Of a stretch of DNA of 64,000 bases, positions 1 to 64,000 are shown piece by piece. The position numbers and the translations under genes are program-made. The DNA lies in contig CAYHFD010000002.1 in assembly GCA_964355855.1 (NCBI GenBank), positions 419 to 64,418 of the forward strand. The letters are read 5' to 3'. The notes under the pieces were generated by a model. That model did not search any database and was not told the origin of the DNA. It saw nothing but the letters and a program-made list of their open reading frames with translations. How positions within the stretch are numbered: position 1 is the first letter of the stretch; each line of letters starts with the position of its first letter. The DNA comes from an uncultured Candidatus Saccharibacteria bacterium (GTDB lineage: Bacteria > Patescibacteriota > Minisyncoccia > Phycocordibacterales > XYD1-FULL-46-19).

Positions 1-317
1 GGCGAGGATGATGAAGTTGAGGTTGTGTTCTTCAAACCTGACCTCTCGAACCGCAATGGTTTCATCTCCGATGACGACCTCGAAAAGGAGTTTGAGTTGC
101 GTGGTCTCAAGCCGGTCGATCCGTATTCTTTGGCGGCCGTCAACGAAGCCGATCCGGCTTTCGCGGACGATAAGCCACACGGCACCCACTGGAAGGACGA
201 GAATGGCCAGTGGTGTTGCGCCACGTTCCGCCGGTGGAGCGGCGGGCGGCACGTGAGTGTCGACCGCTACGCCTTGTCTGGGGCGGCAATTGGTGGTTCG
301 CTGGCCGGCGCAAGTAG
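1..317 (+). CDS. DGR target protein paralog A (5'-partial; C-terminal VR1). The frame matching paralog B ends at TAG 315-317; relative to TR and VR2 there is a 1-nt deletion that shifts the listed ORF on to 534.
   Basis: From nt 1 the translation GEDDEVEVVFF...DPYSLAAVNEADPAFADDKPHGTHWKDENGQWCCATFRRWSGGR is collinear with and ~70% identical to the downstream gene 681-1310. It shares the 3' block ggttcgctggccggcgcaagtag with VR2 and TR, but in a +1 frame relative to the upstream part. Confidence 0.6.
212..313 (+). repeat. DGR variable repeat VR1
   Basis: Aligns to TR (1654-1756). About 14 differences fall at TR adenines, with one silent C/T difference and a 1-nt indel near the 3' end. The 3' IMH-like block is identical to TR and VR2. 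Confidence 0.75.
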
Positions 318-422
318 ATTTTGGGCTTTGGCCGCTGGGTCCTTTTTGGACCCTTTGGCCTTAGCCTTTGGGCCCCTGCATTTCGGTGCGGGGGCCTTTT
401 TCTTTTGGTTGAAAAAAGCACA

Positions 423-467
423 AGCACTCTTTCTCCACGAGGTTGAACCTCGTGGAGAAAGAGTGCT
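423..467. repeat. Perfect 45-nt palindrome (20-bp arms, loop TTGAA) ~105 nt downstream of VR1. The core CACGAGGTTGAACCTCGTG recurs at 16774-16792.
   Basis: agcactctttctccacgagg ttgaa cctcgtggagaaagagtgct, checked base by base; the second occurrence lies just after the yafQ-like stop. Confidence 0.8.
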
Positions 468-559
468 ACAAATAAACCAGTTCGCCCATCGATCCCTGTG
501 GCCAAGCTGGCCGGGTATTCTCGCCACTCAATAAGGTTATCTTGAGGCAGTTACAAAAT

Positions 560-588
560 TTGACAAAATAGCCGACAGGGTGTATAAT
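560..588 (+). promoter_or_regulatory. Sigma70-like promoter TTGACA-17-TATAAT with RBS AAGGAGG (666-672) for target gene B
   Basis: ttgaca at 560-565, 17-nt spacer, tataat at 583-588, then aaggagg 8 nt before ATG 681. Confidence 0.55.
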
Positions 589-680
589 TAAAATAGATTG
601 AAAATTGGCCTAAGTAAGGTAGTGATCCATTTTTGCTGTCCTAACTGAAGCCGCCATAACCAAGAAAGGAGGATGACGCC

Positions 681-1310
681 ATGGAAAAGACCATGACCCC
701 ATCCGCAGATTCCGCATCAGACACGAAGACGACGACAGCGGGCCAAATCACCAAAGCCGTCGCCAACTATCGGGCACTTCTGGAGAAGTACGCCGAAGAA
801 TTCCCTGCTGAGGCTGTGCAAACAGTTCTCGGCCAGTCCGAACTTGCCAGTGAGCAATTCGCAGTTTTGCGCCGGCGCATCGAAGTGGTCAGCAATATGA
901 TTGTTCGTCGCGTTAAGGTCAACCGCACCCGCAAGCCCCAAGAGGTTCTGGACGCCACCGGCCGGAAGCAGTACACCAACCGCGCGGTCGTGGACGGTAT
1001 GTCCCAAGGCGAAGGTGACGAAGCTGAAGTCGTTTTCTTCAATCTCGGCCGTTACGTGACCGATACCGAGTTGGAAAAAGAATACGAAATGCGCGGTCTT
1101 GTGCCCGCTGATCCGTATTCTTTGGCCGCCGTGAACGAAGCTGACCCGGCTTTTGCCGATGAAAAGCCGAACGGCACCCACTGGCAAGATTCCGACGGCC
1201 AGTGGTGCTGCGCCGCGTTCTACCGGTGGGACGGCGGGCGGTACGTGGGTGTCCGCCGCAACGTCAATGACTGGGACGACCATTGGTGGTTCGCTGGCCG
1301 GCGCAAGTAG
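681..1310 (+). CDS. DGR target protein paralog B (209 aa) with C-terminal variable repeat VR2
   Basis: Intact ORF with strong promoter and RBS. The C-terminus ...GTHWQDSDGQWCCAAFYRWDGGRYVGVRRNVNDWDDHWWFAGRRK overlaps VR2. Its N-terminal domain has no recognised function and no signal peptide. Confidence 0.8.
   Translation: MEKTMTPSADSASDTKTTTAGQITKAVANYRALLEKYAEEFPAEAVQTVLGQSELASEQFAVLRRRIEVVSNMIVRRVKVNRTRKPQEVLDATGRKQYTNRAVVDGMSQGEGDEAEVVFFNLGRYVTDTELEKEYEMRGLVPADPYSLAAVNEADPAFADEKPNGTHWQDSDGQWCCAAFYRWDGGRYVGVRRNVNDWDDHWWFAGRRK
1204..1306 (+). repeat. DGR variable repeat VR2
   Basis: 103-nt alignment to TR with 16 mismatches, every one at a TR adenine (A to G, T or C); the last 26 nt are identical to TR (IMH-like). 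Confidence 0.85.
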
Positions 1311-1653
1311 CTCTTAGCGCTAAGTCTCTCTGGACTTCGGTCCTTAGAAACTTAGCCCTTAGCCCTGTTTTGATTTGCCATCAAGGTAAATCGGAGCGGG
1401 GCTAAATTTTTGCATAAAATAATATATAATGCTCCCGGTAGTAGGTGAATAGCGATGAGGTTACGGCTTCTCGCTACCGAACCCAGTATCCATGCACCCC
1501 GAGTATCCACGGTCACGGCTGTGGGTAGAGTGGTGTATGCAGACACTTCAAAAAATGAAGCTACTTGGTATAGAGTTTTAAGGCATTGTGATGCCGGATT
1601 CGATACAGCCCCGAGAGTATTCGAGGGGTAGTGAAATAGACGAGACTCTATAC

Positions 1654-1756
1654 AATGCTACGCCACGTTCAACCGGTGGAACGACGAGCGGAACGTGAAT
1701 GTCAACCGCAACGACAATGACTGGAACGACAATTGGTGGTTCGCTGGCCGGCGCAA
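1654..1756 (+). repeat. DGR template repeat (TR), non-coding and adenine/AAC-rich
   Basis: This copy of the VR region has no upstream gene body. In the VR frame it reads NRWNDERNVNVNRNDNDWNDNWWFAGRR (AAC codons at the variable sites). The sequence diverges from the VRs right after gcgcaa (VR: gtag; TR: ctcac), i.e. an IMH/IMH*-type boundary. Confidence 0.85.
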
Positions 1757-1762
1757 CTCACT

Positions 1763-2092
1763 TCATTTTTCTCCCAATTTTGTGTTGGGAGAGTTTTGTT
1801 TTAATATCTGCCCACTCCAGCCGCCAAGCATTTTGCCGATTTCTTCAAGTGGCAAGGACAGGGCGATATATTTTTTATTGTCCAAAGACTTGGTTTCCCA
1901 CAAAATCATTAAAAGAACTTTGGCGGTATCCACTTTTCGAATGGCTAATCGGACCCACGGCTGTTTTTCGTCTTTGGCTAGAAAACTCGCGGCAGCAATG
2001 GCTTCGATTGCCTCAATAAACAGCGTGTCTATTTTCTGGCCAAGTGAGTAGCGGTGGGTTTTGGGTAAAATCTGGTGGTAGCTGGACCACAA
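1763..2092 (-). CDS. avd: Four-helix-bundle protein, Avd-like accessory variability determinant, antisense between TR and RT
   Basis: 109-aa ORF ...LPKTHRYSLGQKIDTLFIEAIEAIAAAS...LPLEEIGKMLGGW, resembling the four-helix-bundle family (TIGR02436-like) used as DGR Avd. It is on the opposite strand to TR and RT. Confidence 0.6.
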   Translation of the reverse strand: MWSSYHQILPKTHRYSLGQKIDTLFIEAIEAIAAASFLAKDEKQPWVRLAIRKVDTAKVLLMILWETKSLDNKKYIALSLPLEEIGKMLGGWSGQILKQNSPNTKLGEK

Positions 2093-2175
2093 AATATAGA
2101 CGGCTTTTAGTCGCTCAAGAAGCGGTAGGAGCTTTGGTTGTGAAAAGGTGCGGGGGGGGTACTATTCGAAGCGTT

Positions 2176-3216
2176 ATGCCCAAAATCCAGTTTACTCATA
2201 GTTATGAAGATATTATTTCACTTGATAATCTGCTTTCAGCGTGGCCAGAGTTTAGCACTGGCAAGCGGAAACGAAAAGATGTGCAGGAATTTGCGCGAAA
2301 CTTGATGACGAATATTATTTCTTTGCACTCTGATTTAGCTGCCAAAACCTACCAACATTCTGCCTATGAGGCTTTTAATATTGCCGATCCGAAGCCGCGG
2401 AACATTCACAAAGCCAGTGTCCGCGACCGCCTGTTGCACCATGCTTTATACCGGAAACTTTACCCATTCTTTGACCGCACCTTCATTGCTGATTCATTTT
2501 CCTGCCGGCGTCGGAAAGGAACACATAAGGCGGTGAAGAGGTTTGAGAGACTGGCGAGAAAGGCGAGTCAGAATAATACCAAGACGCTCTGGGTCTTGAA
2601 ATGCGATATTCGCAAGTTTTTCGCCTCGATTGAGCAGACAATATTGCTGGATATCGTAAATGGTTATATTCCCGACAAAAACATTGTTTGGTTGATTGGA
2701 AAAATTGTATTAAGCTTTCACTCGACCGCCCCAGGCAAAGGCCTACCTCTCGGCAACCTCACTTCCCAACTGTTAGTGAATATTTATATGAACGAATTTG
2801 ACCAGTTTGTGAAGCATAAACTCAAAGTGAAATATTATATCCGGTATGCCGATGATTTTGTTGTTATGTCTACCGATAAAAAGTGGCTAGAAGAAATATT
2901 GTTGGAGATTAGGGGATTTTTGGAAGAAAAACTTAAGCTGAAACTTCATCCAGACAAAGTGTTTATCAAAACTATCGCCTCGGGTGTGGATTTCTTGGGT
3001 TGGGTCCATTTTCCCGACCATCGCGTTTTGCGGACGATGACCAAAAGGCGGATGTTTAGAAATATTAAAGAGAAAGAGGGGAAGGTGGAGACTGTCCAGT
3101 CGTACTTGGGGTTGTTGCGACATGGCAATGGGTGGAAACTCCAGCGAGAGATTTTTGTTTCTTTGAAAAAAGAGTACTCCGGCCCGCGCGCCGTAGGCGC
3201 GGGGGATTTGCTATAA
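2176..3216 (+). CDS. DGR-type reverse transcriptase
   Basis: Contains YADDFVV (RT motif 5) and LPLGNLTSQLLVNIY, which matches the [ILV]GxxxSQ DGR signature rather than the group II QGxxxSP. The N-terminus has the FEAY.../KRKRKDV... pattern typical of DGR RTs. No group II domain V/VI RNA lies downstream. ATG 2176 was chosen inside the longer ORF 2044-3216. Confidence 0.85.
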   Translation: MPKIQFTHSYEDIISLDNLLSAWPEFSTGKRKRKDVQEFARNLMTNIISLHSDLAAKTYQHSAYEAFNIADPKPRNIHKASVRDRLLHHALYRKLYPFFDRTFIADSFSCRRRKGTHKAVKRFERLARKASQNNTKTLWVLKCDIRKFFASIEQTILLDIVNGYIPDKNIVWLIGKIVLSFHSTAPGKGLPLGNLTSQLLVNIYMNEFDQFVKHKLKVKYYIRYADDFVVMSTDKKWLEEILLEIRGFLEEKLKLKLHPDKVFIKTIASGVDFLGWVHFPDHRVLRTMTKRRMFRNIKEKEGKVETVQSYLGLLRHGNGWKLQREIFVSLKKEYSGPRAVGAGDLL

Positions 3217-3247
3217 TGTCAGTGTTACTAATTTATCTAACAAAAAT

Positions 3248-3649
3248 ATGAAAAAGGGTTACAAAGAAAATATTGAAAATTTAACCATTGCCAATACTGA
3301 TTTCCGGCGGGTGGTCTATACGGGGGCGCACATGCAACTAGTTTTAATGTCACTTAAACCTGGTGAAGATATTGGTATGGAAATTCACGAGGACAACGAC
3401 CAGTTTTTTCGGTTTGATGCAGGAGAGGGCAAGGTAGTAATAAATGGTAATGAATATGAAGTGGCCGATGGTGACGCGGTAATAGTGCCAGCGGGGGCCG
3501 AACACAATGTCATTAACACTTCTCTTGACCAAGATTTAAAACTTTACATCATTTACGCTCCGTCTCACCACCAAGACGGAACTATTCGCGCGAATAAGGC
3601 TGAGGCCATTGCCGATAGTCCCGATTTTGATGGCCAGACGACGGAATAA
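3248..3649 (+). CDS. Cupin-domain protein
   Basis: 133-aa protein with a cupin beta-barrel pattern (G..H.H....E.F.V..G....G.....GD.V..P.G..H). Confidence 0.5.
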   Translation: MKKGYKENIENLTIANTDFRRVVYTGAHMQLVLMSLKPGEDIGMEIHEDNDQFFRFDAGEGKVVINGNEYEVADGDAVIVPAGAEHNVINTSLDQDLKLYIIYAPSHHQDGTIRANKAEAIADSPDFDGQTTE

Positions 3650-3663
3650 TTAAAATTATTTTT

Positions 3664-4482
3664 ATGATAGAAAAAACCGAATTTAATTCCGAGCTCGCCC
3701 CAGATCCACAAAAAGGATCTGTTGAAAAAAGAAAGGTTACTTATGAGAATGCTCTTGAGGCAGCTCGGCGGGCTTTGTCTTTTGGGGCTACTCCTGATAC
3801 ATGGGATGAACGTGAGTCTACTGAAAACCCAGAGTCAGGAAGTGTTGATGAACAAATGAATATTATTGAGAGATGGGTCGAAAGTCAGGATTTACTGGGG
3901 ACGATTGATACGATAGAAAAGGCGACAGCCTGGGCGATATATTGGCAGTTGTGGGTCAAAGCTGGTCTAACAGAACCATTTTATTTAAAAAATCAACTTG
4001 AACAAATAAATGATGAGATTTCTTTGTCATTAAATGCTGGAGTAGGTGAAGAAGTATTATCTATACTTGAAAATGTAAAGAAAAATATAGAAATACTTCT
4101 ACCGCCAGAAATGACTGTTTCGAAGAAGATTGAAAATAAAATACAAAGTGCAAAAGAATTGGCTAAAACAGGTAAGTTTAATGATGCCATAAGTTCTCTG
4201 TCTTCTATTTTAGTAAACCCGGCTTATAAAACCCACTTTAAATCGAAAAAGAATGTCCAAAAGGTTCAGGAAATAATTATTTTGCGGGGGGACATACAAA
4301 TAACAGAAGAAACCAAAGAGGCACAAATAAATACAGACAAAGGGGATTATGAGCGAGTTATTCAGCGCCTAAATTGGCTCATAGCAAAGCTTGATGGTGA
4401 AGGATATTTTGAGGTTAAATCGGATCAAAAAGAAAAATTAAAAAGTCTTTTAACTAGTGCTCAATCTCAGATAATAGGCTAG
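3664..4482 (+). CDS. Hypothetical protein (acidic, helical)
   Basis: 272-aa ORF with no recognisable motif. Confidence 0.4.
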   Translation: MIEKTEFNSELAPDPQKGSVEKRKVTYENALEAARRALSFGATPDTWDERESTENPESGSVDEQMNIIERWVESQDLLGTIDTIEKATAWAIYWQLWVKAGLTEPFYLKNQLEQINDEISLSLNAGVGEEVLSILENVKKNIEILLPPEMTVSKKIENKIQSAKELAKTGKFNDAISSLSSILVNPAYKTHFKSKKNVQKVQEIIILRGDIQITEETKEAQINTDKGDYERVIQRLNWLIAKLDGEGYFEVKSDQKEKLKSLLTSAQSQIIG

Positions 4483-4501
4483 GTGTGGGGATTTCTTCTT
4501 G

Positions 4502-5359
4502 TTAATGAGAAAAAATAGTATTGAAGCCAATCATTAAAACTAGTCCACAGGCTAGGGCTAAAATATGCCGCTTGATATTACCGTGTCGTCGAATATTTTT
4601 AGTGGTGTGGGGAATAAGGTCGCGAACAATAACATACAAAAACCCGCCAGCCGAAAGGGCTACTAGGGGGCCAATGAGTTTTTCCGTATTAGCCAAATAT
4701 AAACTTAAGGTGACACCGATTAAAATAGTACTCGAGGTGAGAAAGTTTATCACCAAAGCTTTTTTGGCACTAAAACCAGCTTCCCTCATCACAAAAAACT
4801 CGGATATTCCTTGGACGACTTCATGCAGAAAAATACCTAAAGTGGCCGAGAAGCCAAAGAGAGGGCTGGCAATAAAAGCGGGGACCAGCAAGATACCATC
4901 GCCAATATTATGAATAGCGTCGCTTAAAATCATTCGCCTAGCATCGATGTGGTTGTGAGTATGGCTGTGCTCGATTTCGTGGTGGTGGTGGGCGCCGGGG
5001 ATAAGGTGGCTGGCTAGTTCTAAAATAGCGAAACTCGCCACCACCAAAGATATTAGTTCCACCAAACTAAGTCCTAGCTGTTTAGTTTCCTCAAGCAAGG
5101 AATAGACAATAACCGCGAAAATACCAATCGAAAAAGTGACCAGATAGACCAGATTATTTTTTACTAAATTGTCTAATTTAAACCAGACAAAAAGTACCCC
5201 CGAAAGGGAAGCGAGCATAATAAAAGCCGAGGCGGTAAGTATTTCGATAACCATAAAGACGAGTATAGCCGAAGAGACGACTAAATGAAATAGTTTTAGG
5301 TTCAAACAAGCGGTAGGCTCGCTGGGTGCTATAATTAGATAATGTTTAAATCCGGTCAC
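4502..5359 (-). CDS. ZIP-family metal (zinc) transporter
   Basis: Multi-TM protein with a His-rich loop (HHHHEIEHSHTHNH) and an HEVVQGISEF motif like ZupT HEVPQE. Confidence 0.7.
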   Translation of the reverse strand: MTGFKHYLIIAPSEPTACLNLKLFHLVVSSAILVFMVIEILTASAFIMLASLSGVLFVWFKLDNLVKNNLVYLVTFSIGIFAVIVYSLLEETKQLGLSLVELISLVVASFAILELASHLIPGAHHHHEIEHSHTHNHIDARRMILSDAIHNIGDGILLVPAFIASPLFGFSATLGIFLHEVVQGISEFFVMREAGFSAKKALVINFLTSSTILIGVTLSLYLANTEKLIGPLVALSAGGFLYVIVRDLIPHTTKNIRRHGNIKRHILALACGLVLMIGFNTIFSH

Positions 5360-5764
5360 TATTTTTATGGTCTAGTTTTTGTTTTTGGCTTACTTTTAAA
5401 CATTCTTTGGGAAAATCTGCACTCGATTTTGTATGTTCACTACCAAGGCGAAATAATTTCGGAGGCTATTTTATTAAAGGCCTCATTTTTTGACGCACTT
5501 ATAATTTGTCTATTGTGGGGCCTGGCTCATAAAATTTCTGCTCGCTACCAAGTGGAAATTTTTGTGGCCGGTAGTTTGCTTTTCGCCGTAATTTTAGAAA
5601 TATGGGCTTTGGGGACAAATCGCTGGGCCTATAATGAACTGATGCCCTTGGTCCCAATACTAAAAGTGGGCTGGTCGCCCACGGTTCAACTGGCGGTGAC
5701 GGGTACTTTGTCTTTTGGGGTGACTCGGGCTACTATTAAACTCTATGTTAATAAGTTTAAATAA
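5342..5764 (+). CDS. Hypothetical membrane protein
   Basis: Hydrophobic 140-aa ORF. Confidence 0.35.
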   Translation: MFKSGHYFYGLVFVFGLLLNILWENLHSILYVHYQGEIISEAILLKASFFDALIICLLWGLAHKISARYQVEIFVAGSLLFAVILEIWALGTNRWAYNELMPLVPILKVGWSPTVQLAVTGTLSFGVTRATIKLYVNKFK

Positions 5765-5880
5765 TTTAACTAAAGGCCAATGGGCGGTATTTATTATGGG
5801 TGTAGTTTCGATTTGTGGCTTTGTCATTTACTTTTTAAAGATTGGGAACAATGAGTTTATTTGGTATATCGGGGTAATGA

Positions 5881-6336
5881 TTGGGTTTCTGCTGCTTTTG
5901 CTTGGAACTTTGCGTTTTTACCAAACTAAGTTTAGCTAGTTTGTGGGCGCTACTTACTTGGGGTCTATTACATATGGCTGGCGGTAGTATTCCAGTGGGT
6001 GATACTGTTTTGTATGGTTATAAAATATTTCCGTTTATTGATAAAGGTGGCGAGTTTTACATTTTAAAATTTGATCAAGTGGTGCATGCTTTTGGTTTTG
6101 CAGTGGCGACTTTGGTGATGTATGAAATAATCCGTCCGCGCTGGCGGGGAAGCCGAGGACTTTTGTCTTTCGTGGCGTTTTTGGGCGGGATGGGCCTAGG
6201 AGCGCTTAATGAAATCGTCGAGTTTGTGGCAGTGTTAGTTTTTCCGGCGACCGGGGTGGGTGGGTATTTTAACACCGGTCTGGATTTGGTGTTTAATCCA
6301 AGCCCAGAATTCCCCGTCAGTTTACGGCGGGGATAA
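5881..6336 (+). CDS. Hypothetical membrane protein (start uncertain, possibly the internal Met near 5977)
   Basis: Multi-TM ORF immediately upstream of repeat copy A. Confidence 0.35.
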   Translation: MGFCCFCLELCVFTKLSLASLWALLTWGLLHMAGGSIPVGDTVLYGYKIFPFIDKGGEFYILKFDQVVHAFGFAVATLVMYEIIRPRWRGSRGLLSFVAFLGGMGLGALNEIVEFVAVLVFPATGVGGYFNTGLDLVFNPSPEFPVSLRRG

Positions 6337-6482
6337 ATGGGCGAGGAAAGGGGGTCGGGGAAAACGGAGTTTTCCCCGTGGCGGAGAGCAGCGAAGCGTT
6401 GAGAACCGAGGGGTTCTCAAAATAAATCTCTCCTCGCTTAATACCACGCTAGCTTGGCTACGGGGATAGGACGAGAGAAATT
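6293..6482 (+). repeat. Copy A of a ~200-bp structured repeat family (MITE-like or ncRNA)
   Basis: ttaatccaagcccagaattccccgtcagtttacggcgggg...gagaaccgaggggttctc...ggctacggggataggacgag; the same element occurs at 8705-8900 and 46688-46890. Confidence 0.8.
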
Positions 6483-7321
6483 TATGATTGTAGCAATTTT
6501 TTATAGAGTTCTACTATTAATTTGTCGTCATTATCGTGATCAAAAGCGGAAAAACCGGGCTGGGTATTTAGTTCAAACAAGACAAATTTACCATTGGTGG
6601 TTTCGGCCACATCAAGACCCGCTAGACCTATTTTTAACTTGGAAAAAACAGGAGAAAGAAAGGACGCAAGTTCGCCCAAGCGGTGCTGGTCTGTGACCAG
6701 CACCGCTTGGGCGTTTTCGTAGTGGAGGGGACTAAGGTTGCCGGTAAAGACCGCTCTAGAAATATCTTTCTCATAGGCAAATTTGATTTGATTATTTAAA
6801 ACAACTACGCGGTATTCGGTTTTTATTAGTACAAATTCTTGGGCCAAAGCAACATAGTCATAATTTTTAGATTTTTTATTGTAAATTTTCTTAAGAGCCC
6901 GGCGAATATCATTTATACTTTCACATTTAAAAACATTTCTACCCTGACTACCATTATTCATTTTTATAATTACCGGAAGTTCAAACTTGTGACTGATATC
7001 AATAGCGATGTCTTCTTGAGAATGAAAATTTTTATACTGATCAAATTCAGCCAGGGCGTCCGGATCAAAATACCCAATAGTCCGAGGCATATTTATGTGG
7101 GAAGAAAGAAAAAGATAAGTAAATTCTTTGTCTTCGGCTAGTCGAACCAAGTCCGACTGATTGGCGGGACTAGTGCAATTAATAAAAGTTTTGGGTCCGT
7201 ATGGGGTTTTAACTTCAATAAAATTTTTATTTTTATCAAAAAAGCTGTAAGAAAAACCCAGCGCCATGGCCGCCTTTTCGACACAAGCGATATTTAAGCA
7301 TTGGGTAGGTTGTACATCCAT
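6482..7321 (-). CDS. ATP-grasp domain protein (RimK/glutathione-synthetase-like ligase)
   Basis: 279-aa protein with an ATP-grasp-like central region (..KMNNGSQGRNVF.. and ..VLFELNTQPGF..). Confidence 0.5.
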   Translation of the reverse strand: MDVQPTQCLNIACVEKAAMALGFSYSFFDKNKNFIEVKTPYGPKTFINCTSPANQSDLVRLAEDKEFTYLFLSSHINMPRTIGYFDPDALAEFDQYKNFHSQEDIAIDISHKFELPVIIKMNNGSQGRNVFKCESINDIRRALKKIYNKKSKNYDYVALAQEFVLIKTEYRVVVLNNQIKFAYEKDISRAVFTGNLSPLHYENAQAVLVTDQHRLGELASFLSPVFSKLKIGLAGLDVAETTNGKFVLFELNTQPGFSAFDHDNDDKLIVELYKKLLQS

Positions 7322-7365
7322 TGCATTAAAAGGTACTCTGATTTAGTCTATAGTACAAGATAAAT

Positions 7366-8382
7366 ATGAACCTAGTTGATTTTAAAGACAAAGTAGTAGA
7401 AATAAGACAAGCGATTGATCGCGCTAAAACTATTTTACTGCACTTGCATCCTAGCCCCGATCCTGATTCGGTGGGGTCGGTTCTCGCGCTGGCTGAATAT
7501 TGTGATAGCTTGGGGAAAATGGTCACGGTCATTGGCGGTGACTCGGAATTATCTACTACTATGGCTATCGTGCCCGGGTTTGATCGAATTTTGTCCAAGT
7601 CCTATGCGGATATAAATCCAGCTGATTTTGATTTGTTTCTAATTTTAGATTCGGGAGCCGTGGGGATGATTTCCAAAAAAGGGGAAGTAGTTTTTCCCGC
7701 CAATATGACGACGGTGGTAATCGACCACCACGCGACCAATACTGGCTATGGGCAAATAAATTTAATTAATACCGAAGCGCCCGCGACCGCCCAAATTGTG
7801 CATGAACTTTTAGCTGAATGGGGAGCGACGATAACCACCGCTATGGCCAGCAATCTGTATGCGGGGCTGCACGGTGATACTGGTGGTTTTCGTTATGGTA
7901 ATACTACTCCTAGAACCATGGTAGTGGCGTCTAAATTATTGGAAATAAATCCACTAGCGACCAAACTAATTTTAGATATGGGGCGAGCTTTTCCTAAAGG
8001 ATTACTACGGTACAAGGCTCTCGCTTTTTCGGTGATTGAAGAAATTTTAGCGGGTCGGGGGGCGCTCATTACCCTTTCATATGATGATTTAAATAAAGCC
8101 GGCATCGATTTGGCTGACACCGAAGCGGCCTCACTTTCTAATGAGCTTTTGTCTGTCAAAGACTGGCTTTTGGGCGTGACTTTGGTGGAAAAGGAAGCAG
8201 GGCGGGTGCGAGTGTCACTGCGTTCTAAAGATGCCAATTTGCTTGATGTCTCTAAAGTGGCGGTGGCCCTAGGTGGTGGCGGGCACCCACTGGCCGCCGG
8301 GATTTTGCTTTTAATGCCAATTGATGAAGCGAAAGAAAAAGTGATAGAAATGATAGAAAAAAATTTTACAAAATTGACTTAA
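7366..8382 (+). CDS. nrnA: DHH-family phosphoesterase NrnA (oligoribonuclease/pAp phosphatase)
   Basis: Has the DHH and DHHA1 motifs (HPSPDPDSVGS, VIDHHATN, GGGGHPLAAG). Confidence 0.75.
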   Translation: MNLVDFKDKVVEIRQAIDRAKTILLHLHPSPDPDSVGSVLALAEYCDSLGKMVTVIGGDSELSTTMAIVPGFDRILSKSYADINPADFDLFLILDSGAVGMISKKGEVVFPANMTTVVIDHHATNTGYGQINLINTEAPATAQIVHELLAEWGATITTAMASNLYAGLHGDTGGFRYGNTTPRTMVVASKLLEINPLATKLILDMGRAFPKGLLRYKALAFSVIEEILAGRGALITLSYDDLNKAGIDLADTEAASLSNELLSVKDWLLGVTLVEKEAGRVRVSLRSKDANLLDVSKVAVALGGGGHPLAAGILLLMPIDEAKEKVIEMIEKNFTKLT

Positions 8383-8443
8383 ATTGATTAGTGTTTTAGT
8401 CTAATATCAGAAAATTGGGCCAGGGCTTTCAACCACTAAGGAG

Positions 8444-8641
8444 GTGAAAGTGGAGAATTATCAGATGGGTGAGGTTTTGATCCCACCAGATGAAGAAGGA
8501 TTTGTGGGGAGACTGATCAGGGATGGTTCGCCGGTTTATTTGCTTTCTGGTAACGGCGATCAGAAACCTGCCATGATGGCGGGGGAAGACACCATTAAAG
8601 GTCAGCAACCGTCGGAAATTTATTGCCAGCTGTATAGTTGA
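8444..8641 (+). CDS. Small hypothetical protein (start ambiguous: GTG 8444, GTG 8450 or ATG 8465)
   Basis: ORF preceded by aaggagg and followed by a strong terminator. Confidence 0.3.
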   Translation: MKVENYQMGEVLIPPDEEGFVGRLIRDGSPVYLLSGNGDQKPAMMAGEDTIKGQQPSEIYCQLYS

Positions 8642-8652
8642 AGCTGGCAGTA

Positions 8653-8693
8653 AGGGGTGGTGGGGCTTTTAAACCCCGCCACCCCTTTTCATT
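8653..8693 (+). terminator. Rho-independent terminator
   Basis: ggggtggtggggc ttttaaa ccccgccacccc followed by TTTT. Confidence 0.75.
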
Positions 8694-8704
8694 TTTATAT
8701 TTTT

Positions 8705-8900
8705 TAATCTAAGCCCAGAATTCCCCGTCAGTTTACTGCGGGGATGAATGGGCGAGGAAAGGGGGTCGGGGAAAACGGAGTTTTCCCCGTGGAGGAGAGC
8801 AGTGAAACGTTGAGAACCGAGGGGTTCTCAAAATAAATTTCTCCTCGCCTAATACCCCGTTAGCTTTTGCTATAGGGATAGGATGAGGAGGGTTTATTTA
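8705..8900 (+). repeat. Copy B of the ~200-bp structured repeat
   Basis: Collinear with copies A and C, with point differences (loop cgg to ctg; ttctcctcgcc arm). Confidence 0.8.
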
Positions 8901-8903
8901 ATT

Positions 8904-10070
8904 TTAGTTAGTCGTATTTTTTCTGACTGCTTCGGCCACCATTTGAGCTACTTTTTTGTCAAAAGGCGAAGGGATTATTTCTTCGGCGGTGGGGTTAGCT
9001 ACACAATCGGCAATGGCCTGCGCCGCGGCAATTTTCATTTCCTCGGTTACTTTTTTAGCACCACTATCAAACAATCCGCGAAAAATTCCCGGAAAAGCGA
9101 GGACATTGTTGACTTGATTGGGAAAATCGCTTCGGCCAGTGGCTACCACATAAGCCCCGGCCTCTTTGGCTATATCAGGCATAATTTCAGGGGTAGGGTT
9201 GGCCATCGCAAACACTATCGCCTTGGGGGCCATCGATTTCACCATATCAGCCGTGACGGTGTTTGGCCCGGAAACACCAATCAAAATATCGGCTTTTTTT
9301 ATAACTTCGGCTAGATTAGTGGGACAGTTGGTGGCGCAAGTGGTGGTCGTGCTTGGAAAATCTTTAATTATTGCCAATTTAGCTTCGTTTAAATCGGTTC
9401 GATGATTACAAACTAAACCTTTAGAGTCGACCAAAGCATAATTTTTCAGGCCAGCCCGGTAGAGAAGTTTAGTAATGGCGATACCGGCCGCGCCAGCGCC
9501 GGCAATAACTGCTCGCACCTCACTAATATTTTTTTCTACCACTTTCAAAGCATTGGTCAAAGCCGCTAGTACGACAATGGCTGTTCCATGCTGGTCGTCG
9601 TGAAAAACGGGAATGGGTAAGATTTGTTTCAGCCGTTCCTCGATTTCAAAACAACGCGGGGCCGAAATGTCTTCCAAATTTATTCCACCAAAGGATGGGG
9701 CAATAGCGGTAATAGCCTTAATAATTTCTTCGGTGTCTTGAGTGGCCAGGCATATTGGCACGGCATCGACACCACCAAACTCTTTAAACAAAATGGCCTT
9801 GCCCTCCATCACGGGCATCGCGGCTTCGGGGCCAATATTGCCAAGTCCGAGTACGGCCGAGCCGTCGGTGATTATCGCCACCGTGTTACCGACATTGGTA
9901 TAGGTTGTCAGTTTGGTTTTGTCTTCAGCGATAGCGATGCAGACCGTGGCCACACCCGGGGTGTAGGCTAAACTCAAATCTTCTCGCGTATTGAGCGGAA
10001 CTTTTACTTTAGTTTCTAGTTTGCCACGATATTTTTTATGTAATTCAAGGGAAGTGTCGCCAATTTCCAT
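8904..10070 (-). CDS. NAD(P)-dependent malic enzyme (short form)
   Basis: Malic-enzyme fold with a Rossmann GAGAAG motif ([11 protein letters not shown]) and the ...[11 protein letters not shown]... motif. Confidence 0.8.
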
Positions 10071-10212
10071 AAGGGCAGTTTGATTAGTTGTTTAATAACT
10101 GTATTCTAACCCATCTCTTGACCAATCCGAAGGCCGAGTCCACTGGTTGACTTTTGGGGCAGATTTGGTAATATTAGTAGGTGCCCCGCGGGGCTTTTTT
10201 AATACCAAAAAT

Positions 10213-10392
10213 ATGTCATTCATTGATTATTTAAAATCAACCAAAGCCGAGCTAAGACATGTCAACTGGCCAACCAGACGGGAGGCGGTAGTTTTTACTC
10301 TGATTGTGATAGTAATATCAATTGTCGTTGGAGCTTATTTGGGCGTTTTGGATTTTGTTTTTACTTCGATTATTAAAACTTTCATCATTTAA
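10213..10392 (+). CDS. secE: Preprotein translocase subunit SecE
   Basis: ~60-aa single-TM protein, MSFIDYLKSTKAELRHVNWPTRRE..., immediately upstream of nusG. Confidence 0.7.
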   Translation: MSFIDYLKSTKAELRHVNWPTRREAVVFTLIVIVISIVVGAYLGVLDFVFTSIIKTFII

Positions 10393-10397
10393 TTTTT

Positions 10398-10943
10398 ATG
10401 GCTAAACAAGAGTTAGACCAAGGGCGAAATTGGTATGCCATCCATACTTATTCCGGTTATGAAAATGCGGTAGCTCGTAACTTGAAACAGCGCATCGAAT
10501 CTTTGGGTATGGAAAGCAAAATATTTAATGTCTTAGTACCGATCGAAAAAAAGGTCAAAATAAAAGGGGGCAAGCGGGTGACTGTCGAGGAAAAAATTTA
10601 CCCGGGTTATGTCTTGGTTGATATGGTAGTTACTGACGATTCTTGGTATGTGGTGCGCAATACCCCTCGCGTTACCGGGTTTATTGGTTCGGGAGTTATT
10701 CCGGTGCCTTTGGAAAAATCAGAAGTTGATGAGTTGTTTCGTCGCATGGGTGATGATTCGACCAAACACGCTATTGATTTAACAGTAGATGAGGCGGTAG
10801 TTGTCGTCGATGGGCCGTTTAAAGAATTTGAGGGTAAAGTCAGTGAAATTGACGAGGAGCGAGGCAAAGTTAAAGTCTTGGTGTCGATGTTTGGGCGGGA
10901 AACACCAGTCGAATTAGATTTTCTTCAGGTGAAGAAAATCTAA
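10398..10943 (+). CDS. nusG: Transcription antitermination factor NusG
   Basis: NGN plus KOW domains (WYAIHTYSGYENAV...; C-terminal ...GKVKVLVSMFGRETPVELDF) in the secE-nusG-rplK context. Confidence 0.85.
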   Translation: MAKQELDQGRNWYAIHTYSGYENAVARNLKQRIESLGMESKIFNVLVPIEKKVKIKGGKRVTVEEKIYPGYVLVDMVVTDDSWYVVRNTPRVTGFIGSGVIPVPLEKSEVDELFRRMGDDSTKHAIDLTVDEAVVVVDGPFKEFEGKVSEIDEERGKVKVLVSMFGRETPVELDFLQVKKI

Positions 10944-11099
10944 TTCGACAAATCTCAAAAACCAAATCTCAACTTTCAAAAAATTTTTAAATTTTGGATG
11001 CTTGGAGCTTGTTTGGGATTTGGTGTTTGTAATTTGTGATTTTAAACAACGAGGATGGACAATCATCGTAAAATAAGGTAGATTCTTAACACTAAAACT

Positions 11100-11525
11100 A
11101 TGGCAGATAAAAAGATAATAAAAAAGGTTAAACTACAAATCCCAGCCGGGGCGGCTAACCCAGCGCCACCAGTGGGGCCAGCCCTTGGTCAAGCGGGGGT
11201 TAATATTGGGGAGTTTGTGAACCAATTTAACAGCCGAACCCAGGAGATGCGCGGGGATATTATTCCGGTGGAGATTTCAGTTTATGAAGACCGCAGTTTT
11301 GATTTTATTTTAAAGACTCCCCCAGCTTCGCGTCTGATTTTAAAGGCGATTGGGACCGATAAGGGTTCCGGTAAAAATATCATTAAAAAGGCTGGCACTA
11401 TTACCAAAGCGCAAGTCAAAGAGATTGCTGAGAAAAAAATGGTTGACTTGAATGCCCATGACCTTAATGCAGCCATGAAAACCATTGAAGGAACGGCGCG
11501 GAGCATGGGGGTGGACGTGAAATAG
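11100..11525 (+). CDS. rplK: Ribosomal protein L11
   Basis: [29 protein letters not shown] is the L11 signature. Confidence 0.9.
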
Positions 11526-11693
11526 GAAACGTTCACCGGCCGGAGGCTGACGAGCCGAGGCGGGCCCGCGCAACTTTTCAGCAGAAAAGTATGGGTGGGT
11601 GGAAGTGAAATAGAAATGGGCTAAACCCCAACCCATATTTTTCTGCTGAGAAATATGGGTGGGTCGAAGTCAAATAAATATAAATTTTCAAGA

Positions 11694-11724
11694 AAAAAGC
11701 GCCTAGGTTAGGCGCTTTTTTCTT
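11694..11724 (+). terminator. Rho-independent terminator after rplK, preceded by a direct/inverted repeat region (11580-11680)
   Basis: aaaaaagcgcctaggttaggcgcttttttctt. Confidence 0.7.
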
Positions 11725-11786
11725 GGATATGTTTGTGGTTTCTTGTCAACCGTTTACCATCATTGTCACTAGGGTATAATGTTTGC

Positions 11787-12296
11787 ATGAGTGAAAATTC
11801 TAACCCTAATCAAGAAAGATATATTCGTCCAAGCTGGGACGAGTATTTTTTGAAAATTATGGAGGTGGTGGGTAGTCGGGGAACTTGTGACCGGGGGCGT
11901 TCGGGCTGTGTTATTGTTAAAGACAAAAGAATTCTTTCAACGGGTTATGTAGGCTCGCCCATTGGCTTGCCCCATTGTGATGAAGTGGGACACGAAATGC
12001 ATACGGTGACGAGCGAGGATGGTAAGGAATCAAGACACTGTATTCGAACCACCCATGCTGAACAAAATGCGATTGTGCAAGCGGCGCGGATTGGGGTGCC
12101 TCTGGCCGACGCGGTTTTGTATTGCAATATGACTCCCTGTTATGTCTGTGCCAAAATGATTATCAACGCTGGTGTTAAAAGGGTGGTGGCCCGCAAGGAC
12201 TATCATATTGGTGCCCGGAGTAAGGAAATATTAAAAGAAGCTGGGGTGCAATACGAGTTGGTAAATAATGAAATCGAAAAGTATAACGATATTTAA
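11787..12296 (+). CDS. dCMP deaminase (cytidine/deoxycytidylate deaminase family)
   Basis: HAEQNA and PCYVCA zinc-binding motifs; start taken at MSENSNP within ORF 11733-12296. Confidence 0.75.
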   Translation: MSENSNPNQERYIRPSWDEYFLKIMEVVGSRGTCDRGRSGCVIVKDKRILSTGYVGSPIGLPHCDEVGHEMHTVTSEDGKESRHCIRTTHAEQNAIVQAARIGVPLADAVLYCNMTPCYVCAKMIINAGVKRVVARKDYHIGARSKEILKEAGVQYELVNNEIEKYNDI

Positions 12297-12298
12297 AT

Positions 12299-12931
12299 AT
12301 GGCTGTTATTACCAAAGCGGAAATTTTAGATAGAATTAAAAAGGGTGAAATTGGCTTTGAGCCCATGGTTGATATTTTTCAGTTACAACGACATGCGGTG
12401 GATTTGCGTTTAGGTTATATCTTTTCTTTACCACAAATTTGGCGGTTGTCGGTGCGGGGGCGCGAGGCTTTAAATATTGATTATACGCGTAAAATTGATG
12501 CGCGCCTGTTTGAAACCATCGAACTAAAAGCGGGGCAATATTTTGAACTGTTACCCCAAGAATATGTTTTAGTGTCGGTGTTAGAAAAAGTAAAATTGCC
12601 AGCTGACTTGATGGCCGTAATGTATCCACGGTCTTCGACCAACCGTAAAGGTTTGTCGGTGGATTTGACGGGGATTATTGATGCTGGTTATGAGGGATCA
12701 TTAACTATTCCGATTCGGAACAATACGACTTCCCAGGTCATTAGGCTTTACCCGGGCGAGCGCATTTGCCAGTTGGTTTTTGAAGAGTTATCGGCCAAAA
12801 TTACCGAGGGACGTAAAAGTAAGTATCATAAACAAAAAACCAGCATTTATCTTCCCGACAAGGAGGAAGAAATAAAACTAATCTCGGCTGGTAAAATTGA
12901 AACCTTAAAAAAACGTTACCCAATAAAATAA
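12299..12931 (+). CDS. dcd: dCTP deaminase / dUTPase-superfamily protein
   Basis: VDLRLG and GIIDAGYEG motifs typical of Dcd. Confidence 0.65.
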   Translation: MAVITKAEILDRIKKGEIGFEPMVDIFQLQRHAVDLRLGYIFSLPQIWRLSVRGREALNIDYTRKIDARLFETIELKAGQYFELLPQEYVLVSVLEKVKLPADLMAVMYPRSSTNRKGLSVDLTGIIDAGYEGSLTIPIRNNTTSQVIRLYPGERICQLVFEELSAKITEGRKSKYHKQKTSIYLPDKEEEIKLISAGKIETLKKRYPIK

Positions 12932-12936
12932 CCAAT

Positions 12937-14232
12937 ATGAAAACTTTTATTTATGACGAGTTTGGTCCCGAGGATACTGCGATGATGCAGGCTCTTTATT
13001 CACGAAGCGCGGCTAGTGTCGAAGAACATGCGGAAAAAGTGAAGAAGAGTGGTTCGGGAAAATTTATGGAACGATTTTATGTTGGTTATGGTCACGCTTC
13101 GATCGCGGACTGCGGTAGTACCACTATTTTTGTTGAAGGGGTTAGTATGTTGGTGGCCAAAGCATTGCAGGATTGGCCTTTATATTCGGGACAGGAAACT
13201 AGTTCGCGTTATATTGATTTTGCTAATCAAGAGATAGTGGACCCTCTAGGGACAGCTGAATCTAAAGCCATAATTAAAAATTGGTTGGATTTTTATGTTA
13301 ACAGTCGGGAACCACTAATTGTTTATTTAAAAAAACGATACCCGCGCCGGCCCGTTGAAGATGAAGCGGTTTATGACAAAGCCATTACTTCCCGTTCGTT
13401 TGATGTTTTGCGGGCGTTTTTGCCGGCCGGTGCGACCACTCAACTGTCGTGGCACACTAATTTACGCCAAGCGGCCGACAAGCTGGCGCTCCTTAAATAT
13501 TATCCACTGGAGGAAGTGAAAACCGTGGCCAAAAATATTCATGACAAACTGAAGGAAAAATATCCTAGCAGTTTTTCGCATAAGGAATATGAAGAGCAGG
13601 AAAAATACCGCCAGTCAACGGTGGAAAATTACACATTTTACAAAACCAATATTTGTAATCCTAACTTTGTTTATTCCACTACTATTAACCCAACCGTGCT
13701 TACCCAATACCAAGATGTTTTAAGTCGTCGACCAACCAAAACCAATTTACCTCATTTTCTGACCGAATTGGGGACAATCTCGTTTGAGTTTTTGCTAGAT
13801 TTTGGTTCCTTTCGTGATATCCAACGCCATCGCCATGGTGTTTGTCGGATGCCCCTGGTTACTACTAGTTGCGGGTTTAATGATTGGTATTTAAACCAGT
13901 TGCCAGACGACTTACGTCTTCAAGCTTTTGACCTTATCAAAAAACAAAGTGTGGCCATCGAGACTTTACCAACCACTGTCGAGATAAAGCAATACTATGT
14001 GGCAATGGGTTTTAATGTGTCATGCAAGGTGACTTATGGTTTACCGGCGACAGTTTACACCGTGGAGTTACGTTCGGGTAAGTTGGTGCACCCGTCGCTT
14101 AGACGAGTGGCCCACCAAATGCACTATGGTTTAAAAGCCTTGTTTCCAGATTTAGTTTTGCATTCTGATTTAGAACCAGACGACTGGGATGTTCGACGGG
14201 GATTACAAGATATTAAAGAAAAAACCAACTAA
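12937..14232 (+). CDS. ThyX-like flavin-dependent thymidylate synthase, tandem two-domain form (431 aa)
   Basis: The N-terminal half resembles a ThyX core with the S-RY motif (GHASIADCGS...YSGQETSSRY) but has DWPL in place of RHR. The C-terminal half carries FRDIQRHRH but lacks S-RY. It is flanked by dCMP/dCTP deaminases, glyA and tmk. Confidence 0.5.
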   Translation: MKTFIYDEFGPEDTAMMQALYSRSAASVEEHAEKVKKSGSGKFMERFYVGYGHASIADCGSTTIFVEGVSMLVAKALQDWPLYSGQETSSRYIDFANQEIVDPLGTAESKAIIKNWLDFYVNSREPLIVYLKKRYPRRPVEDEAVYDKAITSRSFDVLRAFLPAGATTQLSWHTNLRQAADKLALLKYYPLEEVKTVAKNIHDKLKEKYPSSFSHKEYEEQEKYRQSTVENYTFYKTNICNPNFVYSTTINPTVLTQYQDVLSRRPTKTNLPHFLTELGTISFEFLLDFGSFRDIQRHRHGVCRMPLVTTSCGFNDWYLNQLPDDLRLQAFDLIKKQSVAIETLPTTVEIKQYYVAMGFNVSCKVTYGLPATVYTVELRSGKLVHPSLRRVAHQMHYGLKALFPDLVLHSDLEPDDWDVRRGLQDIKEKTN

Positions 14233-14233
14233 A

Positions 14234-15400
14234 ATGAAAGACAAACAAATTCAAAAACTAATCGCCGCCGAAATCAAGCGTCAAAAAAAAGTGGTCAATC
14301 TGATTGCCTCGGAAAATTTTGTCTCCAAGGATGTTTTAGAGGCTCTCGGGTCGGAATTGACCAACAAATATGCCGAAGGCTACTCGGCCCTGCGCTATTA
14401 TGGGGGAAATGAAATTGTCGATAAAATTGAGGATTTATGCCAAGAGCGAGCATTAAAAGTTTTTAAATTATCTAAAAAAGATTGGCGGGTAAATGTTCAG
14501 GCTTTGTCTGGCTCGCCAGCTAACACGGCGGTGTATTTAGCTCTGGTGCCGATTGGGGAAAAAATAATGGGTATGACCTTAACCGATGGTGGACACCTTA
14601 CTCATGGCCATAAAGTCTCAATTACCGGCAAGGTTTGGCAACAGATTCCTTATGGAGTTAATTCCAAGACCGAAATGCTTGATTATGAGGAAATTGCTAA
14701 AATTGCCGAGAAAGAAAAACCTAAAATAATTGTGGCTGGCTTCACGGCTTATCCTCGCCAGATTGATTGGCCAAAGTTTCGAGCTATCGCTGATAGTTGT
14801 GGGGCCATTTTGATGGTGGACATGTCGCATATCGCTGGTCTTATTGCGGGCGGGGCCTATCCCAGCCCCTTTCCTTATGCCGATGTCGTGACCAGCACCA
14901 CGCATAAAACTTTGCGTGGCCCGCGCTCGGCCCTTATTTTTTCCAAAAAAGAATTAGCTGACAAAATAAATAAAGCCGTATTTCCGGGTTTGCAGGGCGG
15001 GCCACACTTAAATCAAATAGCGGCGGTGGCGGTGGCTTTGGGTGAAGCATCCACGCCGGCATTTAAAACATATGCCAAGCAGGTGGTCAAAAATGCCTCG
15101 GCGCTGGCTAAGGAATTATCTCGTCTGGGTTGGCGATTAGTGTCTGGTGGAACAGATTCCCATTTAATTTTGCTGGACACTTGGTTGGACGGTAAAGGGA
15201 TAGGTGGTAAAGATGCTAGTGACCGACTGGAAAAAGCGGGTATCATTGTCAATAAAAATACCATTCCGGGCGAAAAAAGAACGCCGGTCAATCCATCGGG
15301 AATTCGTCTTGGCACGGCCGCCGAAACAACTAGGGGTAAAAAAGAAAAAGATATGATTAAATTGGCTCAACGGATTGATAAGATTTTAAAGAAAAAATGA
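14234..15400 (+). CDS. glyA: Serine hydroxymethyltransferase
   Basis: LIASENFVS, TTHKTLRGPR and the PLP-lysine region; start at ATG 14234. Confidence 0.9.
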   Translation: MKDKQIQKLIAAEIKRQKKVVNLIASENFVSKDVLEALGSELTNKYAEGYSALRYYGGNEIVDKIEDLCQERALKVFKLSKKDWRVNVQALSGSPANTAVYLALVPIGEKIMGMTLTDGGHLTHGHKVSITGKVWQQIPYGVNSKTEMLDYEEIAKIAEKEKPKIIVAGFTAYPRQIDWPKFRAIADSCGAILMVDMSHIAGLIAGGAYPSPFPYADVVTSTTHKTLRGPRSALIFSKKELADKINKAVFPGLQGGPHLNQIAAVAVALGEASTPAFKTYAKQVVKNASALAKELSRLGWRLVSGGTDSHLILLDTWLDGKGIGGKDASDRLEKAGIIVNKNTIPGEKRTPVNPSGIRLGTAAETTRGKKEKDMIKLAQRIDKILKKK

Positions 15401-16137
15401 AAAAAGGAAAATTAATTGCTATTGATGGCATAGATGGTTCCGGCAAAGCAACACAAGTTAAACTTTTGGCCGAGCGGTTAAAAAAAGAAGGGTTTAAGGT
15501 AAAGGCCATCGATTTTCCTCGTTACTATGACAACTTTTTTGGTAAGTTAATCGGCGAATATCTTTCTGGTTTGTATGGTGATTTTACTGAAGTCGACCCA
15601 CGCATTGGTTCGTTGCTTTATGCGGCTGACCGTTTTGAGTCGAGTAAAGATATTAAAAAATGGCTCGATGATGGTTATATTGTTTTGTCTGATCGCTACA
15701 CTTCAGCTAATGAAATTCACCAAGGGGGTAAAATTTTTAACCAACAAGCTCGTCGAGAATTTTTAGTCTGGCTAGAAAAGATGGAATACGGTGTTTTCAA
15801 TATCCCTAAGCCCGACCTAACCATTTTGCTTGATGTGCCATTTGAGGTGAGTAAGCATTGGCTAGAAAATAAAATTACCAGACGAAGTAAAAAATATTTA
15901 AAAGGCCGGCGCGATGTGGCTGAAGATAATTTGCGATATTTAAAAACCTCGCGTGAATGTTCTTTGTGGCTAGCTATTCATAATAAGACCTGGGCCAAGA
16001 TCGAGTGTTGTAAAGGTATGGTTTGTATGTCACCAGATGAGGTTGGCCAAAAAGTATTTGAAATTGTTAAGAAAAAAATCAATCTCGCTTACTATGGAAA
16101 TAAAACTAAAAATAAAAAAATTAAATCCCGAGGCTAA
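15397..16137 (+). CDS. tmk: Thymidylate kinase
   Basis: P-loop IAIDGIDGSGK and DRY motif (LSDRY). Confidence 0.85.
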   Translation: MKKGKLIAIDGIDGSGKATQVKLLAERLKKEGFKVKAIDFPRYYDNFFGKLIGEYLSGLYGDFTEVDPRIGSLLYAADRFESSKDIKKWLDDGYIVLSDRYTSANEIHQGGKIFNQQARREFLVWLEKMEYGVFNIPKPDLTILLDVPFEVSKHWLENKITRRSKKYLKGRRDVAEDNLRYLKTSRECSLWLAIHNKTWAKIECCKGMVCMSPDEVGQKVFEIVKKKINLAYYGNKTKNKKIKSRG

Positions 16138-16180
16138 GCGTCGGGGATACTCGGCACCAGATGAATCGGTGTTTGACAGT

Positions 16181-16208
16181 TTGACACGATATAACCGTTG
16201 TATATACT
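16181..16208 (+). promoter_or_regulatory. Putative promoter TTGACA-16-TATACT ending ~7 nt before the ATG of the antitoxin gene (near-leaderless); tandem gtttgaca repeats may act as an operator
   Basis: gtttgacagtttgacacgatataaccgttgtatatactatagtt then ATG at 16215. Confidence 0.4.
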
Positions 16209-16214
16209 ATAGTT

Positions 16215-16487
16215 ATGAAAACTATCATCAATATTAAAGCCGATAAGGAGATAAAGGAACAAGCGGTGAAAACCGCCAAAGCCATGGGTTTGCCCCTAAG
16301 CACGGTAGTCAACGCCTTTTTGCGACAATTTGTGGCCGAGCAGCAGGTGACTTTTTCTGTTCCGCTCGTGCCATCCAAAAAACTTGAACAAATTCTTAAA
16401 CAGGCGGAGAGGGAAACGAAAGACAGCGAAAATATCGTGGGGCCATTTGGTTCGGCTAGAGATATGATGAAAGCGCTAAGATCTTAA
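16215..16487 (+). CDS. RelB/DinJ-family antitoxin
   Basis: Pattern IKADKEIKEQAVKTAKAMGLPLSTVVNAFLRQFVAEQQV resembles DinJ, and the gene lies directly upstream of a RelE/YafQ-like gene. Confidence 0.65.
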   Translation: MKTIINIKADKEIKEQAVKTAKAMGLPLSTVVNAFLRQFVAEQQVTFSVPLVPSKKLEQILKQAERETKDSENIVGPFGSARDMMKALRS

Positions 16488-16494
16488 ATCTTCC

Positions 16495-16758
16495 ATGCCC
16501 CAGGTTTATTATCTCAAAAGTTTTAAGAAGCAGTTCAAGCGCTTACCGCCAAAGATTCAGGATAAATTTGGGGAAAAACTAGAAATTTTCATGACCGATT
16601 GCTCGGCCCCGATTCTTAATGACCATACTTTGTCTGGCCAGTGGATAAATCATCGTAGTATTAACATTACTGGCGATTATCGGGCGATTTATAAATTGGA
16701 AAAAGTCATCGCGATTTTTGTCGTCATCGGCAATCACGATGAACTTTACGGCAAATGA
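16495..16758 (+). CDS. RelE/YafQ-family type II toxin (mRNA interferase)
   Basis: 87-aa protein ...LSGQWINHRSINITGDYRAIYKLEKVIAIFVVIGNHDELY, a typical RelE/ParE fold sequence. Confidence 0.65.
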   Translation: MPQVYYLKSFKKQFKRLPPKIQDKFGEKLEIFMTDCSAPILNDHTLSGQWINHRSINITGDYRAIYKLEKVIAIFVVIGNHDELYGK

Positions 16759-16919
16759 TTCTGCTGTGTTATCACGAGGTTGAACCTCGTGGCGGAAAAA
16801 GTGAGTGAATTGTCTGAATCAAGTCATGGTGAAGGGCGCTTTGGGTCAACTGGTCGTTAGTCAAACTACTCCTCGTTAATGCCCTATACAGGGCCCTTTT
16901 TTGTGCTATATTTGACCTA

Positions 16920-18638
16920 ATGATTCGTTCTAATATTGAAAAAGCGTTGATCGAGGAACTCAAGGTTTTGGGGGTACGAGGCCCTAAGGTTGATTTGGAG
17001 CATCCGACCGATCAGGCCCTGGGCGATTATGCCACCAATGTGGCCTTGGTCTACGCTAAAAAAATTGGCGCCAACCCGATTGATTTGGCGGGCAGGATTG
17101 TGCAGGGGTTAAAAACGCGCCACTTTCCGGAAGTAGAAAAAATTACGGTGGCGGGTTTTGGTTTTATTAATTTTTACCTCAAGCCAGACTTTTTTGAAAA
17201 GGAAATTAAAGAAATTTTGGCCAATGAAAAATTTGGGCAAAACAACCGCCTGAAAAAGCAAAAAACAATTGTTGAATACACCGACCCTAATCCGTTTAAA
17301 GTTTTTCACATTGGACATTTAATGTCTAATACGATTGGGGAAGCAGTGTCGCGATTACTTGAATGGAATGGGGCAGAGATAAAACGGGCTTGTTACCAAG
17401 GTGATGTTGGTTTACATATTGCCAAAGCTATTTATGGTTTACAAAAAAAGCCGGGGCAGTTTTGGAAAGAGAAGTTTTTTGGCACCGCTGTTAGTCGGGT
17501 GTCATATTTAGGCCTTGCTTACGCTTTGGGGGCTAAACAATATGATGAAGGTAAGGAAATACAAAAAGAGATTATTGAACTAAATAAAAAAATTTACGAC
17601 CGCAGTGATGCATCAGTTAACCGACTTTATGATGCCGGCCGCACTTGGAGCCTCGACTATTTTGAAACCATCTACCAACGGCTGGGGACCAAGTTTGACT
17701 TCTACTTTTTCGAGAGTGAGATGGCGGCTTTAGGCAAAGAAATTGTTGAGGAATTTCTGAAGAAGCAGATTTTTACAGAAAGCGATGGTGCGGTTGTCTT
17801 CAAAGGCGAGGCCCATGGTTTGCATACCCGGGTTTTCCTAAATTCCCAAGGTTTACCGACCTATGAAGCCAAGGAGCTGGGTCTCGCTAAAGCTAAATAT
17901 GATAAATATAAATTTGACCAGTCAGTAGTGATAACTGCCAATGAGCAAACAGAATATTTTAAAGTAGTAATGAAAGCGATGGAGTTTGTTTTTCCTAATT
18001 TGGCCAACAAAACCAGACATATTGCGCATGGTCTTTTAATGTTGCCGACGGGTAAGATGTCTTCGCGGACTGGGGACGTGGTGGCGGCCGAAGATTTGAT
18101 TAGTGATATTGAAGCCAAGGTCAACGAGAAGTTGATTGATCGCCCTTTGTCTAAAAATCAGAAAAAAGCTATTGCCGAGGTGGTGGCGATAGCGGCGATC
18201 AAGTTTTCAATTTTACGACAAGCGCCCGGCCGAGATGTGATTTTTGACACGGAAAAATCGGTGTCTTTTGAAGGGGATTCAGGGCCATATTTGCAATATA
18301 CCGCGGTGCGCGCTAGTTCGGTGATTAAAAAGGGCGAGGGGGAAGGTTTGGTGCCCAAATCGGTTCGGCCCGCCGGTGATCTAAATATTTTAGAACGTTT
18401 GCTTTACCAATTTCCTGAAGTAGTGGAGCGAGCAGGGGTGGATTTGGCCCCCCATTATATTGTGACTTATCTATTGGAAGTTGCCTCGGCATTTAACGGT
18501 TTTTATGGGGGTAATAAAATTATAGACAGTGACAATGTGGTCATGTCGGAGTGGCGTTTGGCTTTAACAGAAGCGACCCGCCGAGTTTTAGTAAATGGGC
18601 TGGAGATTTTGGGGATACGGGTGCCGGACCAAATGTAG
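16920..18638 (+). CDS. argS: Arginyl-tRNA synthetase
   Basis: Class I HIGH-like FHIGHLMS plus a C-terminal DALR anticodon-binding region (YLQYTAVRASSVIKK). Confidence 0.85.
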   Translation: MIRSNIEKALIEELKVLGVRGPKVDLEHPTDQALGDYATNVALVYAKKIGANPIDLAGRIVQGLKTRHFPEVEKITVAGFGFINFYLKPDFFEKEIKEILANEKFGQNNRLKKQKTIVEYTDPNPFKVFHIGHLMSNTIGEAVSRLLEWNGAEIKRACYQGDVGLHIAKAIYGLQKKPGQFWKEKFFGTAVSRVSYLGLAYALGAKQYDEGKEIQKEIIELNKKIYDRSDASVNRLYDAGRTWSLDYFETIYQRLGTKFDFYFFESEMAALGKEIVEEFLKKQIFTESDGAVVFKGEAHGLHTRVFLNSQGLPTYEAKELGLAKAKYDKYKFDQSVVITANEQTEYFKVVMKAMEFVFPNLANKTRHIAHGLLMLPTGKMSSRTGDVVAAEDLISDIEAKVNEKLIDRPLSKNQKKAIAEVVAIAAIKFSILRQAPGRDVIFDTEKSVSFEGDSGPYLQYTAVRASSVIKKGEGEGLVPKSVRPAGDLNILERLLYQFPEVVERAGVDLAPHYIVTYLLEVASAFNGFYGGNKIIDSDNVVMSEWRLALTEATRRVLVNGLEILGIRVPDQM

Positions 18639-18880
18639 GGCGCTCACCCTCGCCTTTTTAAGCTGGGCCCCGCTTCGTCGGTTAGAAATCATAGTCACCT
18701 CGCGACGAAAATCTCATAACTCGCTCTGCTGAGCTCAAACAGATGAGATTTTCTGCTCGGTTCCTTGATTTCTAAACCGACTCCCGCGAAAGCTTAAAAA
18801 AAGAGAGGGTTCGCTGGGGTGGGGGTAGAATAATGAGGTGAAAAAATTAGTTATTTATATAAATTCATCAGATTGTTTAT

Positions 18881-19747
18881 ATGGAGAATATCCTTAATTT
18901 AATCAAAGAAAATTATGTTTTTCCCGTAGACATAAAAGTTGATGAAATTCTGCAACAATCGGGAGGGCGTGTTGTTTATAAGGTGACTTCAGGAGATAAC
19001 CAATATATTCTTAAAATCGCTGATGAGTCTAAAACACAAGAGATGGTAGAAAAAGATACTCAAATTTTTTCATTCCTAAAACAGAATAATTTTAAAAATA
19101 GTTCCGTTCTCTTAGAAACAAAAAATAAAGAGAGATACATTAATACCGAAGGGAAATTTGTTTATGTTTTGGAATATATCGATGGTAAAAATCCAGAAAG
19201 TAGTGTTGCTACATGGGCCACGCTGGGCGAAATAGCTTCTCGGCTACACCATATAGAAGGATATCCCTATAAAACATCTTTTACTTTTGCATCTGAAAAA
19301 CCAAAATTTGTGAAGACAGCCAAGCCGTTGCCTTTTGGAACGGATTATTTAGCTCTAGCTAATCAACTTCCAGATTTGGACGAATTACCCCAATCACTCA
19401 TTCATACTGATATTGGGCCACACAATTCAGTCGAGAAGAGTGATAGACAAATTATTTTGGTGGATTGGGACGATGCTGGTGTTGGAACAAAAATATTAGA
19501 CTTGGGCTTTCCGCTGGTATGCCAGTTTGTTACTCATGAACTCATTTTTAAAGAAAAAGAAGCCTTAGCTTTTTATACTTCCTATCAGTTGAGAGGTGAA
19601 ATAACTGATGAGGAAAAAGATATTTTATTTGACGCGGGCATATTCTTTGCTCTTATGTATCTTCCATATGGTGATATAGACAAAAATTGGGCTAGGATAC
19701 GATTTGCGCTGGACAATAAGGAGAGGATCAGTTCAGTAGTGTTTTAA
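18881..19747 (+). CDS. Phosphotransferase (APH/choline-kinase-like) family protein
   Basis: LIHTDIGPHNSV catalytic-loop-like motif and VDWDDAG (DxD) motif; AT-rich gene. Confidence 0.55.
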   Translation: MENILNLIKENYVFPVDIKVDEILQQSGGRVVYKVTSGDNQYILKIADESKTQEMVEKDTQIFSFLKQNNFKNSSVLLETKNKERYINTEGKFVYVLEYIDGKNPESSVATWATLGEIASRLHHIEGYPYKTSFTFASEKPKFVKTAKPLPFGTDYLALANQLPDLDELPQSLIHTDIGPHNSVEKSDRQIILVDWDDAGVGTKILDLGFPLVCQFVTHELIFKEKEALAFYTSYQLRGEITDEEKDILFDAGIFFALMYLPYGDIDKNWARIRFALDNKERISSVVF

Positions 19748-19785
19748 ATTGTAAACGGACCTATTTTAAGGTAAATTATTTAAAT

Positions 19786-22700
19786 ATGTTAGACGAAAAA
19801 GACCAACCAATCAAGTCCGATATTGCCAAACGAGAGGAAGAAATTCTGCAGTTTTGGCAGGACAATGATATTTTCAAAAAATCATTAGCTAAAAACATTA
19901 CCGGCCCCGCCTCCGCTAAAGCTACGGCGGGCAAGGAGTTTGTTTTTTATGAAGGTCCGCCGACTGCCAATGGCCGGCCCGGTCTTCACCACCTAGAAGC
20001 GCGGGCTTTCAAAGATGCGATTCCGCGCTATAAAACGATGCGGGGTTTCAAAGTAAGTCGACGGGGTGGTTGGGATACCCATGGTTTGCCAGTAGAAATA
20101 GAAACCGAAAAAAAACTGGGATTAAAATCTAAAAAAGACATTGAGAGTTATGGTATAGGTAAATTTAATGAAGAATGTAAAAAAAGTGTCTGGTCTTATG
20201 TCGATGAATGGCGTAGTTTTACCGAACGGATTGGCTATTGGGTAGATTTAGACAACCCATATATTACTTACAAACCCGAGTATATGGAGTCGGTCTGGCA
20301 TATCTTAGCCACGGCTCACAAACGTGATCTTTTATATCAAGACTATCGGGTGGTGCCGTGGTGTACGAGGTGTGGGACAGTTTTATCTAGCCACGAACTG
20401 GCCCAAGGTTATGCCGATGTTAAAGATTTGTCGGTATATGTGAAATTTGAATTGGAAGACGAGCCAAACACTTTTATGTTAGCTTGGACGACCACCCCGT
20501 GGACATTGCCGGGAAATGTAGCGTTGGCGGTTGGGGCAGATATTGATTATGTAAAACTTCGGGCCTTGCCTGAGGCAGAATTTAGTGACAATCACACTGA
20601 ACAAAAACATAAAGATGAATTTATTATTTTAGCGAGGAAAATTTTTGAAAAAATATCACGCCAAGATAGTAATGGGGATTATATTTTGATGGACAAAACT
20701 GAACAAGTCTATAAGCTGGTGACGGAAATTAAAGGCGATAAACTTCTCGGTAAAAAATACAAACCCTTGTGGCCGTTTTTAGCTGATCAGCTATCGGCGA
20801 AGGAAAGAGATAAGTCTTTTCAAGTTTATCCAGCTAGTTTTGTAACTACTGAAGATGGTACAGGAGTGGTGCATACGGCAGTAATGTATGGTCAGGATGA
20901 CTTCGAATTGGGGACGAGAGTGGGCCTACCTAAATATCATATCGTAAATGAAGATGGCACTTTTAAAACAGAGGCAGGATTTTTAGCGGGCCGATTGGTA
21001 AAAGACGAAGCGACTGACGTGGAAATAATTAAAGATTTGGCTGGACGGGAACTTTTATTTAAAAAAGAAAAATATACACATACCTATCCATTTTGTTGGC
21101 GTTGTAAAACTCCACTTATTTATTATGCGCGGGATTCTTGGTATATCCGGATGTCGGCATTGAAGGATGAGTTGGTTAGAGAAAATCAGGACATAAATTG
21201 GGAACCAGCGCATATTAAAGATGGTCGTTTTGGCGAGTGGCTCGCGGGGGTGAAAGATTGGGCCATTTCGCGCGAGCGTTATTGGGGTACGCCACTGCCG
21301 GTGTGGCGGAGTGCTGACAAAAAGGAGATATTGGTGGTTGATTCAATAGAAACTCTTAAAAAACACACCAAAAAGTCTGGTAATAAATATTTTGTGTTAA
21401 GGCACGGCGAAGCTGAACACAATGCTCTTGGGATAATTGATTCAACTGATGCTAATAAATATACTTTGACCGAAACGGGGCGCAAACAAATAGAAACAAC
21501 TGTTGCTGATTTGAAAAATAAAAAAATTGATATTATTTATTCTTCGCCATTTTTTAGAACCAAGGAATCGGCGGAAATTTTGGCGGACAGTTTAAATATC
21601 GCTAAAGCGGAGATAATTTTTGATGACCGGCTTAAAGAATTAGATTTTGGTAGCTTGCACGGCCAAGAATTTTCAGAATTTCTAAAATATGAGAAAGAAA
21701 ATATGTTGTTGTTTTCTGACTTATTGCCAGATGGGGAAAGTTATCTGGACGCCAAAAGACGTTTCGGAAAATTTATTTATGAATTAGAAGAAAAAGTGAA
21801 GGGTAAAAATATCTTGATTGTTACTCATGGGATTGGCGCCGAAGTTTTAGTGCCAATCGCTTTAGCTGCAAACAACGAAGACTCAAAAAAAATATTAGAT
21901 AAAGTGGCACCAAAAGTGGGAGAAGTCAATCAGATTGATTTTGTGCCCCTACCTCATAATAATAATTTTGAGCTGGATTTACATCGGCCGTTTATCGATG
22001 AGGTAAAACTGGTTTCTGATAATGGTACTGAACTATCACGGGTGCCGGAAGTGATGGATGTGTGGTTCGATTCGGGGGCGATGCCTTTTGCCCAAGATCA
22101 TTATCCGTTTGAAAACAAAGAAAAGATTGAAAATGGTGGATATCCAGCCGATTTTATTTCCGAAGCGATTGATCAAACCCGTGGTTGGTTTTACACCTTA
22201 CACGCCGTGGGGGCCCTAATGGGTCGCGGTAAGGCCTATAAAAATGTCATTTGTTTAGGCCATATTTTAGACTCTGCAGGTAAAAAAATGTCCAAGTCGG
22301 TGGGCAATGTGGTCAATCCTTGGGAAATGATTGATAAATATGGTGTTGATGTTTTGCGTTTTTGGATGTATTCAGTCAATCAGCCTGGAGATTCAAAAAA
22401 TTTTGACGAACGGACAGTGGATGAAGTAAACAAAAAGGTTTTTAATCTCCTAAAAAATGTTGTTAATTTTTACGAGATGTTTAAGACGAGGGCAGAACCG
22501 CTTGCTAATTTTTCTAATTTGCCGGCACTCGATCGTTGGGTCGTTGCTAAACTTGCCCAACTAAAAACTGAAATGACCAATAGTCTTGATCGATATGATT
22601 TGTTTTCGGCAACAAGATATTTACGTGAGTTTGTTGGTGATTTGTCACAGTGGTATATTCGGCGGTCACGCGACCGGTTTAAAAATGGTGGCGAGGATGC

Positions 22701-23325
22701 TTTAATAGCCGAAGCGACAACCAGATTTGTTTTACTTGAAATTTCCAAACTGATGGCTCCATTTGCGCCGTTTTTTGCTGAAGACATTTTTAAGAAGTTA
22801 AAAACCGAAAGTGATTCCGAGAGTGTTCATTTGGCAGAGTGGTCAAAATGGCAAGTGGATTTTGATATTGAAAAGACTATAAAAAATATGGATCAAGTGA
22901 GGGAGATCGTTTCGCTTGCTCTCGAGGCAAGGTCTAAAGCCGGGGTTAAGGTACGACAACCCTTGGCTCTACTTACCATTAAAGAGTTGGTAGACAAAGA
23001 CCTTTGGTCAATCATTAAAGATGAAGTTAATGTGAAAAAAATAAAACACAATAGTGAGTTGGCTGAAAAAATATTTTTAGACACTAATTTGACCGAAGAT
23101 TTGAAAGAAGAGGGGAAGGCCCGGGACCTGATGCGCCAGATTCAGGACTTGCGCAAAGAGCGTGGGCTCGCACCGAGTGATCGGATTACTCTCACAATCG
23201 CGACCAACGAAGCGGGCCAGAGCCTAGTAGAAAAATTTCAAACCGAAATTATAAAAACCGTGGGTGCCGACAGCTTATCATTTGAACTTTCTGATAGTGA
23301 AAGTGAATTTAAGATTTCTTTCTAA
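19786..23325 (+). CDS. ileS: Isoleucyl-tRNA synthetase (type 2-like) carrying an inserted histidine-phosphatase (PGAM-like) domain
   Basis: PPTANGRPGLHH (HIGH), WAISRERYWGTPLP, VWFDSG and KMSKS motifs. About 180 aa containing VLRHGEAEHN...TETGRKQ...IVTHGIG are inserted between the WGTPLP and VWFDSG segments (nt ~21355-21900). Confidence 0.85.
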   Translation: MLDEKDQPIKSDIAKREEEILQFWQDNDIFKKSLAKNITGPASAKATAGKEFVFYEGPPTANGRPGLHHLEARAFKDAIPRYKTMRGFKVSRRGGWDTHGLPVEIETEKKLGLKSKKDIESYGIGKFNEECKKSVWSYVDEWRSFTERIGYWVDLDNPYITYKPEYMESVWHILATAHKRDLLYQDYRVVPWCTRCGTVLSSHELAQGYADVKDLSVYVKFELEDEPNTFMLAWTTTPWTLPGNVALAVGADIDYVKLRALPEAEFSDNHTEQKHKDEFIILARKIFEKISRQDSNGDYILMDKTEQVYKLVTEIKGDKLLGKKYKPLWPFLADQLSAKERDKSFQVYPASFVTTEDGTGVVHTAVMYGQDDFELGTRVGLPKYHIVNEDGTFKTEAGFLAGRLVKDEATDVEIIKDLAGRELLFKKEKYTHTYPFCWRCKTPLIYYARDSWYIRMSALKDELVRENQDINWEPAHIKDGRFGEWLAGVKDWAISRERYWGTPLPVWRSADKKEILVVDSIETLKKHTKKSGNKYFVLRHGEAEHNALGIIDSTDANKYTLTETGRKQIETTVADLKNKKIDIIYSSPFFRTKESAEILADSLNIAKAEIIFDDRLKELDFGSLHGQEFSEFLKYEKENMLLFSDLLPDGESYLDAKRRFGKFIYELEEKVKGKNILIVTHGIGAEVLVPIALAANNEDSKKILDKVAPKVGEVNQIDFVPLPHNNNFELDLHRPFIDEVKLVSDNGTELSRVPEVMDVWFDSGAMPFAQDHYPFENKEKIENGGYPADFISEAIDQTRGWFYTLHAVGALMGRGKAYKNVICLGHILDSAGKKMSKSVGNVVNPWEMIDKYGVDVLRFWMYSVNQPGDSKNFDERTVDEVNKKVFNLLKNVVNFYEMFKTRAEPLANFSNLPALDRWVVAKLAQLKTEMTNSLDRYDLFSATRYLREFVGDLSQWYIRRSRDRFKNGGEDALIAEATTRFVLLEISKLMAPFAPFFAEDIFKKLKTESDSESVHLAEWSKWQVDFDIEKTIKNMDQVREIVSLALEARSKAGVKVRQPLALLTIKELVDKDLWSIIKDEVNVKKIKHNSELAEKIFLDTNLTEDLKEEGKARDLMRQIQDLRKERGLAPSDRITLTIATNEAGQSLVEKFQTEIIKTVGADSLSFELSDSESEFKISF

Positions 23326-23377
23326 CCCTGTTTCTAATTTTTAATTTCTAAATTTTTATTCTTCCTTCTATCCTATT

Positions 23378-23974
23378 ATGGCTCATCGGCATTATCATAC
23401 CCAAGGTTTTATTTTAAATGAACGCCCCTTGCGGGAGAAGGACATCTTGATATCGGTTTTTACTTTGGATTTAGGTCTAGTAAGAGCCACTATAAAGTCG
23501 GCGCGAGATATTAGATCTAAACTTCGCCCACACGCCAGTCGTTACGGCTATGTCAGTATTACTCTGGTTCGTGGGCGGGAATTTTGGAAAGTAGTCGGCC
23601 TTGAAACCATCAGTATTTATCAGCCAATTTGGAGTTGTCAGGATTTGGCTTTACCGACAGCCCGGATTTTTGCCTTGTTAGAGCGGTTGGTTAACGGTGA
23701 AGAATCTGCCCCTAGACTTTTTGCTGATGTGGCTGAAGGTATAAATCTTATGGCCATCTTACCGTTGGTCGAGCGTAGTCAGCATGCTAAAAATCTAGAA
23801 TGTTTAGTGGTTTTGCGTGTGCTTCACCATTTGGGTTATTTACCTAGTTTACCCTTACTTCAGCCTTTTATTGCTGAATCCAGACTTGATTTGGCCTTGG
23901 TCCAGTCTATGTCGCCAATTCGGTTGGAGGCGATTCAAACTATCAATCGAGCCTTCAACGACGCTAATGTTTAA
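23378..23974 (+). CDS. recO: DNA repair protein RecO
   Basis: N-terminal OB-fold pattern HTQGFILNERPLREKDILISVFT. Confidence 0.6.
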   Translation: MAHRHYHTQGFILNERPLREKDILISVFTLDLGLVRATIKSARDIRSKLRPHASRYGYVSITLVRGREFWKVVGLETISIYQPIWSCQDLALPTARIFALLERLVNGEESAPRLFADVAEGINLMAILPLVERSQHAKNLECLVVLRVLHHLGYLPSLPLLQPFIAESRLDLALVQSMSPIRLEAIQTINRAFNDANV

Positions 23975-24051
23975 TCAAACTGCAGAATTTTCCGTTAGCT
24001 TCCTGTAAGGATAGGATGAGCAGGTTTTAGCTTATGTGATATAATTTTCCT

Positions 24052-25956
24052 ATGCCCAACGAGGAGAAAATTAATCATTTAGAGGAAGCCGAAAAAAAAC
24101 TCTACCGCCGTGACGTTGTGCCCGAATCACGGCCACGAACGCGGTTGCGTTTAGTGGAGCGAGAAATAAATAAAGATTGGTCCGATGGCTCGTCTTCTTT
24201 AAATAGAAATCAATCAATGAACAGTTCTATTTTGGCCAAAATTCTTATATTTGCCATCATTTTATTTATTGGCACCTTGGGGGTGGCGGCTTTTGTTGTT
24301 TGGCAAGGTGGCAATCAAATTTCTGGTAAAAATATCGACTTTGAAATCAAGGGTCCAGTGGCGGTTAAAGCTGGTGACGAAACCTCGCTCCAAATTCTTA
24401 TTTCCAATCGCAACACAATCGAACTACAAAGTGTCAAACTATTACTAGCCTTTCCAACTGATACCAAGTCGGCCTCAAGTACAGAAATTGATTTAGTTCG
24501 TCTTTCTGAACCCCTAGGCATAATTGATTCAGGTGAGGTTGTAAATAAAACCGTTAAAGCTACTTTTTTTGGCCAAGAAGGAGAGGAAAAACAGGTTAAA
24601 GCTAAAATCGAATACAAAGTTCCTGGGTCAAATGCTTTGTATACTAAAGACACCGACATCTTTTTTTCTATTAGTTCGCCTCCGGTAGGCCTGGTTCTAA
24701 AAACTGTACCCGAAGCGGCTTCCGGCCAAGAGGTCGAGGTAGAAGTCAATATTTCCCCCCGGTCACGCCAGTCGGTAGATAAGGCTTTATTGGTGGTGGA
24801 CTATCCAGCCGGCTTTACCTTTTCTGAATCTAGTGTAACCCCATCTTTTAATAATAATGTTTGGGTTTTACCAGACCTGTCGGCCAATGCCGAGCAAGTT
24901 ATTACTATTAAGGGTATTTTGACTGGCGTAGAAAATGAAAACAAGGCTTTTGTGGCGACAGTTGGGACACAAGATTCTTTGGGCGAAGATACTATTTCTT
25001 TTCCCTATAACCGTACCACCGAAACTATTCATTTGCGTGAAGCTTTTATTGGACTTTCAATTTTAGCCGATGACAGTACCAAACAACCATACATTGCTTT
25101 AGGCGATCGGTCGGTCAAGTTTCAACTTGGCTGGCAAAACAATTTAGATGTAGCGGTGTCTGATGCCGTTATTGAGCTTACTTTTACAAGCAATATTGCC
25201 AATTTGCCAGAAACAGACCCTGGTAAAGGTTTGTATCGCGCCGATCAAAACAAAATTACTTGGACCAAGTCGGTTGAGTCGGCTTTGGCTTCGATTAAAC
25301 CCGGAGAAAAAGGTCTGGTCACTTTTGCTTTGACTACCAAAGCCCTAAATATTTTAGAAACCCAAGCAGTGAGAAATCCCGTAATAAATATTTCAGCTAA
25401 ACTAACCGCCAACCGCAATTCCCCTGGTTTTTCTGGTGAAAAAATTGTTTCCGAAACTAAGTCAGAAGTGAGAGTAAAAACTATGGCGACCTTATCGCAA
25501 GTGCTAAATCGAGCCGGTGGAACTTTTTCTAATACTGGTCCAATACCACCACGGGTTGAACAAGAAACTACCTATACCGTAACTTGGTCGGTGACCAACA
25601 CCTCTAGTCAATTGCGTGATGCCATCGTGAAAACAGTTTTGCCATCTTATATTGAATGGAAAAATATAAAACAGCCGACAGCCGAAGAATTAGTCTTTAA
25701 CCCGACCAGTCGTGAATTGGTTTGGAAATTAGGGCGAGTTCAGCCGGGGGTTATTCCTCGTAGTGTGGCTTTTCAAATTGGACTACTGCCAACCTTGGAT
25801 CAAGTTGGTATAAACCCAGTTTTAATTGATGAAATGAAGTTATCAGCATTTGACACTTTTGCCGAGACAATGGTAGAAGATAAGGTGGTCGCTGTGTCGA
25901 CTAAACAAATCAGTGACCCTGGCTACCAGTTAGACCTTGGGGTGGTAGATCGCTAA
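24052..25956 (+). CDS. Large membrane-anchored extracellular hypothetical protein
   Basis: One N-terminal TM helix (ILIFAIILFIGTLGVAAFVVW) followed by ~550 aa that is predicted beta-rich. Confidence 0.5.
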   Translation: MPNEEKINHLEEAEKKLYRRDVVPESRPRTRLRLVEREINKDWSDGSSSLNRNQSMNSSILAKILIFAIILFIGTLGVAAFVVWQGGNQISGKNIDFEIKGPVAVKAGDETSLQILISNRNTIELQSVKLLLAFPTDTKSASSTEIDLVRLSEPLGIIDSGEVVNKTVKATFFGQEGEEKQVKAKIEYKVPGSNALYTKDTDIFFSISSPPVGLVLKTVPEAASGQEVEVEVNISPRSRQSVDKALLVVDYPAGFTFSESSVTPSFNNNVWVLPDLSANAEQVITIKGILTGVENENKAFVATVGTQDSLGEDTISFPYNRTTETIHLREAFIGLSILADDSTKQPYIALGDRSVKFQLGWQNNLDVAVSDAVIELTFTSNIANLPETDPGKGLYRADQNKITWTKSVESALASIKPGEKGLVTFALTTKALNILETQAVRNPVINISAKLTANRNSPGFSGEKIVSETKSEVRVKTMATLSQVLNRAGGTFSNTGPIPPRVEQETTYTVTWSVTNTSSQLRDAIVKTVLPSYIEWKNIKQPTAEELVFNPTSRELVWKLGRVQPGVIPRSVAFQIGLLPTLDQVGINPVLIDEMKLSAFDTFAETMVEDKVVAVSTKQISDPGYQLDLGVVDR

Positions 25957-25957
25957 T

Positions 25958-27259
25958 ATGACCAAAGATACTAACATCATGGAAAAGATAATTAGTCTCG
26001 CCAAACGGCGGGGTTTTGTCTATCAGGGTTCCGAAATATATGGTGGTTTGGCTGGAACCTGGGACTATGGTCCACTAGGTGTGGCTTTAAAAAACAATAT
26101 AAAAAATTTGTGGTGGAAGCGGTTTGTGTTAGACCGTGAAGACGTGTACGGTTTTGATGCTGCCATTTTGATGAATCAAGAGGTGTGGAAATCGAGCGGT
26201 CACGTGGGCGGTTTTTCCGATCCGCTGGTGGAATGTACTAAGTGTAAAAAAAGATTTCGCGCTGATCATTTGGAAGATAAAAATAAATGTCCTGACTGTG
26301 GGGGAGTTTTAGGTGACGAAAAACAGTTTAATATGATGTTTAAAACTTCAGTCGGGGCGACCGAAGACGAATCCGCCGTGTCTTATTTGCGTCCTGAAAC
26401 TGCCCAAGGGATGTTTGTAAACTTTAAAAATATTATTGATACATTTCATCCTAAATTGCCCTTTGGTTTGGCTCAAATCGGCAAAGCCTTCCGCAATGAA
26501 ATTGCTCCTCGAGATTTCCTGTTTCGTACTCGGGAATTTGAACAAATGGAAATTGAATATTTTGTTCAACCGGTCGATTGGGACAAAGTTTTTGAGGAGT
26601 TGCGGTCAGAAATTCACGCCTATACCAAAGACATTGGTCTAACTGCCGATAAAGTTCATGAACTGGAGGTGGGCGCTGGCGATCGCGCTCATTATTCCAA
26701 ACGGACGATTGATTTTGAGTTTGACTATCCGTTTGGCCGTAAAGAGTTGTATGGTTTGGCTTACCGCACGGATTTTGACTTATCAGCCCATACTATTGGT
26801 AGTAAGGTAGATATTTCTTATTTTGATGAAGAAACTAAAGAGCGTTTTGTGCCCCATGTCATCGAACCGTCTTTTGGGGTCGACCGAACTGTTCTGGCGG
26901 TTTTAGTTGATGCCTATACCGAAGATGAAATGGGTGGCGAAACACGGTCTTACTTAAAACTTAATAAAGCCGTAGCCCCAATCAAAGCGGCGGTTTTTCC
27001 TTTACTTAAAAATAAACCTGAACTAGTAGCTAAAGCACGTGAGGTATATCTAAGTCTGAAAAAAGAAATTCCGCAAATAATGTGGGATGACAATGGCAAT
27101 ATTGGCAAGCGTTACCGCCGACAAGATGAAATTGGTACCCCAGTTTGTATTACGGTGGACTTTGATACCCTTGAGGACGACACAGTGACAATTAGAAACC
27201 GAGATACTGGTGAACAAGAGCGAGTCAAGATAGAAGGCCTACCCTCCCTTGTCGCCTAA
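25958..27259 (+). CDS. glyQS: Glycyl-tRNA synthetase (alpha2 dimeric type)
   Basis: RRGFVYQGSEIYGGLAGTWDYGPLG and class II motifs. Confidence 0.85.
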   Translation: MTKDTNIMEKIISLAKRRGFVYQGSEIYGGLAGTWDYGPLGVALKNNIKNLWWKRFVLDREDVYGFDAAILMNQEVWKSSGHVGGFSDPLVECTKCKKRFRADHLEDKNKCPDCGGVLGDEKQFNMMFKTSVGATEDESAVSYLRPETAQGMFVNFKNIIDTFHPKLPFGLAQIGKAFRNEIAPRDFLFRTREFEQMEIEYFVQPVDWDKVFEELRSEIHAYTKDIGLTADKVHELEVGAGDRAHYSKRTIDFEFDYPFGRKELYGLAYRTDFDLSAHTIGSKVDISYFDEETKERFVPHVIEPSFGVDRTVLAVLVDAYTEDEMGGETRSYLKLNKAVAPIKAAVFPLLKNKPELVAKAREVYLSLKKEIPQIMWDDNGNIGKRYRRQDEIGTPVCITVDFDTLEDDTVTIRNRDTGEQERVKIEGLPSLVA

Positions 27260-27319
27260 TTATTGGCCGATTGAAAGTCGCTGACGAGTGTAGTACGATA
27301 TGGACACTAAGCCTTATTT

Positions 27320-28393
27320 ATGACCCAGGTGCCTGCCCCCCAACAATTAACTATTTCGACCGGCACGATTATTCGAACGGTCTTTGTTTTAGTTGTTACT
27401 TTTACGTTGTATTTGTTGCTTGATTTGGTGATGATTGTTTTGACCTCGGTGGTTATTGCTTCAGCGGTTGAACCGGCGACGCGCTGGTTTGCTAAATATC
27501 GAGTGCCCCGAGTTTTGGCGGTTCTTATGGTCTATCTTCTAGCTTTTGGTTTTATTTTTGGCTTTGTCTATATTTTTATACCTCCGCTTTTTGTTGACAT
27601 CACTCAATTATCCCTTGCTTTACCTGCCAGTGCTCTTGATGTGCCGATTCTTGATCGTTTGGCTCCGCTGTCTAGTTTGACCGGTGGTTTTTTCCCTAGT
27701 CTTTCTATTGATGGTATGTTGGCAGATATTCAGTCGATGTTGGCTAGTTTTTCCAGTGGTACCTTTACCACCGCTAGCAATGTTTTTGGTGGGGCCTTTA
27801 GTTTTATTTTAATTTTAGTCATTTCCTTTTATTTAGCGGTGCAAGATCGGGGTATTGAAAATTTTCTCCGGATTATAGTTCCGCTCCGCTACGAGTCTTA
27901 TGTGGTGGATTTGTGGAAACGATCACAATACAAAATTGGCCAGTGGATGAAAGGACAATTACTCTTGGGTCTTATTGTGGGCGTGTTGGTCTATCTTGGC
28001 CTAACTATTTTAGGGGTAAAATATGCCTTGGTTTTAGCTATTTTGGCTGCCATGTTCGAACTTATACCAATATTCGGCCCTGTTTTGTCGGCTATTCCGG
28101 CCGTGTTTTTAGGGTTGGCTGAAAGTGCCTCACTCGGTCTAATGGTGATCGGTCTCTATGTCATTATTCAGCAATTTGAAAATCATCTTATTTATCCCTT
28201 GGTGGTGAAAAAAATAGTTGGTGTACCGGCCATTATTGTCATTTTGGCTCTTATTGTCGGGGGTCAGCTAGCCGGGTTTCTCGGTATTATTTTGGCCGTA
28301 CCATTGGCAACGATTATTATGGAATTGGCCCACGACGCTGAAAGACGTAAACTCAATGTCCAATCTGGACCATCAGCTGGGGTAGCAAAATAA
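27320..28393 (+). CDS. AI-2E family transporter (PerM-like permease)
   Basis: 8-TM protein with ELIPIFGPVLSAIPAV and IVGVPAIIVILALIVGGQLAGFLGIILAVP. Confidence 0.7.
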   Translation: MTQVPAPQQLTISTGTIIRTVFVLVVTFTLYLLLDLVMIVLTSVVIASAVEPATRWFAKYRVPRVLAVLMVYLLAFGFIFGFVYIFIPPLFVDITQLSLALPASALDVPILDRLAPLSSLTGGFFPSLSIDGMLADIQSMLASFSSGTFTTASNVFGGAFSFILILVISFYLAVQDRGIENFLRIIVPLRYESYVVDLWKRSQYKIGQWMKGQLLLGLIVGVLVYLGLTILGVKYALVLAILAAMFELIPIFGPVLSAIPAVFLGLAESASLGLMVIGLYVIIQQFENHLIYPLVVKKIVGVPAIIVILALIVGGQLAGFLGIILAVPLATIIMELAHDAERRKLNVQSGPSAGVAK

Positions 28394-28405
28394 CATAAGT
28401 TAGCG

Positions 28406-29845
28406 ATGGAACAAAAACCATTTTATATTACGACGACCTTGCCGTATGTGAATGCCGAACCACATATTGGTTTTGCAATGGAGATTATCCGAGCGGATAT
28501 TATTGCTCGTTACCAAAAACTAATGGGGCGGGAAGTGTTTTTTAATACTGGCACCGATGAGCACGGGCAAAAAATATATCAAAAAGCGATTGAAGCTGGT
28601 CAGGAACCCCAACAATATGTAGATGATTACGCCGAAAAATTCAAAGCCCTCATTCCACTTTTAGGTATCTCTAGCGATATCAATTTTATTCGGACTACCG
28701 ACAAACAGCACATTGAGACAGCGCAAGAATTTTGGCGTCGTGTCGATCGGGCTGGATTTATTTACAAAAAACAATATGAGACTAAATATTGTGTTGGCTG
28801 TGAATTAGAAAAGACCGACTCTGAGCTTGAAAATGACAAATGCCCCATTCATCTTGGCAAAACTATTGAGTTGCGCGCCGAAGAAAATTATTTTTTCCGC
28901 TATTCGGCTTTCGAATCTCAATTGCTTGATCTCTACGAAAAAAATCCCGATTTAGTCATTCCCGATTTTCGTTTCAATGAAATAAGAAATTTTGTTAGGG
29001 GTGGGTTGAGAGATTTTAGTATTTCCCGTTTAAAATCCAAGATGCCTTGGGGGATAGCGGTGCCGGGTGATAAAGATCATGTCATGTATGTATGGTTCGA
29101 CGCGCTCACGAGCTATATTTCCACTTTGGGTTGGCCGGATGATGAAGAGAACTTCAAAAAGTTCTGGGATGGCGAACATAATATTCAATTTGCCGGCAAG
29201 GACCAGGTTCGCCAGCAGGCGGCTATGTGGCAGGCTATGCTCTTGGCAGCAGGATTACCCTCGACCCACCAAGTTATTATCCATGGTTTTTTAAATTTAG
29301 AGGGACAGAAAATGTCCAAGTCGCTTGGTAATACTGTTAACCCCGTTGAATTGGTGGATGAATTTGGAGTGGAGGCCCTTCGCTATTTCATTGCCCGACA
29401 CATAAATGATTTTGAAGATTTTGATTTCTCATTAGAAAAAATGAAAGAAGCCTATAATGCCAATCTCGCCAATGGGCTGGGTAACTTAGTTAGTCGGATT
29501 ATGAAAATGGCCGCGACTCATTTGGATGAGCCGGTGACCGTGCCGGAAAAATCCATTCCTGATAATTTTAAACAAGCGCTAGATAATTTTGAAATCAATC
29601 AAGCCGCCAATATCGTCTGGGAACATATTGGTGAATTGGATAAAAAAATTCAAATTACCGAGCCGTATAAACTAGTGAAAACCGAACCTGATAAAGCTAA
29701 AGTGATTATTACTGAACTGGCGGTCGGGCTTTACACCGTCGGCCGGATGTTGAATCCACTGCTGCCAGAAACTTCAGTTACGATTAAAAATTTAGTCAAA
29801 GCGAACGAGATGCCAGTCGCGCCACTTTTTGCACGCAAAGATTAA
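28406..29845 (+). CDS. metG: Methionyl-tRNA synthetase
   Basis: PYVNAEPHIGF (HIGH-type) and KMSKSLGN. Confidence 0.9.
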   Translation: MEQKPFYITTTLPYVNAEPHIGFAMEIIRADIIARYQKLMGREVFFNTGTDEHGQKIYQKAIEAGQEPQQYVDDYAEKFKALIPLLGISSDINFIRTTDKQHIETAQEFWRRVDRAGFIYKKQYETKYCVGCELEKTDSELENDKCPIHLGKTIELRAEENYFFRYSAFESQLLDLYEKNPDLVIPDFRFNEIRNFVRGGLRDFSISRLKSKMPWGIAVPGDKDHVMYVWFDALTSYISTLGWPDDEENFKKFWDGEHNIQFAGKDQVRQQAAMWQAMLLAAGLPSTHQVIIHGFLNLEGQKMSKSLGNTVNPVELVDEFGVEALRYFIARHINDFEDFDFSLEKMKEAYNANLANGLGNLVSRIMKMAATHLDEPVTVPEKSIPDNFKQALDNFEINQAANIVWEHIGELDKKIQITEPYKLVKTEPDKAKVIITELAVGLYTVGRMLNPLLPETSVTIKNLVKANEMPVAPLFARKD

Positions 29846-29849
29846 GGCT

Positions 29850-30689
29850 ATGGGCACACCACGCTTAATCGACGCTCACGCCCATCTAAACTTTGCCGCT
29901 TTTGATGATGATCGTGACGAGGTTATACAACGAGCGCTGGCTAATAGTGTTTGGATGATAAATGTGGGGACCCAAGCCAATACTTCTCGTACGGCGGTAG
30001 AACTGGCCCAGAAATATAAAGAGGGAGTTTATGCCATTATTGGTTTGCATCCAGTCCACACTGCCAAGTCTTACCACGACGAAGTCGAGTTAGGCGAAGG
30101 TGGGGCTACTTTTACTTCGCGAGGCGAAGTTTTTGATATGGTTGTTTATGAAGAACTGGCTCGTCAGCCGAAAGTGGTTGGCCTCGGGGAATGTGGCTTG
30201 GATTATTTTAGAATTAAGAACGAAGAAGAAAAAGCAAAACAGAAGGAAATTTTCAAGAAGCAAATCGAATTAGCTATTAAAGTTGATAAGCCACTGATGT
30301 TGCACATACGTGACGCTTATCAGGATGCTTTATCCATTCTTAATTCTTACTTCTTAATTCATAATTCCCGATTGCGTGGCGATGTTCATTTCTTCGCTGG
30401 CACCATAGCCGAGGCCAAATCTTTTCTTGATTTAGGATTTTATCTATCGTTTACCGGGGTAATAACTTTTGCCAAAGATTATGAGGAACTGGTTAAATTT
30501 GTTCCTTTAGATCGAATTTTAATTGAAACCGATTGTCCTTATGTGGCGCCGGTTCCTTATCGTGGTCAGCGTAATGAGCCCGTTTATGTCGTAGAGGTTG
30601 CCAAGGTGGTTGCCCGAATTAAGGGGCTAGAGGTGTCCGAGGTAGAAGATCAGACAGTTCAAAATACTAGGGATTTATTTGGTTTTTAG
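29850..30689 (+). CDS. tatD: TatD-family metal-dependent hydrolase
   Basis: LIDAHAHL, GECGLDY and the DxH pattern. Confidence 0.8.
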   Translation: MGTPRLIDAHAHLNFAAFDDDRDEVIQRALANSVWMINVGTQANTSRTAVELAQKYKEGVYAIIGLHPVHTAKSYHDEVELGEGGATFTSRGEVFDMVVYEELARQPKVVGLGECGLDYFRIKNEEEKAKQKEIFKKQIELAIKVDKPLMLHIRDAYQDALSILNSYFLIHNSRLRGDVHFFAGTIAEAKSFLDLGFYLSFTGVITFAKDYEELVKFVPLDRILIETDCPYVAPVPYRGQRNEPVYVVEVAKVVARIKGLEVSEVEDQTVQNTRDLFGF

Positions 30690-30810
30690 GGTTTTCCCGG
30701 TAGTAGATTTTGCCATTGCCCGAGCTAAGTTCGGGCGTGTTTAACACGATGGCAAAATTCACTACCGGGTTTTGACAGTATGGCCTACTTCTGGTAGGAT
30801 ACCCGTACAC

Positions 30811-31314
30811 ATGAAAGATGACATCTTAAATGATTTAGATATTAAAGACCCAAAATCGTACGAATTAGGGTATCTTTTAGTTCCCTTTGTGGCTGAGGGC
30901 GAAAGAGAAAATACAGTCCAGAAGGAAATAAAAGATGCTATTTTGGCCACTGGGGGTAAAATTGGTACCGAGGTTGGTCCCATCATGAAGCATCTAGCCT
31001 ATTCAATTAGGAAGATGTCGAATAATAAATACAATCTTTTTCGAGATGCCTATTTTGGGGCTATCCGTTTTGAGACTACACCTTCAGCAATTGATCAGAT
31101 TACTAAATCAATGCAAAAATCGGATTCACTCATTAGGTTTATGATTATTGAGGTAGCTAAAAATACTGAAATGAAAGTTCGCCTAGTCGATGGGGCCGAC
31201 AAAAAGGAAGCCGATTTAGTCGATGGGGTAGAAATAGGTGTGGTTGAAGCGGTTGGCGCCGATGAACAGGCAATTGATAAAGAGATTGATGATTTACTGG
31301 TGACATCTTTATAA
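30811..31314 (+). CDS. rpsF: Ribosomal protein S6 with N-/C-terminal extensions (start uncertain, 30772 or 30811)
   Basis: S6-like core YELGYLLVP...HLAYSI...RFMIIEV in the canonical position upstream of ssb and rpsR. Confidence 0.6.
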   Translation: MKDDILNDLDIKDPKSYELGYLLVPFVAEGERENTVQKEIKDAILATGGKIGTEVGPIMKHLAYSIRKMSNNKYNLFRDAYFGAIRFETTPSAIDQITKSMQKSDSLIRFMIIEVAKNTEMKVRLVDGADKKEADLVDGVEIGVVEAVGADEQAIDKEIDDLLVTSL

Positions 31315-31319
31315 AATCT

Positions 31320-31778
31320 ATGTATTTAAACAAAGCTATTATTATAGGTAACCTGACTCGCGACCCAGAAGAGCGTCAGTTACCCTCCGGAGTTTCAGTT
31401 ACTAGTTTTTCCATCGCTACTAATCGGGTTTGGAAGGATAAAACTGGTACTAAACAAGAAGATACCCAATATCATAATGTGGTAGTATTTGGTCCCCAGG
31501 CTAGAAATTGTGCCCAGTATTTGCGCAAAGGCAGCTCGGCTTTAGTAGAAGGAAGAATGCAAACCAGAAGCTGGGATGCCCCAGATGGTTCTAAAAAATA
31601 TCGAACCGAAATTATTGCTGACCGGGTTCAGTTTGGTAACCGACCCACAGCTAGTGCTTCGCCTGAAGCTAACCGCCCCACTAGTCCAGATGAAAGTTCC
31701 CAAGATCAAAACCATGGGGGAGGTGACACTATTGATTATCCAGAAGAGGAAATCAATCCGGAAGACATTCCCTTTTAA
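31320..31778 (+). CDS. ssb: Single-stranded DNA-binding protein
   Basis: LNKAIIIGNLTRDPE OB fold and an acidic C-terminal tail ending DIPF. Confidence 0.85.
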   Translation: MYLNKAIIIGNLTRDPEERQLPSGVSVTSFSIATNRVWKDKTGTKQEDTQYHNVVVFGPQARNCAQYLRKGSSALVEGRMQTRSWDAPDGSKKYRTEIIADRVQFGNRPTASASPEANRPTSPDESSQDQNHGGGDTIDYPEEEINPEDIPF

Positions 31779-31793
31779 AAAACAAAGAACAAT

Positions 31794-32021
31794 ATGTTTA
31801 AAGAAAATACAACCAATCGGGAGAAACAATGTCATTTTTGTGTTAACAATATTCGTGATATTGACTATAAAGACATTGAGTCCCTAAAAACTTTTCTAGA
31901 TGGTCACGCGCGCATCTTAAAACACAAGAAAACCGCTGTCTGTTCTTTACACCAGCGTAAATTAGGCTCGGCTATTAAGCGGGCTAGATTTATGGCCCTT
32001 TTGCCTTTTATTAACGGCTAG
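31794..32021 (+). CDS. rpsR: Ribosomal protein S18
   Basis: CHFCVNNIRDIDYKD and the LPF C-terminus. Confidence 0.85.
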   Translation: MFKENTTNREKQCHFCVNNIRDIDYKDIESLKTFLDGHARILKHKKTAVCSLHQRKLGSAIKRARFMALLPFING

Positions 32022-32026
32022 ATTTT

Positions 32027-32073
32027 TCCCCACCCAAAAACCCAAGGCGAAGGCCTTGGGTTTTTGGGTGGGG
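32027..32073. terminator. Bidirectional intrinsic terminator between rpsR (+) and efp (-)
   Basis: ccccacccaaaaacccaaggc gaa ggccttgggtttttgggtgggg. Confidence 0.75.
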
Positions 32074-32083
32074 ACCCTACCGG

Positions 32084-32647
32084 CTAACTAATTCGCCCAG
32101 CATATTCTCCAGTTTCAGTATTTATTTCTACCGTGTCACCTTCGTCTATAAACAAGGGAGCATTTATAATCGTGCCAGTTTCTAAAGTTATTTGTTTGGT
32201 GGCACCCTGGGCGGTGTTACCTCGGACGGCCGTCGCCGCCTCTTTTACTTTTAGTTGAACTTTAATTGGAATAGCTAGCGCAATCGGTTGGTCATTAAAT
32301 GACAAAAGGTCGACCAAATCGTTTTGTTTAACATAGGGTAGTTTGTCGGCAACTAAATCGGCCGGTAGCTGAAATCTTTTAGCCGGGTCAGCTGCTTCGG
32401 TAAACCAATGTTCGCCTCGGTTGGTGTACAAAAATTTAATCGAACGACTCTGTAAGTCAGCCTCATTTACTTTTTCACTTTGGTGGAAAGATTGTTCAAT
32501 CACTTTACCGGTGATTAAATTTTTTAATTTAGTTTGGTTTACCGGTTTTCGTTGTTGTTTACGAAAGACATGGGAATCGATCACTTCATAGGGTTCATCT
32601 TGCCACACGATAAATTTACGTGGCCTGATTTCGTTGTATTCAAGCAT
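32084..32647 (-). CDS. efp: Elongation factor P
   Basis: 187-aa EF-P fold; KPVNQTKL-type loop. Confidence 0.8.
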   Translation of the reverse strand: MLEYNEIRPRKFIVWQDEPYEVIDSHVFRKQQRKPVNQTKLKNLITGKVIEQSFHQSEKVNEADLQSRSIKFLYTNRGEHWFTEAADPAKRFQLPADLVADKLPYVKQNDLVDLLSFNDQPIALAIPIKVQLKVKEAATAVRGNTAQGATKQITLETGTIINAPLFIDEGDTVEINTETGEYAGRIS

Positions 32648-32825
32648 GATATATTTTTAGGAAGGAGGCGACCATAAAAATAATCACCCAGCCCTTACTC
32701 TGATACTGACTGAAAAGCATAAATCAAAGGTAAAGTTATCCTTTATCAGATCAGTAAAGTAAAAGAGTGAGTATCAGAGTAAGGGCTGGGTTAAGAAATT
32801 ATAATCGCTTCGCTCATTAATTTCA

Positions 32826-33854
32826 TTAATTCATTAACTGCTGTTTAATCTTCTTAACAATTTCACTCTTGATTTTTGGGTTGTCCTTAAGGTAGGTCCG
32901 AGACGCATCATAACCTCGGCCGAGAGCAATTTTCTCGCCGGCCTCGGTAGTATATGAATAAGAAGAACCCGACTTCGAGATTAAATCATATTTTTCGCCC
33001 AAAGCCAGCATTTCGCCTTCCGGTGAAATACCTTCGTTGTAGAGCACGTCAAATTCCGCTACTTTAAATGGGGCCGCCACTTTGTTTTTTACCACCTTAA
33101 CTCGTACTCGTCCGCCGACTATTTCTTCGCCCTTTTTAATTTGCGCAATCCGTCTAATATCGAGCCGGACCGAAGAATAAAATTTAAGAGCCTTGCCACC
33201 CGGGGTAGTTTCAGGGTTGCCAAACATAACGCCAATTTGCATGCGAATTTGATTGATAAAAATCACGACCGTTTTAGATTTGGCGACAATGGCAGTCATT
33301 TTGCGCAGGGCTTGGGACATTAAGCGGGCCTGTTTACCCAGATGGTGAGCCCCAATGTCCCCCTCGATCTCATCTTTTGGGGTAAGGGCGGCCACCGAAT
33401 CAACCACAATAATATCTATTTTGCCCGACCGGATCAGACTTTCCACTATCTCTAGCGCTTGCTCACCATAATCTGGTTGGGAGATTAATAGCTCATCTAT
33501 TTTTACACCTAATTTTTTAGAATATTCTGGATCCATGGCGTGTTCCGCATCAATAAACGCACAAATCCCACCTAGTTTTTGGGCTTCGGCCACCATATGC
33601 AAAGCCAGGGTCGTTTTACCGGAAGACTCGGGACCAAAAATTTCAATCACTCGCCCGCGGGGAATACCGCCAATGCCAAGCGCCAAATCGAGACCAAGCG
33701 AGCCGGTGGGAATGGCATTAACATTTACTTTTGGTTTATCACCAAGTTTCATAATTGCTTCGTCACCAAAACGCGATTGAATAGCTCTAATTGTATCTTC
33801 GATATCAGTTCCGTCCGCCTCTCTTTTTCTGGTTGGTTTTTTAGTAAATGCCAT
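32826..33854 (-). CDS. recA: Recombinase RecA
   Basis: GPESSGKTT Walker A and the conserved RecA core. Confidence 0.95.
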
Positions 33855-33865
33855 AGGGATATTAT

Positions 33866-34225
33866 TTAACCTTGATAAATTAATTCGATTTGTTTAGACA
33901 CCTTACGCCCAAAAGCATCGGTGGCTTTCAGGGTCAGTATATTATAGCCAGGAAAGAGGAGCAATGACTCGGTAAATCGACCCTCGTCGTCGGTAAATAT
34001 TTGGCGGTCGTTGAGATAAATTTTGGCAATTCGTTCGGCGCGGCCTTTTATGGTGGCTAGCTCTTCGGCATAAGTACTGCCAGAAGTAGGAGAAATGACG
34101 GTTATTTCTGGACCAGTTAAAATATCGGTAGTTTTAAAATAGGAATAGACAATAATAACAACAAATATTACCACCATTGCCAGGGTGGTAAGGCTATGGC
34201 ATTTGGGAATAGAGAACTTTTTCAT
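33866..34225 (-). CDS. Hypothetical membrane-anchored protein
   Basis: N-terminal TM helix plus a ~90-aa beta-rich domain; adjacent to ftsK. Confidence 0.4.
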
Positions 34226-34236
34226 TTAAAGACAGA

Positions 34237-36414
34237 TTAAGCAATATTAGTTGGCTCGGTCGGGTTGGCTTCACGATATATTTCTCGTGGCTTGGCGCCA
34301 TCGCCGGGACCAATTATCCCTCTTTCTTCTAACATATCCAACAGGCGGGCGGCCCGGGCATAACCCACCTTTAGTTTTCGTTGCAAATAAGAGGCCGAGG
34401 CTTTGCCGGCTTCCATAACAGCTAAGCGGGCGTCTTCGTACAAGTCATCATCGTCACTGTTGGTATCAAGGGCGGTAGAAAATAGAGCATGGCTAGAATT
34501 GCCGTGTTCATTATCAAAACTTATTTCATCTAACAATTCGTCTTTATACTGTTCTACCAAAAAGGAAACGACCGATTTGACTTCAGATTCAGAAATATAA
34601 GCCGATTGGAGGCGAATCGGTTTAGACATTTCACCAGATAAATACAACATGTCACCGGCGCCGAGAAGTTTTTCGGCCCCAATACCATCTAAGATAGTGC
34701 GTGAGTCAATTTGCGATGCTACCTGCAAGGCAATCCGGGTTGGAATGTTAGCTTTAATTAGTCCAGTAATAACTTCGACGCTAGGTCGTTGGGTTGAGAG
34801 GATTAAATGAATACCGACGGCGCGGGACATTTGGGCCAAGCGAACAATAGCCGCCTCTAGTTCACGTGGGTAAGACGACATAATATCGGCCAGCTCATCG
34901 ATAACTATCACAATATAAGGCATTTGCTCCAAATCTATATCTTCATCGGCGGTCGAACTTTTAGCTAGGGCTGGTTTCAAAACATTTTCGTGATAGGACT
35001 GAATGTCTCGCACGGCCTTTTGTTCTAAAACATCATACCGGCGATCCATTTCTTTGGCCGCCCAACGCAAGGCTATAATCGCTTTTTTGGCATCGGTAAT
35101 AACCGGAGTAAGGAGGTGAGGAATTTTGTTGTATAAGGTTAGTTCCACTCGCTTAGGGTCAATCATAATAAAACGCATTCTTTCTGGGGGGTTGCGATAC
35201 AAGAGTGAAGTAATAAGGGTATGAATTGTTACCGATTTTCCCGAGCCAGTGGCGCCAGCAATAAGCATGTGGGGAGCTTTGGCCACATTGGCATAAGTGC
35301 TTAGGCCAGAAATACCTCGACCAAGACCAACCAAAAGAGGGTGGGCCGAAGCCGAAAATTCTTTACTACCCAATATTGATGACAGGCCGACTGTGGTTTT
35401 GGTGGTATTGGGTATTTCAATACCGACCAAAGATTTACCAGGGATTGGTGCTTCGATACGCAATGGGTGAGCCGCTAGCGCCAAAGCCAAATCATTTTGC
35501 AAATTAACTATCCGTGATAGTTTTACTCCCTCGGCTGGTTTTAAGGCGTAGCGGGTGATCGAGGGGCCAATCGAAATTTCATCCATCTCAACGTGGATAC
35601 CAAAGTTGGCCAAAGTTCTTTTTATAATATTAGAATTAGCCTTAATATCACCAACTCCGGGTTTGCCCGAGTCTTTTGAAAGCAAAGACAGTGGCGGTGG
35701 AACAAAATCTTTGCCCCGCCTAGTAAATCCTTTTAAGGCGTTAAAGAAGCCACCTGCATCCTCGTTTTTATCTAAAGAGAGAGAGGCCGAAGCAGGAATT
35801 TTTTTATTGTTTGTATCGGCCTGATCTCCCTCGTCTGGACGGGGAGTAATCATTGGTTCAAAGTCTTTGTTTCCGATGTCATCATTTAGACCGTCTTGTT
35901 TTTTTCGCCCAAGATAAAATCCAAATAATTTAGGTTCAAGAGTTAGTCTGGTGTCAAACATAATAAAAATAGCCACCAAGCCAGCCGTGCCTAGAATAAT
36001 AATACTAGTGTAATCATCGAAAAATTTTACCAAGGGGTTGGCAATGAGCTTACCCACAATCCCTCCGGTTTTTTCGCTCCCGACAATAACATTTACTAGG
36101 CCTAAACTGGAGACGAAAAGGAGTAGTCCACCAAGTAGGCGATGAGAAACAAAGTTTGGTCTAACCGACTTAAGAAAAGAAACTCCGGTTACTACAAATA
36201 TAACCGGAATAAGAAAGAAGCCGGCGCCAAATAAAAAGTCTAAACCACTAAAAGTATAAGCCCCCATTATCCCAGCCAACTTAAACCTAGCTAATAAAAG
36301 GAAGGCCCCAAGGGCGATAAAAATAACAGCTAGAATACCTTGCTTGGTCTCTGGTTGAAGGCCCGAAATAAGCCTTGATTCTGCTATTTTTTCTTCTTTC
36401 TTCTTTCTGCCCAT
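34237..36414 (-). CDS. ftsK: DNA translocase FtsK/SpoIIIE
   Basis: N-terminal TM segments, GATGSGKSV Walker A and a C-terminal gamma-like winged helix. Confidence 0.9.
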   Translation of the reverse strand: MGRKKKEEKIAESRLISGLQPETKQGILAVIFIALGAFLLLARFKLAGIMGAYTFSGLDFLFGAGFFLIPVIFVVTGVSFLKSVRPNFVSHRLLGGLLLFVSSLGLVNVIVGSEKTGGIVGKLIANPLVKFFDDYTSIIILGTAGLVAIFIMFDTRLTLEPKLFGFYLGRKKQDGLNDDIGNKDFEPMITPRPDEGDQADTNNKKIPASASLSLDKNEDAGGFFNALKGFTRRGKDFVPPPLSLLSKDSGKPGVGDIKANSNIIKRTLANFGIHVEMDEISIGPSITRYALKPAEGVKLSRIVNLQNDLALALAAHPLRIEAPIPGKSLVGIEIPNTTKTTVGLSSILGSKEFSASAHPLLVGLGRGISGLSTYANVAKAPHMLIAGATGSGKSVTIHTLITSLLYRNPPERMRFIMIDPKRVELTLYNKIPHLLTPVITDAKKAIIALRWAAKEMDRRYDVLEQKAVRDIQSYHENVLKPALAKSSTADEDIDLEQMPYIVIVIDELADIMSSYPRELEAAIVRLAQMSRAVGIHLILSTQRPSVEVITGLIKANIPTRIALQVASQIDSRTILDGIGAEKLLGAGDMLYLSGEMSKPIRLQSAYISESEVKSVVSFLVEQYKDELLDEISFDNEHGNSSHALFSTALDTNSDDDDLYEDARLAVMEAGKASASYLQRKLKVGYARAARLLDMLEERGIIGPGDGAKPREIYREANPTEPTNIA

Positions 36415-36680
36415 GTAAGTTTTTGTTTAAGGTAAGGTTACTTAAATTATAGCAAATTAAAAGCGTCAATGATATGTCACGATGTTTTAAGGTAAATAGA
36501 ATATGGCTTCAAATAAGGACATTTTTGGTTAAAAGGTCGCAAGTATTGGACAAGTTAAACTGTCTTATATATAATAGACGATATAAGACAGACCTTGTAA
36601 AGGTCATAAAAAGACAACATTTTGTCCCTGAACAAATTCTAAAAGACCTTAAGGTTTAAGGGACTATAAAATTAAAAAAT

Positions 36681-37487
36681 ATGTCTGATATAACTTCACT
36701 TACAAATTTTATAATTAGCAAAAATGAAAGGTTATCCTCGGCTATATATATGGTTACCAACCTTATGTCAGATGCCGAACCTTTAAAATGGAAGTTGCGG
36801 GAAAAATCTTTAACTTTGGTTTTAGATTTTACGGCGTCCTTTGGTTTTTTGCGTCAAAATTGGGCTGGCGATTTGTCCGATAAATTTGCCGACGCCGAAT
36901 TTATCATTAGTCGAGTTGATGAAATCCTGTCATTACTCGAAATTGCTTTGGGGGGCGGGTCGGTGTCCTCGATGAATTTCTCTATTTTAAAGCAGGAATA
37001 TAATTCTCTCCGTTCAATTCTGCTTGAAAACTTTTCGGCTAAAAACTTCAGTGCCTATCTTTTGGCGGGAGCCGAAGGAAACTTTAGTCGGATTGGTTTA
37101 GCCCCAGTGCTAATTGATGCCAATCGGGTTAATAATCAGACATTGTCTAAGGATCCAGAGGCTATAAACCAAAAATCAACATATCTTACCGAGATTACAA
37201 CTGATAATAAATCAATACCAGTATGGGGGGGTGCTAAACCACAACCAAACACCAATAGGGTTAATTCGACCAAAAATCATTCTAGTGAAAATATTCAAAA
37301 GGGTGGTCGCCGAAATTTGATCACCGGCTATCTTAAAGGACGGACTTGGACTTCTATAAAAGACATCGCTCGAGCGGTACCGGGTTGTAGTGTTAAAACA
37401 ATTCAGCGAGAACTGGTTGACCTAGTGTCAGATAATGTCCTTGAGAAGACAGGCGAGAGGCGCTGGAGTCGTTATCAACTCCGCTAG
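36681..37487 (+). CDS. Hypothetical protein with a C-terminal winged-helix-like segment
   Basis: No motif apart from the C-terminal ...SIKDIARAVPGCSVKTIQRELVDLVSDNVLEKTGERRWSRYQL. Confidence 0.4.
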   Translation: MSDITSLTNFIISKNERLSSAIYMVTNLMSDAEPLKWKLREKSLTLVLDFTASFGFLRQNWAGDLSDKFADAEFIISRVDEILSLLEIALGGGSVSSMNFSILKQEYNSLRSILLENFSAKNFSAYLLAGAEGNFSRIGLAPVLIDANRVNNQTLSKDPEAINQKSTYLTEITTDNKSIPVWGGAKPQPNTNRVNSTKNHSSENIQKGGRRNLITGYLKGRTWTSIKDIARAVPGCSVKTIQRELVDLVSDNVLEKTGERRWSRYQLR

Positions 37488-38076
37488 TTTAGTAGGAAGT
37501 CTGTTTTTGTTGATATGGCGTTGACTATTGGCCTATTTTCTGTAATACTATTAGACAGGGTTTCGGACCATGAAAAACTTAATTATGGTTTATTGATTTA
37601 ACAACTTAGTATGTGGGGTTGGCGGTAAGATACAATTTATTTCCAGATTAAATACTTATCCACAAAAGAAACGAGCCTTATTTGCTAGGTTTTTAGGGAA
37701 AGACTATAATTTAGTCTGTACCGCCGTAGTGGCGGTCGGTGTCTGTGGTCATTGAAAATTTAATATATATAGAGACATTAATGATGAATAAAAAATTCCC
37801 GTTTTTCCCGCGTGATTTATTTGGCTGTATTGTTACTGTACGACAGATTAACTTCCCTTGTTATTAAACCTTGTGATCAAAGTCACAAGGATTAATAAAA
37901 ATAGATTTATTATCAATGATGCGAAGTGGTAGTGCCTTGTGGCATGGCTATTTACGCATTGATAAGTCTGGCAACAAAGATGGTCCTGACACATGTCGAT
38001 GTGGGCCGGGATGTAAGTCTTTGTTAATAGACAGAATTCAATTACAAATTACAAGTTGAATTATAAGTAAGAATTA

Positions 38077-40113
38077 TTGTTAACCTATATTATGTTTACA
38101 CTTAAAAAAGCAGTTGCTCTTGTTGCCGGCGTGGCAGCAGGTGCGCTTGTGTTTGCTGCGGTAGCCGCTCCGGCTCCTGCCCAGGCACAAACAACCGCTG
38201 AACTGCAGGCTCAGATCCAAGCTCTTCTTGCCCAGATCCAGGCTCTTCAGGGTTCAGCTTCCGGTTCTGCCACAGCGAACTATACGTTCACTCGTGACCT
38301 AACCATTGGTTCGACAGGTGCAGATGTTACTGCCCTTCAGAAATTCCTTATGAGCAAAGGCAATGCTATTGCCGCTGGGGCTACTGGCTACTTTGGTCTT
38401 CAAACCAAAGCCGCTCTTATGGCTTACCAGTCCGCTAATGGTATAGTTCCAGCCGCTGGTTATTTTGGTCCAATCACTCGGGCTAAAGTTGGCGCTTCGG
38501 TTGTTGTTACTCCTGGTGACGATGACGACACTTCAGATGACGACGATGATAACGATAACGACTCCCTTGACGGCGGCGCTGGTTCAGTTTCTGAATACCA
38601 GTTGATGTCCGGTCTTAACAACGAAGAAGTTGGCGAAGACTCCGAAGACGTCCAGGTAGCTGGTTTGGAAATCGAAGCGGACGAAGGTTCTGACCTTCGC
38701 TTCACCGCTGTTCGCCTCGTCTTTGACGAAGGCACAGCTGCTAGTGATTTCGAAGACTATGCTAGCGAAGTCTCGATCTGGTTTGATGGTGAGGAAGTCG
38801 GCCGTGTCGACGCTGATGAATTCAACGACGACAATGTTTGGACTAAGACCATTAGCCTAGAAAGCGGCGCGGTCGTTGACGCTGGTGAAACAGCCGAATT
38901 GGTGGTTGCGGTTTCTGGTATCTCTAACCTTGATACCAATGACCAGGCTGACACTTGGACCGTTGACTTCCGCAGTGTCCGCTTCGTGGACGGACAGGGC
39001 GCTTCAACTTCTGAAGACCCAACCACGGCTACTCGAACGTTCTCATTTGAGAGCTTCGCTTCGGCCGCCGACACGCAGTTGAAGATCACGGAAGATGACG
39101 ACAGCATCAACGATGCTCGCGTTATCGACGTGCACGCTTCTGACGACACCGACAACGTTTCCCTTCTGTCTTTCACTTTGGAAGCCGAAGGCGATTCTGA
39201 TCTAACGATCCAGAAGTTTGCGGCTAGCACGACCGTTACTGGCGCTGCTAACGTTGACGACTTGATCAACAAGATCTCCCTATGGATTGACGGTAAAGAA
39301 GTTGCTTCTGGCTCGGCTTATCAGGATGCTGATGGCGCGACTGTCGGTGCAACCGAAGACTACCTCTTTGATGACCTAGATTACACCATCGCAGCTGGTG
39401 AGACTGTGGAAGCAGAAATCCGAGCGGACTTCAACTCTGTTGCTGACGCTCTTGACGAAGCTGACACCATTCAGGTGGATATCAAGGAAGATATCACTGA
39501 CCAGGTGGCCTTGTTTGACATTGAAGACGAATCCGGTGAAGAACTAGTAGATGGCGACATCAGCGGTTCGGCTACTGGCGGTGCTCACTCAGTTTACGAC
39601 AGCAGCGTCAACGCTGAATTCGTAAGCGCGACAGCTACCAACGATGACGCTTCAAACGCGAACACTAACCTAGAAGATGACACCGGTACCTTCATTGTTA
39701 AATTCGATGTTACCGCTTTCGGCGCTGACGTCTACATTGATGGCGACCTCATTGCTTCAAGTGCAGCAACTGTTATTGTAGATAACACTGCTTCTGGAGG
39801 TACTATCTGGGGCACAACCACTAACTCAACGAACGGTATTGGAACCACGACGACTCAAGCTACGCTTGAAGCCGCTGGTACCGAAACTGGCGACGTAGAA
39901 ACAGCTGGTGCGCTTTCATTCAAGGTTCCAGAAGATCAGACTCGACAATTTACTATGACCATTAAGATTCCAGCTGGAACTGACGCAGTTGCTGGAGTAC
40001 GTCTACGAGGCATCAACTGGGATACTGATTCTGGAGATGCTCATGCAAACCTTTATACCTTCGACCTAGGAGACTACAAGACTCCAGTCATTGTATTGGA
40101 TGCAGACGCGTAA
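38077..40113 (+). CDS. Secreted surface protein: signal peptide, coiled-coil, peptidoglycan-binding domain, poly-Asp linker and a large acidic beta-rich region
   Basis: N-terminal signal ...AAVAAPAPAQAQ; PG_binding_1-like LTIGSTGADVTALQKFL...GYFGLQTKAALMAYQ; DDDDTSDDDDDNDND. Confidence 0.65.
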   Translation: MLTYIMFTLKKAVALVAGVAAGALVFAAVAAPAPAQAQTTAELQAQIQALLAQIQALQGSASGSATANYTFTRDLTIGSTGADVTALQKFLMSKGNAIAAGATGYFGLQTKAALMAYQSANGIVPAAGYFGPITRAKVGASVVVTPGDDDDTSDDDDDNDNDSLDGGAGSVSEYQLMSGLNNEEVGEDSEDVQVAGLEIEADEGSDLRFTAVRLVFDEGTAASDFEDYASEVSIWFDGEEVGRVDADEFNDDNVWTKTISLESGAVVDAGETAELVVAVSGISNLDTNDQADTWTVDFRSVRFVDGQGASTSEDPTTATRTFSFESFASAADTQLKITEDDDSINDARVIDVHASDDTDNVSLLSFTLEAEGDSDLTIQKFAASTTVTGAANVDDLINKISLWIDGKEVASGSAYQDADGATVGATEDYLFDDLDYTIAAGETVEAEIRADFNSVADALDEADTIQVDIKEDITDQVALFDIEDESGEELVDGDISGSATGGAHSVYDSSVNAEFVSATATNDDASNANTNLEDDTGTFIVKFDVTAFGADVYIDGDLIASSAATVIVDNTASGGTIWGTTTNSTNGIGTTTTQATLEAAGTETGDVETAGALSFKVPEDQTRQFTMTIKIPAGTDAVAGVRLRGINWDTDSGDAHANLYTFDLGDYKTPVIVLDADA

Positions 40114-40162
40114 AATCTGACAGTCTAACTATGGCGCTTTAATCAGCTAAATAGTTAAACCA

Positions 40163-40211
40163 AAAACCGCCTTGGGCGACACAGCAATGTGTTTAGCTCA
40201 GGCGGTTTTTT
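40163..40211 (+). terminator. Rho-independent terminator
   Basis: aaaaccgccttgggcgac...gctcaggcggtttttt. Confidence 0.65.
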
Positions 40212-40348
40212 GGTGGGCGAAGATGAAAATGGAAGATACTGTTATACACAGGTATCGGCTCTTACGCTTCGACATATCCTAAATTAGGAGTATACTTTAG
40301 GCAAGTATCTTGAGGTTTTAGTTGATTAATTAACGTCGAAAATATGTT

Positions 40349-41257
40349 ATGGTAAAAATATTAACCAAAAGTTTTATTGGAACTGTCGTCCTCGCCGCTT
40401 TAGCGATCGCGACAGCCCTCCCAGCCCAAGCGGCGACGACTGATTTCATCGCCGACGGCAATATCACGGTCTCGTCGGTAGTCTATGGCTCACTGACGGT
40501 GGACATGCTGATCATGAGCGGTTCTCGGGCCGAAAGTTGGAACTTTGACAGCAGCAACTTTACGGTGACTAACGCTGATGCCACTAACCCTTTCACCGTA
40601 GGTTCATCGGACGCGACGGTCAAATCGATGCGCGTTCGACAAAGCGGTGGCAGTAGTGAAACCTGTGCCAACAACACCACCCTGGGCACTAGTTTCGTGA
40701 CTGTGCCGACCCAAGGCAGTTATGTCGTCTATCCATCTCCGGACCTCTGTTCAGTCGCTAGTACTGGCGGTGGCGGTGGCAGTAAGAAAGAAAAAGACAA
40801 ACCAGTGACCTCCGCTATACCGGCGACCCCTGGCGTGTCTTCGGCCACCCCTGCTTCTCCGGCTTTGGCCAATGCTTCCGCCAATGCCTCGTTTAATCGG
40901 GCTTTGGTTGCCGGCAGTACGGGCGAAGATGTGAAGAGATTGCAGCAGTTTCTAAACAGTCAGGGTGCTACGGTGGCGTCCGCTGGCCCCGGTTCGGCTG
41001 GTTTGGAGACTATGTTTTTTGGTCCGGCCACTAAAGCGGCTGTGGTCAAGTTTCAATTAGCCAATGGTGTTATCCAGGCGGCTACTGACTTAGGGGCTGG
41101 TCGTGTGGGGCCACTGACAATGGCCAAGATTAACGCGCTGTTAGGTGCGAGTGCGACTGTTTCGGCTGCTCCCTTGTCGATTGCCGAGCAGATCAAAGCC
41201 TTAACCGCTCAACTAGCGCTTTTGCAAGCCCAGCTGGCGGCAAATCAAGGAAATTAA
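40349..41257 (+). CDS. Secreted protein with a C-terminal peptidoglycan-binding domain and coiled-coil tail (paralogous modules to 38077-40113)
   Basis: Signal ...ALPAQAATT; LVAGSTGEDVKRLQQFL...FFGPATKAAVVKFQ; C-terminal IKALTAQLALLQAQLAANQ. Confidence 0.6.
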   Translation: MVKILTKSFIGTVVLAALAIATALPAQAATTDFIADGNITVSSVVYGSLTVDMLIMSGSRAESWNFDSSNFTVTNADATNPFTVGSSDATVKSMRVRQSGGSSETCANNTTLGTSFVTVPTQGSYVVYPSPDLCSVASTGGGGGSKKEKDKPVTSAIPATPGVSSATPASPALANASANASFNRALVAGSTGEDVKRLQQFLNSQGATVASAGPGSAGLETMFFGPATKAAVVKFQLANGVIQAATDLGAGRVGPLTMAKINALLGASATVSAAPLSIAEQIKALTAQLALLQAQLAANQGN

Positions 41258-41288
41258 TTTTTATTAGAATTTTAAGTTAAAAGTTATT

Positions 41289-41768
41289 ATGGATCTGAAA
41301 ACTATCTCTAAAAGTCTTACTTTATCCGTTTTATCGTTTTTTCTTGTGACTGGTGTTTTGTACGCTTCTTCGACCATTGGCGCCAATATGGTGACCACTG
41401 GCACTTTGTCGGTGACAGGTATTAGTACCTTGACTGGGGCGGTGACCGCAGCGAGTACCTTAGCGGTCACCGGGGCTAGTACCTTGACTGGAGCGGTGAC
41501 GAGTGCCGGGATTATTACCGGTGATGATGTCACTTCGGTAGACGATGTGACCGCCGGTGATGACCTAGTGGTTTCCGGTGGGGCATTGACTGTGACGACC
41601 ACCAATGCTGCCACCTCGACGATTAGCGTTGGTTGCGTTCAAATGTATCCAACCAGTACAGCGACTGCGGCCAGGTTCTCGTTTAACACATCAAGTGCTA
41701 CTTCAACTATTGGGGGTGCGGCCGCCGCTGGTTTTGTGACCTGGAATTATGGTACCTGTCCGTTCTAG
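41289..41768 (+). CDS. Secreted repetitive Thr/Gly-rich protein
   Basis: Signal-like N-terminus followed by 7-8-residue repeats (STLTGAVTAA / STLAVTGA / DDVTSVDDVTAGDD). Confidence 0.45.
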   Translation: MDLKTISKSLTLSVLSFFLVTGVLYASSTIGANMVTTGTLSVTGISTLTGAVTAASTLAVTGASTLTGAVTSAGIITGDDVTSVDDVTAGDDLVVSGGALTVTTTNAATSTISVGCVQMYPTSTATAARFSFNTSSATSTIGGAAAAGFVTWNYGTCPF

Positions 41769-41917
41769 ATTTAAGTTCTAATATTTATTATTGTTATACC
41801 AAAAATGCCCATCAGGGCATTTTTGGTGTGCCTTGATTGCTTATGTTTTTCCATTTAACAAAACATTTTTCAACGTTTTTCTATTCAATATGTTTAGTTT
41901 GAGCTACAATTAAACAA

Positions 41918-42955
41918 ATGAAAATTAAAGGTGCGGTTGATAAAGACCTTCTGGTTTTTTTAGCAGTATTTTTCGGCCTTGGTTTGTTGTGGATAATGTT
42001 GGGTTGGCCGGGCCAAGAAGATGCTAATTCCCCCGTGGTTCGTTTTAATGCTGACGAGACTGATTCATCTAGGGACGGTAATAGTGAAAATAGTCGATCG
42101 GCCACCGGGCGTTCGGCTCGCGCTGAACGACTACTAAAAGCCGAATCACCTCAAGTAGTTATTGATGGTTATACCTATACCAAATCTCCTTGGTATAAGT
42201 TGGTGATTATTGGTCGGGGAACAGCTAAATCGGCCGATGAAGCCCGTAAAGAATATATCGAATTAAGGGCCGATTCTCACAATGAACAGCCAATAAATAT
42301 TGGTAATTGGAAACTGGAAAATGGGCGCAACCGCCGACCGGTGCAAATTTCTAGTTTTAAAGAAAAAACTTTATCGGCCGTGCGGGTGAACATTCCTTTG
42401 GCTACCAATTTATTTGTTGGTCTTAAATCAAAACTACAACCGGTAGTTTTAGGCCCCGGTGACCGCGCTTATATTATTACTGGCTCTTTGCGAACCGGTG
42501 GTGACTTGCCGGTGCGGGTGAGTTTTCGTACCAACAAATGTATTGGCTATTTGGCCGACAATGAGAGAAATTCGTTTATTCCTAGCTTAAAAAAAGATTG
42601 TCCCCGGCCCGGTGATGAACCAGGCGTTGAAAATCTAACCGATAGTTGTTACGACTTTGTTCGTCGTCTGCCGACTTGTCATATTCCCGATGATAAACCA
42701 TTTCGTGATCGAGACGGTGATTTGGTACGTAACCATTTAGACGGCAATGTGGAGTTGTCGAAAATTTGCCGTGATTGGGTCAAAGTCCGATTTAGTTACG
42801 AGGCTTGCGTGTCACGACATATTACTGATGAAGATTTTTATGGCACGGAGTGGCGGGTCTATTTGAATCGCGATTGGGAATTGTGGAACGACCGCCGAGA
42901 AGTTATTACTTTGTACGACGACCAAGGTTTATTGGTTGATCAAATATCATATTAA
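41918..42955 (+). CDS. Membrane-anchored protein with a lamin-tail-like domain
   Basis: N-terminal TM helix; INIGNWKLENGRNRR...VVLGPGDRAYIITG resembles the LTD pattern. Confidence 0.4.
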   Translation: MKIKGAVDKDLLVFLAVFFGLGLLWIMLGWPGQEDANSPVVRFNADETDSSRDGNSENSRSATGRSARAERLLKAESPQVVIDGYTYTKSPWYKLVIIGRGTAKSADEARKEYIELRADSHNEQPINIGNWKLENGRNRRPVQISSFKEKTLSAVRVNIPLATNLFVGLKSKLQPVVLGPGDRAYIITGSLRTGGDLPVRVSFRTNKCIGYLADNERNSFIPSLKKDCPRPGDEPGVENLTDSCYDFVRRLPTCHIPDDKPFRDRDGDLVRNHLDGNVELSKICRDWVKVRFSYEACVSRHITDEDFYGTEWRVYLNRDWELWNDRREVITLYDDQGLLVDQISY

Positions 42956-43671
42956 CAAGGACCGTCCTTGGAAAAAAATATTTGTGTTATAATTTGAACA
43001 TGCAGAGGAAAGAGGTTTTTGCCCAAGGAGAGTATTATCATATTTATAATCGCGGTGTAGATAAAAGAAAAATATTTCTCGATGATTTTGACTACAGTCG
43101 TTTTATGAGAATGATGTACGTCTGTAATTCTAATCAGGCAGTTATTTTTAAAGATATAGCGGACATTCCATATCAAGAAATTATACGCGGAGACAGGCTG
43201 GTAGATTTGGGGGCATATTGTCTGATGCCAAATCATTTTCATTTTTTAATTAAAGAAAGGGCAGAAGGGGGAATATCAATGTTTATGAAAAAACTTTTTA
43301 CTGGCTATTCTATGTTTTTTAATAAAAAATATAATAGGTCTGGGGCATTATTTCAGGGAAGGTTCAGGGCCGAACATGCCTTTGACGACAAATATTTAAA
43401 TTATCTTTTTTCATACATTCATCTTAATCCGATCCGCAAGTCTATTCCAGAAGGTAAAATTGATGAACTAAAATTAGTCCTAGAGATGTTTGATTATTCT
43501 AGCTATAAGGATTATTGTAAGAAGGAACGGGAAGAATCTTGTATAATAAACAAGGAAGAGTTTCCCGATTATTTTCAATCAGCAATAGATTTTCGTGATT
43601 TTATTAATGATTGGTTGGTATATGAAGAATATTATACCACAAATTAAATTTTCCAAGGACGGTCCTTGGAA
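42954..43671 (+). mobile_element. REPtron-like compact element: HUH (Y1) transposase gene flanked by inverted copies of a 20-nt palindromic repeat
   Basis: The left end caaggaccgtccttggaaaa (42956-42975) equals the reverse complement of the right end ttttccaaggacggtccttgg (43648-43669), and each end is itself palindromic. The left end directly abuts the stop codon of the upstream gene. Confidence 0.7.
42982..43647 (+). CDS. REP-associated tyrosine transposase (RAYT) / IS200-like HUH transposase
   Basis: YHIYNRG, the HUH motif LMPNHFHFLI, GALFQGRF, and the catalytic Tyr region YIHLNPIRK. Confidence 0.75.
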   Translation: MCYNLNMQRKEVFAQGEYYHIYNRGVDKRKIFLDDFDYSRFMRMMYVCNSNQAVIFKDIADIPYQEIIRGDRLVDLGAYCLMPNHFHFLIKERAEGGISMFMKKLFTGYSMFFNKKYNRSGALFQGRFRAEHAFDDKYLNYLFSYIHLNPIRKSIPEGKIDELKLVLEMFDYSSYKDYCKKEREESCIINKEEFPDYFQSAIDFRDFINDWLVYEEYYTTN

Positions 43672-43711
43672 TTGTGCAGTTTTTCCTTTAGAATAATTTG
43701 TATTAAATATT

Positions 43712-45124
43712 ATGACTAATAAAAATGTTTTTATTCAAATAATTTTGATAGGTTTTTTATTTACTGCTCCAAACGTTGTTTCGGCCACCTCTGTTATATC
43801 ATTAAAACTAAATTCTAATAGTGTTGATGCTAAAATTAACCCGACTATTGAAGACAAAATTACGATTGAAATTACCACTGATACGCCAGTTAAATTTAAT
43901 ACGATTGCTATTTGTGCCGAAGCCGATACGGTTTGTAGCCGGGCGACGGCCGTTAAATATTTTACTCAAACTTCGGCTTTTACCACGACGGTGACCAAGG
44001 ATTGGAACGGCCAAAAAGGCGGCGCGGGTGGGGCGGTGGCTGATGGTACTTATAAAATAAAGGTGACGATGGCAGTCGAGGGGGGTACGGCCACCATCAC
44101 CGAAGAAGTGGCTACTCCCCATATTTTGGTTGATTCAACTTTTGCCGGAAATAGTGGTAGTGGTGGTGAGGAGGAAAACAATGATGGCGCTGATAATAAC
44201 GGTGAAGATGGTAATGACAATACAGGTAGCGGGAATGAGGGGTCAACGACCGACAGTACGATTTCGGCCCACAATGATCCAAATCCAGCTCAAAAGTCTG
44301 GTCAGAGCAGTAACTTGAAAATATCCGCTGGTCGGGCAAGGCTTACTTCAGTCCACGCCCCCCTATTGTTTGAGGCTGGTGTTGGTGAGGGTAAAATTGG
44401 AGGCCGAACGAGATATGTTTGGGCGTTTGGTGATGGCACTTCGGCTCGAGGGTCTAAAGCCAGACACGCCTATCGATATCCTGGCGATTACGTTGTAATT
44501 CTTACTGCTTCCGATGGTATTTATCGGGCGGTAGCTAGAACGACAGTTAGGGTTACTAATTTAGATGTCGAGATTGTTGTTGATAAAAATGTTTTGACCT
44601 TAAAAAATACTGGTAGTTATGAGTTAAATATTGGTGGTTTTAAATTAACAGAAGGGGAACAGGTATTTGTTTTTGCTCCCGATACAATTATTTTGTCTAA
44701 ACAAAATCTTGTTTTAGATAAAAAAATTTCCGGTTTGAATTTTTCAACTAGCCGAAATTTAAGTTTGATTTCACCAACCGATGAAGTGGTTAATAAAATC
44801 GGTGGTCATAAGTTGGCTTTTACTGCCAACCAAATAGAATTAGAAAAGGTGGCCAAAGAAGCCCGTGATATTGAAGACCTTATTATTCAACAAACTGCTA
44901 GCGTTACTAGTTTACCAGACATTTCTACTAAAGATGACACTAAATCCGTTTCTCAATCAAAAAGAGTCGATGATCGTAGTTCGGAAAGTAATAAAACCAA
45001 AGTAAAAAAAGGGGCAGAAAATCAGTCTAAGGTTATAGTCTTAAAACCCCGGCCGAGTTTGTTGGCCCGATTATCAACTCTGTCCCAGAAAAGCTTGGCT
45101 TTTATCGGTAATATTTTTAATTAG
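43712..45124 (+). CDS. Secreted protein with PKD and lamin-tail-like domains
   Basis: Signal peptide; RYVWAFGDGTSARGSKARHAYRYPGDYVVILTASDG (PKD); NTGSYELNIGGFKLTEGEQVFVF (LTD-like). Confidence 0.55.
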   Translation: MTNKNVFIQIILIGFLFTAPNVVSATSVISLKLNSNSVDAKINPTIEDKITIEITTDTPVKFNTIAICAEADTVCSRATAVKYFTQTSAFTTTVTKDWNGQKGGAGGAVADGTYKIKVTMAVEGGTATITEEVATPHILVDSTFAGNSGSGGEEENNDGADNNGEDGNDNTGSGNEGSTTDSTISAHNDPNPAQKSGQSSNLKISAGRARLTSVHAPLLFEAGVGEGKIGGRTRYVWAFGDGTSARGSKARHAYRYPGDYVVILTASDGIYRAVARTTVRVTNLDVEIVVDKNVLTLKNTGSYELNIGGFKLTEGEQVFVFAPDTIILSKQNLVLDKKISGLNFSTSRNLSLISPTDEVVNKIGGHKLAFTANQIELEKVAKEARDIEDLIIQQTASVTSLPDISTKDDTKSVSQSKRVDDRSSESNKTKVKKGAENQSKVIVLKPRPSLLARLSTLSQKSLAFIGNIFN

Positions 45125-45399
45125 TCATGGCCATTCGGACCTATTTTACTCGTAACTTTTGGAAAATGACATCAGGGTTTATTTTTATTATACTGCTCGG
45201 TCTTTTGGTAATGGGGGCGATTTCTTCTTTTGATAAATTGGAGATAAGCCAGTCGTCAACTGCCGACCTTGACACAATAACCCCAAACCTTTAAAGTATT
45301 GGGAACGCCGTAGACATTAGGCCGAGGACATTTGTCCCCATTAAGTCCTAATTAGGTCCCAACTTTAATACCTGTTTTAACTAAACAGGGAGGGAAGGT

Positions 45400-45639
45400 C
45401 GAGAGTGTCTAGCGCGGCGCCTAGCCGTTTTTTATTTAAAATAAAGAGCGTAAGCGACTATATTTTAAATAACCCAGCTCTAGTTTTGCAGTTAAGTTAC
45501 CGCTACAAGCGCGGGCGACGAATAGTCGCGTCCCTTTTGTCCGAGCGCTTGGCCTAAGGCACTCGCTGTTTTAAATAGTCGGGACCCAATAATAACTTTT
45601 GAGGCAAAATTAGGGCTGGGTAAATAACAAATTAAAATT
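45400..45639 (+). promoter_or_regulatory. Candidate rplJ (L10) leader / autoregulatory region
   Basis: ~240-nt GC-richer untranslated region with multiple stem-forming segments just upstream of rplJ; assigned by position only. Confidence 0.3.
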
Positions 45640-46128
45640 ATGGCTTTAACTAGAGAGAAAAAATCAGTCATTTTGGAGAAGGTCAAAAAGGCTGTAAAGT
45701 CAGCCCAGTCGATAGCGTTTGTGAATTTTCATGGACTATCGGTGTCGGGAGCTGACGATTTGCGCAAGGGCTTACGAGAAGTAGGAGTGGGCTATTCAGT
45801 CGCCAAAAAAACTTTAGTACGATTGGCCCTCGCTGATTCTGGCATTGCTGGTAATTTACCAGACTTGCCAGGAGAAATTGCTATCGCTTACGGTGACGAT
45901 TTGATTGCCCCCGCTAAAGGGGTATATGACTTTGGCAAAAAAAATAATGATACCGTCAAAATTGTTGGTGGTGTTTTTGAAGGTCGTTTTATGGATGCCG
46001 ACGAGATGTTGGCGGTGGCCAAGATTCCTGGGCGCGAAGTGTTGTATGGTCAGTTTGTTAATTTAATCAACTGGCCAATTCAAGGTTTAGTGGTGGCGCT
46101 TGATGCTATTGCCGAGAAAAAAGGGTAA
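45640..46128 (+). CDS. rplJ: Ribosomal protein L10
   Basis: MALTREKKSVILEKVKKAVKSAQSIAFVNFHGLSV. Confidence 0.85.
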   Translation: MALTREKKSVILEKVKKAVKSAQSIAFVNFHGLSVSGADDLRKGLREVGVGYSVAKKTLVRLALADSGIAGNLPDLPGEIAIAYGDDLIAPAKGVYDFGKKNNDTVKIVGGVFEGRFMDADEMLAVAKIPGREVLYGQFVNLINWPIQGLVVALDAIAEKKG

Positions 46129-46155
46129 ATTAAAAAATAATTTAAGTTTAAAAAT

Positions 46156-46611
46156 ATGAGTGAAGAACAGAAAGATATTCAGACCGAAGAAGTGGCAGAG
46201 GTTGTTGCGCCTACTCCGGTTGTCGAAGTAGAAGTCGAGGTGCCCGCTAAATTTAAAGATTTAGTGGAGAAGATTGAAACAATGAGTGTTTTAGAATTGC
46301 ACGAATTGGTTAAAGTTTTAGAAAAGAAATTTGGTGTATCGGCCCAAGCGACAGTGGCGGCTGGTGCTGTAGCCGAAGGGGGAGCTGGTGCGAGCGAGAA
46401 AAGTTCTTATACGGTTGAGCTTACCGCCGCCGGTGACCAGAAAGTTCAGGTAATCAAGGCTATTAAAGAGGCTCTAGGCCTTGGTCTTAAGGAAGCCAAA
46501 GATTTGGTTGATGCCGCTCCATCAGTCTTGAAAGAGGGCGTTAAAAAGGAAGATGCGGAAGCAATGAAAACTGCCATTGAAACAGCCGGCGGCAAGGTAG
46601 AATTAAAATAA
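46156..46611 (+). CDS. rplL: Ribosomal protein L7/L12
   Basis: [19 protein letters not shown]...; C-terminal [11 protein letters not shown]...GGKVELK. Confidence 0.9.
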
Positions 46612-46616
46612 CTATT

Positions 46617-46670
46617 GGCCCCAAAATAAAAACCCTGGACGCATAGTCCAGGGTTTTTATTTTGGGGCCT
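46617..46670 (+). terminator. Rho-independent terminator after rplL
   Basis: aaaaccctggac gcat agtccagggttttt nested inside ggccccaaaat...attttggggcc. Confidence 0.8.
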
Positions 46671-46687
46671 CCTGTGCTATATTCCTT

Positions 46688-46890
46688 TTAATCCAAGCCC
46701 ATTCATCCCCGTCAGTTTACGACGGGGATGAATGGGCGAGGAAAGGGGGTCAGGGAAAACACTTGTTTTCCCTGGGGCGGAGAGTAGTGAGCGAAGCGAG
46801 CGTTGAGAACCGAGCGGTTCTCAAAATAAATCTCTTCTCGCTTAATACCCCGTTGGCTTGGCTACGGGGATAGGACGAGGAGGATTTATT
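46688..46890 (+). repeat. Copy C of the ~200-bp structured repeat (with a 9-15-nt internal duplication)
   Basis: Collinear with copies A and B. The hairpin gggaaaac/gttttccc carries compensatory changes relative to ggggaaaac/gttttcccc in the other copies. Confidence 0.8.
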
Positions 46891-47157
46891 ACTAAATAGA
46901 CCAAAACAGGATGGATCCCGTTAGAGATCGCGCCTGCCTGCCGGTAGGAAGAGACACTAAATTTAATTTCACCATGAAAACCAAAATTATCAACAGACTA
47001 AGTTATGGTACCGGCGGGGACAAACAGTCCGTGTTCTACCTGCCCGCCAAAGCCAGAGCACTACAAGTGATATTTACAATGAATATGGTTGATTTATTAA
47101 TTAATAACCTAGTCCACTGTTGGCGCTTTAGGCGATGGCAGGCGGGCCTCTAACGGG

Positions 47158-47754
47158 ATGGAAATTCTAGAAAAATTGTTTGATAGTAAGCACCGGGTAA
47201 AGCTTTTGCGTCTCTTCCTCTTTAATCCTGAAGTAGCTTTTGATCGGGTCGAGATTATTCGACGGAGCAAGGTTTTGTCATCGGCTTTGCGCCGCGAGCT
47301 CTCACTTTTGTCGGGAGTGGGAATTATAAAACTTAAAAAAGTCCAACTGGTAAGCAAAAGTGAACGACGCAAAAGCGTTCAGGGTTGGGAACTTAATCCC
47401 ACTTTCCCTTTAATTCAAAGTCTTCGTGGTTTACTAAATACGGATTTTTTACGCCGTAAAACGGATATTGTAAAACGGTTCCGCAATTGTGGTCGGGTAA
47501 AACTTTTAGTAGTGTCGGGTATTTTTATTAATGACGAAGACCGCCGGCTTGATATTTTACTGGTGGGGGATAATTTGAAAAAAAATATTATTGAAAAAAA
47601 TGTTCGAGCAATTGAAGCGGAAGTTGGTCGAGAGCTTAATTATGCCACGCTTGATACGGAAGACTTTCTCTACCGGGCAGGGACTAGTGATCGGTTTATC
47701 CGTGATGTTTTTGACTATCCCCATGAACGGATGATTGATAAACTTACTTTTTAA
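47158..47754 (+). CDS. Hypothetical protein (possible N-terminal HTH); start uncertain because ATG 47158 lies inside an upstream inverted repeat
   Basis: 198-aa ORF with no clear motif. Confidence 0.35.
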   Translation: MEILEKLFDSKHRVKLLRLFLFNPEVAFDRVEIIRRSKVLSSALRRELSLLSGVGIIKLKKVQLVSKSERRKSVQGWELNPTFPLIQSLRGLLNTDFLRRKTDIVKRFRNCGRVKLLVVSGIFINDEDRRLDILLVGDNLKKNIIEKNVRAIEAEVGRELNYATLDTEDFLYRAGTSDRFIRDVFDYPHERMIDKLTF

Positions 47755-47926
47755 GGTCGAGCTGGTGTCTTGGGCAGGTTTTGAGGTTATGGTTTATACT
47801 ATTTTGACATGATTGTTACCTTATTTTCCTATTTAAGTAGGCCTGTTTTGGCTCTAATCTTGTGATATTATTTAAATAGATTCATCATTATTAATAGTAA
47901 AGTCGAAGAATCTGATATTTTAACTA

Positions 47927-48628
47927 TTGAATTTTAAGCATATGTTACTTCAAACTTGGAGTGATGTTTTGGTAGATTCGTTTCAAGACTTATGGGCAGA
48001 CATGATTGCCTATGTACCAAACATCCTCGTTTCGATTATTATTTTTGTGGTCGGTTGGGTGTTTGCTAGCCTGATCGGTAAGTGGGTAGCTAGCCTTATT
48101 CGGTCGCTCAAACTTGACGCCGTGCTCCAAAGTTTGGGTATTCAGGATTTGGTAAACCGGGCTGGTTATCGGTTAGATACCGGAGCCTTTATTGGTGCTT
48201 TGGTTAAATTGTTTATTATTGTTGTGTTTTTGATTGCCGCTCTTGATGTTTTGGGATTGTCACAAATCATAGACTTTCTAAATGTGGTGGTAGTGTCTTA
48301 TATTCCAAATGTCATTGCGGCTGCCATTATTTTGTTGTTAGCGGCGGTGATTGCTGATGTGCTTAGAAATGTGGTGGTTGGATCAGCTCGCGCGGCCGGT
48401 GTATTGTATGCCGATCTTTTGGGTGGTATTACCAAGTGGGCGATTTGGGTGTTTGCAATTTTGGCGGCTTTTAACCAGTTAAATATTGGGGCAGTTTTTG
48501 CTCAAACCTTGTTTACTGGCTTAGTGGCCATGTTGGCGCTGGCGGGTGGTCTGGCTTTTGGCCTTGGTGGCCGAGAAGCAGCCGCTCGATATATTGAGCG
48601 TCTGCGAGAGGATATTTCCAAGCGTTAG
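47927..48628 (+). CDS. Membrane protein with conserved TM-helix repeats (MscS-associated type)
   Basis: Repeated ...VPNILVSIIIFVVGWVFASLIGKWV... and ...YIPNVIAAAIILLLAAVIADVL... modules. Confidence 0.5.
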   Translation: MNFKHMLLQTWSDVLVDSFQDLWADMIAYVPNILVSIIIFVVGWVFASLIGKWVASLIRSLKLDAVLQSLGIQDLVNRAGYRLDTGAFIGALVKLFIIVVFLIAALDVLGLSQIIDFLNVVVVSYIPNVIAAAIILLLAAVIADVLRNVVVGSARAAGVLYADLLGGITKWAIWVFAILAAFNQLNIGAVFAQTLFTGLVAMLALAGGLAFGLGGREAAARYIERLREDISKR

Positions 48629-48645
48629 ACGGGTTTTCGAGGCCG

Positions 48646-48685
48646 AAAAAGGGGCGTTAGGCTATGGGCTTGACGCCCTTTTTCT
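48646..48685 (+). terminator. Rho-independent terminator
   Basis: aaaaaggggcgttaggctatgggcttgacgccctttttctttc. Confidence 0.7.
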
Positions 48686-49524
48686 TTCGTATATAATAGG
48701 CGATGTCAGATATGTTAAATAAAATAAACCATAAAACCAGGCGTAAGAAGTAGCGTGTATTTAGACTGTGCTACATTCTGCCGCCCGGAGGGCGGTTTAT
48801 TTTTTCAGAAAGGCTGGAACATTGAAAATTGAATCCTGTCACGGTATCGACTTTTCCGCCTATAGGATAGGCGGAAGGGGTCTTTTCAAATATCGGAGGC
48901 AGAATAGGTAGAAACATTGTGTTTTGAAAGTAAAGTTAGATAGCAATCAAAAAAGAAAGTGGTTTTTAAATTTCCTAATAGGAAATTAAGAGTATATGGT
49001 GGATGCCTTGACACAAAATGGCGATGAAGGACGCGGCTTGGCGGCGATACGCTTCGGGGAGGTGCCTAGCAACCTTTGATCCGGAGATGTCCGAATGGGG
49101 AAACCCGATTGAGCAAAGCTCAATTACTCGTTTTTTTACGAGAGCTAACCCAGGGAAGTGAAACATCTCAGTACCTGGAGGAATAGAGACTAAATGAACT
49201 TCCTAGTTTGGAGGTAAGTAGCGCAAGCTCCGTGCTTCCAAACTATGAGGTTCTTAGCATTCCCTTAGTAGCGGCGAGCGAACAGGGAGAAGCCCAAACC
49301 CATAAGTTTACTTGTGGGGGTTGTAAGGCACGAACGTAGATTTCTAGGGAAGTCAAAAAATATTTTGTTAGCCGAAGCTGCTGGGAAGCAGCGCCACAGA
49401 AGGTAACGGCCCTGTAGGCGAAAATAAAATATCTTCCTTGTTCGTGTTCTTGAGTACCTCGAGGAACGACAGCCTTGAGGGAATCCGCCGGAACTAACCG
49501 GCAAGGCTAAATACATTTTGTGAT

Positions 49525-49561
<37 letters not shown>

Positions 49562-51247
49562 CAGCCCGATAAGGGCGTTGAAATAGACCTGAAACCATAT
49601 ACTTACAAGGAGTGGGAGCCGAGCACTACAGTGTGCATTATTTTGTGAGTTGAAAAATGATTTGACCGAGCCGTCGATGAAATTGCCGCCCAAGGCGTGG
49701 CGATTTGCAAAGGGTTGAGTCACCAGGGATGAACCATAACTGTCGACGTTATCTCATCCCATCATTTTTCAGTTCACAATTTAAATTGTGCATAGTGTAG
49801 TGCTCGGTGACCGCGTGCCTATTGAAGAATGAGCCAACGAGTTTATGCGTACTGCAGGCTAAGCCCTTCTGGGGTGGAGCCACAGGGAAACCAAGTGTGA
49901 ATAGCGCATTTGTAGTCCGCATAAGACCCGAAGCCAGGTGAGCTTGCCATGGGCAGGATGAACCCCACAGAAATGTGGGGGGAGGTCCGAACCGGTTAGC
50001 CGTGCAATACTATCGGATGACCTGTGGTAGGGAGTGAAAAGCTAATCGAACCTGGTAATAGCTGGTTCTCTCCGAAATATCTTTAGGGGTAGCGTCAGAT
50101 GTTCCTTCTGGGGGTAGAGCACTGGAAGAGTCGAACAGGGAGAAATCTCGTCGATTCTATCAAACTCCGAATACCAGAAACTAAAAGTCTGGCAGTTAGA
50201 CTCCGGGCGCTAAGGTCCGGTGGTCGAAAGGGAAACAGCCCTGATCTCAATCTAAGGTCCCTAAATTCATGCTAAGTGCACTTAAGGAGGTGAAATTTCT
50301 CCGACAATGAGGAGGTTGGCTTAGAAGCAGCCATCCTTTAAAGAAAGCGTAATAGCTCACTCATTCAGAGATCTTGCGCCGCAAATAATCGGGGCTAAGC
50401 ATGGTACCGAAGGTGAGGATGTCATCTATTTTCGAATAGGTGGCGTGGTAGGAGAGCGTTCCAATCCGCGGTGAAGCAGTGTCGTGAGGCACTGTGGAGC
50501 GTTTGGAAGTGAGAATGTTGGCACAAGTAACCGCAAGGCAGGTGAGATCCCTGCCCGCCGAAAGATCAAGGTTTCCTTGGCAATGGTGATCAGCCAAGGG
50601 TTAGTCGGGCCTAAGCCGATGGTGAAAACCGCAGGCGATGGACACACGGTTAATATTCCGTGACTTCTGTAATGTGCGATGGGGAGACGGAGTGCAGTAT
50701 GTCAAGCGTATTATTGGATTTATGTTCGGGCCGTTAGGAAGTACTCTAGGTAAATCCGGAGTACATTATTCCAAGCGGAGCGAAAACGCGGTGGTCTCCA
50801 CCGTGAATTTGACAAAGCGCGCTTCCAAGAAAAGCCTCTAAGCTTCAACATTATAGAAACCGTACCGCAAACCGACACAGGTGATCAGGTCGAGAAGACC
50901 AAGGCGAACGGGTGATTGCTCCTCAAGGAACTCGGCAAAAAAGCGGCCGTAAGTTTGCAATAAGGCCTTCCTAACCCCGCGCAAGCGGGACGGACGCAGC
51001 TAAAGAATCCCTGGCGACTGTTTATCAAAAACACAGCTCCCTGCGAACTCGTAAGAGTATGTATAGGGGGTGACACCTGACCAATGCCCGAAGGTCAAAT
51101 AAGGTGGGTGTGCGCATCACACTGCGTGTGATACTGATATATCGATATATCAAAATTTCGAAATATCAGCATCGTGCTTGGCGTGATGCGTATGCTTGCT
51201 CTATAAGCCCGGGTGAATGTCGGCGATAACTATAATCGTCCTAAGGT

Positions 51248-51509
51248 TCCGTGTTCGATTTTAAAATCGAACACGGAACGGATTGGGGCGATGTATAGCG
51301 AGTGTGATAAACAGAAGACAAAATATACCAATCAAAAGCTACCTCAGCGCGCGGTAACGCGTGCATGATCCACATGGCACGAAGAGACTATACGCCATGC
51401 TCCCTAAAACATTTGCTTTGCAAATGTTCGGGCGAACATTTTGTTTACAAAATGTTTTAGCCAGCAAAAATTAGGGATGAAGATATAGTCCTTATGTGAG
51501 GAATATAAG
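51248..51509 (+). other. Intron-like insertion 1 in the 23S (262 nt, no ORF) at E. coli position L1931 in helix 69
   Basis: Flanks reconstitute CCTAAGGT|AGCGAAATTCC. The 5' exon ends in U, the insert ends in G, and the insert has internal palindromes. Confidence 0.6.
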
Positions 51510-52110
51510 AGCGAAATTCCTTGTCTGGTAAGTTCAGACGTGCACGAATGGTGTAACGACTGGGGAACTGTCTCGAGGAGTAGCCCGGTGAAAATGCAAT
51601 GGGGGTGAAGATGCCCTCTACCTGCAGCTAGACGAAAAGACCCCAGGAGCTTTACTGCAGCTTGATATTGAGCTTACGTTTTTACTGCGTAGCATAGGTG
51701 GGAGACTTTGAAGCGTCGCTTTCGGGTGATGTGGAGTCAACAGTGAAATACCACTCTGTAAAAATGTATGTTCTAACCACGGTGTAAACCATCGTGAGAC
51801 AGTATCTGGTAGGTAGTTTTAGTGGGGCGCTATCCTCCTAAAAAGTAACGGAGGAGTCTATTAAGGTCCTCTAGGCGCGAATGGAAACCGTGCCGATAGT
51901 GTAATGGCATAAGAGGGCTTGACTGCAAGACGTACATGTCAAGCAGATGCGAAAGCAGAGCATAGTGAACCGACGGTCCGCCTTAGAAACGGCCGAAGAT
52001 CAACGGATAAAAGCTACCCTGGGGATAACAGGCTGGTACCGCCCAAGCGTCCATAGCGACGGCGGTGTTCGGCACCTCGATGTCGGCTCATCTTATCCTG
52101 GGGCTGGAGA

Positions 52111-52143
<33 letters not shown>

Positions 52144-52183
52144 AAGATACGCGAGCTGGGTTCAAACCGTACTGAGACTAATT

Positions 52184-52743
52184 TTAAAAAATTGGTAGAA
52201 GTGCAGTTTGAATCCCTTCGAGTTTTTCGTTTATGAAATTAAGTATAGGAACCCCGCCGGCGCGTAAAGCTATGGCGGGTGAGACAACCATAATCACGGC
52301 GGCGTAATGTAGCAATATATTACGAAATGCTGACTTATATCGGTGAAACCCTATTTGACGCGGAAATATGCGGAACTAACGCAGACAAATGCGGAAAAGG
52401 GCAATACCGAGGGAAATCGTGAACTTTATTGAGGAAATTGATCTTTTTTTTGGGGTAGTGTAGTGGGCACATTTCTGGGTTTAATCCCAAGTAAGCTAAT
52501 GACAATCGGGCCTAAAATAGTTTAGATCTTTCAAGGTCTAAGCCGTACGGAAACCGTCACGTTGGCAAGCGAAAAAGAGCGAGTTCAACTTTCGCACCCC
52601 TTATGTTTTTGAAGCAATCGAGATGATTGCTTCTTCAATAAAGTTCACGATACCCGTAGAGACTGAACGTTAGCCAACCGGGCACATGAGAGTACCGGTT
52701 GAAGATACAGTCCGATGCACTTAGTAATAAGTGAAAACATGCG
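52184..52743 (+). other. Intron-like insertion 2 in the 23S (560 nt, no ORF) in the peptidyl-transferase region, at the I-CreI/I-CeuI-type homing site (~E. coli 2593-2597)
   Basis: Flanks reconstitute ...CCGTAC T|GAGACAGGTTGGTCTCCTATC. The 5' exon ends in U and the insert ends in G. Confidence 0.6.
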
Positions 52744-52804
52744 TGAGACAGGTTGGTCTCCTATCTGCTGCAGGCGTTGATACTTGAGAGGATTTGTCTC
52801 TAGT

Positions 52805-53177
52805 AAGAAATTGCTACTTGACGAAGAAATTTGTCATGACAATTTGGCTAATAACGGTGAAGCCTTCATAAATATATCTGGCAACTGGATACTATAATGG
52901 TTCTAGTCCGCCCAATAGTGTATAATGACTTGAGGACCAGATAATTTTTAAGGTAATACCGTGGGAAGTCGCCGAAGCACCATCTTGGTGCTCGGTTGAC
53001 CCCGTAACGACTTGTTTTGAGCTTCATTTTAATGAGGCAAGATAAACGGACTTATACAATGGCGAATCATTTCTTTGAAAATGACGGCTTGTATGGGTAA
53101 TATGCCAACCCTTCCTTCGTTTTACAACGAAAAAGGTGAAGATATAGTCTGTGCTCCTAGAAATAGGGGAATAAACG
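52805..53177 (+). other. Intron-like insertion 3 in the 23S (373 nt, no ORF) inside the sarcin-ricin loop, between ~U2656 and A2657 by my alignment
   Basis: Flanks reconstitute CTCTAGT|ACGAGAGGACC. The 5' exon ends in U and the insert ends in G. Confidence 0.55.
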
Positions 53178-53256
53178 ACGAGAGGACCGAGATGAACTGA
53201 CCTCTGGTCTGCCTGCTGTCCCGCCCGGGGCATCGCAGGGTAGCTATGTCGGGAAT

Positions 53257-53289
<33 letters not shown>

Positions 53290-53518
53290 AACCTCAAGAT
53301 TAGGTATCGTTATGAGACCCGTGAGAGATGATCACGTTGATAGGCACTAGGTGTAAGCACAGCAATGTGTTCAGCCGTGGTGTACTAATTCGTCCATTCC
53401 TATTAGGAAATTTGGAAATCAATCCCAGTTGGAAAGCAAAAATGCTTCCAACGGGGCAAGTTTTTTGATTGTTCCAAAATACAATGTTGTTTCTATATAA
53501 AATAAATTGGGATTATGT

Positions 53519-53628
53519 GTTTTGGCGGTTTGACGCGGTGGTCACACCTCTTACCATTCCGAACAGAGAAGTTAAGCACCGTAGTGGCGATGGTACTTGC
53601 AAAGGGAGAGTAGCTAGCCGCCAGAACA
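53519..53628 (+). rRNA. rrf: 5S rRNA
   Basis: tttggcggtttgacgcggtggtcacacctcttaccattccgaacagagaagttaagcaccgtagtggcgatggtacttgcaaagggagagtagctagccgccag. Confidence 0.85.
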
Positions 53629-53645
53629 CACAATCTCAATTTTTA

Positions 53646-53677
53646 GCAAAAAACCTATCATCTTGATAGGTTTTTTG
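53646..53677 (+). terminator. Rho-independent terminator of the rRNA operon
   Basis: aaaaaacctatca tctt gataggttttttgc. Confidence 0.75.
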
Positions 53678-53680
53678 CTT

Positions 53681-53826
53681 TGGCGGTTTGACTTGTGGTC
53701 CCGACTTACAGTCGCTGTACACCTTTTGGCTATTTTGTTCGCAGTGCTCCAAAATATCACAAAAGCTTTTGTAGTGCTCGACTTGCTCGCACTACAACCT
53801 CTTACCATTCCGAACAGAGAAGTTAA
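53681..53826 (+). pseudogene. Degenerate second 5S rRNA copy, 5' portion: 5S-like segments 53681-53700 and 53798-53826, separated by a ~95-nt insert. Its 3' portion resumes at ~55687-55850 beyond the IS30-like element.
   Basis: tggcggtttgacttgtggtc and cctcttaccattccgaacagagaagttaa match 5S; downstream, agtggcga...ggtatttgcaaaggtagag...gtagctagccgcc...gccagaaca occur in 5S order. Confidence 0.55.
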
Positions 53827-53882
53827 AGTTTGCCGGTGAGTTCAACAATCAATCGCAACACTTGTATTAAGATACAGGTATC

Positions 53883-54926
53883 ATGCAAAAAATTAAAAGA
53901 CGAGACTACAAGCGAGAATTCAACCAACTCACACTCGATGATCGCATCAGGATCGAGATCAAGTATCGGGAAGGCTTGAGCTTTAGAGATATTGCTACGC
54001 ATCTCGGTCAAGGTCGAACGGCCGGATCAATCTGTAGAGAAGTCGATGGAAGACCCAGGAAAGGAGTCGGGAAATACTAGGCTCACGCGAGTCACGCGAA
54101 AGCACTTGAGAGAAGGTTTGGAAAGAAAGATTTTCGGCTGAAGAACAATCTCATCCGCTCGTATGTACAAGAAAAGATGAAGATTGGCTGGTCTCCCGAA
54201 CAAGTTTCAATTCGTCTCCCGATTGATCATCCCGGCAATGACATATCGTATGAAGCCATATACCAATTTGTGTATGCTCAAATTGATCGGTACAACAGCG
54301 GAAAGGCAAAAGAGGGTTGTGAGGATTTGAGACCATACCTACCTCGCAGACATACAAGGAGGCAGACAAAGGGCTTCAGACAGGCACGAAAGATGTATCT
54401 GCCGGCACTACCTTCAATTGAAAACAGACCAGCCATCGTAGACAAAAGAACACGCATTGGTGACTGGGAAGATGATACTATGGTTTCAAGACAAAGCCCT
54501 GATCGATTGAAGACCATCAATGAACGAGTCTCTGGTATTGTGCTCATTGGAAAGATGAGAGAAGGAACTATATCTGAATCCAACAGAGTGGTACATGAAA
54601 GGCTTGGTAAAATACCAAAGGAAATCAGGAGGACTCTCACACGAGATCGAGGTATGGAAAATCTTGGCTACCAAGAGATTGAAAAAGAATTGAATATCTC
54701 TTGCTACTTTGCCAGAGCGTATTGCTCACAAGACCGAGGATCAAACGAGAATGTGAATGGTCTCATACGACGATTCTTTCCAAAGAAAACAGACTTTAGA
54801 AAGGTATCTGATGAGGAGATTAACCGAGCCGAATTTCTTCTGAACTCCAGGCCGAGGAAAAGACATCGTGGAAAAACTCCACTTGAAGTATTATTAGAGC
54901 GTACTGGTGTTGCAATTACTTATTGA
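53883..54926 (+). pseudogene. IS30-family DDE transposase interrupted by a single in-frame TAG (54078-54080), listed as ORFs 53883-54080 and 54177-54926
   Basis: N-terminal HTH LTLDDRIRIEIKYREGLSFRDIATHLG. The catalytic region has GDWEDDTM, DRGMEN, SQDRGSNENVNGLIRRFFPK and NSRPRK. The two ORFs are in the same frame, and the 96 nt between them are open. Confidence 0.7.
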
Positions 54927-54978
54927 ATTCAGCGCCATGGGTTTAGACTTTCCGGTATGAAACTGGTAGAGTTTTAGG

Positions 54979-55674
54979 ATGGAATCACCAGAACAAATAG
55001 GAGGAAAAGATTTTATAAAAGATAATATTTCTTTATCTAACCTTAGTAAAGGAGACTTTGTTTCTGTAGAAGAATTTAAAGTTAATAAAGAAAAACAAAG
55101 TGATGAAAAGAGATCCGTTATAAAAGAATACGATTTGTCATCAATAGACGACCTTTTTAGAGATAAAAACCTATCCCTAGAAGAGAAAGCTCATATTTTA
55201 AAAAGAAGACAAGAGTTTACACAAAAATTCTACAGCGATCTTCCTTCAGTTGTTGTTAAGAGTCAATTTATTTTAGGAAGAGGTTCAAATAATCAATCTA
55301 CTATTTTTGAGGTTCAAGATAAAGTAAATGATTATTACACTACAGACGAAGACGGTAAAATTGTCCGTGAATTAAATATCCAACAAAAAGAGAATCTAGT
55401 AAGAGAACTAGAATATTTTATAACTAGAACATACGATTTCCTTAATCAAAAAGACGAGGCATTCCCAGAGAGTTATGACGAGTATCATTCATTTTTTCCT
55501 GATGTTCACGTAAATAATTTAGTAGTAACCTCTGAGGGTCATCTTCGGATAATAGATACAAACATGTACAAGCATCTTTGGGAAGAAGACTCTACTTATG
55601 AAGATTGTGAAAGAAGACTCAATGAACTTAAGCAGATTAAGGAACGCATAGGAGTATCGTTAAAGACAAATTAA
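54979..55674 (+). CDS. AT-rich hypothetical protein (passenger ORF within the IS30-like insertion)
   Basis: 231-aa ORF with no motif and very low GC relative to its neighbours. Confidence 0.4.
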   Translation: MESPEQIGGKDFIKDNISLSNLSKGDFVSVEEFKVNKEKQSDEKRSVIKEYDLSSIDDLFRDKNLSLEEKAHILKRRQEFTQKFYSDLPSVVVKSQFILGRGSNNQSTIFEVQDKVNDYYTTDEDGKIVRELNIQQKENLVRELEYFITRTYDFLNQKDEAFPESYDEYHSFFPDVHVNNLVVTSEGHLRIIDTNMYKHLWEEDSTYEDCERRLNELKQIKERIGVSLKTN

Positions 55675-55855
55675 GGGTTCATCCACCAGTGGCGACCGTG
55701 TCCGTGCTCTACTATGGAGTGGTATTTGCAAAGGTAGAGCCCGCCCGCAACGCCTGAGCTTGCGATGGCGGGCGGGTAGCTAGCCGCCCGCCTGCCATCG
55801 CCTACGGCTTCAGCCAATGGCGGGCAGGCCAGAACAAAGAATTCGAATACAAATC

Positions 55856-55894
55856 AAAAACTACCCGCCCTCCTTTGGAGGGCGGGTAGTTTTT
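55856..55894 (+). terminator. Rho-independent terminator
   Basis: aaaaactacccgccctcc tttg gagggcgggtagttttt. Confidence 0.75.
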
Positions 55895-55911
55895 GGTATA
55901 CTGTCACTAAT

Positions 55912-56670
55912 ATGTCTTGGCGTAGTCAACGACGATTTTCGATAGTATTAGCGGTGGCCATGTTTTTTGCGGTGGTTTTTGGTGGTTGGTATTATTTTCA
56001 TAAACCAGAGCCGTCTTGTACTGATAGCCTTTTAAATCAAGGGGAGATTGATATTGACTGCGGTGGTCCATGTGCCAAAGTCTGTCGAGCAGAAGTTTTA
56101 CCGCTAGTGGTATTGTGGACTAGGGCCAACGAGATAAAACCCGGAGTTTATTCGGTTGTTTCCTATATTGAAAATCCTAACCGCTCGGTTGGGATTCCAG
56201 AATTGCCATTTGAAATTGTCTTGGTCGACGCCGAGGGTCAGGAAGTAGTCAAAACCAAAGGAAAATCCTTTGCTAATCCCAAAGAAGGATTTGTTATTTT
56301 TGAGGGTAATATCTCGGCGCCAGCTGGTCTGGTCATTGGTGCTTTCTTAGAATTTTCTGATACTTTGGTTTGGCGAAGACTGGAAGCCCGGCAACCAAAT
56401 GTTGTGGTGCAAAAAAAAGGTTTTGAGACTGAACCTGTACCGCGCTTAATTGCTGATATAACCAACCTTATCACTAAGCCAGTTTCTAACATAGTTATTC
56501 CGGTGGTCATTTCCGACAAAGAAGGTAACGTAATATCTTCCAGTGCGACGGTTGTTGATACTGTCGCTGGGGGACAGACGACAGAAATATATTTTACTTG
56601 GCCCCTGGCTTTACCCAGTGAACCAGTTTTCTTTGATTTTTACCCTCGCCAGAATTTCTATAATGATTGA
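55912..56670 (+). CDS. Hypothetical membrane-anchored protein
   Basis: N-terminal TM helix and Cys-rich CTDSLLNQGEIDIDCGGPCAKVC. Confidence 0.4.
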   Translation: MSWRSQRRFSIVLAVAMFFAVVFGGWYYFHKPEPSCTDSLLNQGEIDIDCGGPCAKVCRAEVLPLVVLWTRANEIKPGVYSVVSYIENPNRSVGIPELPFEIVLVDAEGQEVVKTKGKSFANPKEGFVIFEGNISAPAGLVIGAFLEFSDTLVWRRLEARQPNVVVQKKGFETEPVPRLIADITNLITKPVSNIVIPVVISDKEGNVISSSATVVDTVAGGQTTEIYFTWPLALPSEPVFFDFYPRQNFYND

Positions 56671-57821
56671 TAAAATTGGCCATGTTCAGATCATTTTCTG
56701 GTTTTTTTGAAAGACTGTCTATTGATTGGGTTCTTTTGTTGTCAGTTATTCCACTGCTTTTGGCTGGTTTAGTGACCATGAATTCGTTCACGGCTGACAG
56801 TTATTATTTTGATCGTCAGCTAGTTTGGATCGGTATTTCCTTAGCCATTTTTTTTATTGCTAGTTTTGTTGATTGGCGCTTTTTGCGTCGCAGTGGAGTA
56901 GTAATAGTTATTTATTTGGCGGGACTGGCTTTGCTTTTGGTAGTGGCGACCGTTGGTCAAGTGACGAGAAACGTCGAAAGCTGGTTGTCTTTTGGTGGGG
57001 TATCAATTCAACCGGCGGAATTTATGAAGTTGGTTGTTATTATAATTTTGGCTAAATATTTTACCCGGCGCCATATTGAAATTGCTAATATCCGTCATAT
57101 TATTTTGTCTGGTTTATATGCCGTAGTGCCTTTTGTGTTGGTGGCCATACAACCAGATTTTGGATCGGCTTTAATTATTTTTGCTATTTGGTTGGGAATG
57201 ACGATGGTCTCGGGAATTTCCAATAAACATCTTCTTTTGGTTTTTGTGGTGGGGGCGGTTAGTTTCTGGGGATTATGGGGTTTTGTTTTTGCCGACTATC
57301 AAAAGGCCCGGATTATGACATTTATATATCCTCTGGCCGATATTCGCGGTTCTGGTTATAACGCTTTTCAGTCGATGGTCGCTGTTGGCTCGGGTCAAAT
57401 CTTGGGCAAGGGCGTTGGCTATGGTACGCAATCACGATTACAGTTTTTGCCCGAGCATCAAACCGATTTTATTTTTGCCGCTTTTGCCGAAGAGTGGGGG
57501 TATGTTGGGGTTATTTTGGTTTTTATTTTATTTGGTATTATTATTTGGCGGATTATAAAAACTTCTTTACACGGGGCAACTAATTTTGAAATTTTATTTG
57601 GCATGGGTCTGGCCATTTTTTTAGTCGCTCATTTTGTTATTCATATTGGAATGAATATCGGTATTTTGCCGGTTACGGGCTTACCGGTGTCTTTTCTTTC
57701 TTACGGTGGGTCGCATATGCTCACCGTGTTTTTGGGGCTGGGGATTCTAATGGGCATGCGCCGTTATTCCCACGCCTATCATCGCGACGATGTCTATAAT
57801 GAGTTTATCGGGCCACGGTAG
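56667..57821 (+). CDS. SEDS-family peptidoglycan polymerase (FtsW/RodA)
   Basis: 10-TM protein with DFGSALIIF, LPEHQTDFIFA and GLPVSFLSYGGSHML. Confidence 0.8.
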   Translation: MIKLAMFRSFSGFFERLSIDWVLLLSVIPLLLAGLVTMNSFTADSYYFDRQLVWIGISLAIFFIASFVDWRFLRRSGVVIVIYLAGLALLLVVATVGQVTRNVESWLSFGGVSIQPAEFMKLVVIIILAKYFTRRHIEIANIRHIILSGLYAVVPFVLVAIQPDFGSALIIFAIWLGMTMVSGISNKHLLLVFVVGAVSFWGLWGFVFADYQKARIMTFIYPLADIRGSGYNAFQSMVAVGSGQILGKGVGYGTQSRLQFLPEHQTDFIFAAFAEEWGYVGVILVFILFGIIIWRIIKTSLHGATNFEILFGMGLAIFLVAHFVIHIGMNIGILPVTGLPVSFLSYGGSHMLTVFLGLGILMGMRRYSHAYHRDDVYNEFIGPR

Positions 57822-57866
57822 AATGGCCGTTATTTTAAAATATGCTAGTATTTAATCATTAATTTA

Positions 57867-58934
57867 TTGCGTTTTTATATGAAATATAATAAAGGTTTTT
57901 TCACTGTTGGGGTAGTAGTTATTAGTTTTTTAGTATTAAGTTTTATTGGAGTGGCAGGAGTAGGACTAATGGAATATACTAAAAAAAATAACCCAACAAT
58001 AGCCACATCTACGGTAAACAGTATAGATCAAGGATTAATTGAAAATAAAACCTTGCCCGTAGAAAAATCAGTAGCTAAACTAAATACCCAAGAGGTGGTT
58101 AATGTTAAAGTGCCAACAGCTAATAAACCTGTAGATGTCATAAAATTACCTACTGTTTCAGCCAAAACTATAAAATATACAGAGCCTTTTGGTCTTTATA
58201 CTTTAGAGTATCCTACAAACTGGACGCTTGTTAATGCGGTAGACAGTTCTTTTTTTTCTAATTGGAAAGATAATTTATCAGGATTTGAAATGGAGATTTT
58301 CTACATGCCGTTATTGGCTGTTTTGGAAAATTCTTCTGGGAATCCAAATGTTACTAAAAGTCTAACAAAAAGTATTATTGGCCGAAAAACTTGGTTGATA
58401 GAAAGTAGAGGAACGAATTTAAATAATAATCAAAAAATCCAAACAATTTACGCAATTGATTTGGGTATTCCTATTAAACTTGCTGGTAAAGACGATACTA
58501 TGGCTCTAATAATTAGCGCCTCAAGGTATGACGATCAAGTGTGGAGTGTGATAAAAAGTATAACCATTAATACAAACAATGTTGCCATTGTTATATCTAA
58601 AATTACCGAATCCCTTGAGCATGCTAGAGTAGCGGCTGACGATGCTAGTATACAGGCAAATCTTGCTGGATTACGAACGGGTATGGAGTTATTTCTTGTC
58701 AGAAATAAAACTTATAAAAACGCATGCTTAAGTGATGATAATGAATTTATGGTTGGTCGCTATTTGGAATCAATAAGAAAAATAACGGGTACAGATAATT
58801 TAAATTGTGTCGATTCTAAAGATTCCTATGCCGTTTCTGCTCTATTGAGATCTGATAGATATTATTGTGTTGATAGTACTGGCTATGCAGGTCAAGTTTC
58901 ATCATCAAATACTGGTACGGTTTGCAATAAGTAA
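57867..58934 (+). CDS. AT-rich secreted or membrane-anchored hypothetical protein
   Basis: N-terminal TM/signal segment; no motif; low GC. Confidence 0.4.
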   Translation: MRFYMKYNKGFFTVGVVVISFLVLSFIGVAGVGLMEYTKKNNPTIATSTVNSIDQGLIENKTLPVEKSVAKLNTQEVVNVKVPTANKPVDVIKLPTVSAKTIKYTEPFGLYTLEYPTNWTLVNAVDSSFFSNWKDNLSGFEMEIFYMPLLAVLENSSGNPNVTKSLTKSIIGRKTWLIESRGTNLNNNQKIQTIYAIDLGIPIKLAGKDDTMALIISASRYDDQVWSVIKSITINTNNVAIVISKITESLEHARVAADDASIQANLAGLRTGMELFLVRNKTYKNACLSDDNEFMVGRYLESIRKITGTDNLNCVDSKDSYAVSALLRSDRYYCVDSTGYAGQVSSSNTGTVCNK

Positions 58935-58938
58935 TAAT

Positions 58939-60108
58939 CTAAATATACAGAGCCGAGGTCCTTTCCAAGGTTCGCTCGAAAGAGAAATTGGTGGCCACGT
59001 AGTCGTGAAGTTTGGCCCCCAGAACTTGGCGGATTTCCTCATTGCCAGCTAAGCCATCAAGATATTCAGCTAATTTATCTACATCACCTGTCGGAAAGAG
59101 AGGGTTACCAGTTTCGGCTAAAATATCCCTAATGCCGGGAATGTCGGAGCCAATAGCTGGCAAGTAAGCCATTCCGGCCTCAAGTAGGGTGTAAGGGTGG
59201 CCTTCTTTAACTGACGGCAAGACAAAAAAATCAAAGGCCTTTAAATATTTTATTGCTTCAGAAACAAAGCCCGCTAAAAATACTCGGGCGGTTAAATTTT
59301 TTTCCTCAATAAGTCGTCTAAGTTTATCTTTCATATCTCCTTCACCAATAATGATATATTTAAAGTTGCTGGTGGTTTTACTAATGGCATCAATTAAAGT
59401 AGCGAGCCCTTTGTTGGGATGAAGTTCAGCCACCGTAACACCAATAATATCAGTCGGTTCTAATTTGGTTTGGCAAATTTGAGCTAGTTGTAAGCGGGCC
59501 TCTTCTTTGGTTATAAAATCGGGTGCTTTTAGACCATTATAAATTAAATGCATTTTCCTTCGTTGGCCCAACATATTTTGGCCTTGGGCCAAGTCTTGGC
59601 GATTGATAACTATCACTTGATGACAAAAAAAACAGGTTAGCCAAGAAAAAAAGTAAATTATTTTTTTGGTCAGCCAATTTCTATTTTCATTAAACGGCCA
59701 ACCATGCACCGTGTAAATTATTTTAGGAATACCAATCAGTCGGCCCCAAAACGCCCCGATACCAGACGCTTTAGAACTGTTTAGATGTAAAATATGTGGT
59801 TTTTCCCGTTTTAGAGTTTGGAGGATTTCAATAAAACCAAATATTTCTGATAATAAATATATATTTCGTGTCAGATTTTTCAAAAAAATAGTCCGGATAT
59901 TGGCTTGCTCCAACCGGGTAACCAGATAGCCAGCCGCCGCTTTTTTGCCACCAGTGCCACCTAGAGCCACCACTGCCTCAAACTGGTCGGCTGGCAGGGA
60001 AGTGGCCAAATCATAGACATATTTTTGCGCCCCACCGAAATTTGATTTGGTTATCAGGTAGAGAATTTTAGTCCCGTTAGAGGTCGCGGACTCAAACTTT
60101 ATTGGCAT
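58939..60108 (-). CDS. Glycosyltransferase family 4 (GT-B, group 1)
   Basis: Contains the EGHPYTLLEAGMAYLPAIGSD (E-x7-E region) motif. Confidence 0.75.
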   Translation of the reverse strand: MPIKFESATSNGTKILYLITKSNFGGAQKYVYDLATSLPADQFEAVVALGGTGGKKAAAGYLVTRLEQANIRTIFLKNLTRNIYLLSEIFGFIEILQTLKREKPHILHLNSSKASGIGAFWGRLIGIPKIIYTVHGWPFNENRNWLTKKIIYFFSWLTCFFCHQVIVINRQDLAQGQNMLGQRRKMHLIYNGLKAPDFITKEEARLQLAQICQTKLEPTDIIGVTVAELHPNKGLATLIDAISKTTSNFKYIIIGEGDMKDKLRRLIEEKNLTARVFLAGFVSEAIKYLKAFDFFVLPSVKEGHPYTLLEAGMAYLPAIGSDIPGIRDILAETGNPLFPTGDVDKLAEYLDGLAGNEEIRQVLGAKLHDYVATNFSFERTLERTSALYI

Positions 60109-60227
60109 GCTTAAATTTAAGCACGAGAGATTCGTTATGAAAAGGTCTGTGGACTAGTATCCGACCGTCCGCGTCCTACCTCTAATGGGATAGCATAAAT
60201 GGCCATTTTGTTGTATTATCACGGTCA

Positions 60228-61529
60228 ATGAAAGTTCAGGGACCCCTGCAGTCATTATTTCTATTATTTGGCGATATTTTGGTCTTGGTAGCCTCGTTGT
60301 GGGTTACTTTGTTTATTCGCTATGCCAGTTTTCCCAAGGTCGAGACTTTTAATGATCACCTCTTACCATTTAGCTTTATTTTCTGTATTTGGTTGGTGGT
60401 TTATTTCATTTACGACTTGTATGGCAACCAGACGACTATTTTTCAGAAAAAATTATCGGCGGTTATTTTTAATGCTCATATTGTAAATAGTATTATCGCC
60501 CTAGCTTTCTTCTATTTTATCCCATATTTTGCGATTACCCCGAAAACCAATTTGTTTATTTTTCTGGTCGTTTCCTTTTTGATATTTGAATGGTGGCGGC
60601 GACAAGTAGTTTTTTATATTTGGCACGGCGGTGCGGAAACGATTGTTTTTGCTTGTGCCGGACCAGAAGTTGATGAGTTGGATCGAGAGTTTATTACCAA
60701 CAGTTGGTACAAAATTAGAGTGATAAAAAAAGGTGAAGATTTAACTGGGTTGGCCAAAACATCGACGGTTGTTATAAATACCCATGAGGCCAACACCAAA
60801 GATTTTATTGGCTTTTATAATATGCTTTTTGCCGGCGCTCGTTTTGTTACCCTCGAAAGTCTTTACGAGACTATGTTTGGTCGGGTGCCGATTTCTAGCA
60901 TCTCTGAACGTTGGTTTCTGGAATCAATATCGACTCAACCGAAACCATTTTTTGAAATTTTAAAACGGGCGATGGATGTCGTCGTTGGACTTTTGGTGGG
61001 TATTGCGTCTTTACCTTTTTATCCACTAATTATGCTGGCCATTAAATTAGATGATGGGGGTGAGATATTCATTTATCCCGAGCGGGTTGGTGAACACAAT
61101 CGACCGATTCGACTGTTAAAATTTCGAACCATGACGGTTGGTAACGATGGGGGTCAGTGGGGCATGGTCGAAAATAAAGTCACTCGGGTCGGGGCTTTTT
61201 TACGCCGGACCCGTCTTGATGAATTACCCCAAATTTGGAATGTTATTAGGGGTGACTTATCTTTGGTGGGCCCGCGACCGGAATTTGCCCCGGCGGTTGG
61301 TCTCTACGGTGAGGAAATAAAATTCTACAATGTTAGACATTTGGTCAAACCAGGTTTGTCGGGTTGGGCTCAAATCTATGGTGAACAACCTCATCACGGT
61401 ATTGGGGTCGAGGAAACAAAAAACAAATTGTCTTATGATCTGTTTTATATTAAAAACAGAAGTATTCTGTTGGATATAAAAATTGCCCTAAAGACAATTC
61501 GTATTTTATTGTCACGAAGTGGGGTTTAA
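60228..61529 (+). CDS. Polyprenyl-phosphate sugar phosphotransferase (WbaP/bacterial sugar transferase family)
   Basis: N-terminal TM helices; C-terminal RLDELPQIWNVIRGDLSLVGPRPE. Confidence 0.8.
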   Translation: MKVQGPLQSLFLLFGDILVLVASLWVTLFIRYASFPKVETFNDHLLPFSFIFCIWLVVYFIYDLYGNQTTIFQKKLSAVIFNAHIVNSIIALAFFYFIPYFAITPKTNLFIFLVVSFLIFEWWRRQVVFYIWHGGAETIVFACAGPEVDELDREFITNSWYKIRVIKKGEDLTGLAKTSTVVINTHEANTKDFIGFYNMLFAGARFVTLESLYETMFGRVPISSISERWFLESISTQPKPFFEILKRAMDVVVGLLVGIASLPFYPLIMLAIKLDDGGEIFIYPERVGEHNRPIRLLKFRTMTVGNDGGQWGMVENKVTRVGAFLRRTRLDELPQIWNVIRGDLSLVGPRPEFAPAVGLYGEEIKFYNVRHLVKPGLSGWAQIYGEQPHHGIGVEETKNKLSYDLFYIKNRSILLDIKIALKTIRILLSRSGV

Positions 61530-61539
61530 GTAAAAATAG

Positions 61540-62352
61540 ATGAATACTATTATTGTTGACGGGGTGGCTATGGCCAACCAAATTGGCCAGGAATTGCAAC
61601 CAAAAATTAATCGTTTGGGCCTTGTTTCTTTGGCCGTGATTTTGGTGGGCGACAATCCGGTTTCTTCTCGTTATGTGGCGCGTAAGGAAAGTTTTGGTCG
61701 TAAGTATGGTATGGAAGTTAAAATTTTTTCTTATGATAAGGTTGTAGCCGAAGATGAACTATTGTCTGTAATTGAACGGCTAAATAATGATGCTTCTGTT
61801 AACGGAATTATTGTCCAACTACCTTTACCTTCCCACTTAGAAACTAAAAAAATCTTAGGGGCCATTGACCCACTTAAAGACCCTGATGCCCTCTCGTTAG
61901 AGGCGATTGTTGATTCACCAGTAGTAGGAGCGGCCCGAGAAATAATTGAAAAAAATAATATAGATTTGGTGGCAAAAAATGTAGTAGTGGTTGGAGCGGG
62001 ACGATTGGTGGGTCAACCACTCGCTATTTATTTTGCTGGCACCGGTTCTAATGTTCGGTCTTTTACCAATCGGGATGAAAAAGCTTTAGCCGAAGTCTTG
62101 GTAACGGCCGATATTATAGCCACCGGTGCTGGCGTGCCCGGCCTCATTAAACCAGAATACTTAAAAAATGGAGTCGTTCTTTTGGATGCCGCTACTAGTG
62201 AGGACGGGGGCACTTTAAAAGGTGATGCTGATCCGGCTTGTGTGACCAAGTGTTCTATTTTTACACCGGTGCCTGGGGGTATTGGCCCTTTAACCATGGC
62301 GATACTTTTCAAAAATTTAGTTTTTTTGGCTTCTCGTCAGGCTGGTTTCTAG
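61540..62352 (+). CDS. folD: Bifunctional methylenetetrahydrofolate dehydrogenase/cyclohydrolase
   Basis: VGDNPVSSRYVARK, GIIVQLPLP and TPVPGGIGPLTMAIL. Confidence 0.85.
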   Translation: MNTIIVDGVAMANQIGQELQPKINRLGLVSLAVILVGDNPVSSRYVARKESFGRKYGMEVKIFSYDKVVAEDELLSVIERLNNDASVNGIIVQLPLPSHLETKKILGAIDPLKDPDALSLEAIVDSPVVGAAREIIEKNNIDLVAKNVVVVGAGRLVGQPLAIYFAGTGSNVRSFTNRDEKALAEVLVTADIIATGAGVPGLIKPEYLKNGVVLLDAATSEDGGTLKGDADPACVTKCSIFTPVPGGIGPLTMAILFKNLVFLASRQAGF

Positions 62353-62368
62353 GCTTGATTTTTGTCTT

Positions 62369-63775
62369 TTGACGACCTATACTTACTCTCACATGAATAA
62401 TTATCGTGTTTTGGCTGTAGCCCTCATTATTTTTGGAATCCTTTTGGGCTATTTTGTTTACGCTTCAGAAACTGGGCTTGGCCTAATGCCTAACCGGCCT
62501 TTTCGGTTGGGGTTAGACTTGTCTGGAGGCACACATTTAGTTTATAAAGCCGATGTGTCTGATATTCCGGCCGGTGAGGTGGGTAGTGCGATGTCTGCCC
62601 TCAAAGAAGTTATTGAACGTCGGATTAATGTTTTCGGTGTGTCCGAGCCAATAATCCAGATCGAGTCCACCGGCTTGGGAGCTAATGTTATAAATAAACT
62701 AATTGTTGAATTGCCGGGAGTAACCGATGTCAATGAAGCTTTGGCGGTTATTAGTAAAACTCCACTGTTGGAATTTAAAGTTGAAGGAGAAAAAGATGCT
62801 CCGTTGAATTTAAATATTAGTCCGGAAGATTTAAAAAATGGCAAGCTTCCAACCATTAATACTGATGAATTGGTCGCTGCTCGCTATGTCGATTCTGGTC
62901 TGACTGGTAAATATTTAAAACGAGCCCAGGTGATTTTCCCTTCTGGCGCCCAAGGGGCTGGTGTCGCCACTGGCCCAACGGTATTGGTCGAGTTTACCCC
63001 CGAGGGTAAGCAGTTATTTGCCAAGCTAACACTTGACAATTTAAACAAAACCATTGGTATTTTTCTGGATGATCAACTTATTTCAGCCCCGGTGGTACAA
63101 GAGGAAATTAGAGATGGCCAGGCGCAAATCACCGGTAATTTCACTGTCGAAGAGGCCAAGTCTTTAGTGCGCGATTTAAACCTCGGGGCTTTGCCGGTAC
63201 CGATTGAACTAGATTCAACTCAAACTATTGGACCAACCTTGGGGGCCGATGTATTAAAGCAGGGAATATATGCTGGTATTATTGGTTTTATTTTACTGGC
63301 TATATTTATGATTGTTTGGTACCGCTTGCCGGGGGCAGTTGCCGTGGTTGCTCTTTTAATGTATGTGGCAATTATTTTGACTATTTTCAAGCTTTTACCA
63401 GTGACTATTACCGCCGCTGGTATTGCCGGGTTAATTCTTTCGATTGGGATTGCGGTTGATGCCAATGTGCTTATTTTTGAGCGCCTAAAAGAAGAAATGA
63501 TCAAGGGCCACTCTATTCATGAGGCGACTAAAGAAGGTTTTGCTCGAGCTTGGCTCTCGATTCGAGATTCAAATTTGTCTGGGATTATTTCGGCTCTAGT
63601 TTTGTTTTGGTTTGGGACTAGCATGATCAAGGGTTTTGCCCTGACTTTAATTATTGGTATTGTTGTTAGCATGTTTAGTGCCATCACTGTCACCCGGACT
63701 CTTTTGTTTGCCTTGGGTGTCAAACATAAAAATAGAGTGTCGACATTCTTATTCGGTAACGGTTTTCTAAAATAA
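62369..63775 (+). CDS. secD: Protein translocase subunit SecD
   Basis: LGLDLSGGTHLVY and the C-terminal 6-TM SecD/F domain. Confidence 0.8.
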   Translation: MTTYTYSHMNNYRVLAVALIIFGILLGYFVYASETGLGLMPNRPFRLGLDLSGGTHLVYKADVSDIPAGEVGSAMSALKEVIERRINVFGVSEPIIQIESTGLGANVINKLIVELPGVTDVNEALAVISKTPLLEFKVEGEKDAPLNLNISPEDLKNGKLPTINTDELVAARYVDSGLTGKYLKRAQVIFPSGAQGAGVATGPTVLVEFTPEGKQLFAKLTLDNLNKTIGIFLDDQLISAPVVQEEIRDGQAQITGNFTVEEAKSLVRDLNLGALPVPIELDSTQTIGPTLGADVLKQGIYAGIIGFILLAIFMIVWYRLPGAVAVVALLMYVAIILTIFKLLPVTITAAGIAGLILSIGIAVDANVLIFERLKEEMIKGHSIHEATKEGFARAWLSIRDSNLSGIISALVLFWFGTSMIKGFALTLIIGIVVSMFSAITVTRTLLFALGVKHKNRVSTFLFGNGFLK

Positions 63776-63776
63776 C

Positions 63777-64000
63777 ATGTTTGTCGTTAAATATAGAAAA
63801 GTATTTTATATAGTCGCTGGCCTTATGGTCGGATTGTCTTTGGTGTCGATTTTTACTTATGGACTAAATTTGGGTATCGATTTTACGGGTGGCTCTATTT
63901 TAGAGGTAAGTTATGTTAATAATCGACCAGATATTGATACTCTAAAGACTGCCTTGGTAGACACCGAGTTTAAGTCAGCCCAGGTTCAGCCAGCGGGTGA
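63777..64000 (+). CDS. secF: Protein translocase subunit SecF (3'-truncated by the window end)
   Basis: MFVVKYRKVFYIVAGLMVGLSLVSIFTYGLNLGIDFTGGSILEVSY. Confidence 0.75.
   Translation, partial: MFVVKYRKVFYIVAGLMVGLSLVSIFTYGLNLGIDFTGGSILEVSYVNNRPDIDTLKTALVDTEFKSAQVQPAG

Follow-up and report, generated by a model that had tools for sequence, protein, structure and literature searches.

Genes and repeats of the locus

The window, the whole 64-kb stretch of DNA that was analysed, contains two tandem target genes, a template repeat (TR), a reverse-strand homolog of avd (accessory variability determinant) and a reverse transcriptase (RT) gene, in the order target-target-TR-(avd)-RT. The genes, the repeats and their neighbouring signals are as follows:

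1..317, + strand: target gene 1, 3′ part (nominal stop TAG 315-317)
212..313, + strand: VR1 (relative to TR: 18 A-site substitutions, one C>T, a 1-nt deletion)
324..366, + strand: hairpin after VR1, a target-side inverted repeat following the IMH
370-397, + strand: terminator-like site after the VR1 hairpin
560..588, + strand: perfect sigma-70-type promoter match (TTGACA-17-TATAAT) ahead of target gene 2
681..1310, + strand: target gene 2, 209 aa
1204..1306, + strand: VR2 (relative to TR: 16 mismatches, 16/16 at TR adenines)
1319..1356, + strand: hairpin 13 nt 3′ of VR2
1360-1404, + strand: terminator-like site after the VR2 hairpin
1654..1756, + strand: TR, non-coding, 29 A in 103 nt
1763..2125, - strand: avd homolog (stop codon 1763-1765; Avd profile homology from about 2125)
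2152..2159, no strand assigned: G8 homopolymer between the divergent avd and RT genes (position conserved in relatives; length 6-12)
2176..3216, + strand: DGR-type RT, 346 aa, with LGNLTSQ and YADD motifs

In both targets, differences from TR fall almost only on adenines, as is typical of a diversity-generating retroelement (DGR). For VR2 this had been proposed in a sequence-only reading of the same DNA and was confirmed by a gap-free realignment (hypergeometric P = 3e-11 for A-only mismatches). The parallel claim that nearly all VR1 differences lie at adenines held for 18 of the 19 substitutions (P about 1e-11), the sole exception being C1658>T; however, the 1-nt deletion of VR1, which sits opposite A-rich TR 1714-1717 and is found in three independent assemblies, had been missed. 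Translated in the target frame, TR gives QCYATFNRWNDERNVNVNRNDNDWNDNWWFAGRRNS, within which the previously quoted NRNDNDWNDNWW was recovered. This frame carries seven AAC codons, and 26 of 27 adenines occupy codon positions 1 or 2. That AAC codons stand at exactly the variable positions was nevertheless overstated, since GAC, GAG, TAC, ACG and AAT codons vary too.

A GC-rich 3′ block is identical in TR, VR1 and VR2 (1732-1756, 289-313 and 1282-1306, respectively). Its length is 25 nt rather than the ~26 nt first reported, while the divergence straight after it was borne out: GTAG follows in both VRs and CTCA in TR. These IMH-like ends are accompanied by inverted-repeat hairpins on the target side only, which start 11-13 nt past each VR and are unlike the post-TR hairpin. 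Identical IMH and IMH* also occur in other DGRs, according to a passage of PMC5758913. No additional VR or IMH copy was found in the 64-kb window.

The ATG of target gene 1 is located 302 nt upstream of the window (L001:116). The deletion in VR1 shifts its frame and, as a result, ORF 25..534 runs past TAG 315-317, to position 534. Target gene 2 is predicted to consist of an N-terminal helical region and a putative C-type-lectin-like C-terminal domain; its family comprises more than 900 CPR proteins and showed no Pfam or NCBIfam domain. In a part of PMC8144416, Patescibacteria DGRs (clade 2) normally have short targets that lack a signal peptide and any recognisable domain, so such a target adds little novelty.

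Identity, relatives and activity of the element

The RT carries LGNLTSQ and YADD, as previously noted, in keeping with the (I/L)GxxxSQ motif that replaces group II QGxxxSP in DGR RTs and with their YxDD. Its best solved relative is 8ub7_A (E 1.1e-44, full length), which from its length and motifs we take to be the Bordetella phage DGR RT (bRT). For group II intron and retron-type RTs the E-values stop at about 1e-18, leaving 8ub7_A ahead by 26 orders of magnitude.

These comparisons bear on a reading without any DGR, in which the repeats would be diverged paralog fragments and the RT would be that of a group II intron, retron or defence system. The best named NCBIfam match of the RT is indeed a group II intron RT/maturase model (145 bits, cut-off 300), and PADLOC reports numerous lower-scoring DRT models. 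No specific defence-RT family was matched. The retron RT model gave 59.6 bits (cut-off 235). With these models below their cut-offs and no group II intron or retron RNA family matched in the window, an identity as group II intron or retron was rejected. The far better fit to the DGR RT, the presence of an Avd gene, the adenine statistics of both VRs and the conservation, across dozens of genomes, of the cassette with an A-biased TR/VR pair of its own leave this reading with next to no probability; the last two effectively refute it.

Of 80 genome loci, 45 showed the same layout with an A-biased TR/VR pair of their own; save for a few bins labelled otherwise, they come from Patescibacteria MAGs. 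Two tandem targets occur in one of about 45 cassettes of this genome set. The antisense orientation of Avd, formerly called unusual, proved to be the rule: architecture B3, that is TR-(avd)-RT, makes up 90% of published CPR DGRs in a passage of Wu et al. 2018 (PMC5758913), and Avd is antisense to the RT in 106/106 related loci. The window likewise has avd on the reverse strand and targets upstream, in a CPR genome. As this layout is standard for groundwater CPR bacteria, the element itself is ordinary. Membership of DGR clade 2 (Roux et al. 2021) we infer from the taxonomy of the relatives and the domain-less targets. Altogether, the locus is very probably a chromosomal DGR of the Patescibacteria/CPR type with architecture target-target-TR-(avd)-RT (B3). 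The earlier DGR interpretation is thus upheld by A-specific TR/VR differences in two targets, a DGR-type RT, an Avd homolog and IMH-like ends with target-side hairpins.

By the established DGR mechanism, RT-Avd would reverse-transcribe the TR RNA with random misincorporation opposite A, and the resulting cDNA would replace VR1 or VR2. About 15 residues would be recoded on the ligand-binding face of the small C-type-lectin-like domain, which would allow for about 3e15 variants. Near-identical relatives differ almost solely at VR codons: in nine related clusters, each of at least 90% identity, the last 39 residues, the VR, account for 111 of the 148 variable columns. This shows the DGR family to be active; current activity at the window locus is putative.

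The minus-strand ORF between TR and RT had been assigned to the Avd family, in agreement with its matches to NCBIfam DivGenRetAVD (E 4.3e-13, profile 2-102 of 104, 49.5 bits, cut-off 80) and Pfam bAvd (E 2.4e-8, 34.9 bits, cut-off 40), both under the curated cut-offs. In this ORF no canonical start codon precedes helix 1: ATG, GTG and TTG are absent from the avd frame between the stop at 2162-2164 and TTG 2092, the first canonical start. An ATG at 2202-2200 comes into the avd frame only if G8 becomes G9. A canonical avd start is likewise missing from 23 of 84 distinct related loci. The conserved, length-variable G-tract between avd and RT is a new observation; its length differences could be assembly errors, and the tract could instead affect RT translation or promoter spacing. 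The element, originally described as complete, does possess every component, but its completeness is doubtful on two counts: VR1 is frameshifted, and avd lacks a canonical start before its first helix unless G8 gains one base.

These defects raise the possibility, which we consider rather unlikely, of a recently active DGR that is now off or decaying, with target 1 a frameshifted pseudogene and Avd not fully translatable. Consistent with decay are the VR1 deletion with its read-through in three assemblies, the startless stretch of avd although homology begins at ~2125, and the record of target 2, whose protein is a single sequence in a 15-billion-protein collection. However, TR, RT, VR2, the leader RNA and all its helices (see below) are intact, and the 23 of 84 loci without canonical start fit a reversible tract switch or a non-canonical start better. 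In addition, the VR1 frameshift would be of the indel kind known next to AAC codons, present in about 7% of DGRs according to a passage of PMC5758913, and the next round of homing would remove it.

A predicted folded RNA around the template repeat

Sequences on both sides of TR form a set of conserved elements:

1425..1430, + strand: TATAAT-like box heading the leader alignment, putative -10 of the TR RNA
1437..1653, + strand: conserved structured leader of the TR RNA, ~215 nt
1437-1484, + strand: leader P1
1492-1538, + strand: leader P2
1553-1560, + strand: leader long-range strand AAAUGAAG, pairing with 1761-1768
1561-1567, + strand: leader linker CUACUUG, nearly invariant
1568-1579 with 1642-1653, + strand: leader P4, whose final base adjoins the TR start
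1582-1595, + strand: leader hairpin P5, inside P4
1608-1629, + strand: leader hairpin P6, inside P4
1761..1803, + strand: post-TR elements, antisense to the last ~13 avd codons
1761-1768, + strand: post-TR strand CUUCAUUU, partner of leader 1553-1560
1769-1793, + strand: post-TR hairpin, covarying
within 1761..1803, + strand: U-rich tract GAGUUUUGUUUU after the hairpin, a terminator-like site

In a first set of leaders, 94.8% of cells were paired, compared with 42-49% in slid controls, and compensatory changes were observed in 57 of 68 pairs. The corresponding figures were 94.2% and 58 of 68 in an independent set of 58 metagenome sequences chosen by a TR-only motif; nearly every TR retrieved by this pattern came with the leader. 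For the long-range duplex, cognate partners scored above non-cognate ones in 5000/5000 permutations, and five very divergent leaders each ranked their own partner first of 97. Eleven helices of the TR RNA are supported by covariation. The post-TR hairpin with its conserved U-tract scores as an intrinsic terminator.

On covariation drawn from more than 100 related loci, TR is thus predicted to sit in a discrete RNA of ~365 nt that comprises the -10-like box, the 215-nt leader, TR, and the hairpin with U-tract. By the same covariation, a single leader strand pairs both just upstream of TR (P4) and 4 nt downstream of it. RT expression would need its own promoter or read-through past the post-TR terminator-like site. 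No literature description of a folded leader upstream of TR was found, and no Rfam family reached its gathering score on any leader tested.

This arrangement points to the Bordetella DGR RNA in a permuted form. The leader strand would be the counterpart of both the Bordetella primer strand and the stop-duplex strand, placed upstream of TR instead of downstream, and the leader hairpins are a putative RT/Avd-binding scaffold. If the clamping strand upstream of TR indeed corresponds to the Bordetella primer and cPRT-stop, cDNA would be primed from the leader. We propose, tentatively, a joint model: the template RNA of this CPR DGR family would be self-contained, terminator-ended, ~365 nt long and permuted, with the TR-clamping strand and presumed RT/Avd-binding hairpins upstream of TR and cDNA priming from the leader, and a hypermutable G-tract, placed where the avd and RT starts meet head to head, would gate the DGR by switching the avd frame.

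The leader might also lie outside the RT machinery, either as a small RNA in its own right or as a 5′ element with a regulatory or stabilising role, while the functional spacer would be found downstream of TR, antisense to avd, in the Bordetella manner. In the sole biochemically studied DGR, the essential RNA is downstream of TR except for 20 nt, and a stem-loop straight after TR is predicted in many DGRs including those of CPR, where it is read as an Avd-binding loop (both bioRxiv 10.1101/2023.10.23.563531); the ends of the TR transcript are, moreover, putative. Against this, P4 abuts TR, the covarying duplex ties the leader to sequence 4 nt past TR, the conserved U-tract scores as a terminator, and the leader accompanied nearly every TR of the TR-only search. 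We regard such a bystander role as improbable.

Much of the known DGR diversity resides in CPR bacteria, whereas RNA recruitment of the RT, cDNA priming and stopping are known from one phage element with a different gene order. As a further example of a catalogued architecture the cassette adds little; the comparative RNA data are more useful. What is new is the folded, covarying leader with its TR-bridging strand, together with the avd/RT G-tract, in a DGR of a known kind. The predicted ~365-nt RNA, with eleven helices and one strand bracketing TR exactly at both ends, offers a concrete construct for asking if DGRs with reverse-strand avd use a permuted cis-priming logic. Should the G-tract polymorphism prove real, it would offer a simple means of turning targeted hypermutation on and off.

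Comparison with known systems

Passages on CPR/Patescibacteria DGRs (PMC5758913; PMC8144416) describe the same gene order with reverse-strand avd, a chromosomal position in aquatic CPR genomes and short domain-less targets. A-to-N mismatches, the occasional non-A change, an AAC-adjacent indel and IMH identical to IMH* are also in common. The window differs by its two tandem targets, rare among these DGRs. The structured leader, the TR-bridging duplex and the avd/RT G-tract are not described in those passages of PMC5758913 and PMC8144416.

Among the RNA motifs beside bacterial RT genes are RT-7 (RF03028) and RT-10, the latter being the Bordetella phage spacer (Weinberg et al. 2017, PMC5737381). 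One hairpin of the leader, 1497-1550, is similar to the hairpin that opens RT-7 (25.3 bits, E 4e-4). An RT-7 identity was rejected: the gathering score is 116.8, one hairpin only was matched and 143 model positions were skipped. Six divergent leader relatives showed no RT-7 match.

With retron msr-msd the likeness is topological only. In both, structured RNA precedes the template; the template-flanking duplex, which brings the priming region to the template 3′ end in retrons, would do likewise in the window. Unlike a retron, the window has a DGR-clade RT whose product should home into a target, and neither an effector gene nor a retron RNA family match.

Phase-variable homopolymer tracts are contingency loci in Neisseria, Haemophilus and Campylobacter. 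Here, similarly, a G/C tract (8-11 nt) occupies a gene 5′ end; sequences that are otherwise the same carry it in different lengths, which fix the frame of the gene with respect to an ATG further upstream. Switching within a population is putative.

The Bordetella phage BPP-1 DGR has the order mtd-avd-TR-brt (Handa et al., bioRxiv 10.1101/2023.10.23.563531). It shares with the window full-length RT homology (E 1e-44), Avd, the pattern of template-adenine mutagenesis, a C-type-lectin-like variable domain at the target C-terminus (putative in the window) and a stem-loop just past TR. In the BPP-1 RNA, one strand pairs next to both TR ends (Sp53-56, a 2-nt linker and Sp59-70); the proposed counterpart in the window is 1553-1560, a 7-nt linker and 1568-1579. 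The window differs in its CPR chromosome and 209-aa target, as opposed to a phage and a tail fibre target, and in having avd on the opposite strand. Downstream of TR it has, unlike BPP-1, a short hairpin and a U-tract antisense to the avd 3′ end, and its clamping strand and most of its helices precede TR instead of occupying a spacer downstream.

TR/VR pairs and the target genes

We inspected the sequence of bases 1–4200 with its ORFs and compared the template repeat (TR) with the variable repeats (VR) by ungapped comparison and by gapped global alignment. By both procedures TR (1654–1756) differed from VR2 (1204–1306) at 16 positions, all 16 being TR adenines, as the sequence-only reading had claimed. 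TR contains 29 A in 103 nt, and the chance of such a pattern is therefore about 3e-11. Translated in the target frame TR reads QCYATFNRWNDERNVNVNRNDNDWNDNWWFAGRRNS, with seven AAC codons; 26 of 27 TR adenines fall at codon positions 1 or 2, and we computed about 3e15 possible protein variants.

The differences to VR1 (212–313) had likewise been assigned nearly all to adenines. This holds for 18 substitutions, but the comparison also showed a C>T change at TR 1658 and a missing base, overlooked previously, opposite the A-rich TR 1714–1717. This 1-nt deletion shifts the frame, so that ORF 25..534 passes the normal stop (315–317), and unrelated sequence replaces the conserved C-terminal WWFAGRRK. 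An ENA contig from Hainich groundwater well H52, 100% identical to the window and reaching 418 nt farther upstream, revealed that the paralog, target gene 1, is full-length and begins 302 nt ahead of the window. The deletion is present in this assembly and also in a Logan assembly. Samples containing the window contig are ENA ERZ1292618 (Hainich well H52), ERR3654040 and SRR32696697. Wu et al. 2018 report VR indels adjoining AAC codons, in part frameshifting, for about 7% of DGRs (PMC5758913).

The shared 3′ end of TR, VR1 and VR2 was identical and followed by immediate divergence as described, only slightly shorter: the block ATTGGTGGTTCGCTGGCCGGCGCAA at 289, 1282 and 1732 spans 25 nt rather than about 26. 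Instances of identical IMH and IMH* are also mentioned by Wu et al. 2018 (PMC5758913). No additional VR or IMH copy was found across the 64-kb window, from which the 25-nt block is otherwise absent. Between the target genes, within the read-through part of the frameshifted ORF, we observed a perfect 22+22-nt inverted repeat (423–467; AGCACTCTTTCTCCACGAGGTT / AACCTCGTGGAGAAAGAGTGCT), which scores as a minus-strand terminator-like site.

The 209-aa target of gene 2 had no match in Pfam, NCBIfam or PADLOC, in agreement with the earlier remark that its N-terminal domain is not recognised. More than 900 homologs were found in Paceibacterota-type CPR genomes, every one unnamed. In their alignment the body is conserved and the C-terminus follows the pattern WCxAxFxRWxGxRxVxVxRxxxDWxDxWWFAGLRK, the variable columns being those encoded by A-containing TR codons. 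An AlphaFold model built from this alignment was confident (pLDDT 89.8); a Foldseek search of it against the PDB gave no significant match, leaving the N-terminal helical part without a structural relative there. About 28 of loci L004–L083 (e.g. L005, L007, L008, L027 and L037) carry a target-family gene but lack TR, avd and RT within about 5 kb of it; these genes may either serve as targets of a distant DGR in the same genome or be family members that do not undergo diversification.

The window target is represented by a single sequence on record. In nine related clusters (at least 90% identity), however, 111 of 148 variable columns lay in the last 39 residues, at sites coded by TR adenines. 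Judged from this concentration of variation in VR, close relatives of the window element are undergoing diversification in nature. Two proteins from the clusters of P0079 and P0097 were atypical. The VR stretch of P0123 is apparently doubly frameshifted, which suggests that VR indels recur in the target family. P0143 ends in sequence normally found 3′ of TR (..VRNSLYFSAL); we rejected it as a pointer to the cDNA start site, a VR/TR assembly chimera being probable.

Reverse transcriptase, antisense avd and the G-tract

The downstream RT (2176–3216) matches Pfam RVT_1. Its closest solved structure was 8ub7_A (E 1.1e-44, full length), whereas group II intron and retron-type RTs reached only about 1e-18, which bears out its assignment to the DGR type. 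8ub7_A, 328 residues long, belongs to a cryo-EM series of nine entries and is deposited as ‘Reverse transcriptase’. The depositor's name is silent on its identity; its length and its GIPIGSLTSQ and YMDD motifs lead us to regard it as the RT of the Bordetella phage DGR. The NCBIfam group II model gave 145 bits against a cut-off of 300 (NCBIfam holds no DGR RT model), the best PADLOC match was a generic RT model only, and group II intron RNA, sought with Rfam in the window, was absent.

The ORF lying on the minus strand between TR and RT proved to be of the Avd family, as proposed: NCBIfam DivGenRetAVD matched at E 4e-13 (profile positions 2–102 of 104) and Pfam bAvd at E 2e-8, both scores being under the curated cut-offs. 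A search of the Avd sequence against the PDB gave no match.

Avd homology starts at about 2125, and the first in-frame ATG, GTG or TTG is the TTG at 2092. The frame opens at a stop (2162–2164), which is closely followed by a C8 run in the avd strand. The corresponding G8 of the plus strand (2152–2159) is the sole G/C homopolymer of at least 8 in the window. Addition of one C (G9) would turn the window avd into a 145-aa ORF from an ATG at 2202–2200, overlapping the RT start head-to-head. The position of this tract between the divergent avd and RT is kept in most relatives (loci L004–L199), with a length of 6–12, mostly 9–10. Fourteen loci lack a tract of at least 5 G, and those inspected among the genome loci carry short tandem repeats at its position. 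As in the window, a canonical in-frame avd start is absent in 23 of 84 distinct tract-bearing loci. Tract length differs in 7 of 24 locus pairs with identical 70-nt flanks, in two of them by two bases. Such variation could reflect a slippage-prone on/off switch of Avd, an effect on RT expression or translation, non-canonical initiation, or homopolymer assembly error.

Related loci and genome context

Scanning one genome per species for relatives of the target yielded 80 loci, nearly all in Patescibacteria MAGs. Forty-five of these have, after the target and in this order, a spacer of about 300–400 nt, a TR (about 100 nt) whose mismatches are A-biased, a reverse-strand avd and RT. TR/VR mismatches fell at A in 16/16, 18/18 and 20/20 cases in L006, L025 and L028, respectively. 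The antisense avd had been thought unusual; it is instead typical here, being antisense to RT in 106/106 loci from genomes and metagenomes, and the order TR-(avd)-RT corresponds to architecture B3, given by Wu et al. 2018 as 90% of CPR DGRs and nearly absent elsewhere (PMC5758913). Likewise, Roux et al. 2021 describe a Patescibacteria-restricted DGR clade with targets typically lacking a recognisable domain (PMC8144416). According to these two sources, features that seemed unusual from the sequence are thus the norm for the lineage. The identification as a DGR stands: the window cassette is genuine and adds one more example to CPR B3, an already well-catalogued class; it is therefore not novel in itself.

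Loci L031 and L041 each have two DGR architectures side by side within their CPR genome. In L031 (8429–10603) the B3 cassette is directly followed by another DGR, which shows the canonical order with avd on the same strand (target, avd on the plus strand, RT). Its 280-aa target ends in ..GGYVRCVR and is DUF1566-like by eye; its RT is 37% identical to the window RT. In L084 (6202–6589, minus strand) TR is joined directly to sequence coding the RT YADDF region, which implies that avd and the 5′ half of RT were deleted or that the locus was misassembled.

The 23S rRNA of the window (48976–52358) exceeds the bacterial model by about 450 nt, which implies insertions. A 5S rRNA (53521–53626) lies more than 1 kb downstream of it; no 16S rRNA was found in the 64 kb. 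Unlinked rRNA genes with insertions are typical of CPR genomes. The 23S with insertions, the 5S and a GC content of about 42% are consistent with a CPR chromosome. The TR motif had no match in viral contigs, hence no sign of phage origin.

A conserved RNA bracketing TR

When the 45 loci were aligned from target stop to avd, the part upstream of TR turned out to be more strongly conserved than expected, and a conserved motif also followed TR. For 44 sequences (alignment A2) RNAalifold gave a predicted structure of several helices, with which the single-sequence fold of the window agrees. In A2, 94.8% of cells were paired compared to 42–49% with partners slid, and compensatory changes occurred in 57 of 68 pairs; the observed values were reached in 0/500 shuffles.

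For an independent test, a TR-only pattern (TGGAAYGACAAYTGGTGGTTYGC) was searched in metagenome and viral contigs, giving 116 and 0 stretches, respectively. Of these, 66 were new and complete, nearly all with the leader motif ACUUGGU at a constant distance from TR and GAGUUUU after it. Projection of the first structure onto 58 of the new sequences plus the window (alignment A3) resulted in 94.2% paired cells (42–50% when slid) and compensatory changes in 58 of 68 pairs.

Elements of the template RNA in the window (forward strand)
1437–1484: helix P1
1492–1538: helix P2
1553–1560: long-range strand AAAUGAAG
1561–1567: nearly invariant linker CUACUUG
1568–1579 paired with 1642–1653: helix P4, enclosing P5 and P6
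1582–1595: helix P5
1608–1629: helix P6
1654–1756: TR
1761–1768: long-range partner CUUCAUUU
1769–1793: covarying 3′ hairpin
after the 3′ hairpin to about 1803: U-tract

The long-range duplex (1553–1560/1761–1768) is mostly invariant; in divergent members both strands change jointly (UUUCAAGG with CCUUGAAA, UCCAAAGA with UCUUUGGA, AACAAGU with ACUUGUU). Cognate partners had a better duplex energy than shuffled ones in 5000/5000 permutations, five divergent leaders ranked their own partner first of 97, and 7 of 8 duplex pairs showed compensatory changes in A3. As an alternative fold, the leader strand AAAUGAAG may form a local hairpin with the adjacent CUUC; a purely local hairpin is however disfavoured by the L028-type change (GAAA/UUUC) and by the divergent leaders.

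A TATAAT box (1425–1430) stands at the head of the conserved block. In a consensus scan 1769–1793 with its T-tract was terminator-like; terminator-like sites also follow each target gene, and a perfect promoter precedes target 2. The avd 3′ end (last ~13 codons, stop 1763–1765) is antisense to the long-range partner, 3′ hairpin and U-tract (1763–1803), so that the two convergent transcripts share about 40 nt. Constraints from the RNA may shape the conserved tail of Avd (KQNSP..GEK).

At gathering scores, the only Rfam hits in the window were the 23S and 5S rRNA, and the leaders of 14 relatives gave none. An E-value scan of the window leader gave only one hairpin resembling RT-7 (25 bits, gathering score 117), and six divergent relatives gave no match. 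Literature text searches gave no account of such a leader or of covariation in DGR RNAs, which is no proof of absence. The covariation-supported leader bracketing TR and the variable G-tract, both common to more than 100 related loci, are the parts deserving follow-up.

For the Bordetella phage DGR, the one whose RNA has been studied in detail, the essential RNA consists of TR with 20 nt from avd and a spacer of 140 nt downstream (bioRxiv 10.1101/2023.10.23.563531). Spacer 53–56 pairs with the TR 3′ end, A56 priming cDNA synthesis; after a two-base linker, spacer 59–70 pairs just upstream of TR, forming a stop duplex; and an Avd-binding stem-loop lies directly 3′ of TR. The survey of other DGRs in that study, CPR included, took in no more than the 40 nt before TR and the 100 nt after it. 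Similarly to the phage RNA, a single strand in the window family pairs with sequences adjoining both TR ends: P4 extends up to the base that precedes TR, and the long-range duplex begins 4 nt past the TR/VR homology. Unlike in the phage, this clamping strand is located upstream of TR together with four further helices, and the downstream part is limited to a hairpin and a U-tract, antisense to the last ~13 avd codons. By this analogy, one strand bracketing TR but placed upstream, we propose that the DGR RNA of the family may be permuted, such that the priming and stop functions and a protein-binding scaffold would come from the leader.

Follow-up and report, generated by a model that had tools for sequence, protein, structure and literature searches.

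Three copies of a repeated unit

The window analyzed here is a stretch of 64 kb in which a repeated unit occurs three times at full length, always on the + strand: copy A at 6292-6485 (194 nt), copy B at 8703-8898 (196 nt), and copy C at 46687-46890 (204 nt). The boundaries were refined using 45-97 relatives of the unit, and they lie within a few bases of those in the original prediction, which had also given the number of copies and their common orientation correctly. An HMM search recovered no full copies in the 64-kb window other than A, B, and C (E about 1e-74 to 1e-77), and a covariance-model search with filters off also returned these three, all on the + strand, within 175-191 bits (180 for A, 191 for B, and 175 for C). 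They are less alike than their first description as near-identical had suggested, being pairwise 84-89% identical on model columns. The three-way alignment has a mean column identity of 88%, and similarity vanishes outside the unit. Within the family to which they belong, the three are roughly one another's nearest relatives.

The 3' end of a truncated DUF2238 ORF (5881-6336) lies within copy A, which supplies the last 13 codons and the stop of this ORF. An ATP-grasp gene on the opposite strand sits between copy A and a DHH gene. Copy B is located between the terminator hairpin of a small ORF (8652-8687) and the stop codon (8904) of a convergent malic-enzyme gene, from which it is separated by 5 nt. 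Copy C follows the rplL terminator, just 3' of the promoter-like TGCTATATT, and lies in the leader of gene 47158-47754. The spacer between rplL and the next gene is 546 nt long and contains copy C plus an unrelated 243-nt MITE (46916-47158), which has 11-bp terminal inverted repeats (TIRs) and a TGGA duplication. The copies had been said to lie always just downstream of gene 3' ends and terminators; a terminator-like hairpin does precede B and C, but not A.

Two shorter derivatives were also detected in the window. A mini copy of 60 nt (23970-24029, + strand, HMM E 0.004) consists of a 5' end TTTAATCAAACTGCAGAATT, one hybrid hairpin, and a 3' end GGATAGGATGAGCAGGTTTTA, with the entire core absent. 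A solitary fragment at about 471-530 on the - strand (HMM E 0.0047) resembles the right end of the unit, that is, the H4 module plus TTTATT, and no core lies upstream of it.

Architecture of the element

The family unit is about 190-210 nt long and encodes no protein. Read 5' to 3' on the + strand, conservation begins abruptly at TTTAAT (6292-6297 in copy A) and ends at TTTATT. The first hairpin, H1 (6302-6342 in copy A), is built from a lower stem that covaries, an internal loop that is conserved, and an upper hairpin. The loop opposes AGAAU to AUGAAU in the family consensus and to AUAAAU in copy A, while it is fully paired in some members such as copy C; the upper module of copy A reads CCCCG-n-CAG...CGGGG. 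A first junction, GAGGAAAGGGGGUC, separates H1 from H2 (GGGGAAAAC-loop-GUUUUCCCC; 6356-6378 in copy A), and a second junction, GUGGAGGAGAGCA, follows H2. Next comes a variable hairpin, Hv, which ranges from a bare GCGAAGC in A and B (6391-6397 in copy A) up to long inserts, often with tandem G.A/A.G beside the closing G-C. The H3 region is composed of GUU followed by UUGAGAACC-GAGN-GGUUCUCAA, with H3 at 6399-6420 in copy A. An A-rich run, AAAAUAAA, lies between H3 and the last hairpin, H4, which occurs in a short and a long form and in copy A spans 6421-6485, ending in TTTAT.

The upper hairpins of H1 and H4 are one and the same bulged module of about 30 nt, AAUwCCCCG-n-CAGC-UUG-GCUG-CGGGGAU, repeated in direct orientation (second occurrence in copy A at 6441-6466, + strand). 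The two modules are 120 nt apart and flank a purine-rich, highly conserved core of three hairpins (H2, Hv, and H3). In copy A, this core extends over 6343-6428 on the + strand and is composed of GAGGAAAGGGGGUC, H2, GUGGCGGAGAGCA, Hv, GUU, H3 (UUGAGAACC GAGG GGUUCUCAA), and AAAUAAAU; it is here that sequence conservation within the family is highest. The shape of the mini copy is as expected for recombination between the two direct hairpin modules.

Variation is concentrated at a few places. In copy C, H1 is perfectly paired, H2 has undergone a compensatory change from G-C to A-U, and Hv is of the long form. What had been taken for an internal duplication in copy C is instead the common family state of Hv, and A and B carry the short form. 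Some relatives have a multi-hairpin block of about 85 nt inserted within H2, and this block is also found standing alone elsewhere. H2 and Hv are the sites of optional expansion domains. No reading frame survives the 1-2-nt loop differences or the variable Hv, and the unit is therefore non-coding. A small-protein reading was rejected on the same grounds, given that the loops and Hv differ in length by 1-2 nt and by amounts not divisible by three, and that the 'ORFs' running across the element are its own translation.

The fold and its covariation

The copies fold far better than dinucleotide shuffles of themselves (z -5.0 for copy A and z -9.95 for copy C), and the predicted fold is a row of hairpins, without a long-range helix. 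The three hairpins named in the original prediction are real, as is the compensatory change CAGGGAAAAC/GTTTTCCCTG reported for copy C. Two alignments were used to measure covariation. In a structure-blind MAFFT alignment of 45 diverse copies, 91.9% of the cells in paired columns can pair, and 33 of 56 pairs have changed on both sides; shuffles give 14.5 +/- 2.4 such pairs, none of 500 reaching 33, and slid partners give 7-17. In a model-based alignment of 97 copies, 94.3% of the cells pair and 36 of 47 pairs have changed on both sides, against 17.9 +/- 2.3 for shuffles and 13-20 for slid partners. Every variable helix contributes, namely H1 (lower and upper), H2, the outer pairs of Hv, and H4 (base, lower, and upper). 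H3 is invariant and served as the search anchor, and is hence uninformative on covariation. A mutual-information scan of the family places the annotated pairs at the top of its ranking and reveals neither pseudoknots nor further long-range helices.

The 3'-terminal TTTAT takes part in this pairing. It pairs with AUAAA located 5' of the H4 hairpin, and variants change the two jointly (TTCAT with AUGAA). A promoter-like match within the element, TTGAGA-18-TAAATT, was considered in the same connection, and an internal promoter was judged less likely than pairing, since variants switch TAAA to TGAA together with its partner.

A long-range pairing had also been proposed, between GGGCGAGGAA and TCTCCTCGC. 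Its 10 bp are present in the window copies, but the family lends it no covariation: in 23 long-form relatives, it scores 5.96 within versus 5.79 between sequences, with 392 of 2000 permutations as high. The corresponding values for the local lower stem of H4 are 8.04 within and 5.45 between sequences, with 0 of 2000 permutations as high. Judged by these comparisons, the 3' segment of the proposed helix instead forms the local long hairpin H4.

The earlier view of a conserved structure rather than a decaying repeat is borne out by the strong covariation in both the 45- and the 97-sequence alignments. On this comparative evidence, the element is a conserved single-strand structure whose fold is maintained by compensatory change. 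In the paired cells, G-U/U-G combinations exceed A-C/C-A ones (81:46 and 123:67), which is a mild to moderate sign that the + strand is favored as the folded strand, either as RNA or as single-stranded DNA. The covarying internal hairpins H2 and Hv are unneeded for the recognition of ends, and they thereby point to a functional fold, most simply an RNA. Given that the window copies are only 84-89% alike and differ by compensatory changes, they are old, with their helices intact. They may have been retained for host function rather than for mobility.

These observations bear on a first alternative, in which the copies are multi-copy stand-alone sRNA genes. Each would give rise to an independent transcript of about 190 nt with its end at H4 and a role in trans, such as binding to a protein or to the ribosome via GGAGGAG-rich single strands, and new copies would arise by duplication or recombination, without dedicated transposition. 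This is a somewhat improbable reading, which nevertheless draws on several of the features described above: covariation extends to all five helices, and divergent lineages share a highly conserved core; H4 plus UUUAUU at the 3' end resembles an intrinsic terminator; optional expansion domains in H2 and Hv are a trait of many structured RNAs; G-U pairs are in excess on the + strand; and the window copies, despite their age, are structurally intact. Against it, there is no convincing conserved promoter. TTTAAT alone is conserved at the 5' edge, this hexamer by our reading lacks an A at -11, and in none of the copies did a sigma-70 scan place a promoter at the 5' edge. The boundaries, moreover, are sharp like those of an inserted unit, and both ends share a hairpin module. 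A related candidate, a CsrA-type GGA sponge, was rejected on the ground that the GGA in the H2 loop is not conserved.

Distribution of the family

Relatives were sought with an exact pattern of the most conserved stretch, H3 plus the following A-rich run. Among species-representative genomes, this anchor pattern occurs at 7 loci in 4 Patescibacteria MAGs. Besides the MAG of the window, complete or nearly complete MAGs with the element are JBBTSJ01, CAZOIN01, CAZLAD01, and CAYJSB01. It was also found in 102 stretches of metagenome contigs, many of them from Hainich groundwater and many at contig ends. From these sources, 81 distinct full-length copies were extracted, and alignment to the model gave 98 matches, of which 97 are distinct. 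The count of copies beyond the window, proposed along with the original prediction, has thus reached at least 97 distinct relatives aligned to one model. All of the relatives known in public data are from Patescibacteria MAGs or groundwater metagenomes, and no matches were obtained in viral contigs, phage records, or plasmid records.

Known RNA families do not account for the unit. With Rfam 15 at gathering thresholds, only 23S and 5S rRNA pass in the window, and relaxed scans of copy C and of one long variant gave chance hairpin matches only. The Rfam models, including those of known omega-RNA families, do not match the element. Likewise, the searchable literature, queried by topic and by core sequence, returned no paper with the core sequence or with such an element in Patescibacteria. 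The repeat is a previously undescribed element family of groundwater Patescibacteria.

Other types of repeated or structured DNA were considered and set aside. An element of the IS110 bridge-RNA type was rejected for want of a common 11-14-nt target in the flanks. The hairpin module resembles type I-E CRISPR repeats, but a CRISPR-like unit is not indicated, there being no arrays and no regular spacing. An integron attC site was dismissed in view of the lack of R''/R' core sites in the element.

Genomic context of the copies

Across the family, 75 contexts could be classified, and they display a preference for gene 3' ends. The element lies between convergent genes in 28 of these contexts, between tandem genes with which it is co-oriented in 22, between tandem genes to which it is anti-oriented in 13, and between divergent genes in 12. 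No significant orientation bias was found in the 75 contexts. Nor is there a bias with respect to locus-wide gene direction (18 same, 15 opposite, and 14 mixed), and no replication-linked orientation bias was detectable. A terminator-like hairpin is present within 75 nt upstream of 12 of 78 copies and downstream of 3 of 78. The suggestion that the element targets terminators is weakened accordingly, with only those 12 of 78 copies showing such a hairpin just upstream. At about 110 loci, no neighboring protein family is enriched, and the neighbors inspected by eye are housekeeping-like (aminoacyl-tRNA synthetases, FtsH, transporters, etc.). A riboswitch or 5' leader was rejected, because the downstream gene is often on the opposite strand and no gene class recurs.

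The same contexts invite a second alternative, in which the unit is a cis-acting module of the ERIC/BOX/REP type. Having spread, it would be retained because its hairpins terminate or insulate transcription and stabilize the 3' ends of the neighbors' mRNAs, and its structure would act inside the transcripts of the neighbors and not as a separate RNA. The over-representation of convergent intergenic regions (28 of 75), the greater number of terminator-like hairpins upstream than downstream (12 versus 3), and the position of copy B so close to a convergent stop codon are all in keeping with such a role. So is the H4 stem, which is framed by AAAAUAAA and UUUAUUUU and reads as a terminator both ways. 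This reading is decidedly unlikely. One hairpin suffices for a terminator, which leaves unexplained a purine-rich core with three more covarying hairpins common to distant lineages. In addition, 12 copies lie between divergent genes, copy C is located in a 5' leader, where a terminator would do harm, and most copies have no preceding terminator. Neither this terminator/insulator reading nor the stand-alone sRNA reading conflicts with mobility.

Evidence for mobility

The window derives from a population of Hainich groundwater, with Candidatus Vogelbacteria as its closest named relatives. Comparison with related genomes shows the orthologous sites of A, B, and C to be unoccupied. In Vogelbacteria relatives, the genes run DUF2238 - DHH - small ORF - malic enzyme - SecE - NusG - L11, and no element is present at sites A and B, including at B in L116 (identity of the neighboring DHH protein 66-68%). 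The DUF2238 protein of those relatives is full length, at 197-200 aa. Site C is empty, according to a model search, in two relatives (L123 and L124), one with a downstream-gene protein 87% identical to that of the window and the other with one 80% identical. The spacer between rplL and the next gene is 110 nt in the former and 116 nt in the latter. In a more distant genome (L108), the rplJ-rplL locus is syntenic but the position differs: a standard copy separates rplJ from rplL, and a long variant that is divergent follows rplL. The loci collected and the contigs encoding identical flanking proteins gave no pairs of occupied and empty alleles in a single population, but only contigs that have the element or break at it. 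Contigs from the population of the window, which encode the same proteins, end exactly at copies.

Recent multiplication is illustrated by a subfamily from another population, with 14 copies at least 95% identical and with differing flanks. By these sequence comparisons, the element behaves as a mobile or duplicative element, with copies at non-orthologous intergenic sites, and some lineages have amplified it recently. Fixation at orthologous positions, which would have told against mobility, was not what was found, the corresponding sites in the nearest relatives being empty. Mobile DNA typically shows such bursts of copies at least 95% identical, along with breaks in assemblies, truncated genes, and solo or mini derivatives, and these features weigh against stand-alone sRNA genes that spread without a dedicated mechanism.

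The type of mobile element is a separate matter. The original prediction had put forward a MITE-like element, of which the mobile or duplicative character and the non-orthologous sites stand and the hallmarks of a MITE do not. In about 10 near-identical copies with different flanks, and likewise in the boundary profiles of 45 copies, there is no TIR beyond 4 chance bases, no target-site duplication (TSD), and no relationship between flanks. It is therefore highly improbable that the unit is a classical MITE, descended from an insertion sequence with a DDE transposase, or a neutral decaying repeat. Either would fit a short, non-coding, multi-copy, intergenic unit, and the true TIR/TSD MITE that adjoins copy C implies that such elements are active in this genome; the missing TIRs and TSDs speak against the former, however, and neutral decay is excluded by the compensatory changes seen in each of the variable helices. 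TTTAAT is kept at the 5' edge, and similar TTTAA strings are present at the empty sites of relatives, which are too distant for the junction to be placed. This hexamer could be either a target motif or a part of the element.

A candidate gene-less single-strand transposon

The explanation that we favor, with about as much doubt as confidence, is a non-autonomous mobile element of about 190-210 nt with PATE-like (IS200/IS605) ends and a structurally selected core. PATEs are gene-less derivatives of IS200/IS605 elements, and they often encode omega RNAs, which are used in trans by TnpB/IscB (PMC10055086). The present element would move as a single strand, using the two direct hairpins near its ends much as IS200/IS605 'peel-and-paste' elements do, with the transposase encoded elsewhere in the genome. 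Its core would have been retained because a trans-encoded protein acts together with the transcript, or with the folded top strand, as in omega-RNA-bearing PATEs. H4, with its A-tract/U-tract base, could also act as a two-way terminator-like hairpin that shields neighboring genes. The likeness to IS200/IS605 is meant as 'works like' and does not imply membership.

Potential partners were looked for in the window and around the relatives. A Y1_Tnp gene of the IS200-like, RAYT-like type is present in the window at 42982-43647. RAYT-like Y1_Tnp genes are also found near the element at three other loci (L047, L106, and L108), and they are the only transposase-like genes seen repeatedly. The Y1_Tnp gene of the window is flanked by its own inverted palindromes (CCAAGGACGGTCCTTGG; gene plus palindromes 42955-43669), which are unrelated to H1/H4, and its homologues in L106 and L047 likewise carry their own flanking palindromes. 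A Y1 TnpA with ends matching the element was not found within the 64-kb window. As for TnpB/IscB-like proteins, none was recognized in the 10 window ORFs scanned against Pfam, and the upstream ORFs inspected by eye around the relatives had the look of housekeeping genes.

The 3' end deserves separate mention. After H4 comes UUUAUU on the + strand and UUUAUUUU on the - strand. As H4 and the following UUUAUU look like a terminator, a 3' guide read out of the element is argued against. A terminator consensus scan leaves H4 uncalled, and the U-rich tail both pairs and covaries with AAUAAA.

A bolder proposal, which we regard as unlikely, is that the H2-Hv-H3 core represents a novel kind of functional RNA, carried by a transposon in the reduced Patescibacteria genomes. 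Such an RNA, guide-like or catalytic, would work with an unrecognized trans-encoded protein or alone, and it would be carried by a hairpin-ended single-strand transposon without a cis-encoded gene.

Significance and comparison with known systems

Patescibacteria have tiny genomes, in which mobile DNA is generally considered scarce. If the favored explanation is true, they host an abundant, structurally selected, gene-less mobile element whose internal fold is conserved across distant lineages. For RNA biologists, it would be a well-supported new motif, with at least 97 sequences and five covarying helices; for transposon biologists, it would be a test case of hairpin-ended elements with an unnamed trans-acting partner. 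Metagenome assemblies of these organisms also break wherever a copy occurs, and the element has remodeled genes in the window, with DUF2238 truncated and copy C placed in the leader of gene 47158.

Among known systems, the nearest are the IS200/IS605 elements and their PATE derivatives. IS200/IS605 elements have subterminal palindromes on the top strand, and TTTAT/TTCAT serve as adjacent motifs in the Geobacillus (ISGst) elements (PMC10055086). Like PATEs, the element is short, protein-less, and devoid of TIRs and TSDs, and near each end it carries an imperfect hairpin; the two hairpins are similar, lie on the same (top) strand, and both covary. T-rich penta- or hexanucleotides are located at its left flank and right end and are of the same type as the TTTAT/TTCAT of ISGst. 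It also shares with PATEs a structured, RNA-like internal part and the need for factors in trans, and with PATEs and IS200/IS605 elements a mini derivative that keeps just the ends. There are differences as well: a cognate TnpA, TnpB, or IscB was seen neither near about 110 loci nor in the 64-kb window, the core of the element corresponds to no known omega-RNA model, and its terminator-like 3' hairpin is a misfit with a 3' guide. In IS608, the right end is contacted by a 4-nt guide, whereas the right-end motif of the element is buried in a stem of 6-8 bp.

With classical MITEs, such as the Correia elements and the one at 46916-47158, the element has in common its size class, its non-coding nature, and insertion polymorphism between relatives, but it has neither their TIRs nor their TSDs. 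The resemblance to REP/REPIN sequences lies in hairpin-based repeats spread across intergenic regions and in the presence in the window of a RAYT-like Y1_Tnp gene flanked by inverted palindromes. However, the RAYT palindrome CCAAGGACGGTCCTTGG is unrelated to the hairpins of the element. Furthermore, REPs are palindromes of 20-40 nt and REPINs are inverted pairs of these, whereas the hairpins of the element are direct and enclose a conserved core of about 110 nt.

Finally, ERIC, BOX, and others like them are structured intergenic repeats of enterobacteria and pneumococci. They resemble the element in being 100-200 nt long, non-coding, multi-copy, and intergenic, with a stable fold, and in being conserved beyond one species. 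In both cases, variants contain extra blocks inserted at fixed internal positions, and the mobilizing agent is unnamed. Unlike ERIC and BOX, the element belongs to a different phylum, with no sequence relation, and is built of two direct hairpin modules around a three-hairpin core instead of one long imperfect palindrome. The covariation evidence for its fold is also much stronger than is usual for those repeats.

Internal features of the structured repeat

Within the structured repeat, hairpin H3 and the A-rich run that follows it can be read as a sigma-70-like promoter, TTGAGA and TAAATT separated by 18 nt, at window positions 8810-8839 in copy B. The same promoter-like stretch lies at the corresponding place in copies A and C, the family form of TAAATT being TAAAAT, and it is directed outward through hairpin H4. 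H3 is also involved in a covariation, in which the A/C position of the motif GUGG[A/C]GGAG changes in step with the base at position four of the H3 loop: A occurs with A or U, and C with G (columns 385 and 478 of the alignment of repeat copies, A3; positions 6383 and 6411 in copy A). This covariation could reflect either a tertiary contact or shared ancestry. The variable hairpin Hv is reduced in its minimal form to GCGAAGC (window 6391-6397 and relatives), known as an exceptionally stable mini-hairpin in DNA and RNA alike, and a tandem G.A/A.G is conserved in longer forms of Hv.

Some copies carry within hairpin H2 a multi-hairpin block of about 85 nt (UGAGAAGCGAA...CCUGUAAGG). It was located in L095 (4870-4960, minus strand), L108 (4780-4900), L053 and L077, all loci from other genomes or metagenome contigs, and L077 also harbors a solitary block beside an H1-like hairpin (approximately 1770-1870). 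Two readings fit the block: an optional RNA domain, or a small element nested in the repeat.

Genomic surroundings of the copies

Window 5881-7321 is rearranged relative to the Vogelbacteria: the DUF2238 gene has lost about 60 C-terminal codons, and a RimK-like ATP-grasp gene (6482-7321, minus strand) has been inserted ahead of DHH. The junction of this rearrangement is the exact position of copy A.

Near copy C lies a second MITE, 243 nt long (46916-47158) and unrelated to the structured repeat. It is bounded by perfect 11-bp terminal inverted repeats, TCCCGTTAGAG and CTCTAACGGGA, with TGGA as its target duplication. Its insertion point is the start codon of gene 47158, whose ATG it rebuilt. 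The element is common to the window and L125 (a 79% relative) and is absent from the relatives L123 and L124.

Other elements in the window

The 23S rRNA match (48976-52358) extends over 3383 nt versus 2925 model positions, and therefore includes an insertion of about 450 nt, which is probably an intron. Within the window no match to 16S rRNA was reported, and no tRNA genes were found in the 64 kb. Directly past the 5S rRNA, ORF 54177-54926 has an N-terminus that resembles IS30 transposases by eye; it had no Pfam match at E 0.01.

A diversity-generating retroelement occupies window positions 1-3216. Its reverse transcriptase (RVT_1) lies at 2044-3216 and its template-like repeat at approximately 1656-1765. 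Paralogous genes carry the variable repeat at their 3' ends, in two copies (213-322 and 1206-1315), and the mismatches are located at template adenines. In L053 and L048, homologues of the reverse transcriptase directly adjoin the structured repeat.

Finally, an IS200-like Y1_Tnp gene (42982-43647; 42955-43669 with flanks) resembles the RAYTs, the Y1 HUH transposases associated with REP palindromes. A 17-nt palindrome lies on both sides of it in inverted orientation (ACAAGGACCGTCCTTGG and CCAAGGACGGTCCTTGG), this flanking pair being its only two copies in the window, and the RAYT-like homologues in L106 and L047 are flanked by hairpins of their own, different from those of the window gene.

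Follow-up and report, generated by a model that had tools for sequence, protein, structure and literature searches.

A predicted two-domain flavin-dependent thymidylate synthase with active-site residues divided between fused ThyX-fold halves

Introduction

The flavin-dependent thymidylate synthase ThyX (FDTS) is a long-studied antibacterial target. The canonical enzymes, such as T. maritima TM0449, M. tuberculosis (Mtb) Rv2754c, H. pylori ThyX, and PBCV-1 A674R (PF02511, TIGR02170), are single-domain proteins of 190–260 amino acids in which the two parts of the RHRx7SxRY signature lie together, and they form homotetramers with four equal active sites. The structures of the Mtb and H. pylori enzymes show that each site is composed of three identical subunits, which play the roles A, B, and C (PMC6514825). 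The A subunit provides the RHR motif (Mtb R95, H96, and R97, contacting the FAD phosphates, isoalloxazine, and dUMP) and the uracil-binding R199; the B subunit provides S71 and R190, which hold the FAD phosphates; and the C subunit provides Q103, S105, R107, Y108, and R87 in the dUMP loop and lid (PMC6514825). In PBCV-1 ThyX, Q75 and R182 come from one monomer, and S88 and Q89 come from another. The mechanism has been hard to dissect because each site consists of three copies of one chain and a mutation therefore hits three roles.

Several described systems depart from this plan or offer a parallel to it. PolB of Streptomyces cacaoi (PDB 4p5a), a single-domain UMP/dUMP C5-methylase encoded in an antibiotic gene cluster, has the ThyX fold and shows that this scaffold can change its substrate. 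Thermus thermophilus Thy1 (PDB 6j61), judged by its entry title only, carries an extra C-terminal module appended to a complete ThyX. Monomeric herpesvirus dUTPase and similar enzymes are products of tandem duplication with redistribution of motifs between the copies: an enzyme with sites at its subunit interfaces was duplicated and fused, and each copy retains the motifs for the surviving site. The ThyX of C. trachomatis, which has been characterised enzymatically, is about twice the usual length and is active as a flavin-dependent thymidylate synthase. Chlamydial ThyX is reported to differ so much from other ThyX proteins that phylogenies omitted it (PMC6171736).

Here we analyse an operon in a 64-kb stretch of DNA (the window) from an uncultured Candidatus Saccharibacteria bacterium, a member of the candidate phyla radiation (CPR). 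It encodes a 431-aa protein that is probably a flavin-dependent thymidylate synthase made of two fused ThyX-fold domains, which divide the catalytic residues between them. The protein would act as a dimer that amounts to a pseudo-tetramer.

Results

Five closely coupled genes, encoding dCMP deaminase, dCTP deaminase (Dcd), the 431-aa ThyX-like protein, serine hydroxymethyltransferase (SHMT), and dTMP kinase (Tmk), lie in a row at 11787–16137 on the forward strand (Table 1). The five genes listed in the initial annotation were all recovered as forward-strand ORFs at the stated coordinates, and all had Pfam matches; Dcd and SHMT also exceeded NCBIfam cut-offs, and the Tmk score was below the NCBIfam equivalog cut-offs. 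The intergenic gaps are 2, 5, and approximately 1 nt in order, followed by a 4-nt overlap of the Tmk start with the SHMT stop. The ORF tool placed the start of SHMT at 14189; the Pfam match and the presence of an ATG at 14234, which leaves one base after the stop codon of the ThyX-like gene, indicate that 14234 is the likely start. A terminator-like hairpin located 3' of rplK (L11) marks the upstream boundary of the operon, and a promoter-like site ends 6 nt 5' of the first ATG. The operon adjoins nusG-rplK, a housekeeping setting.

Table 1. Positions of the genes, signals, domains, and motifs discussed in the text
Feature	Position	Strand	Basis or remark
Terminator-like hairpin	11687..11727	+	19-bp stem, 7 G-C pairs, T-rich tail
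Promoter-like site TTTACC-16-TATAAT	11753..11780	+	10/12 consensus positions; candidate by consensus match only
dCMP deaminase (ComEB-like)	11787..12296	+	PF00383 7.5e-23; HAE...PCxxC zinc motif in translation
dCTP deaminase (Dcd), 210 aa	12299..12931	+	PF22769 1.4e-34; TIGR02274 115.9 bits vs cut-off 92.8
Tandem ThyX-like protein, 431 aa	12937..14232	+	ORF and homologues
N-half, ThyX domain without RHR (residues 1–218)	12937..13590	+	Pfam Thy1 1.9e-14, 54.3 bits alone
G-H53-A-S55	13090..13101	+	Alignment to 3gwc; corresponds to Mtb H69/S71
DWPLYSGQETSSRY, residues 79–92	13171..13212	+	D79-W80-P81 at RHR position; dUMP loop/lid residues follow
R159-AFLP...N175-L-R177	13411..13470	+	R159 = Mtb R172; R177 = Mtb R190 (alignment)
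Variable linker (~residues 219–243)	13591..13665	+	Poorly conserved, indel-rich alignment columns
C-half, ThyX-fold domain (~residues 244–431)	13666..14229	+	Structure model; beyond reach of sequence profiles
F-R293-D-I-Q-R297-H298-R299-H (FRDIQRHRH), residues 292–300	13810..13836	+	Sole RHR motif in protein
E-L-R379-SGKLV-H385-PSL-R389	14065..14103	+	Probable equivalent of Mtb R199 / T. maritima R174 and of the HAxxEIR helix
Serine hydroxymethyltransferase (SHMT)	14234..15400	+	PF00464 7.6e-160; NF000586 527 bits vs cut-off 335
dTMP kinase (Tmk)	15397..16137	+	PF02223 1.4e-19

The genes had initially been described as a complete dC-to-dTDP route. Four of the five steps are indeed encoded in the operon (Pfam, NCBIfam), and the missing element is an intact dUTPase, which is absent from the window except for a 3' remnant at 16774–16860. 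The dUMP could be supplied by dCMP deaminase, whose predicted reaction is the conversion of dCMP to dUMP, or by Dcd if it is of the bifunctional deaminase-dUTPase type, and SHMT is the predicted source of 5,10-methylene-THF. A search of the window with E. coli ThyA gave no match, and when the five operon proteins were scanned with Pfam and NCBIfam, no ThyA family appeared. Another thymidylate synthase may be encoded elsewhere in the genome, beyond the window.

The full-length ThyX-like protein matched Pfam PF02511 (Thy1) with 56 bits (E 5.8e-15, residues 16–211; gathering cut-off 24.8). The thyX equivalog TIGR02170 gave 25.7 bits (E 7.3e-6), which does not reach its cut-off of 87.9 bits, over residues 31–214 only. 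When the halves were considered separately, the Thy1 profile recognized one of them: the N-half scored 54–56 bits, and the C-half, submitted to Pfam in two different cuts, matched no family at E ≤ 10. The N-half also aligned with the ThyX proteins of M. tuberculosis and C. glutamicum in hhalign (probability 96.5%, E 7.6e-10). The AlphaFold2 model of the full-length monomer has a pLDDT of 80 and a pTM of 0.82, the latter indicating that the halves pack against each other in a defined way, and its low-pLDDT regions are residues 9–25, 39–59, and 84–89. In the model, the linker joins the helix that closes the N-half to the strand that opens the C-half. The best Foldseek matches of the full-length model in the PDB were ThyX proteins (E 1e-4), and no solved structure with a split two-domain ThyX architecture was found in the PDB searches.

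The residues of the N-half were assigned by HMMER alignment to 3gwc, and conservation was counted first in 106 sequences and later in 164 relatives, 58 of them viral. The DWPLYSGQETSSRY region aligns column by column with RHRHFS(Y/F)SQLSQR(Y/F) in the solved ThyX proteins of M. tuberculosis and C. glutamicum (HMMER), so that E87, S89, R91, and Y92 are equivalent to Mtb Q103, S105, R107, and Y108 of the C-subunit dUMP loop and lid. The earlier reading that this half keeps S-RY and has DWPL in place of RHR is exact in its letters and agrees with the alignment to the ThyX structures. Among the 164 relatives, S89 and R91 are invariant, and E87 and Y92 are kept in 161 and 153, respectively; the positions of the lost RHR are occupied by D in 136, W in 53, and P in 117. 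Upstream, H53 (160/164) and S55 (163/164) are the counterparts of the flavin-stacking H69 and of S71, the FAD-phosphate contact of the B subunit, in Mtb ThyX (PMC6514825, PMC11940539). R159 is retained in 155 relatives and R177 in only 136; their Mtb equivalents, R172 and R190, contact the dUMP phosphate and, from the B subunit, FAD, respectively (literature including PMC6514825). The position of Mtb R87, a C-role residue, is not Arg in the N-half, and K75 may substitute for it by analogy with T. maritima R74.

The C-half is beyond the reach of sequence profiles. It matched none of the PHROG profiles, and PDB sequences searched against profiles of 19 and 24 sequences gave no match besides those of the N-half. 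Its predicted fold, on the other hand, was recognizable. The AlphaFold model of the C-half alone is of medium confidence (pLDDT 68), and the best 50 of 50 Foldseek matches in the PDB were ThyX proteins, with probabilities of 0.91–1.0, E values of 1.7e-3 to 3e-2, and TM values of 0.3–0.5. The order of secondary-structure elements in the model is the same as that of the N-half. With the 164 sequences, hhalign found the C-half to be collinear with canonical ThyX and with the N-half (P = 0.013 each); a comparison of the two halves with shallow alignments was insignificant. As the comparison between the halves reached only P = 0.013, we do not claim internal duplication as proven from sequence. An unrelated family as the origin of the C-half was rejected, since the fold matches of its model contained nothing but ThyX. 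One half is a Thy1 domain by profile, and neither half matched an unrelated family.

The C-half contains FRDIQRHRH without a following S-RY, exactly as first annotated, and the same split holds across the 164 relatives. R293 and R297 are present in 164/164 and R299 in 161; residue 298 is H in 148 and Q in 15, and the positions at which S-x-R-Y would be expected after this RHR are variable. A second conserved segment contains R379 and H385 (both 164/164) and R389 (162/164). In the model, R379 is located at the C-terminal end of the helix after the last strand, and we infer from hhalign, with a register good to within two residues, that it is the equivalent of Mtb R199 / T. maritima R174, the A-subunit residue that contacts uracil N3/O2. 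The equivalent position in the N-half, K187, is variable. The C-half also has invariant residues without a canonical role: H385, R389, R421-G422, and W317-Y318.

The residues of the two halves are sorted by role. Only the C-half has the A set (R293, R297-H298-R299, and R379), and only the N-half has the B and C sets (H53, S55, and R177; E87, S89, R91, Y92, and R159). The full residue set of the three-subunit site is present only as a composite of both halves, with the R87 position as the exception, and neither half contains the contiguous RHRx7S(xRY) signature. A-role residues are invariant in the C-half alone and B/C-role residues in the N-half alone, and the positions left unused have drifted. 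This complementary motif loss was observed in 164/164 aligned relatives with identities down to 25–30%, and its recurrence in such divergent proteins indicates that the pattern is not due to chance. A local oddity or a sequencing artefact was ruled out by the family-wide conservation of the motif pattern.

The search for relatives of the ThyX-like protein yielded 3818 homologues, the best 120 of which are 63–80% identical, and some are already named FAD-dependent thymidylate synthase in databases. The split-ThyX family is present in at least 581 GTDB species genomes, the best 80 of which all belong to the CPR. At 50% identity it forms 1134 clusters, and 77 viral contigs carry it. Members occur in giant-virus bins and in cultured Vibrio jumbo phages, and those of the phages are annotated as hypothetical proteins. 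The residue conservation across this large family appears to reflect purifying selection. Sub-variants with QRQR or S-x-R-A are present in the family. With the 524-aa variant P0250 as the query, a search gave metagenomic proteins only.

Of 82 related loci, 56 have a dCMP deaminase homologue no more than 6 kb from the ThyX-like gene, 50 have Tmk, and 26 have SHMT. In three relatives (P0039, P0076, and P0093), dCMP deaminase is translationally fused to the ThyX-like protein. No other thymidylate synthase was found at the 82 loci except one broken thyA, a truncated fragment adjoining the ThyX-like gene at one locus (L051), which was the sole match of the E. coli ThyA query. Neither a tandem nor a split ThyX was found described in the literature searched, subscription papers being mostly outside the coverage, and the split two-domain layout is apparently new to description.

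Discussion

The initial annotation proposed that two ThyX halves are fused and that each contributes part of one active site. The Thy1 match of the N-half, the fold of the C-half, and the role-sorted residues support this proposal. It needs a refinement in the assembly: a canonical site is built from three subunits, not two. Two of these roles fall to the N-half, so two fusion chains would have to dimerise, and the live pseudo-sites would be limited to two of four. From residue conservation, the expected assembly is a two-site dimer of two-domain chains. In the assembly that we propose, two fusion chains would pair to form a pseudo-tetramer, each C-half would lie between two N-halves and complete one FAD/dUMP site, and the other two sites, with an N-half at their centre, would be dead. 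The neighbouring deaminases would provide dUMP and SHMT would provide methylene-THF, from which the ThyX-like protein would produce dTMP for phosphorylation by Tmk. The genomic linkage to dCMP deaminase, SHMT, and Tmk, together with the translational fusions, suggests that the activity is the conversion of dUMP to dTMP with FAD, NADPH, and CH2THF. The analysis shows how the genes are ordered and linked, which fold the domains match, and which residues are conserved; the dimer, its two-live/two-dead geometry, and the activity are what we infer from this.

The protein resembles canonical ThyX in the fold matched by both halves, in its catalytic and ligand-binding residues, in its pathway context (SHMT, Tmk, and dUMP producers), and in its predicted chemistry. 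It differs in being a two-domain chain with RHR in domain 2 and SxRY in domain 1, and in its predicted assembly as a fusion dimer with two live and two dead sites. The Thermus Thy1 entry, also among the fold matches, has its module added to a complete ThyX, whereas domain 2 here holds predicted essential active-site residues. The parallel with herpesvirus dUTPase has its limits as well: a trimer of unrelated fold and reaction became a one-site monomer in that case, whereas a tetramer is predicted to have become a two-site dimer here.

We considered whether the split reflects neofunctionalisation, with the ThyX scaffold performing other C5 chemistry or acting on another substrate, such as dUMP/dCMP hydroxymethylation, PolB-like UMP methylation, or another flavin/folate transfer. 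A different dUMP/dCMP-modifying activity had also been raised in the initial annotation. The sub-cut-off TIGR02170 score, the viral relatives from jumbo phages and giant-virus bins, a setting in which base modification is common, the presence of PolB among the fold matches, the QRQR and S-x-R-A sub-variants, and the invariant H385, R389, and R421 with no assigned role would all be compatible with such a change. However, the residue set for the thymidylate reaction is kept whole (T. maritima S88, R90, Y91, R174, R78, R80, and H53), and the two Arg residues for uracil O4 and N3/O2 show no variation. In contrast to PolB with its antibiotic gene cluster, the protein is encoded in a housekeeping dTMP operon beside nusG-rplK and keeps the dUMP-type residues; its gene is adjacent or fused to that of dCMP deaminase (making dUMP) and is followed by Tmk (using dTMP). 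The lack of a second intact thymidylate synthase at the 82 loci also argues for dTMP synthesis, and we regard a change of chemistry as unlikely.

The remaining alternatives concern the assembly. The confident full-length model with its halves packed together, and the collapse of oligomers to monomers that is generally known for dUTPases, might suggest a monomer with one re-engineered site between its own halves, as in herpesvirus dUTPase. In canonical ThyX, the B and C roles are each filled by a subunit of their own, yet both sets reside in a single N-half, and a site within a monomer would therefore be hard to form unless the geometry changed radically; a monomer is thus quite unlikely. It is also conceivable that only one half matters, the C-half being a structural or regulatory appendage and the site being built from N-halves alone, or the protein being a non-catalytic nucleotide or flavin binder. 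The restriction of the Thy1 signal to the N-half, with a C-half invisible to sequence profiles, and the low-pLDDT regions of the monomer model point in this direction. Against it, the C-half residues R293, R297, R379, H385, and R299 are conserved above most positions of the N-half, the invariant C-half residues are exactly those missing from the N-half, and a site made of N-halves would have no RHR for FAD (PMC6514825). Such a role for the C-half therefore seems very improbable, and the two-domain thymidylate synthase acting as a dimer remains our preferred reading.

A bolder version of the preferred reading is an obligately asymmetric, half-of-sites ThyX that serves the CPR/Patescibacteria, along with many giant viruses and jumbo phages, as their main thymidylate synthase, with its degenerate pockets possibly repurposed; we think this unlikely. 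The pockets could be a docking site for NADPH or folate or an allosteric nucleotide site, and H385, R389, R421-G422, and W317-Y318 would fit such a use. If this were true, the repurposed pockets would keep the half-reactions apart, which is beyond the reach of a symmetric tetramer.

The fusion separates the A role from the B and C roles by domain and is a ready-made natural asymmetric ThyX. Single substitutions would affect one role only because the roles are on separate domains, and FAD stoichiometry, half-site behaviour, and inter-chain complementation become directly testable. If the chlamydial ThyX belongs to the split-ThyX family, activity would already have been demonstrated for one member. 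Since the phage members are called hypothetical proteins, recognition of the family improves their annotation and gives tractable experimental systems. Among enzymes of nucleotide metabolism, the protein would add a further case in which an interface enzyme was duplicated and fused and its active-site residues were shared out between the copies, and the split-ThyX family appears to be the usual thymidylate synthase across a very large bacterial diversity, the CPR.

Gene organization

The tandem ThyX-like protein is encoded by the third gene in a row of five on the plus strand, a row recognized in the initial annotation and on which open reading frames and profile scans agree. The genes are spaced by 2, 5, and about 1 nt, followed by a 4-nt overlap. 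The open reading frame listed for serine hydroxymethyltransferase (SHMT) begins at 14189; the ATG at 14234 coincides with the start of the Pfam alignment and lies two bases past the ThyX-like stop codon, with one base in between. A hairpin and promoter-like sites are present at the operon edges, so that, judging from consensus matches, the five genes look like one transcription unit. In the stretch 11775-11789, the TATAAT of the upstream site is only 6 nt ahead of the dCMP deaminase ATG; this gap has no room for a Shine-Dalgarno sequence, and the operon mRNA may therefore be leaderless.

Features of the operon, its surroundings, and related loci (window coordinates unless a locus is named)
Feature	Position	Strand	Remark
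Terminator-like hairpin, 19 bp	11687-11727		end of preceding rplK
Promoter-like site	11753-11780		consensus match; 6 nt before first ATG
dCMP deaminase	first gene of operon 11787-16137	+	PF00383, 7.5e-23
dCTP deaminase (Dcd)	second gene	+	PF22769, 1.4e-34; TIGR02274 above its cut-off
ThyX-like protein, 431 aa	third gene, 12937-14232	+	PF02511, 5.8e-15
SHMT	fourth gene, likely start 14234	+	PF00464, 7.6e-160
dTMP kinase (Tmk)	fifth gene	+	PF02223, 1.4e-19
Second promoter-like site	16181-16208		consensus match; ahead of gene after operon
RelB-family antitoxin	16215-16487		between tmk and argS
YafQ/ParE-family toxin	16495-16758		between tmk and argS
dUTPase 3' remnant	16774-16860		last ~29 codons (ending VAEKVSELSESSHGEGRFGSTGR, stop); directly past toxin stop
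23S rRNA	48976-52358		3383 nt vs 2925-nt model
5S rRNA	53521-53626		>1 kb downstream of 23S rRNA
dCMP deaminase-ThyX fusion	L002 5784-7685		in frame, ~630 aa
Tmk fused to dUTPase/DCD-like domain	L002 8992-10215		407 aa
dCMP deaminase	L051 3624-4100
Chimeric ORF, 132 aa	L051 5444-5842		JAZDEZ010000024.1
Vibrio phage vB_VmeM-Yong MS32 homolog, QAX97196.1	L160 3923-5305		annotated 'hypothetical protein'

The operon is flanked by secE-nusG-rplK upstream and argS downstream. These flanking genes and the enlarged 23S rRNA, with about 450 nt of insertions, indicate a CPR/Patescibacteria genome. No 16S rRNA or tRNA gene was found in the 64-kb window (ARAGORN: 0 tRNA). In the stretch 11100-11786, rplK (L11) leads through the hairpin to the dTMP operon, not to rplA (L1); L1 does come after L11 in the related locus L002, and many relatives have dTMP genes inserted directly 3' of nusG-rplK. 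The dUTPase remnant shows 52% identity to the intact dut ahead of argS in another related locus, L001. Most of dut seems to have been replaced by the toxin-antitoxin cassette, leaving the operon without a nearby dUTPase.

Fold of the two halves

The initial annotation regarded the protein as two ThyX-like halves. The Thy1 profile bore this out for the N-half (residues 1-218; 54 bits when searched alone) and not for the C-half (approximately residues 244-431), for which two different cuts gave no Pfam family at E≤10; the Thy1 match of the whole protein was confined to residues 16-211. The C-half also gave no PHROG match and no match among PDB sequences, even when searched as a profile. In profile-profile comparisons, the N-half matched canonical ThyX with a probability of 96.5%, and the C-half aligned collinearly both with canonical ThyX (P=0.013) and with the N-half (P=0.013).

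In the AlphaFold2 model of the full-length protein (pLDDT 80, pTM 0.82), one strand/helix succession is predicted to occur twice, and the best PDB matches of the model are ThyX. When residues 226-431 were modeled by themselves (pLDDT 68), ThyX structures took 50 of the 50 top places in a Foldseek search of the PDB (probability 0.91-1.0, E from 1.7e-3, TM 0.3-0.5). On the basis of the predicted fold and the weak collinear similarity, not of strong sequence statistics, we conclude that the C-half is a ThyX-fold domain diverged past sequence detection.

Distribution of the active-site residues

In the HMMER alignment, VAKALQDWPLYSGQETSSRY pairs with RHRHFS(Y/F)SQLSQR(Y/F) in the structures solved for C. 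glutamicum and M. tuberculosis ThyX. RHR is replaced by D79-W80-P81 in the N-half, which retains E87, S89, R91, and Y92. The C-half possesses FRDIQ-R297-H298-R299-H and lacks S-x-R-Y. The motif loss originally read in each half thus holds, in the alignment for the N-half and in the sequence for the C-half.

According to the structural description in PMC6514825 (section 3.1), three subunits build each ThyX site. Subunit A provides RHR (R95-R97 in M. tuberculosis ThyX, Mtb), which touches FAD at its phosphates, ribityl, and isoalloxazine; dUMP is touched by R199 of that subunit. Subunit B provides the FAD-phosphate contacts S71 and R190, and subunit C provides R87, Q103, S105, R107, and Y108, of which Y108 is the lid (PMC6514825). 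Data on the PBCV-1 enzyme concur: Q75 and R182 share a monomer, and S88 and Q89 belong to a different one. The protein was aligned to Mtb ThyX (3gwc), and conservation was tallied over 106 diverse full-length relatives and then over 164 sequences including 58 distinct viral ones.

Conservation of active-site positions among the 164 aligned sequences
Position	Mtb counterpart	Sequences
N-half H53	H69	160
N-half S55	S71	163
N-half D79 / W80 / P81	RHR	D 136 / W 53 / P 117
N-half E87	Q103	161
N-half S89	S105	164
N-half R91	R107	164
N-half Y92	Y108	153
N-half R159	R172	155
N-half R177 (N175-x-R177)	R190 (N188-x-R190)	136
N-half K187	R199-like	R 50 / L 21 / K 17
C-half R293		164
C-half R297	RHR	164
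C-half H298	RHR	148 (Q in 15)
C-half R299	RHR	161
C-half R379	place of R199	164
C-half H385		164

R379 is at the end of the helix past the last strand, where R199 is found in Mtb ThyX, with a register of plus or minus two residues. At the C-half positions equivalent to GHxS, NxR, and the S-x-R-Y loop, the aligned sequences vary. Since the A residues are kept in the C-half and the B and C residues in the N-half, the sorting of roles is, as judged from conservation, a clean one.

Extent of the family

A word-indexed search with the tandem protein found 3818 homologs. The best 120 of them display 62-84% identity, one 100% match aside; the named organisms among these are Patescibacteria MAGs, and several entries are titled 'FAD-dependent thymidylate synthase'. 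With the C-half alone as query, exhaustive profile searching brought up 1134 representatives of clusters made at 50% identity; nearly all are proteins of 430-500 aa matched at the C-terminus. At least 581 GTDB species genomes carry a relative, of which the best 80 are CPR MAGs throughout, some mislabelled.

The two-domain architecture with split motifs was also found in 77 large IMG/VR contigs (L083-L159), including giant-virus MAGs. These relatives show 25-57% identity and no ribosomal-gene context; many of the viral contigs are 100-380 kb long, and in a few of the viral loci Dcd, dCMP deaminase, or Tmk is encoded close by. Cultured Vibrio jumbo phages encode such proteins as well: QAX97196.1 shows 32% identity over 96% of the query, with a Thy1 match in the N-half only, and the homolog of Vibrio phage BONAISHI is annotated as 'thymidilate synthase-like protein'. 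The N-half (residues 15-171) matches both phrog_36506 (491 positions, 'thymidylate synthase') and the 'thymidylate synthase' of the Microcystis phages Ma-LMM01 and MaMV, with only 36% of the query covered. The second domain of these long phage proteins may be of another kind. A subgroup of 495-526 aa (P0250, P0185, P0133, P0127, P0339, and P0322) has a ~60-aa insert past the first helices, and its members show some of the following changes: QRQR or QRNR for QRHR, S-x-R-A for S-x-R-Y, and G-E-E for G-Q-E. This branch may have shifted in function.

Function and proposed assembly

Within ±6 kb of the gene in 82 related loci, dCMP deaminase was found in 56, Tmk in 50, rplK in 40, nusG in 35, and SHMT in 26. 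The gene thus keeps company with enzymes producing its substrate and consuming its product. In P0039, P0076, P0093, and L002 it forms an in-frame fusion with dCMP deaminase, which comes first; the L001 cluster adds nucleoside deoxyribosyltransferase and dUTPase, and in the related locus L051 a shortened thyA remnant lies directly upstream. The first ~90 residues of this chimeric L051 ORF are ThyA (61% identity to E. coli ThyA residues 1-94), and its end exactly duplicates the C-terminal ~50 residues of the dCMP deaminase of that locus. The ORF is what remains of thyA, or a rearrangement, and may also be a chimera produced in assembly. L002 also encodes the Tmk fusion.

The tandem protein retains counterparts of S88, R90, Y91, R174, and H53 (T. 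maritima numbering), which the literature ties to the thymidylate reaction. These residues, together with the neighbors and fusions, suggest that its activity is most likely dTMP synthesis from dUMP. Three rival readings are less likely: a diverged chemistry, a passive C-half in place of one carrying the A residues, among which R297 and R379 are invariant, and a monomeric enzyme with a single site in place of a dimer. A D2 tetramer draws the B and C roles for any one A subunit from two separate subunits, and a dimer of the fusion would be the only arrangement meeting the conservation.

In the dimer, the C-halves would sit at two diagonally opposed positions, with the N-halves at the remaining two. 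One N-half would lend each C-half its contacts to the FAD phosphates, and the second N-half would add the dUMP loop and lid, giving two complete sites. The two N-half-centred sites would be dead, because RHR, the uracil Arg, and any B/C residues from the C-halves are missing. The original idea that the fused halves share one site is upheld by the conservation as regards the shared supply, and is refined to a dimer in which both N-halves would serve each C-half. The whole model of a dimeric, dTMP-making, fused split-site ThyX seems to us a probable one.

Comparison with known systems

Annotation pipelines already label the tandem protein as ThyX, and it agrees with ThyX in Pfam match, predicted fold, and composite residue set. 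RHRx7SxRY is contiguous in one domain of canonical ThyX, whereas it is divided between two domains here, and the TIGR02170 score is 25.7 bits against a cut-off of 87.9 bits. Searches of the PDB found no solved structure of the tandem split architecture, and a full-text literature search, with most subscription journals outside its coverage, found no description of a tandem or split ThyX. Chlamydial ThyX, an active enzyme of roughly double the usual length, may belong to this tandem family or a similar one. PMC6171736 calls it too divergent for phylogeny. The closest analogy in logic would be the herpesvirus dUTPase. In that monomeric enzyme, motifs that belong to an enzyme with sites at subunit interfaces are spread anew over a duplicated chain. 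The function of the tandem ThyX is an expected one, and its architecture is widespread and apparently undescribed. The protein should be useful in experiments that tease apart what each of the three subunits contributes to catalysis by ThyX.

Follow-up and report, generated by a model that had tools for sequence, protein, structure and literature searches.

The isoleucyl-tRNA synthetase (IleRS) gene in the window, the 64,000-nucleotide stretch of DNA analysed here, encodes a type-2 enzyme with a complete histidine-phosphatase (HP) domain of the phosphoglycerate mutase (PGAM) superfamily nested in one of its surface loops, an architecture common to hundreds of related uncultured species. This places an apparently active phosphatase, as predicted from its conserved residues, inside an essential translation enzyme in a major uncultured lineage with very small genomes. 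Related lineages carry the same kind of domain, as well as other enzymes, at different points of IleRS. It is rare for a bacterial aminoacyl-tRNA synthetase (aaRS) to have an additional catalytic domain with no connection to editing or to the binding of tRNA. A full-text literature search returned no paper in which an aaRS is described as containing a histidine phosphatase, in line with the sequence-only reading that had first remarked on the architecture as unfamiliar. The constituent families are well known, but neither their nesting nor its conservation across a clade and repeated occurrence at several sites appears to have been described.

The host gene, ileS, was found at 19786..23325 on the + strand as a single ORF of 1179 aa free of interruptions, so that the reading frame is continuous through the insertion as had been claimed. 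The protein scored 864.4 bits against the TIGR00392 ileS model (cut-off 621.4), with the match split into two stretches by the insert. Pfam identified tRNA-synt_1, Anticodon_1 and DUF5915, the C-terminal domain that type-2 enzymes have instead of the type-1 zinc-binding domain, with His_Phos_1 in between; Anticodon_1 (aa 916-1061) and DUF5915 (PF19302, aa 1096-1177) together cover 22531..23316 (+). GLHH, the type-2 form of the class I HIGH motif, lies at aa 66-69 (19981..19992, +), and in a 120-sequence alignment H69 was invariant and G66 and H68 were conserved in at least 90%. The threonine-rich CP1 editing motif WTTTPWTLPGN (aa 234-244; 20485..20517, +) was invariant or nearly so, as was the KMSKS signature (aa 834-838; 22285..22299, +; 120 homologues), and the earlier statement that the surrounding IleRS motifs are intact therefore holds. 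The best PDB matches of the whole protein were IleRS2 8c8w/8c8u and 1ile (phmmer E 7e-233 for 8c8w, Foldseek E 2e-86). The overall fold is common to the window enzyme, Priestia megaterium IleRS2 (8c8u/8c8w) and Thermus thermophilus IleRS (1ile), with the same order of Rossmann catalytic domain, CP1 editing domain, CP2, CP3, anticodon-binding domain and DUF5915-type C-terminus, and GxHH and KMSKS are present in all of them. The model score, the GxHH and KMSKS signatures, the CP1 editing motif, DUF5915 and the IleRS2 structural matches all assign the protein to the type-2 IleRSs, which in bacteria are eukaryote-like and mupirocin-resistant. Models for exceptional IleRSs stayed below threshold, both the GNAT-bearing form (NF040702, 324 bits vs a cut-off of 1999) and the MupA/MupB mupirocin-resistance enzymes (NF000257/NF000258, 780-783 vs 1900). 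Judged from its sequence, the body of the protein is an ordinary, functional type-2 isoleucyl-tRNA synthetase.

The boundaries of the insert were set by comparison with a close relative. The distance from the WAISRERYWGTPLPVW motif (aa 492-507) to EVMDVWFDSG (aa 755-764) is 247 aa here vs about 50-60 aa in insert-free type-2 IleRSs, the latter taken from P. megaterium IleRS2 (PDB 8c8w) and from P0123, and the enlarged spacing reported earlier is thus real. P0123, a syntenic close relative of 956 aa that is 76% identical, is missing exactly this segment; at the point where 199 aa are found in the window protein, its sequence runs SIEELKSHLA-PGSS-LPTNIEGEIDLHRP. Because P0123 lacks exactly those residues, we define the insert, junctions included, as aa ~529-727 (21370..21966, +). 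Alignment with 8c8w and 1ile likewise left query aa 529-727 with no counterpart, the 8c8w chain passing from residue 478 to 484. As it is absent from solved IleRS2 structures and from P0123, the segment is not a normal type-2 IleRS subdomain, which agrees with the sequence-only reading. The interval proposed there, 21355-21900 (aa 524-705), was correctly located and slightly short at its 3' end, as the insert runs to about 21966. The motifs quoted from it, RHGEAEHN (aa 539-546), TETGRKQ, SSPFFRTKESAEIL and IVTHGIG, are all present.

The insertion host is the CP3 zinc-knuckle connective-peptide subdomain. Its N-terminal half, with WAISRERYWGTPLPVW, occupies aa 492-528 (21259..21369, +) and its C-terminal half, with EVMDVWFDSG, occupies aa 728-764 (21967..22077, +). 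In IleRS2 and 1ile the CP3 helix leads to the second hairpin in about 6 residues, whereas the window enzyme interposes the ~199-aa phosphatase. The topology of CP3 differs among IleRSs and a zinc-binding motif is found in Thermus CP3 (PMC7191050). The Cys4 zinc site of CP3 is present in the 8c8w and 1ile enzymes but lost in the window enzyme, where the first pair is replaced by S509 and K512 and the second by S744 and N746; all four zinc-knuckle cysteines are gone in the window lineage. Both pairs flanking the insert (query positions 509/512 and 744/746) are kept in 53/121 aligned homologues. As these 53 have both the cysteines and the insert, the phosphatase is an addition within the zinc knuckle and not a substitute for it. 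The junctions are very short and conserved (SGNxY and FxPLPHN), with N533 found in 120/120 and H724 in 117/121 sequences, and F719 and P723 also conserved.

The inserted domain itself was assessed by profile search, residue conservation and structure prediction. The match of His_Phos_1 (PF00300) spans aa 536-699 and scores 107 bits (E 1e-30; cut-off 21.7 bits), and on the interval first proposed the E-value was 2.9e-32; across both runs the score was 107-112 bits and profile positions 2-165 of 194 were covered. This strong hit substantiates the claim of a histidine phosphatase. RHGEAEHN (21400..21423, +) supplies R539, the nucleophile H540, G541 and N546, with R539 and H540 conserved in 120/120 homologues and N546 in 119/120. 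The second phosphate-binding arginine, R591 in an SSPxxRTxET motif (21556..21558, +), and the second conserved histidine, H681 in a THG motif (21826..21828, +), were each found in 120/120, while the predicted general acid/base E618 (21637..21639, +) was glutamate in 113 and aspartate in 7 of the 120. R659 was kept in 119/120 insert-bearing homologues. Full-length AlphaFold2 prediction gave a mean pLDDT of 90.4 and a pTM of 0.84, with 93-97 over the insert region, and the insert predicted alone reached a pLDDT of 94.7 and adopted the superfamily fold, as expected if it is an independent PGAM-like domain. Both the catalytic core (two arginines, two histidines and an acidic proton donor) and the alpha/beta/alpha fold are those of branch-1 enzymes. 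With the full predicted active-site set conserved, the insert looks catalytically competent. An alternative is that the module is non-catalytic and acts as a zinc-knuckle replacement, a dimerisation module or a ligand sensor modulating IleRS. The loss of all four flanking cysteines in the window lineage and the short conserved junctions would fit such a role. The coexistence of insert and cysteine pairs in other homologues does not, and for a purely structural element it would be unexpected that every catalytic residue is conserved, both throughout 120 sequences and in the copies inserted elsewhere; we regard this alternative as very improbable.

The architecture is a clade-wide trait of Paceibacteria and is not unique to the window genome. 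With the full protein as query, PF00300 was found inside IleRS in 119 of the best 120 matches (53-76% identical), among which are Vogel-, Campbell-, Pace- and Parcubacteria, and one NCBI protein was 100% identical to the window IleRS. Genomes were also scanned, one per GTDB species, using two junction-specific peptide patterns built from a 5-sequence alignment of the junction. This matched at least 360 genomes. The 80 loci retained were all Patescibacteria (80/80), including the closed genome RAAC4_OD1_1 (693 kb), and a single stop-free ORF contained all three parts (N-terminal IleRS, insert, C-terminal IleRS) in 80/80, verified by BLASTP coverage of each part. The survey of related CPR genomes proposed in the sequence-only reading thus reproduced the same join in every one of these independent genomes. 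Insert length across relatives was mostly 197-203 aa, and mean identity to the query was 43% for the insert and 62% for the rest. Comparison with the closest insert-bearing relative gave dN/dS values of 0.125 (insert) and 0.081 (body), indicating purifying selection on both. Base composition differed between the two parts, with a GC content of 0.347 in the insert vs 0.418 in the rest of the gene and a GC3 of 0.296 vs about 0.39. Such a difference could point to an assembly chimera, a mis-join or a frameshifted pseudogene. We give this explanation hardly any credence, as identical in-frame architecture and junctions recur in all of the surveyed genomes, closed and near-closed ones included, and as the identical NCBI protein, the continuous frame and the purifying selection speak against it. 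Because of this conservation we read the low GC as a compositional feature. Profile, structural and comparative evidence agree on an in-frame insert in an intact type-2 IleRS, supporting domain acquisition and not a pseudogene.

Comparison with characterised enzymes placed the insert closest to the PhoE/PspA/CobC-type phosphatases. The assignment to branch 1 of the PGAM superfamily was upheld with the qualification that true phosphoglycerate mutases are not its closest relatives. Identity to PspA, GpgP, 9mmh, PhoE and CobC was only 19-25%. In the structural comparison the scores were 22.9 for phosphoserine phosphatase (PspA, 4ij5), 22.1 for glucosyl-3-phosphoglycerate phosphatase (GpgP, 6s2q), 21.7 for the riboflavin-pathway phosphatase (9mmh), 21.3 for PhoE (1h2e) and 20.1 for CobC (6e4b), and 19.4 for human PGAM1. 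These five phosphatases are free-standing, whereas the window phosphatase is nested inside another enzyme. Among NCBIfam models the best match of the insert was NF038349 (dPGM_arch, a short archaeal dPGM) at 91.8 bits vs a cut-off of 225. The cut-offs of the dPGM families, with TIGR01258 pgm_1 at 27.7 vs 81.7, and those of CobC (TIGR03162, 83.2 vs 162.9), PspA (NF045917, 63 vs 350) and SixA (TIGR00249, 37.9 vs 74.5) were also missed in NCBIfam. As every curated equivalog cut-off was missed, a substrate is not assignable by homology. The earlier suggestion of a phosphorylated nucleotide or metabolite as the substrate remains plausible.

A further explanation is that Parcubacteria do have a cofactor-dependent phosphoglycerate mutase for the 'missing' step of lower glycolysis, and that it is this insert, concealed from pathway annotation by its position inside IleRS. 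The idea is prompted by a gap at this step in Parcubacteria that was reported by Jaffe et al. (PMC7304191); the top NCBIfam match is to a dPGM, and the catalytic set that a mutase needs is present. The scores against both dPGM models nevertheless fall far below their cut-offs, and the nearest structures are phosphatases. The domain is also short, about 190 aa vs about 245 aa in true dPGMs, and has after E618 an EGK-type loop that we take to be PhoE-like rather than dPGM-like. Proteins with 2-4 divergent HP copies, described below, likewise misfit a single mutase role. We consider a hidden mutase improbable.

Passenger domains occur more widely in patescibacterial IleRS, and the window insert is one instance of this pattern. 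We searched 1.84 billion representative proteins with the insert only, which produced 1056 matches at E<=1e-10, and the long matches that were mapped were all IleRSs. Insertion sites were assigned by mapping the flanks of the HP domain onto the query and by inspection by eye, and the counts that follow come from a non-random sample. The HP domain was found at four distinct IleRS insertion points. Site A, after aa 528 as in the window, accounted for 154 proteins from Paceibacteria. Site A2, which follows aa ~742 within the second hairpin of CP3, was seen in 22 proteins and includes Peregrinibacteria. Site C, at aa ~775-787 between the MPFA and DQTRGWF motifs, was occupied alone in 1 protein and otherwise in combination, and site B, at aa ~900-915 before the anticodon-binding domain, was occupied alone in 30. 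More distant HP-bearing matches from the search that gave the site-B relatives include Gracilibacteria and Altimarinota. Sites were combined as C+B in 9 proteins, A+B in 5 and A+A2 in 3, and one truncated protein had four tandem HP copies; 58 long relatives had no HP domain. HP copies sharing one protein were only 26-37% identical. The contigs that carry multi-copy forms measure 268 kb to 1.06 Mb, and the genes around these forms are those of an ordinary chromosome. The catalytic set was kept in all copies with two minor exceptions; the residues of the RHGEAEHN motif were kept at all sites apart from a few substitutions at N546. A neighbour-joining tree of the copies was star-like and does not separate independent insertions from old intragenic duplications.

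Other enzymes also occupy these IleRSs. Pfam searches detected a HAD phosphatase and no HP domain in P0430, a Nudix domain, a serine hydrolase and HP in P0453, and an AAA_33/Zeta-type P-loop kinase, DUF559 and HP in P0495. GNAT domains were found in P0288, P0398 and P0408, some of these GNAT-bearing relatives having HP too, and an IS200-like Y1 transposase (Y1_Tnp) and the endonuclease-like DUF559 were further nested domains. Patescibacterial IleRS thus looks like a natural scaffold in which certain defined loops accept inserted domains, a property useful in protein engineering and in the study of how nested domains originate.

The reading we prefer, tentatively and at somewhat less than an even chance, is that of a bifunctional protein in which IleRS carries an autonomous phosphomonoesterase with no substrate channelling. 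A complete branch-1 domain of ~199 aa would have been grafted into a hairpin of the peripheral CP3, and because its first and last beta-strands adjoin, it could be accommodated in a loop with the host left undisturbed. Homology with branch-1 enzymes predicts a phospho-histidine intermediate, formed when H540 attacks a terminal phosphate; R539, R591, N546 and H681 would hold the phosphate, and E618 would protonate the leaving group and then activate water. The substrate would be soluble and probably a small molecule, as for PhoE, PspA and CobC. IleRS, as an abundant, essential and insertion-tolerant carrier, would guarantee the expression and location of the domain, with no direct chemical coupling between the phosphatase and the aminoacylation or editing sites. 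We favour a carrier role because the attachment point varies, because the HP copies are numerous and divergent, and because unrelated passenger domains share the same host. The acidity of the domain (median pI 5.65) and its clean absence from the syntenic P0123 argue in the same direction, as does the report that aaRSs are preferred hosts for insertions (PMC13114784).

The main rival, which we think possible but somewhat unlikely, is that the phosphatase is functionally coupled to IleRS and has a target, in cis or close by, that is linked to the synthetase. Candidates would be a nucleotide made or bound by IleRS (Ap4A-type by-products, ADP/AMP), a phosphorylated RNA end, or a phosphorylated residue on IleRS or a translation protein, the last making the domain an in-built antidote to HipA/HipT-type aaRS-targeting kinases. 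Phosphatases from two superfamilies have been captured repeatedly (HP at four sites and the unrelated HAD of P0430), which could favour coupling over carriage. The rigid conserved junctions (N533, F719, P723, H724) and the high pTM suggest a fixed orientation that a mere passenger would not need. Four different attachment points, however, speak against a precise geometry, an acidic domain is unfavourable for binding RNA, and the GNAT, Y1_Tnp and DUF559 passengers are not phosphatases. The insert is moreover dispensable in P0123 and many relatives. We know of no branch-1 HP enzyme that acts on RNA ends. The HP clade is confined to IleRS or free-standing forms, and its long close relatives are all IleRSs, which would suit coupling and could also mean selection at IleRS. 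Along these lines we advance, as a rather unlikely proposal, that in Patescibacteria selection acts specifically for phosphatase activity located at IleRS, with HP (at its four insertion points) and HAD captured independently. The target might be an inhibitory phosphate placed by a toxin kinase on IleRS or a neighbouring translation factor, or a phosphorylated nucleotide that IleRS makes or binds. If true, the domain would represent a safeguard or regulatory module of a novel kind, built into an aaRS, and coupling to IleRS would tie translation to phosphate signalling or metabolite damage control in a new way.

A functional hint was also sought in the gene neighbourhood and none emerged from the conserved neighbours, which are ArgRS, RecO, a 634-aa protein and a class II aaRS. 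The APH-family kinase directly upstream (18881-19747) was considered as a partner of the phosphatase and rejected, being absent from 81/81 related loci, insert-bearing ones included. A fusion of His_Phos with an AlkB-like domain (P0031) was considered as a hint of a nucleic-acid substrate and was likewise set aside, as the AlkB match was weak and the genomic context unrelated. Known HP fusions to nucleic-acid enzymes, namely mycobacterial MutT1 (Nudix + HP; 9cxx, 3fjy), the Rv2228c-type RNase H/acid phosphatase (NCBIfam NF005567) and the HP domain of TFIIIC tau55 (2yn0), are joined end to end and not nested. They include no aaRS, and the scores were far under their family cut-offs. The nearest annotation precedent is NCBIfam NF040702 (ileS_w_GNAT), in which an IleRS with an extra catalytic domain is already a recognised class; unlike its members, the window protein has no GNAT domain, and no curated NCBIfam model comparable to NF040702 was matched for HP-containing IleRS. 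Databases name the protein and its relatives 'isoleucine--tRNA ligase' or 'class I tRNA ligase family protein', and fragments 'probable phosphoglycerate mutase'. Annotation as a tRNA ligase alone would hide a widespread enzymatic activity from pathway reconstructions, which touches on reported gaps such as that of phosphoglycerate mutase in Parcubacteria.

The IleRS of a related MAG, P0123 (encoded at locus L081), is 76% identical to the window protein and syntenic with it, and precisely lacks the histidine-phosphatase insert. The residues PGSS in P0123 stand where the window protein carries the insert (nt 21370-21966). Since the insert is present in every more distant relative among the Paceibacteria, its absence from P0123 looks, on this sequence comparison, like a secondary clean deletion, and P0123 like a ready-made natural control for the insert-bearing IleRS.

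The insert was markedly more AT-rich than the remainder of the gene, with a GC content of 0.347 versus 0.418 and a GC3 of 0.296 versus about 0.39. This AT-richness coexists with the ancient age of the insert and with purifying selection. At the host site, the CP3 zinc-knuckle subdomain, all four cysteines have been lost in the window lineage and are replaced by S509 and K512 (aa 509/512, window 21307-21318) and by S744 and N746 (aa 744/746, window 22015-22023). The four cysteines are kept in 53 of the 121 insert-bearing homologues.

Other in-frame nested domains were found in ten IleRSs from other Patescibacteria (P0430, P0453, P0495, P0398, P0408, P0410, P0288, P0396, P0406 and P0506), the few of which that are named to lineage being Gracilibacteria. 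These proteins reach lengths of up to 1753 aa and their nested domains comprise HAD phosphatase, Nudix, serine hydrolase, one or two GNAT domains, an AAA_33/Zeta-like P-loop kinase, and domains of the DUF559 endonuclease-like and IS200-like Y1 transposase kinds. The last two kinds of insert hint that mobile elements may have been the route by which such domains entered IleRS.

Immediate gene neighbourhood was compared across 81 related loci. Between ArgRS and IleRS the window carries an APH-family (aminoglycoside/choline-kinase-like) phosphotransferase gene (18881-19747) of low GC content (0.31-0.38) that was found in none of the 81 loci; in the closest relatives hardly any sequence separates IleRS from the ArgRS gene before it. 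This gene is probably a recent, lineage-specific acquisition.

At the rRNA locus (23S with 5S, 48976-53626), the 23S model of 2925 nt was matched over a span of 3383 nt. Around the 23S 3' end, which they overlap and follow, there are two group I intron matches at 52282-52734 (34.8 bits) and 52795-53170 (33 bits), both below the gathering score of 50, and the 5S rRNA is found 1.1 kb further on (53521-53626). Together with the lack of any detected 16S rRNA or tRNA gene within the 64-kb window, these features suggest an intron-bearing rRNA locus whose 16S gene is unlinked.

Downstream of IleRS and RecO, a 634-aa protein (24052-25956) whose sole Pfam match is a faint one to bMG10 (alpha-2-macroglobulin-like) is kept at the same position in 65/81 related loci. 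A 431-aa ThyX-like ORF (12937-14232), in which the Thy1 domain is confined to residues 16-211 and about 220 C-terminal residues carry no domain assignment, had a homologue detected in only one of the 81; a ThyA-type thymidylate synthase is encoded nearby in L081.
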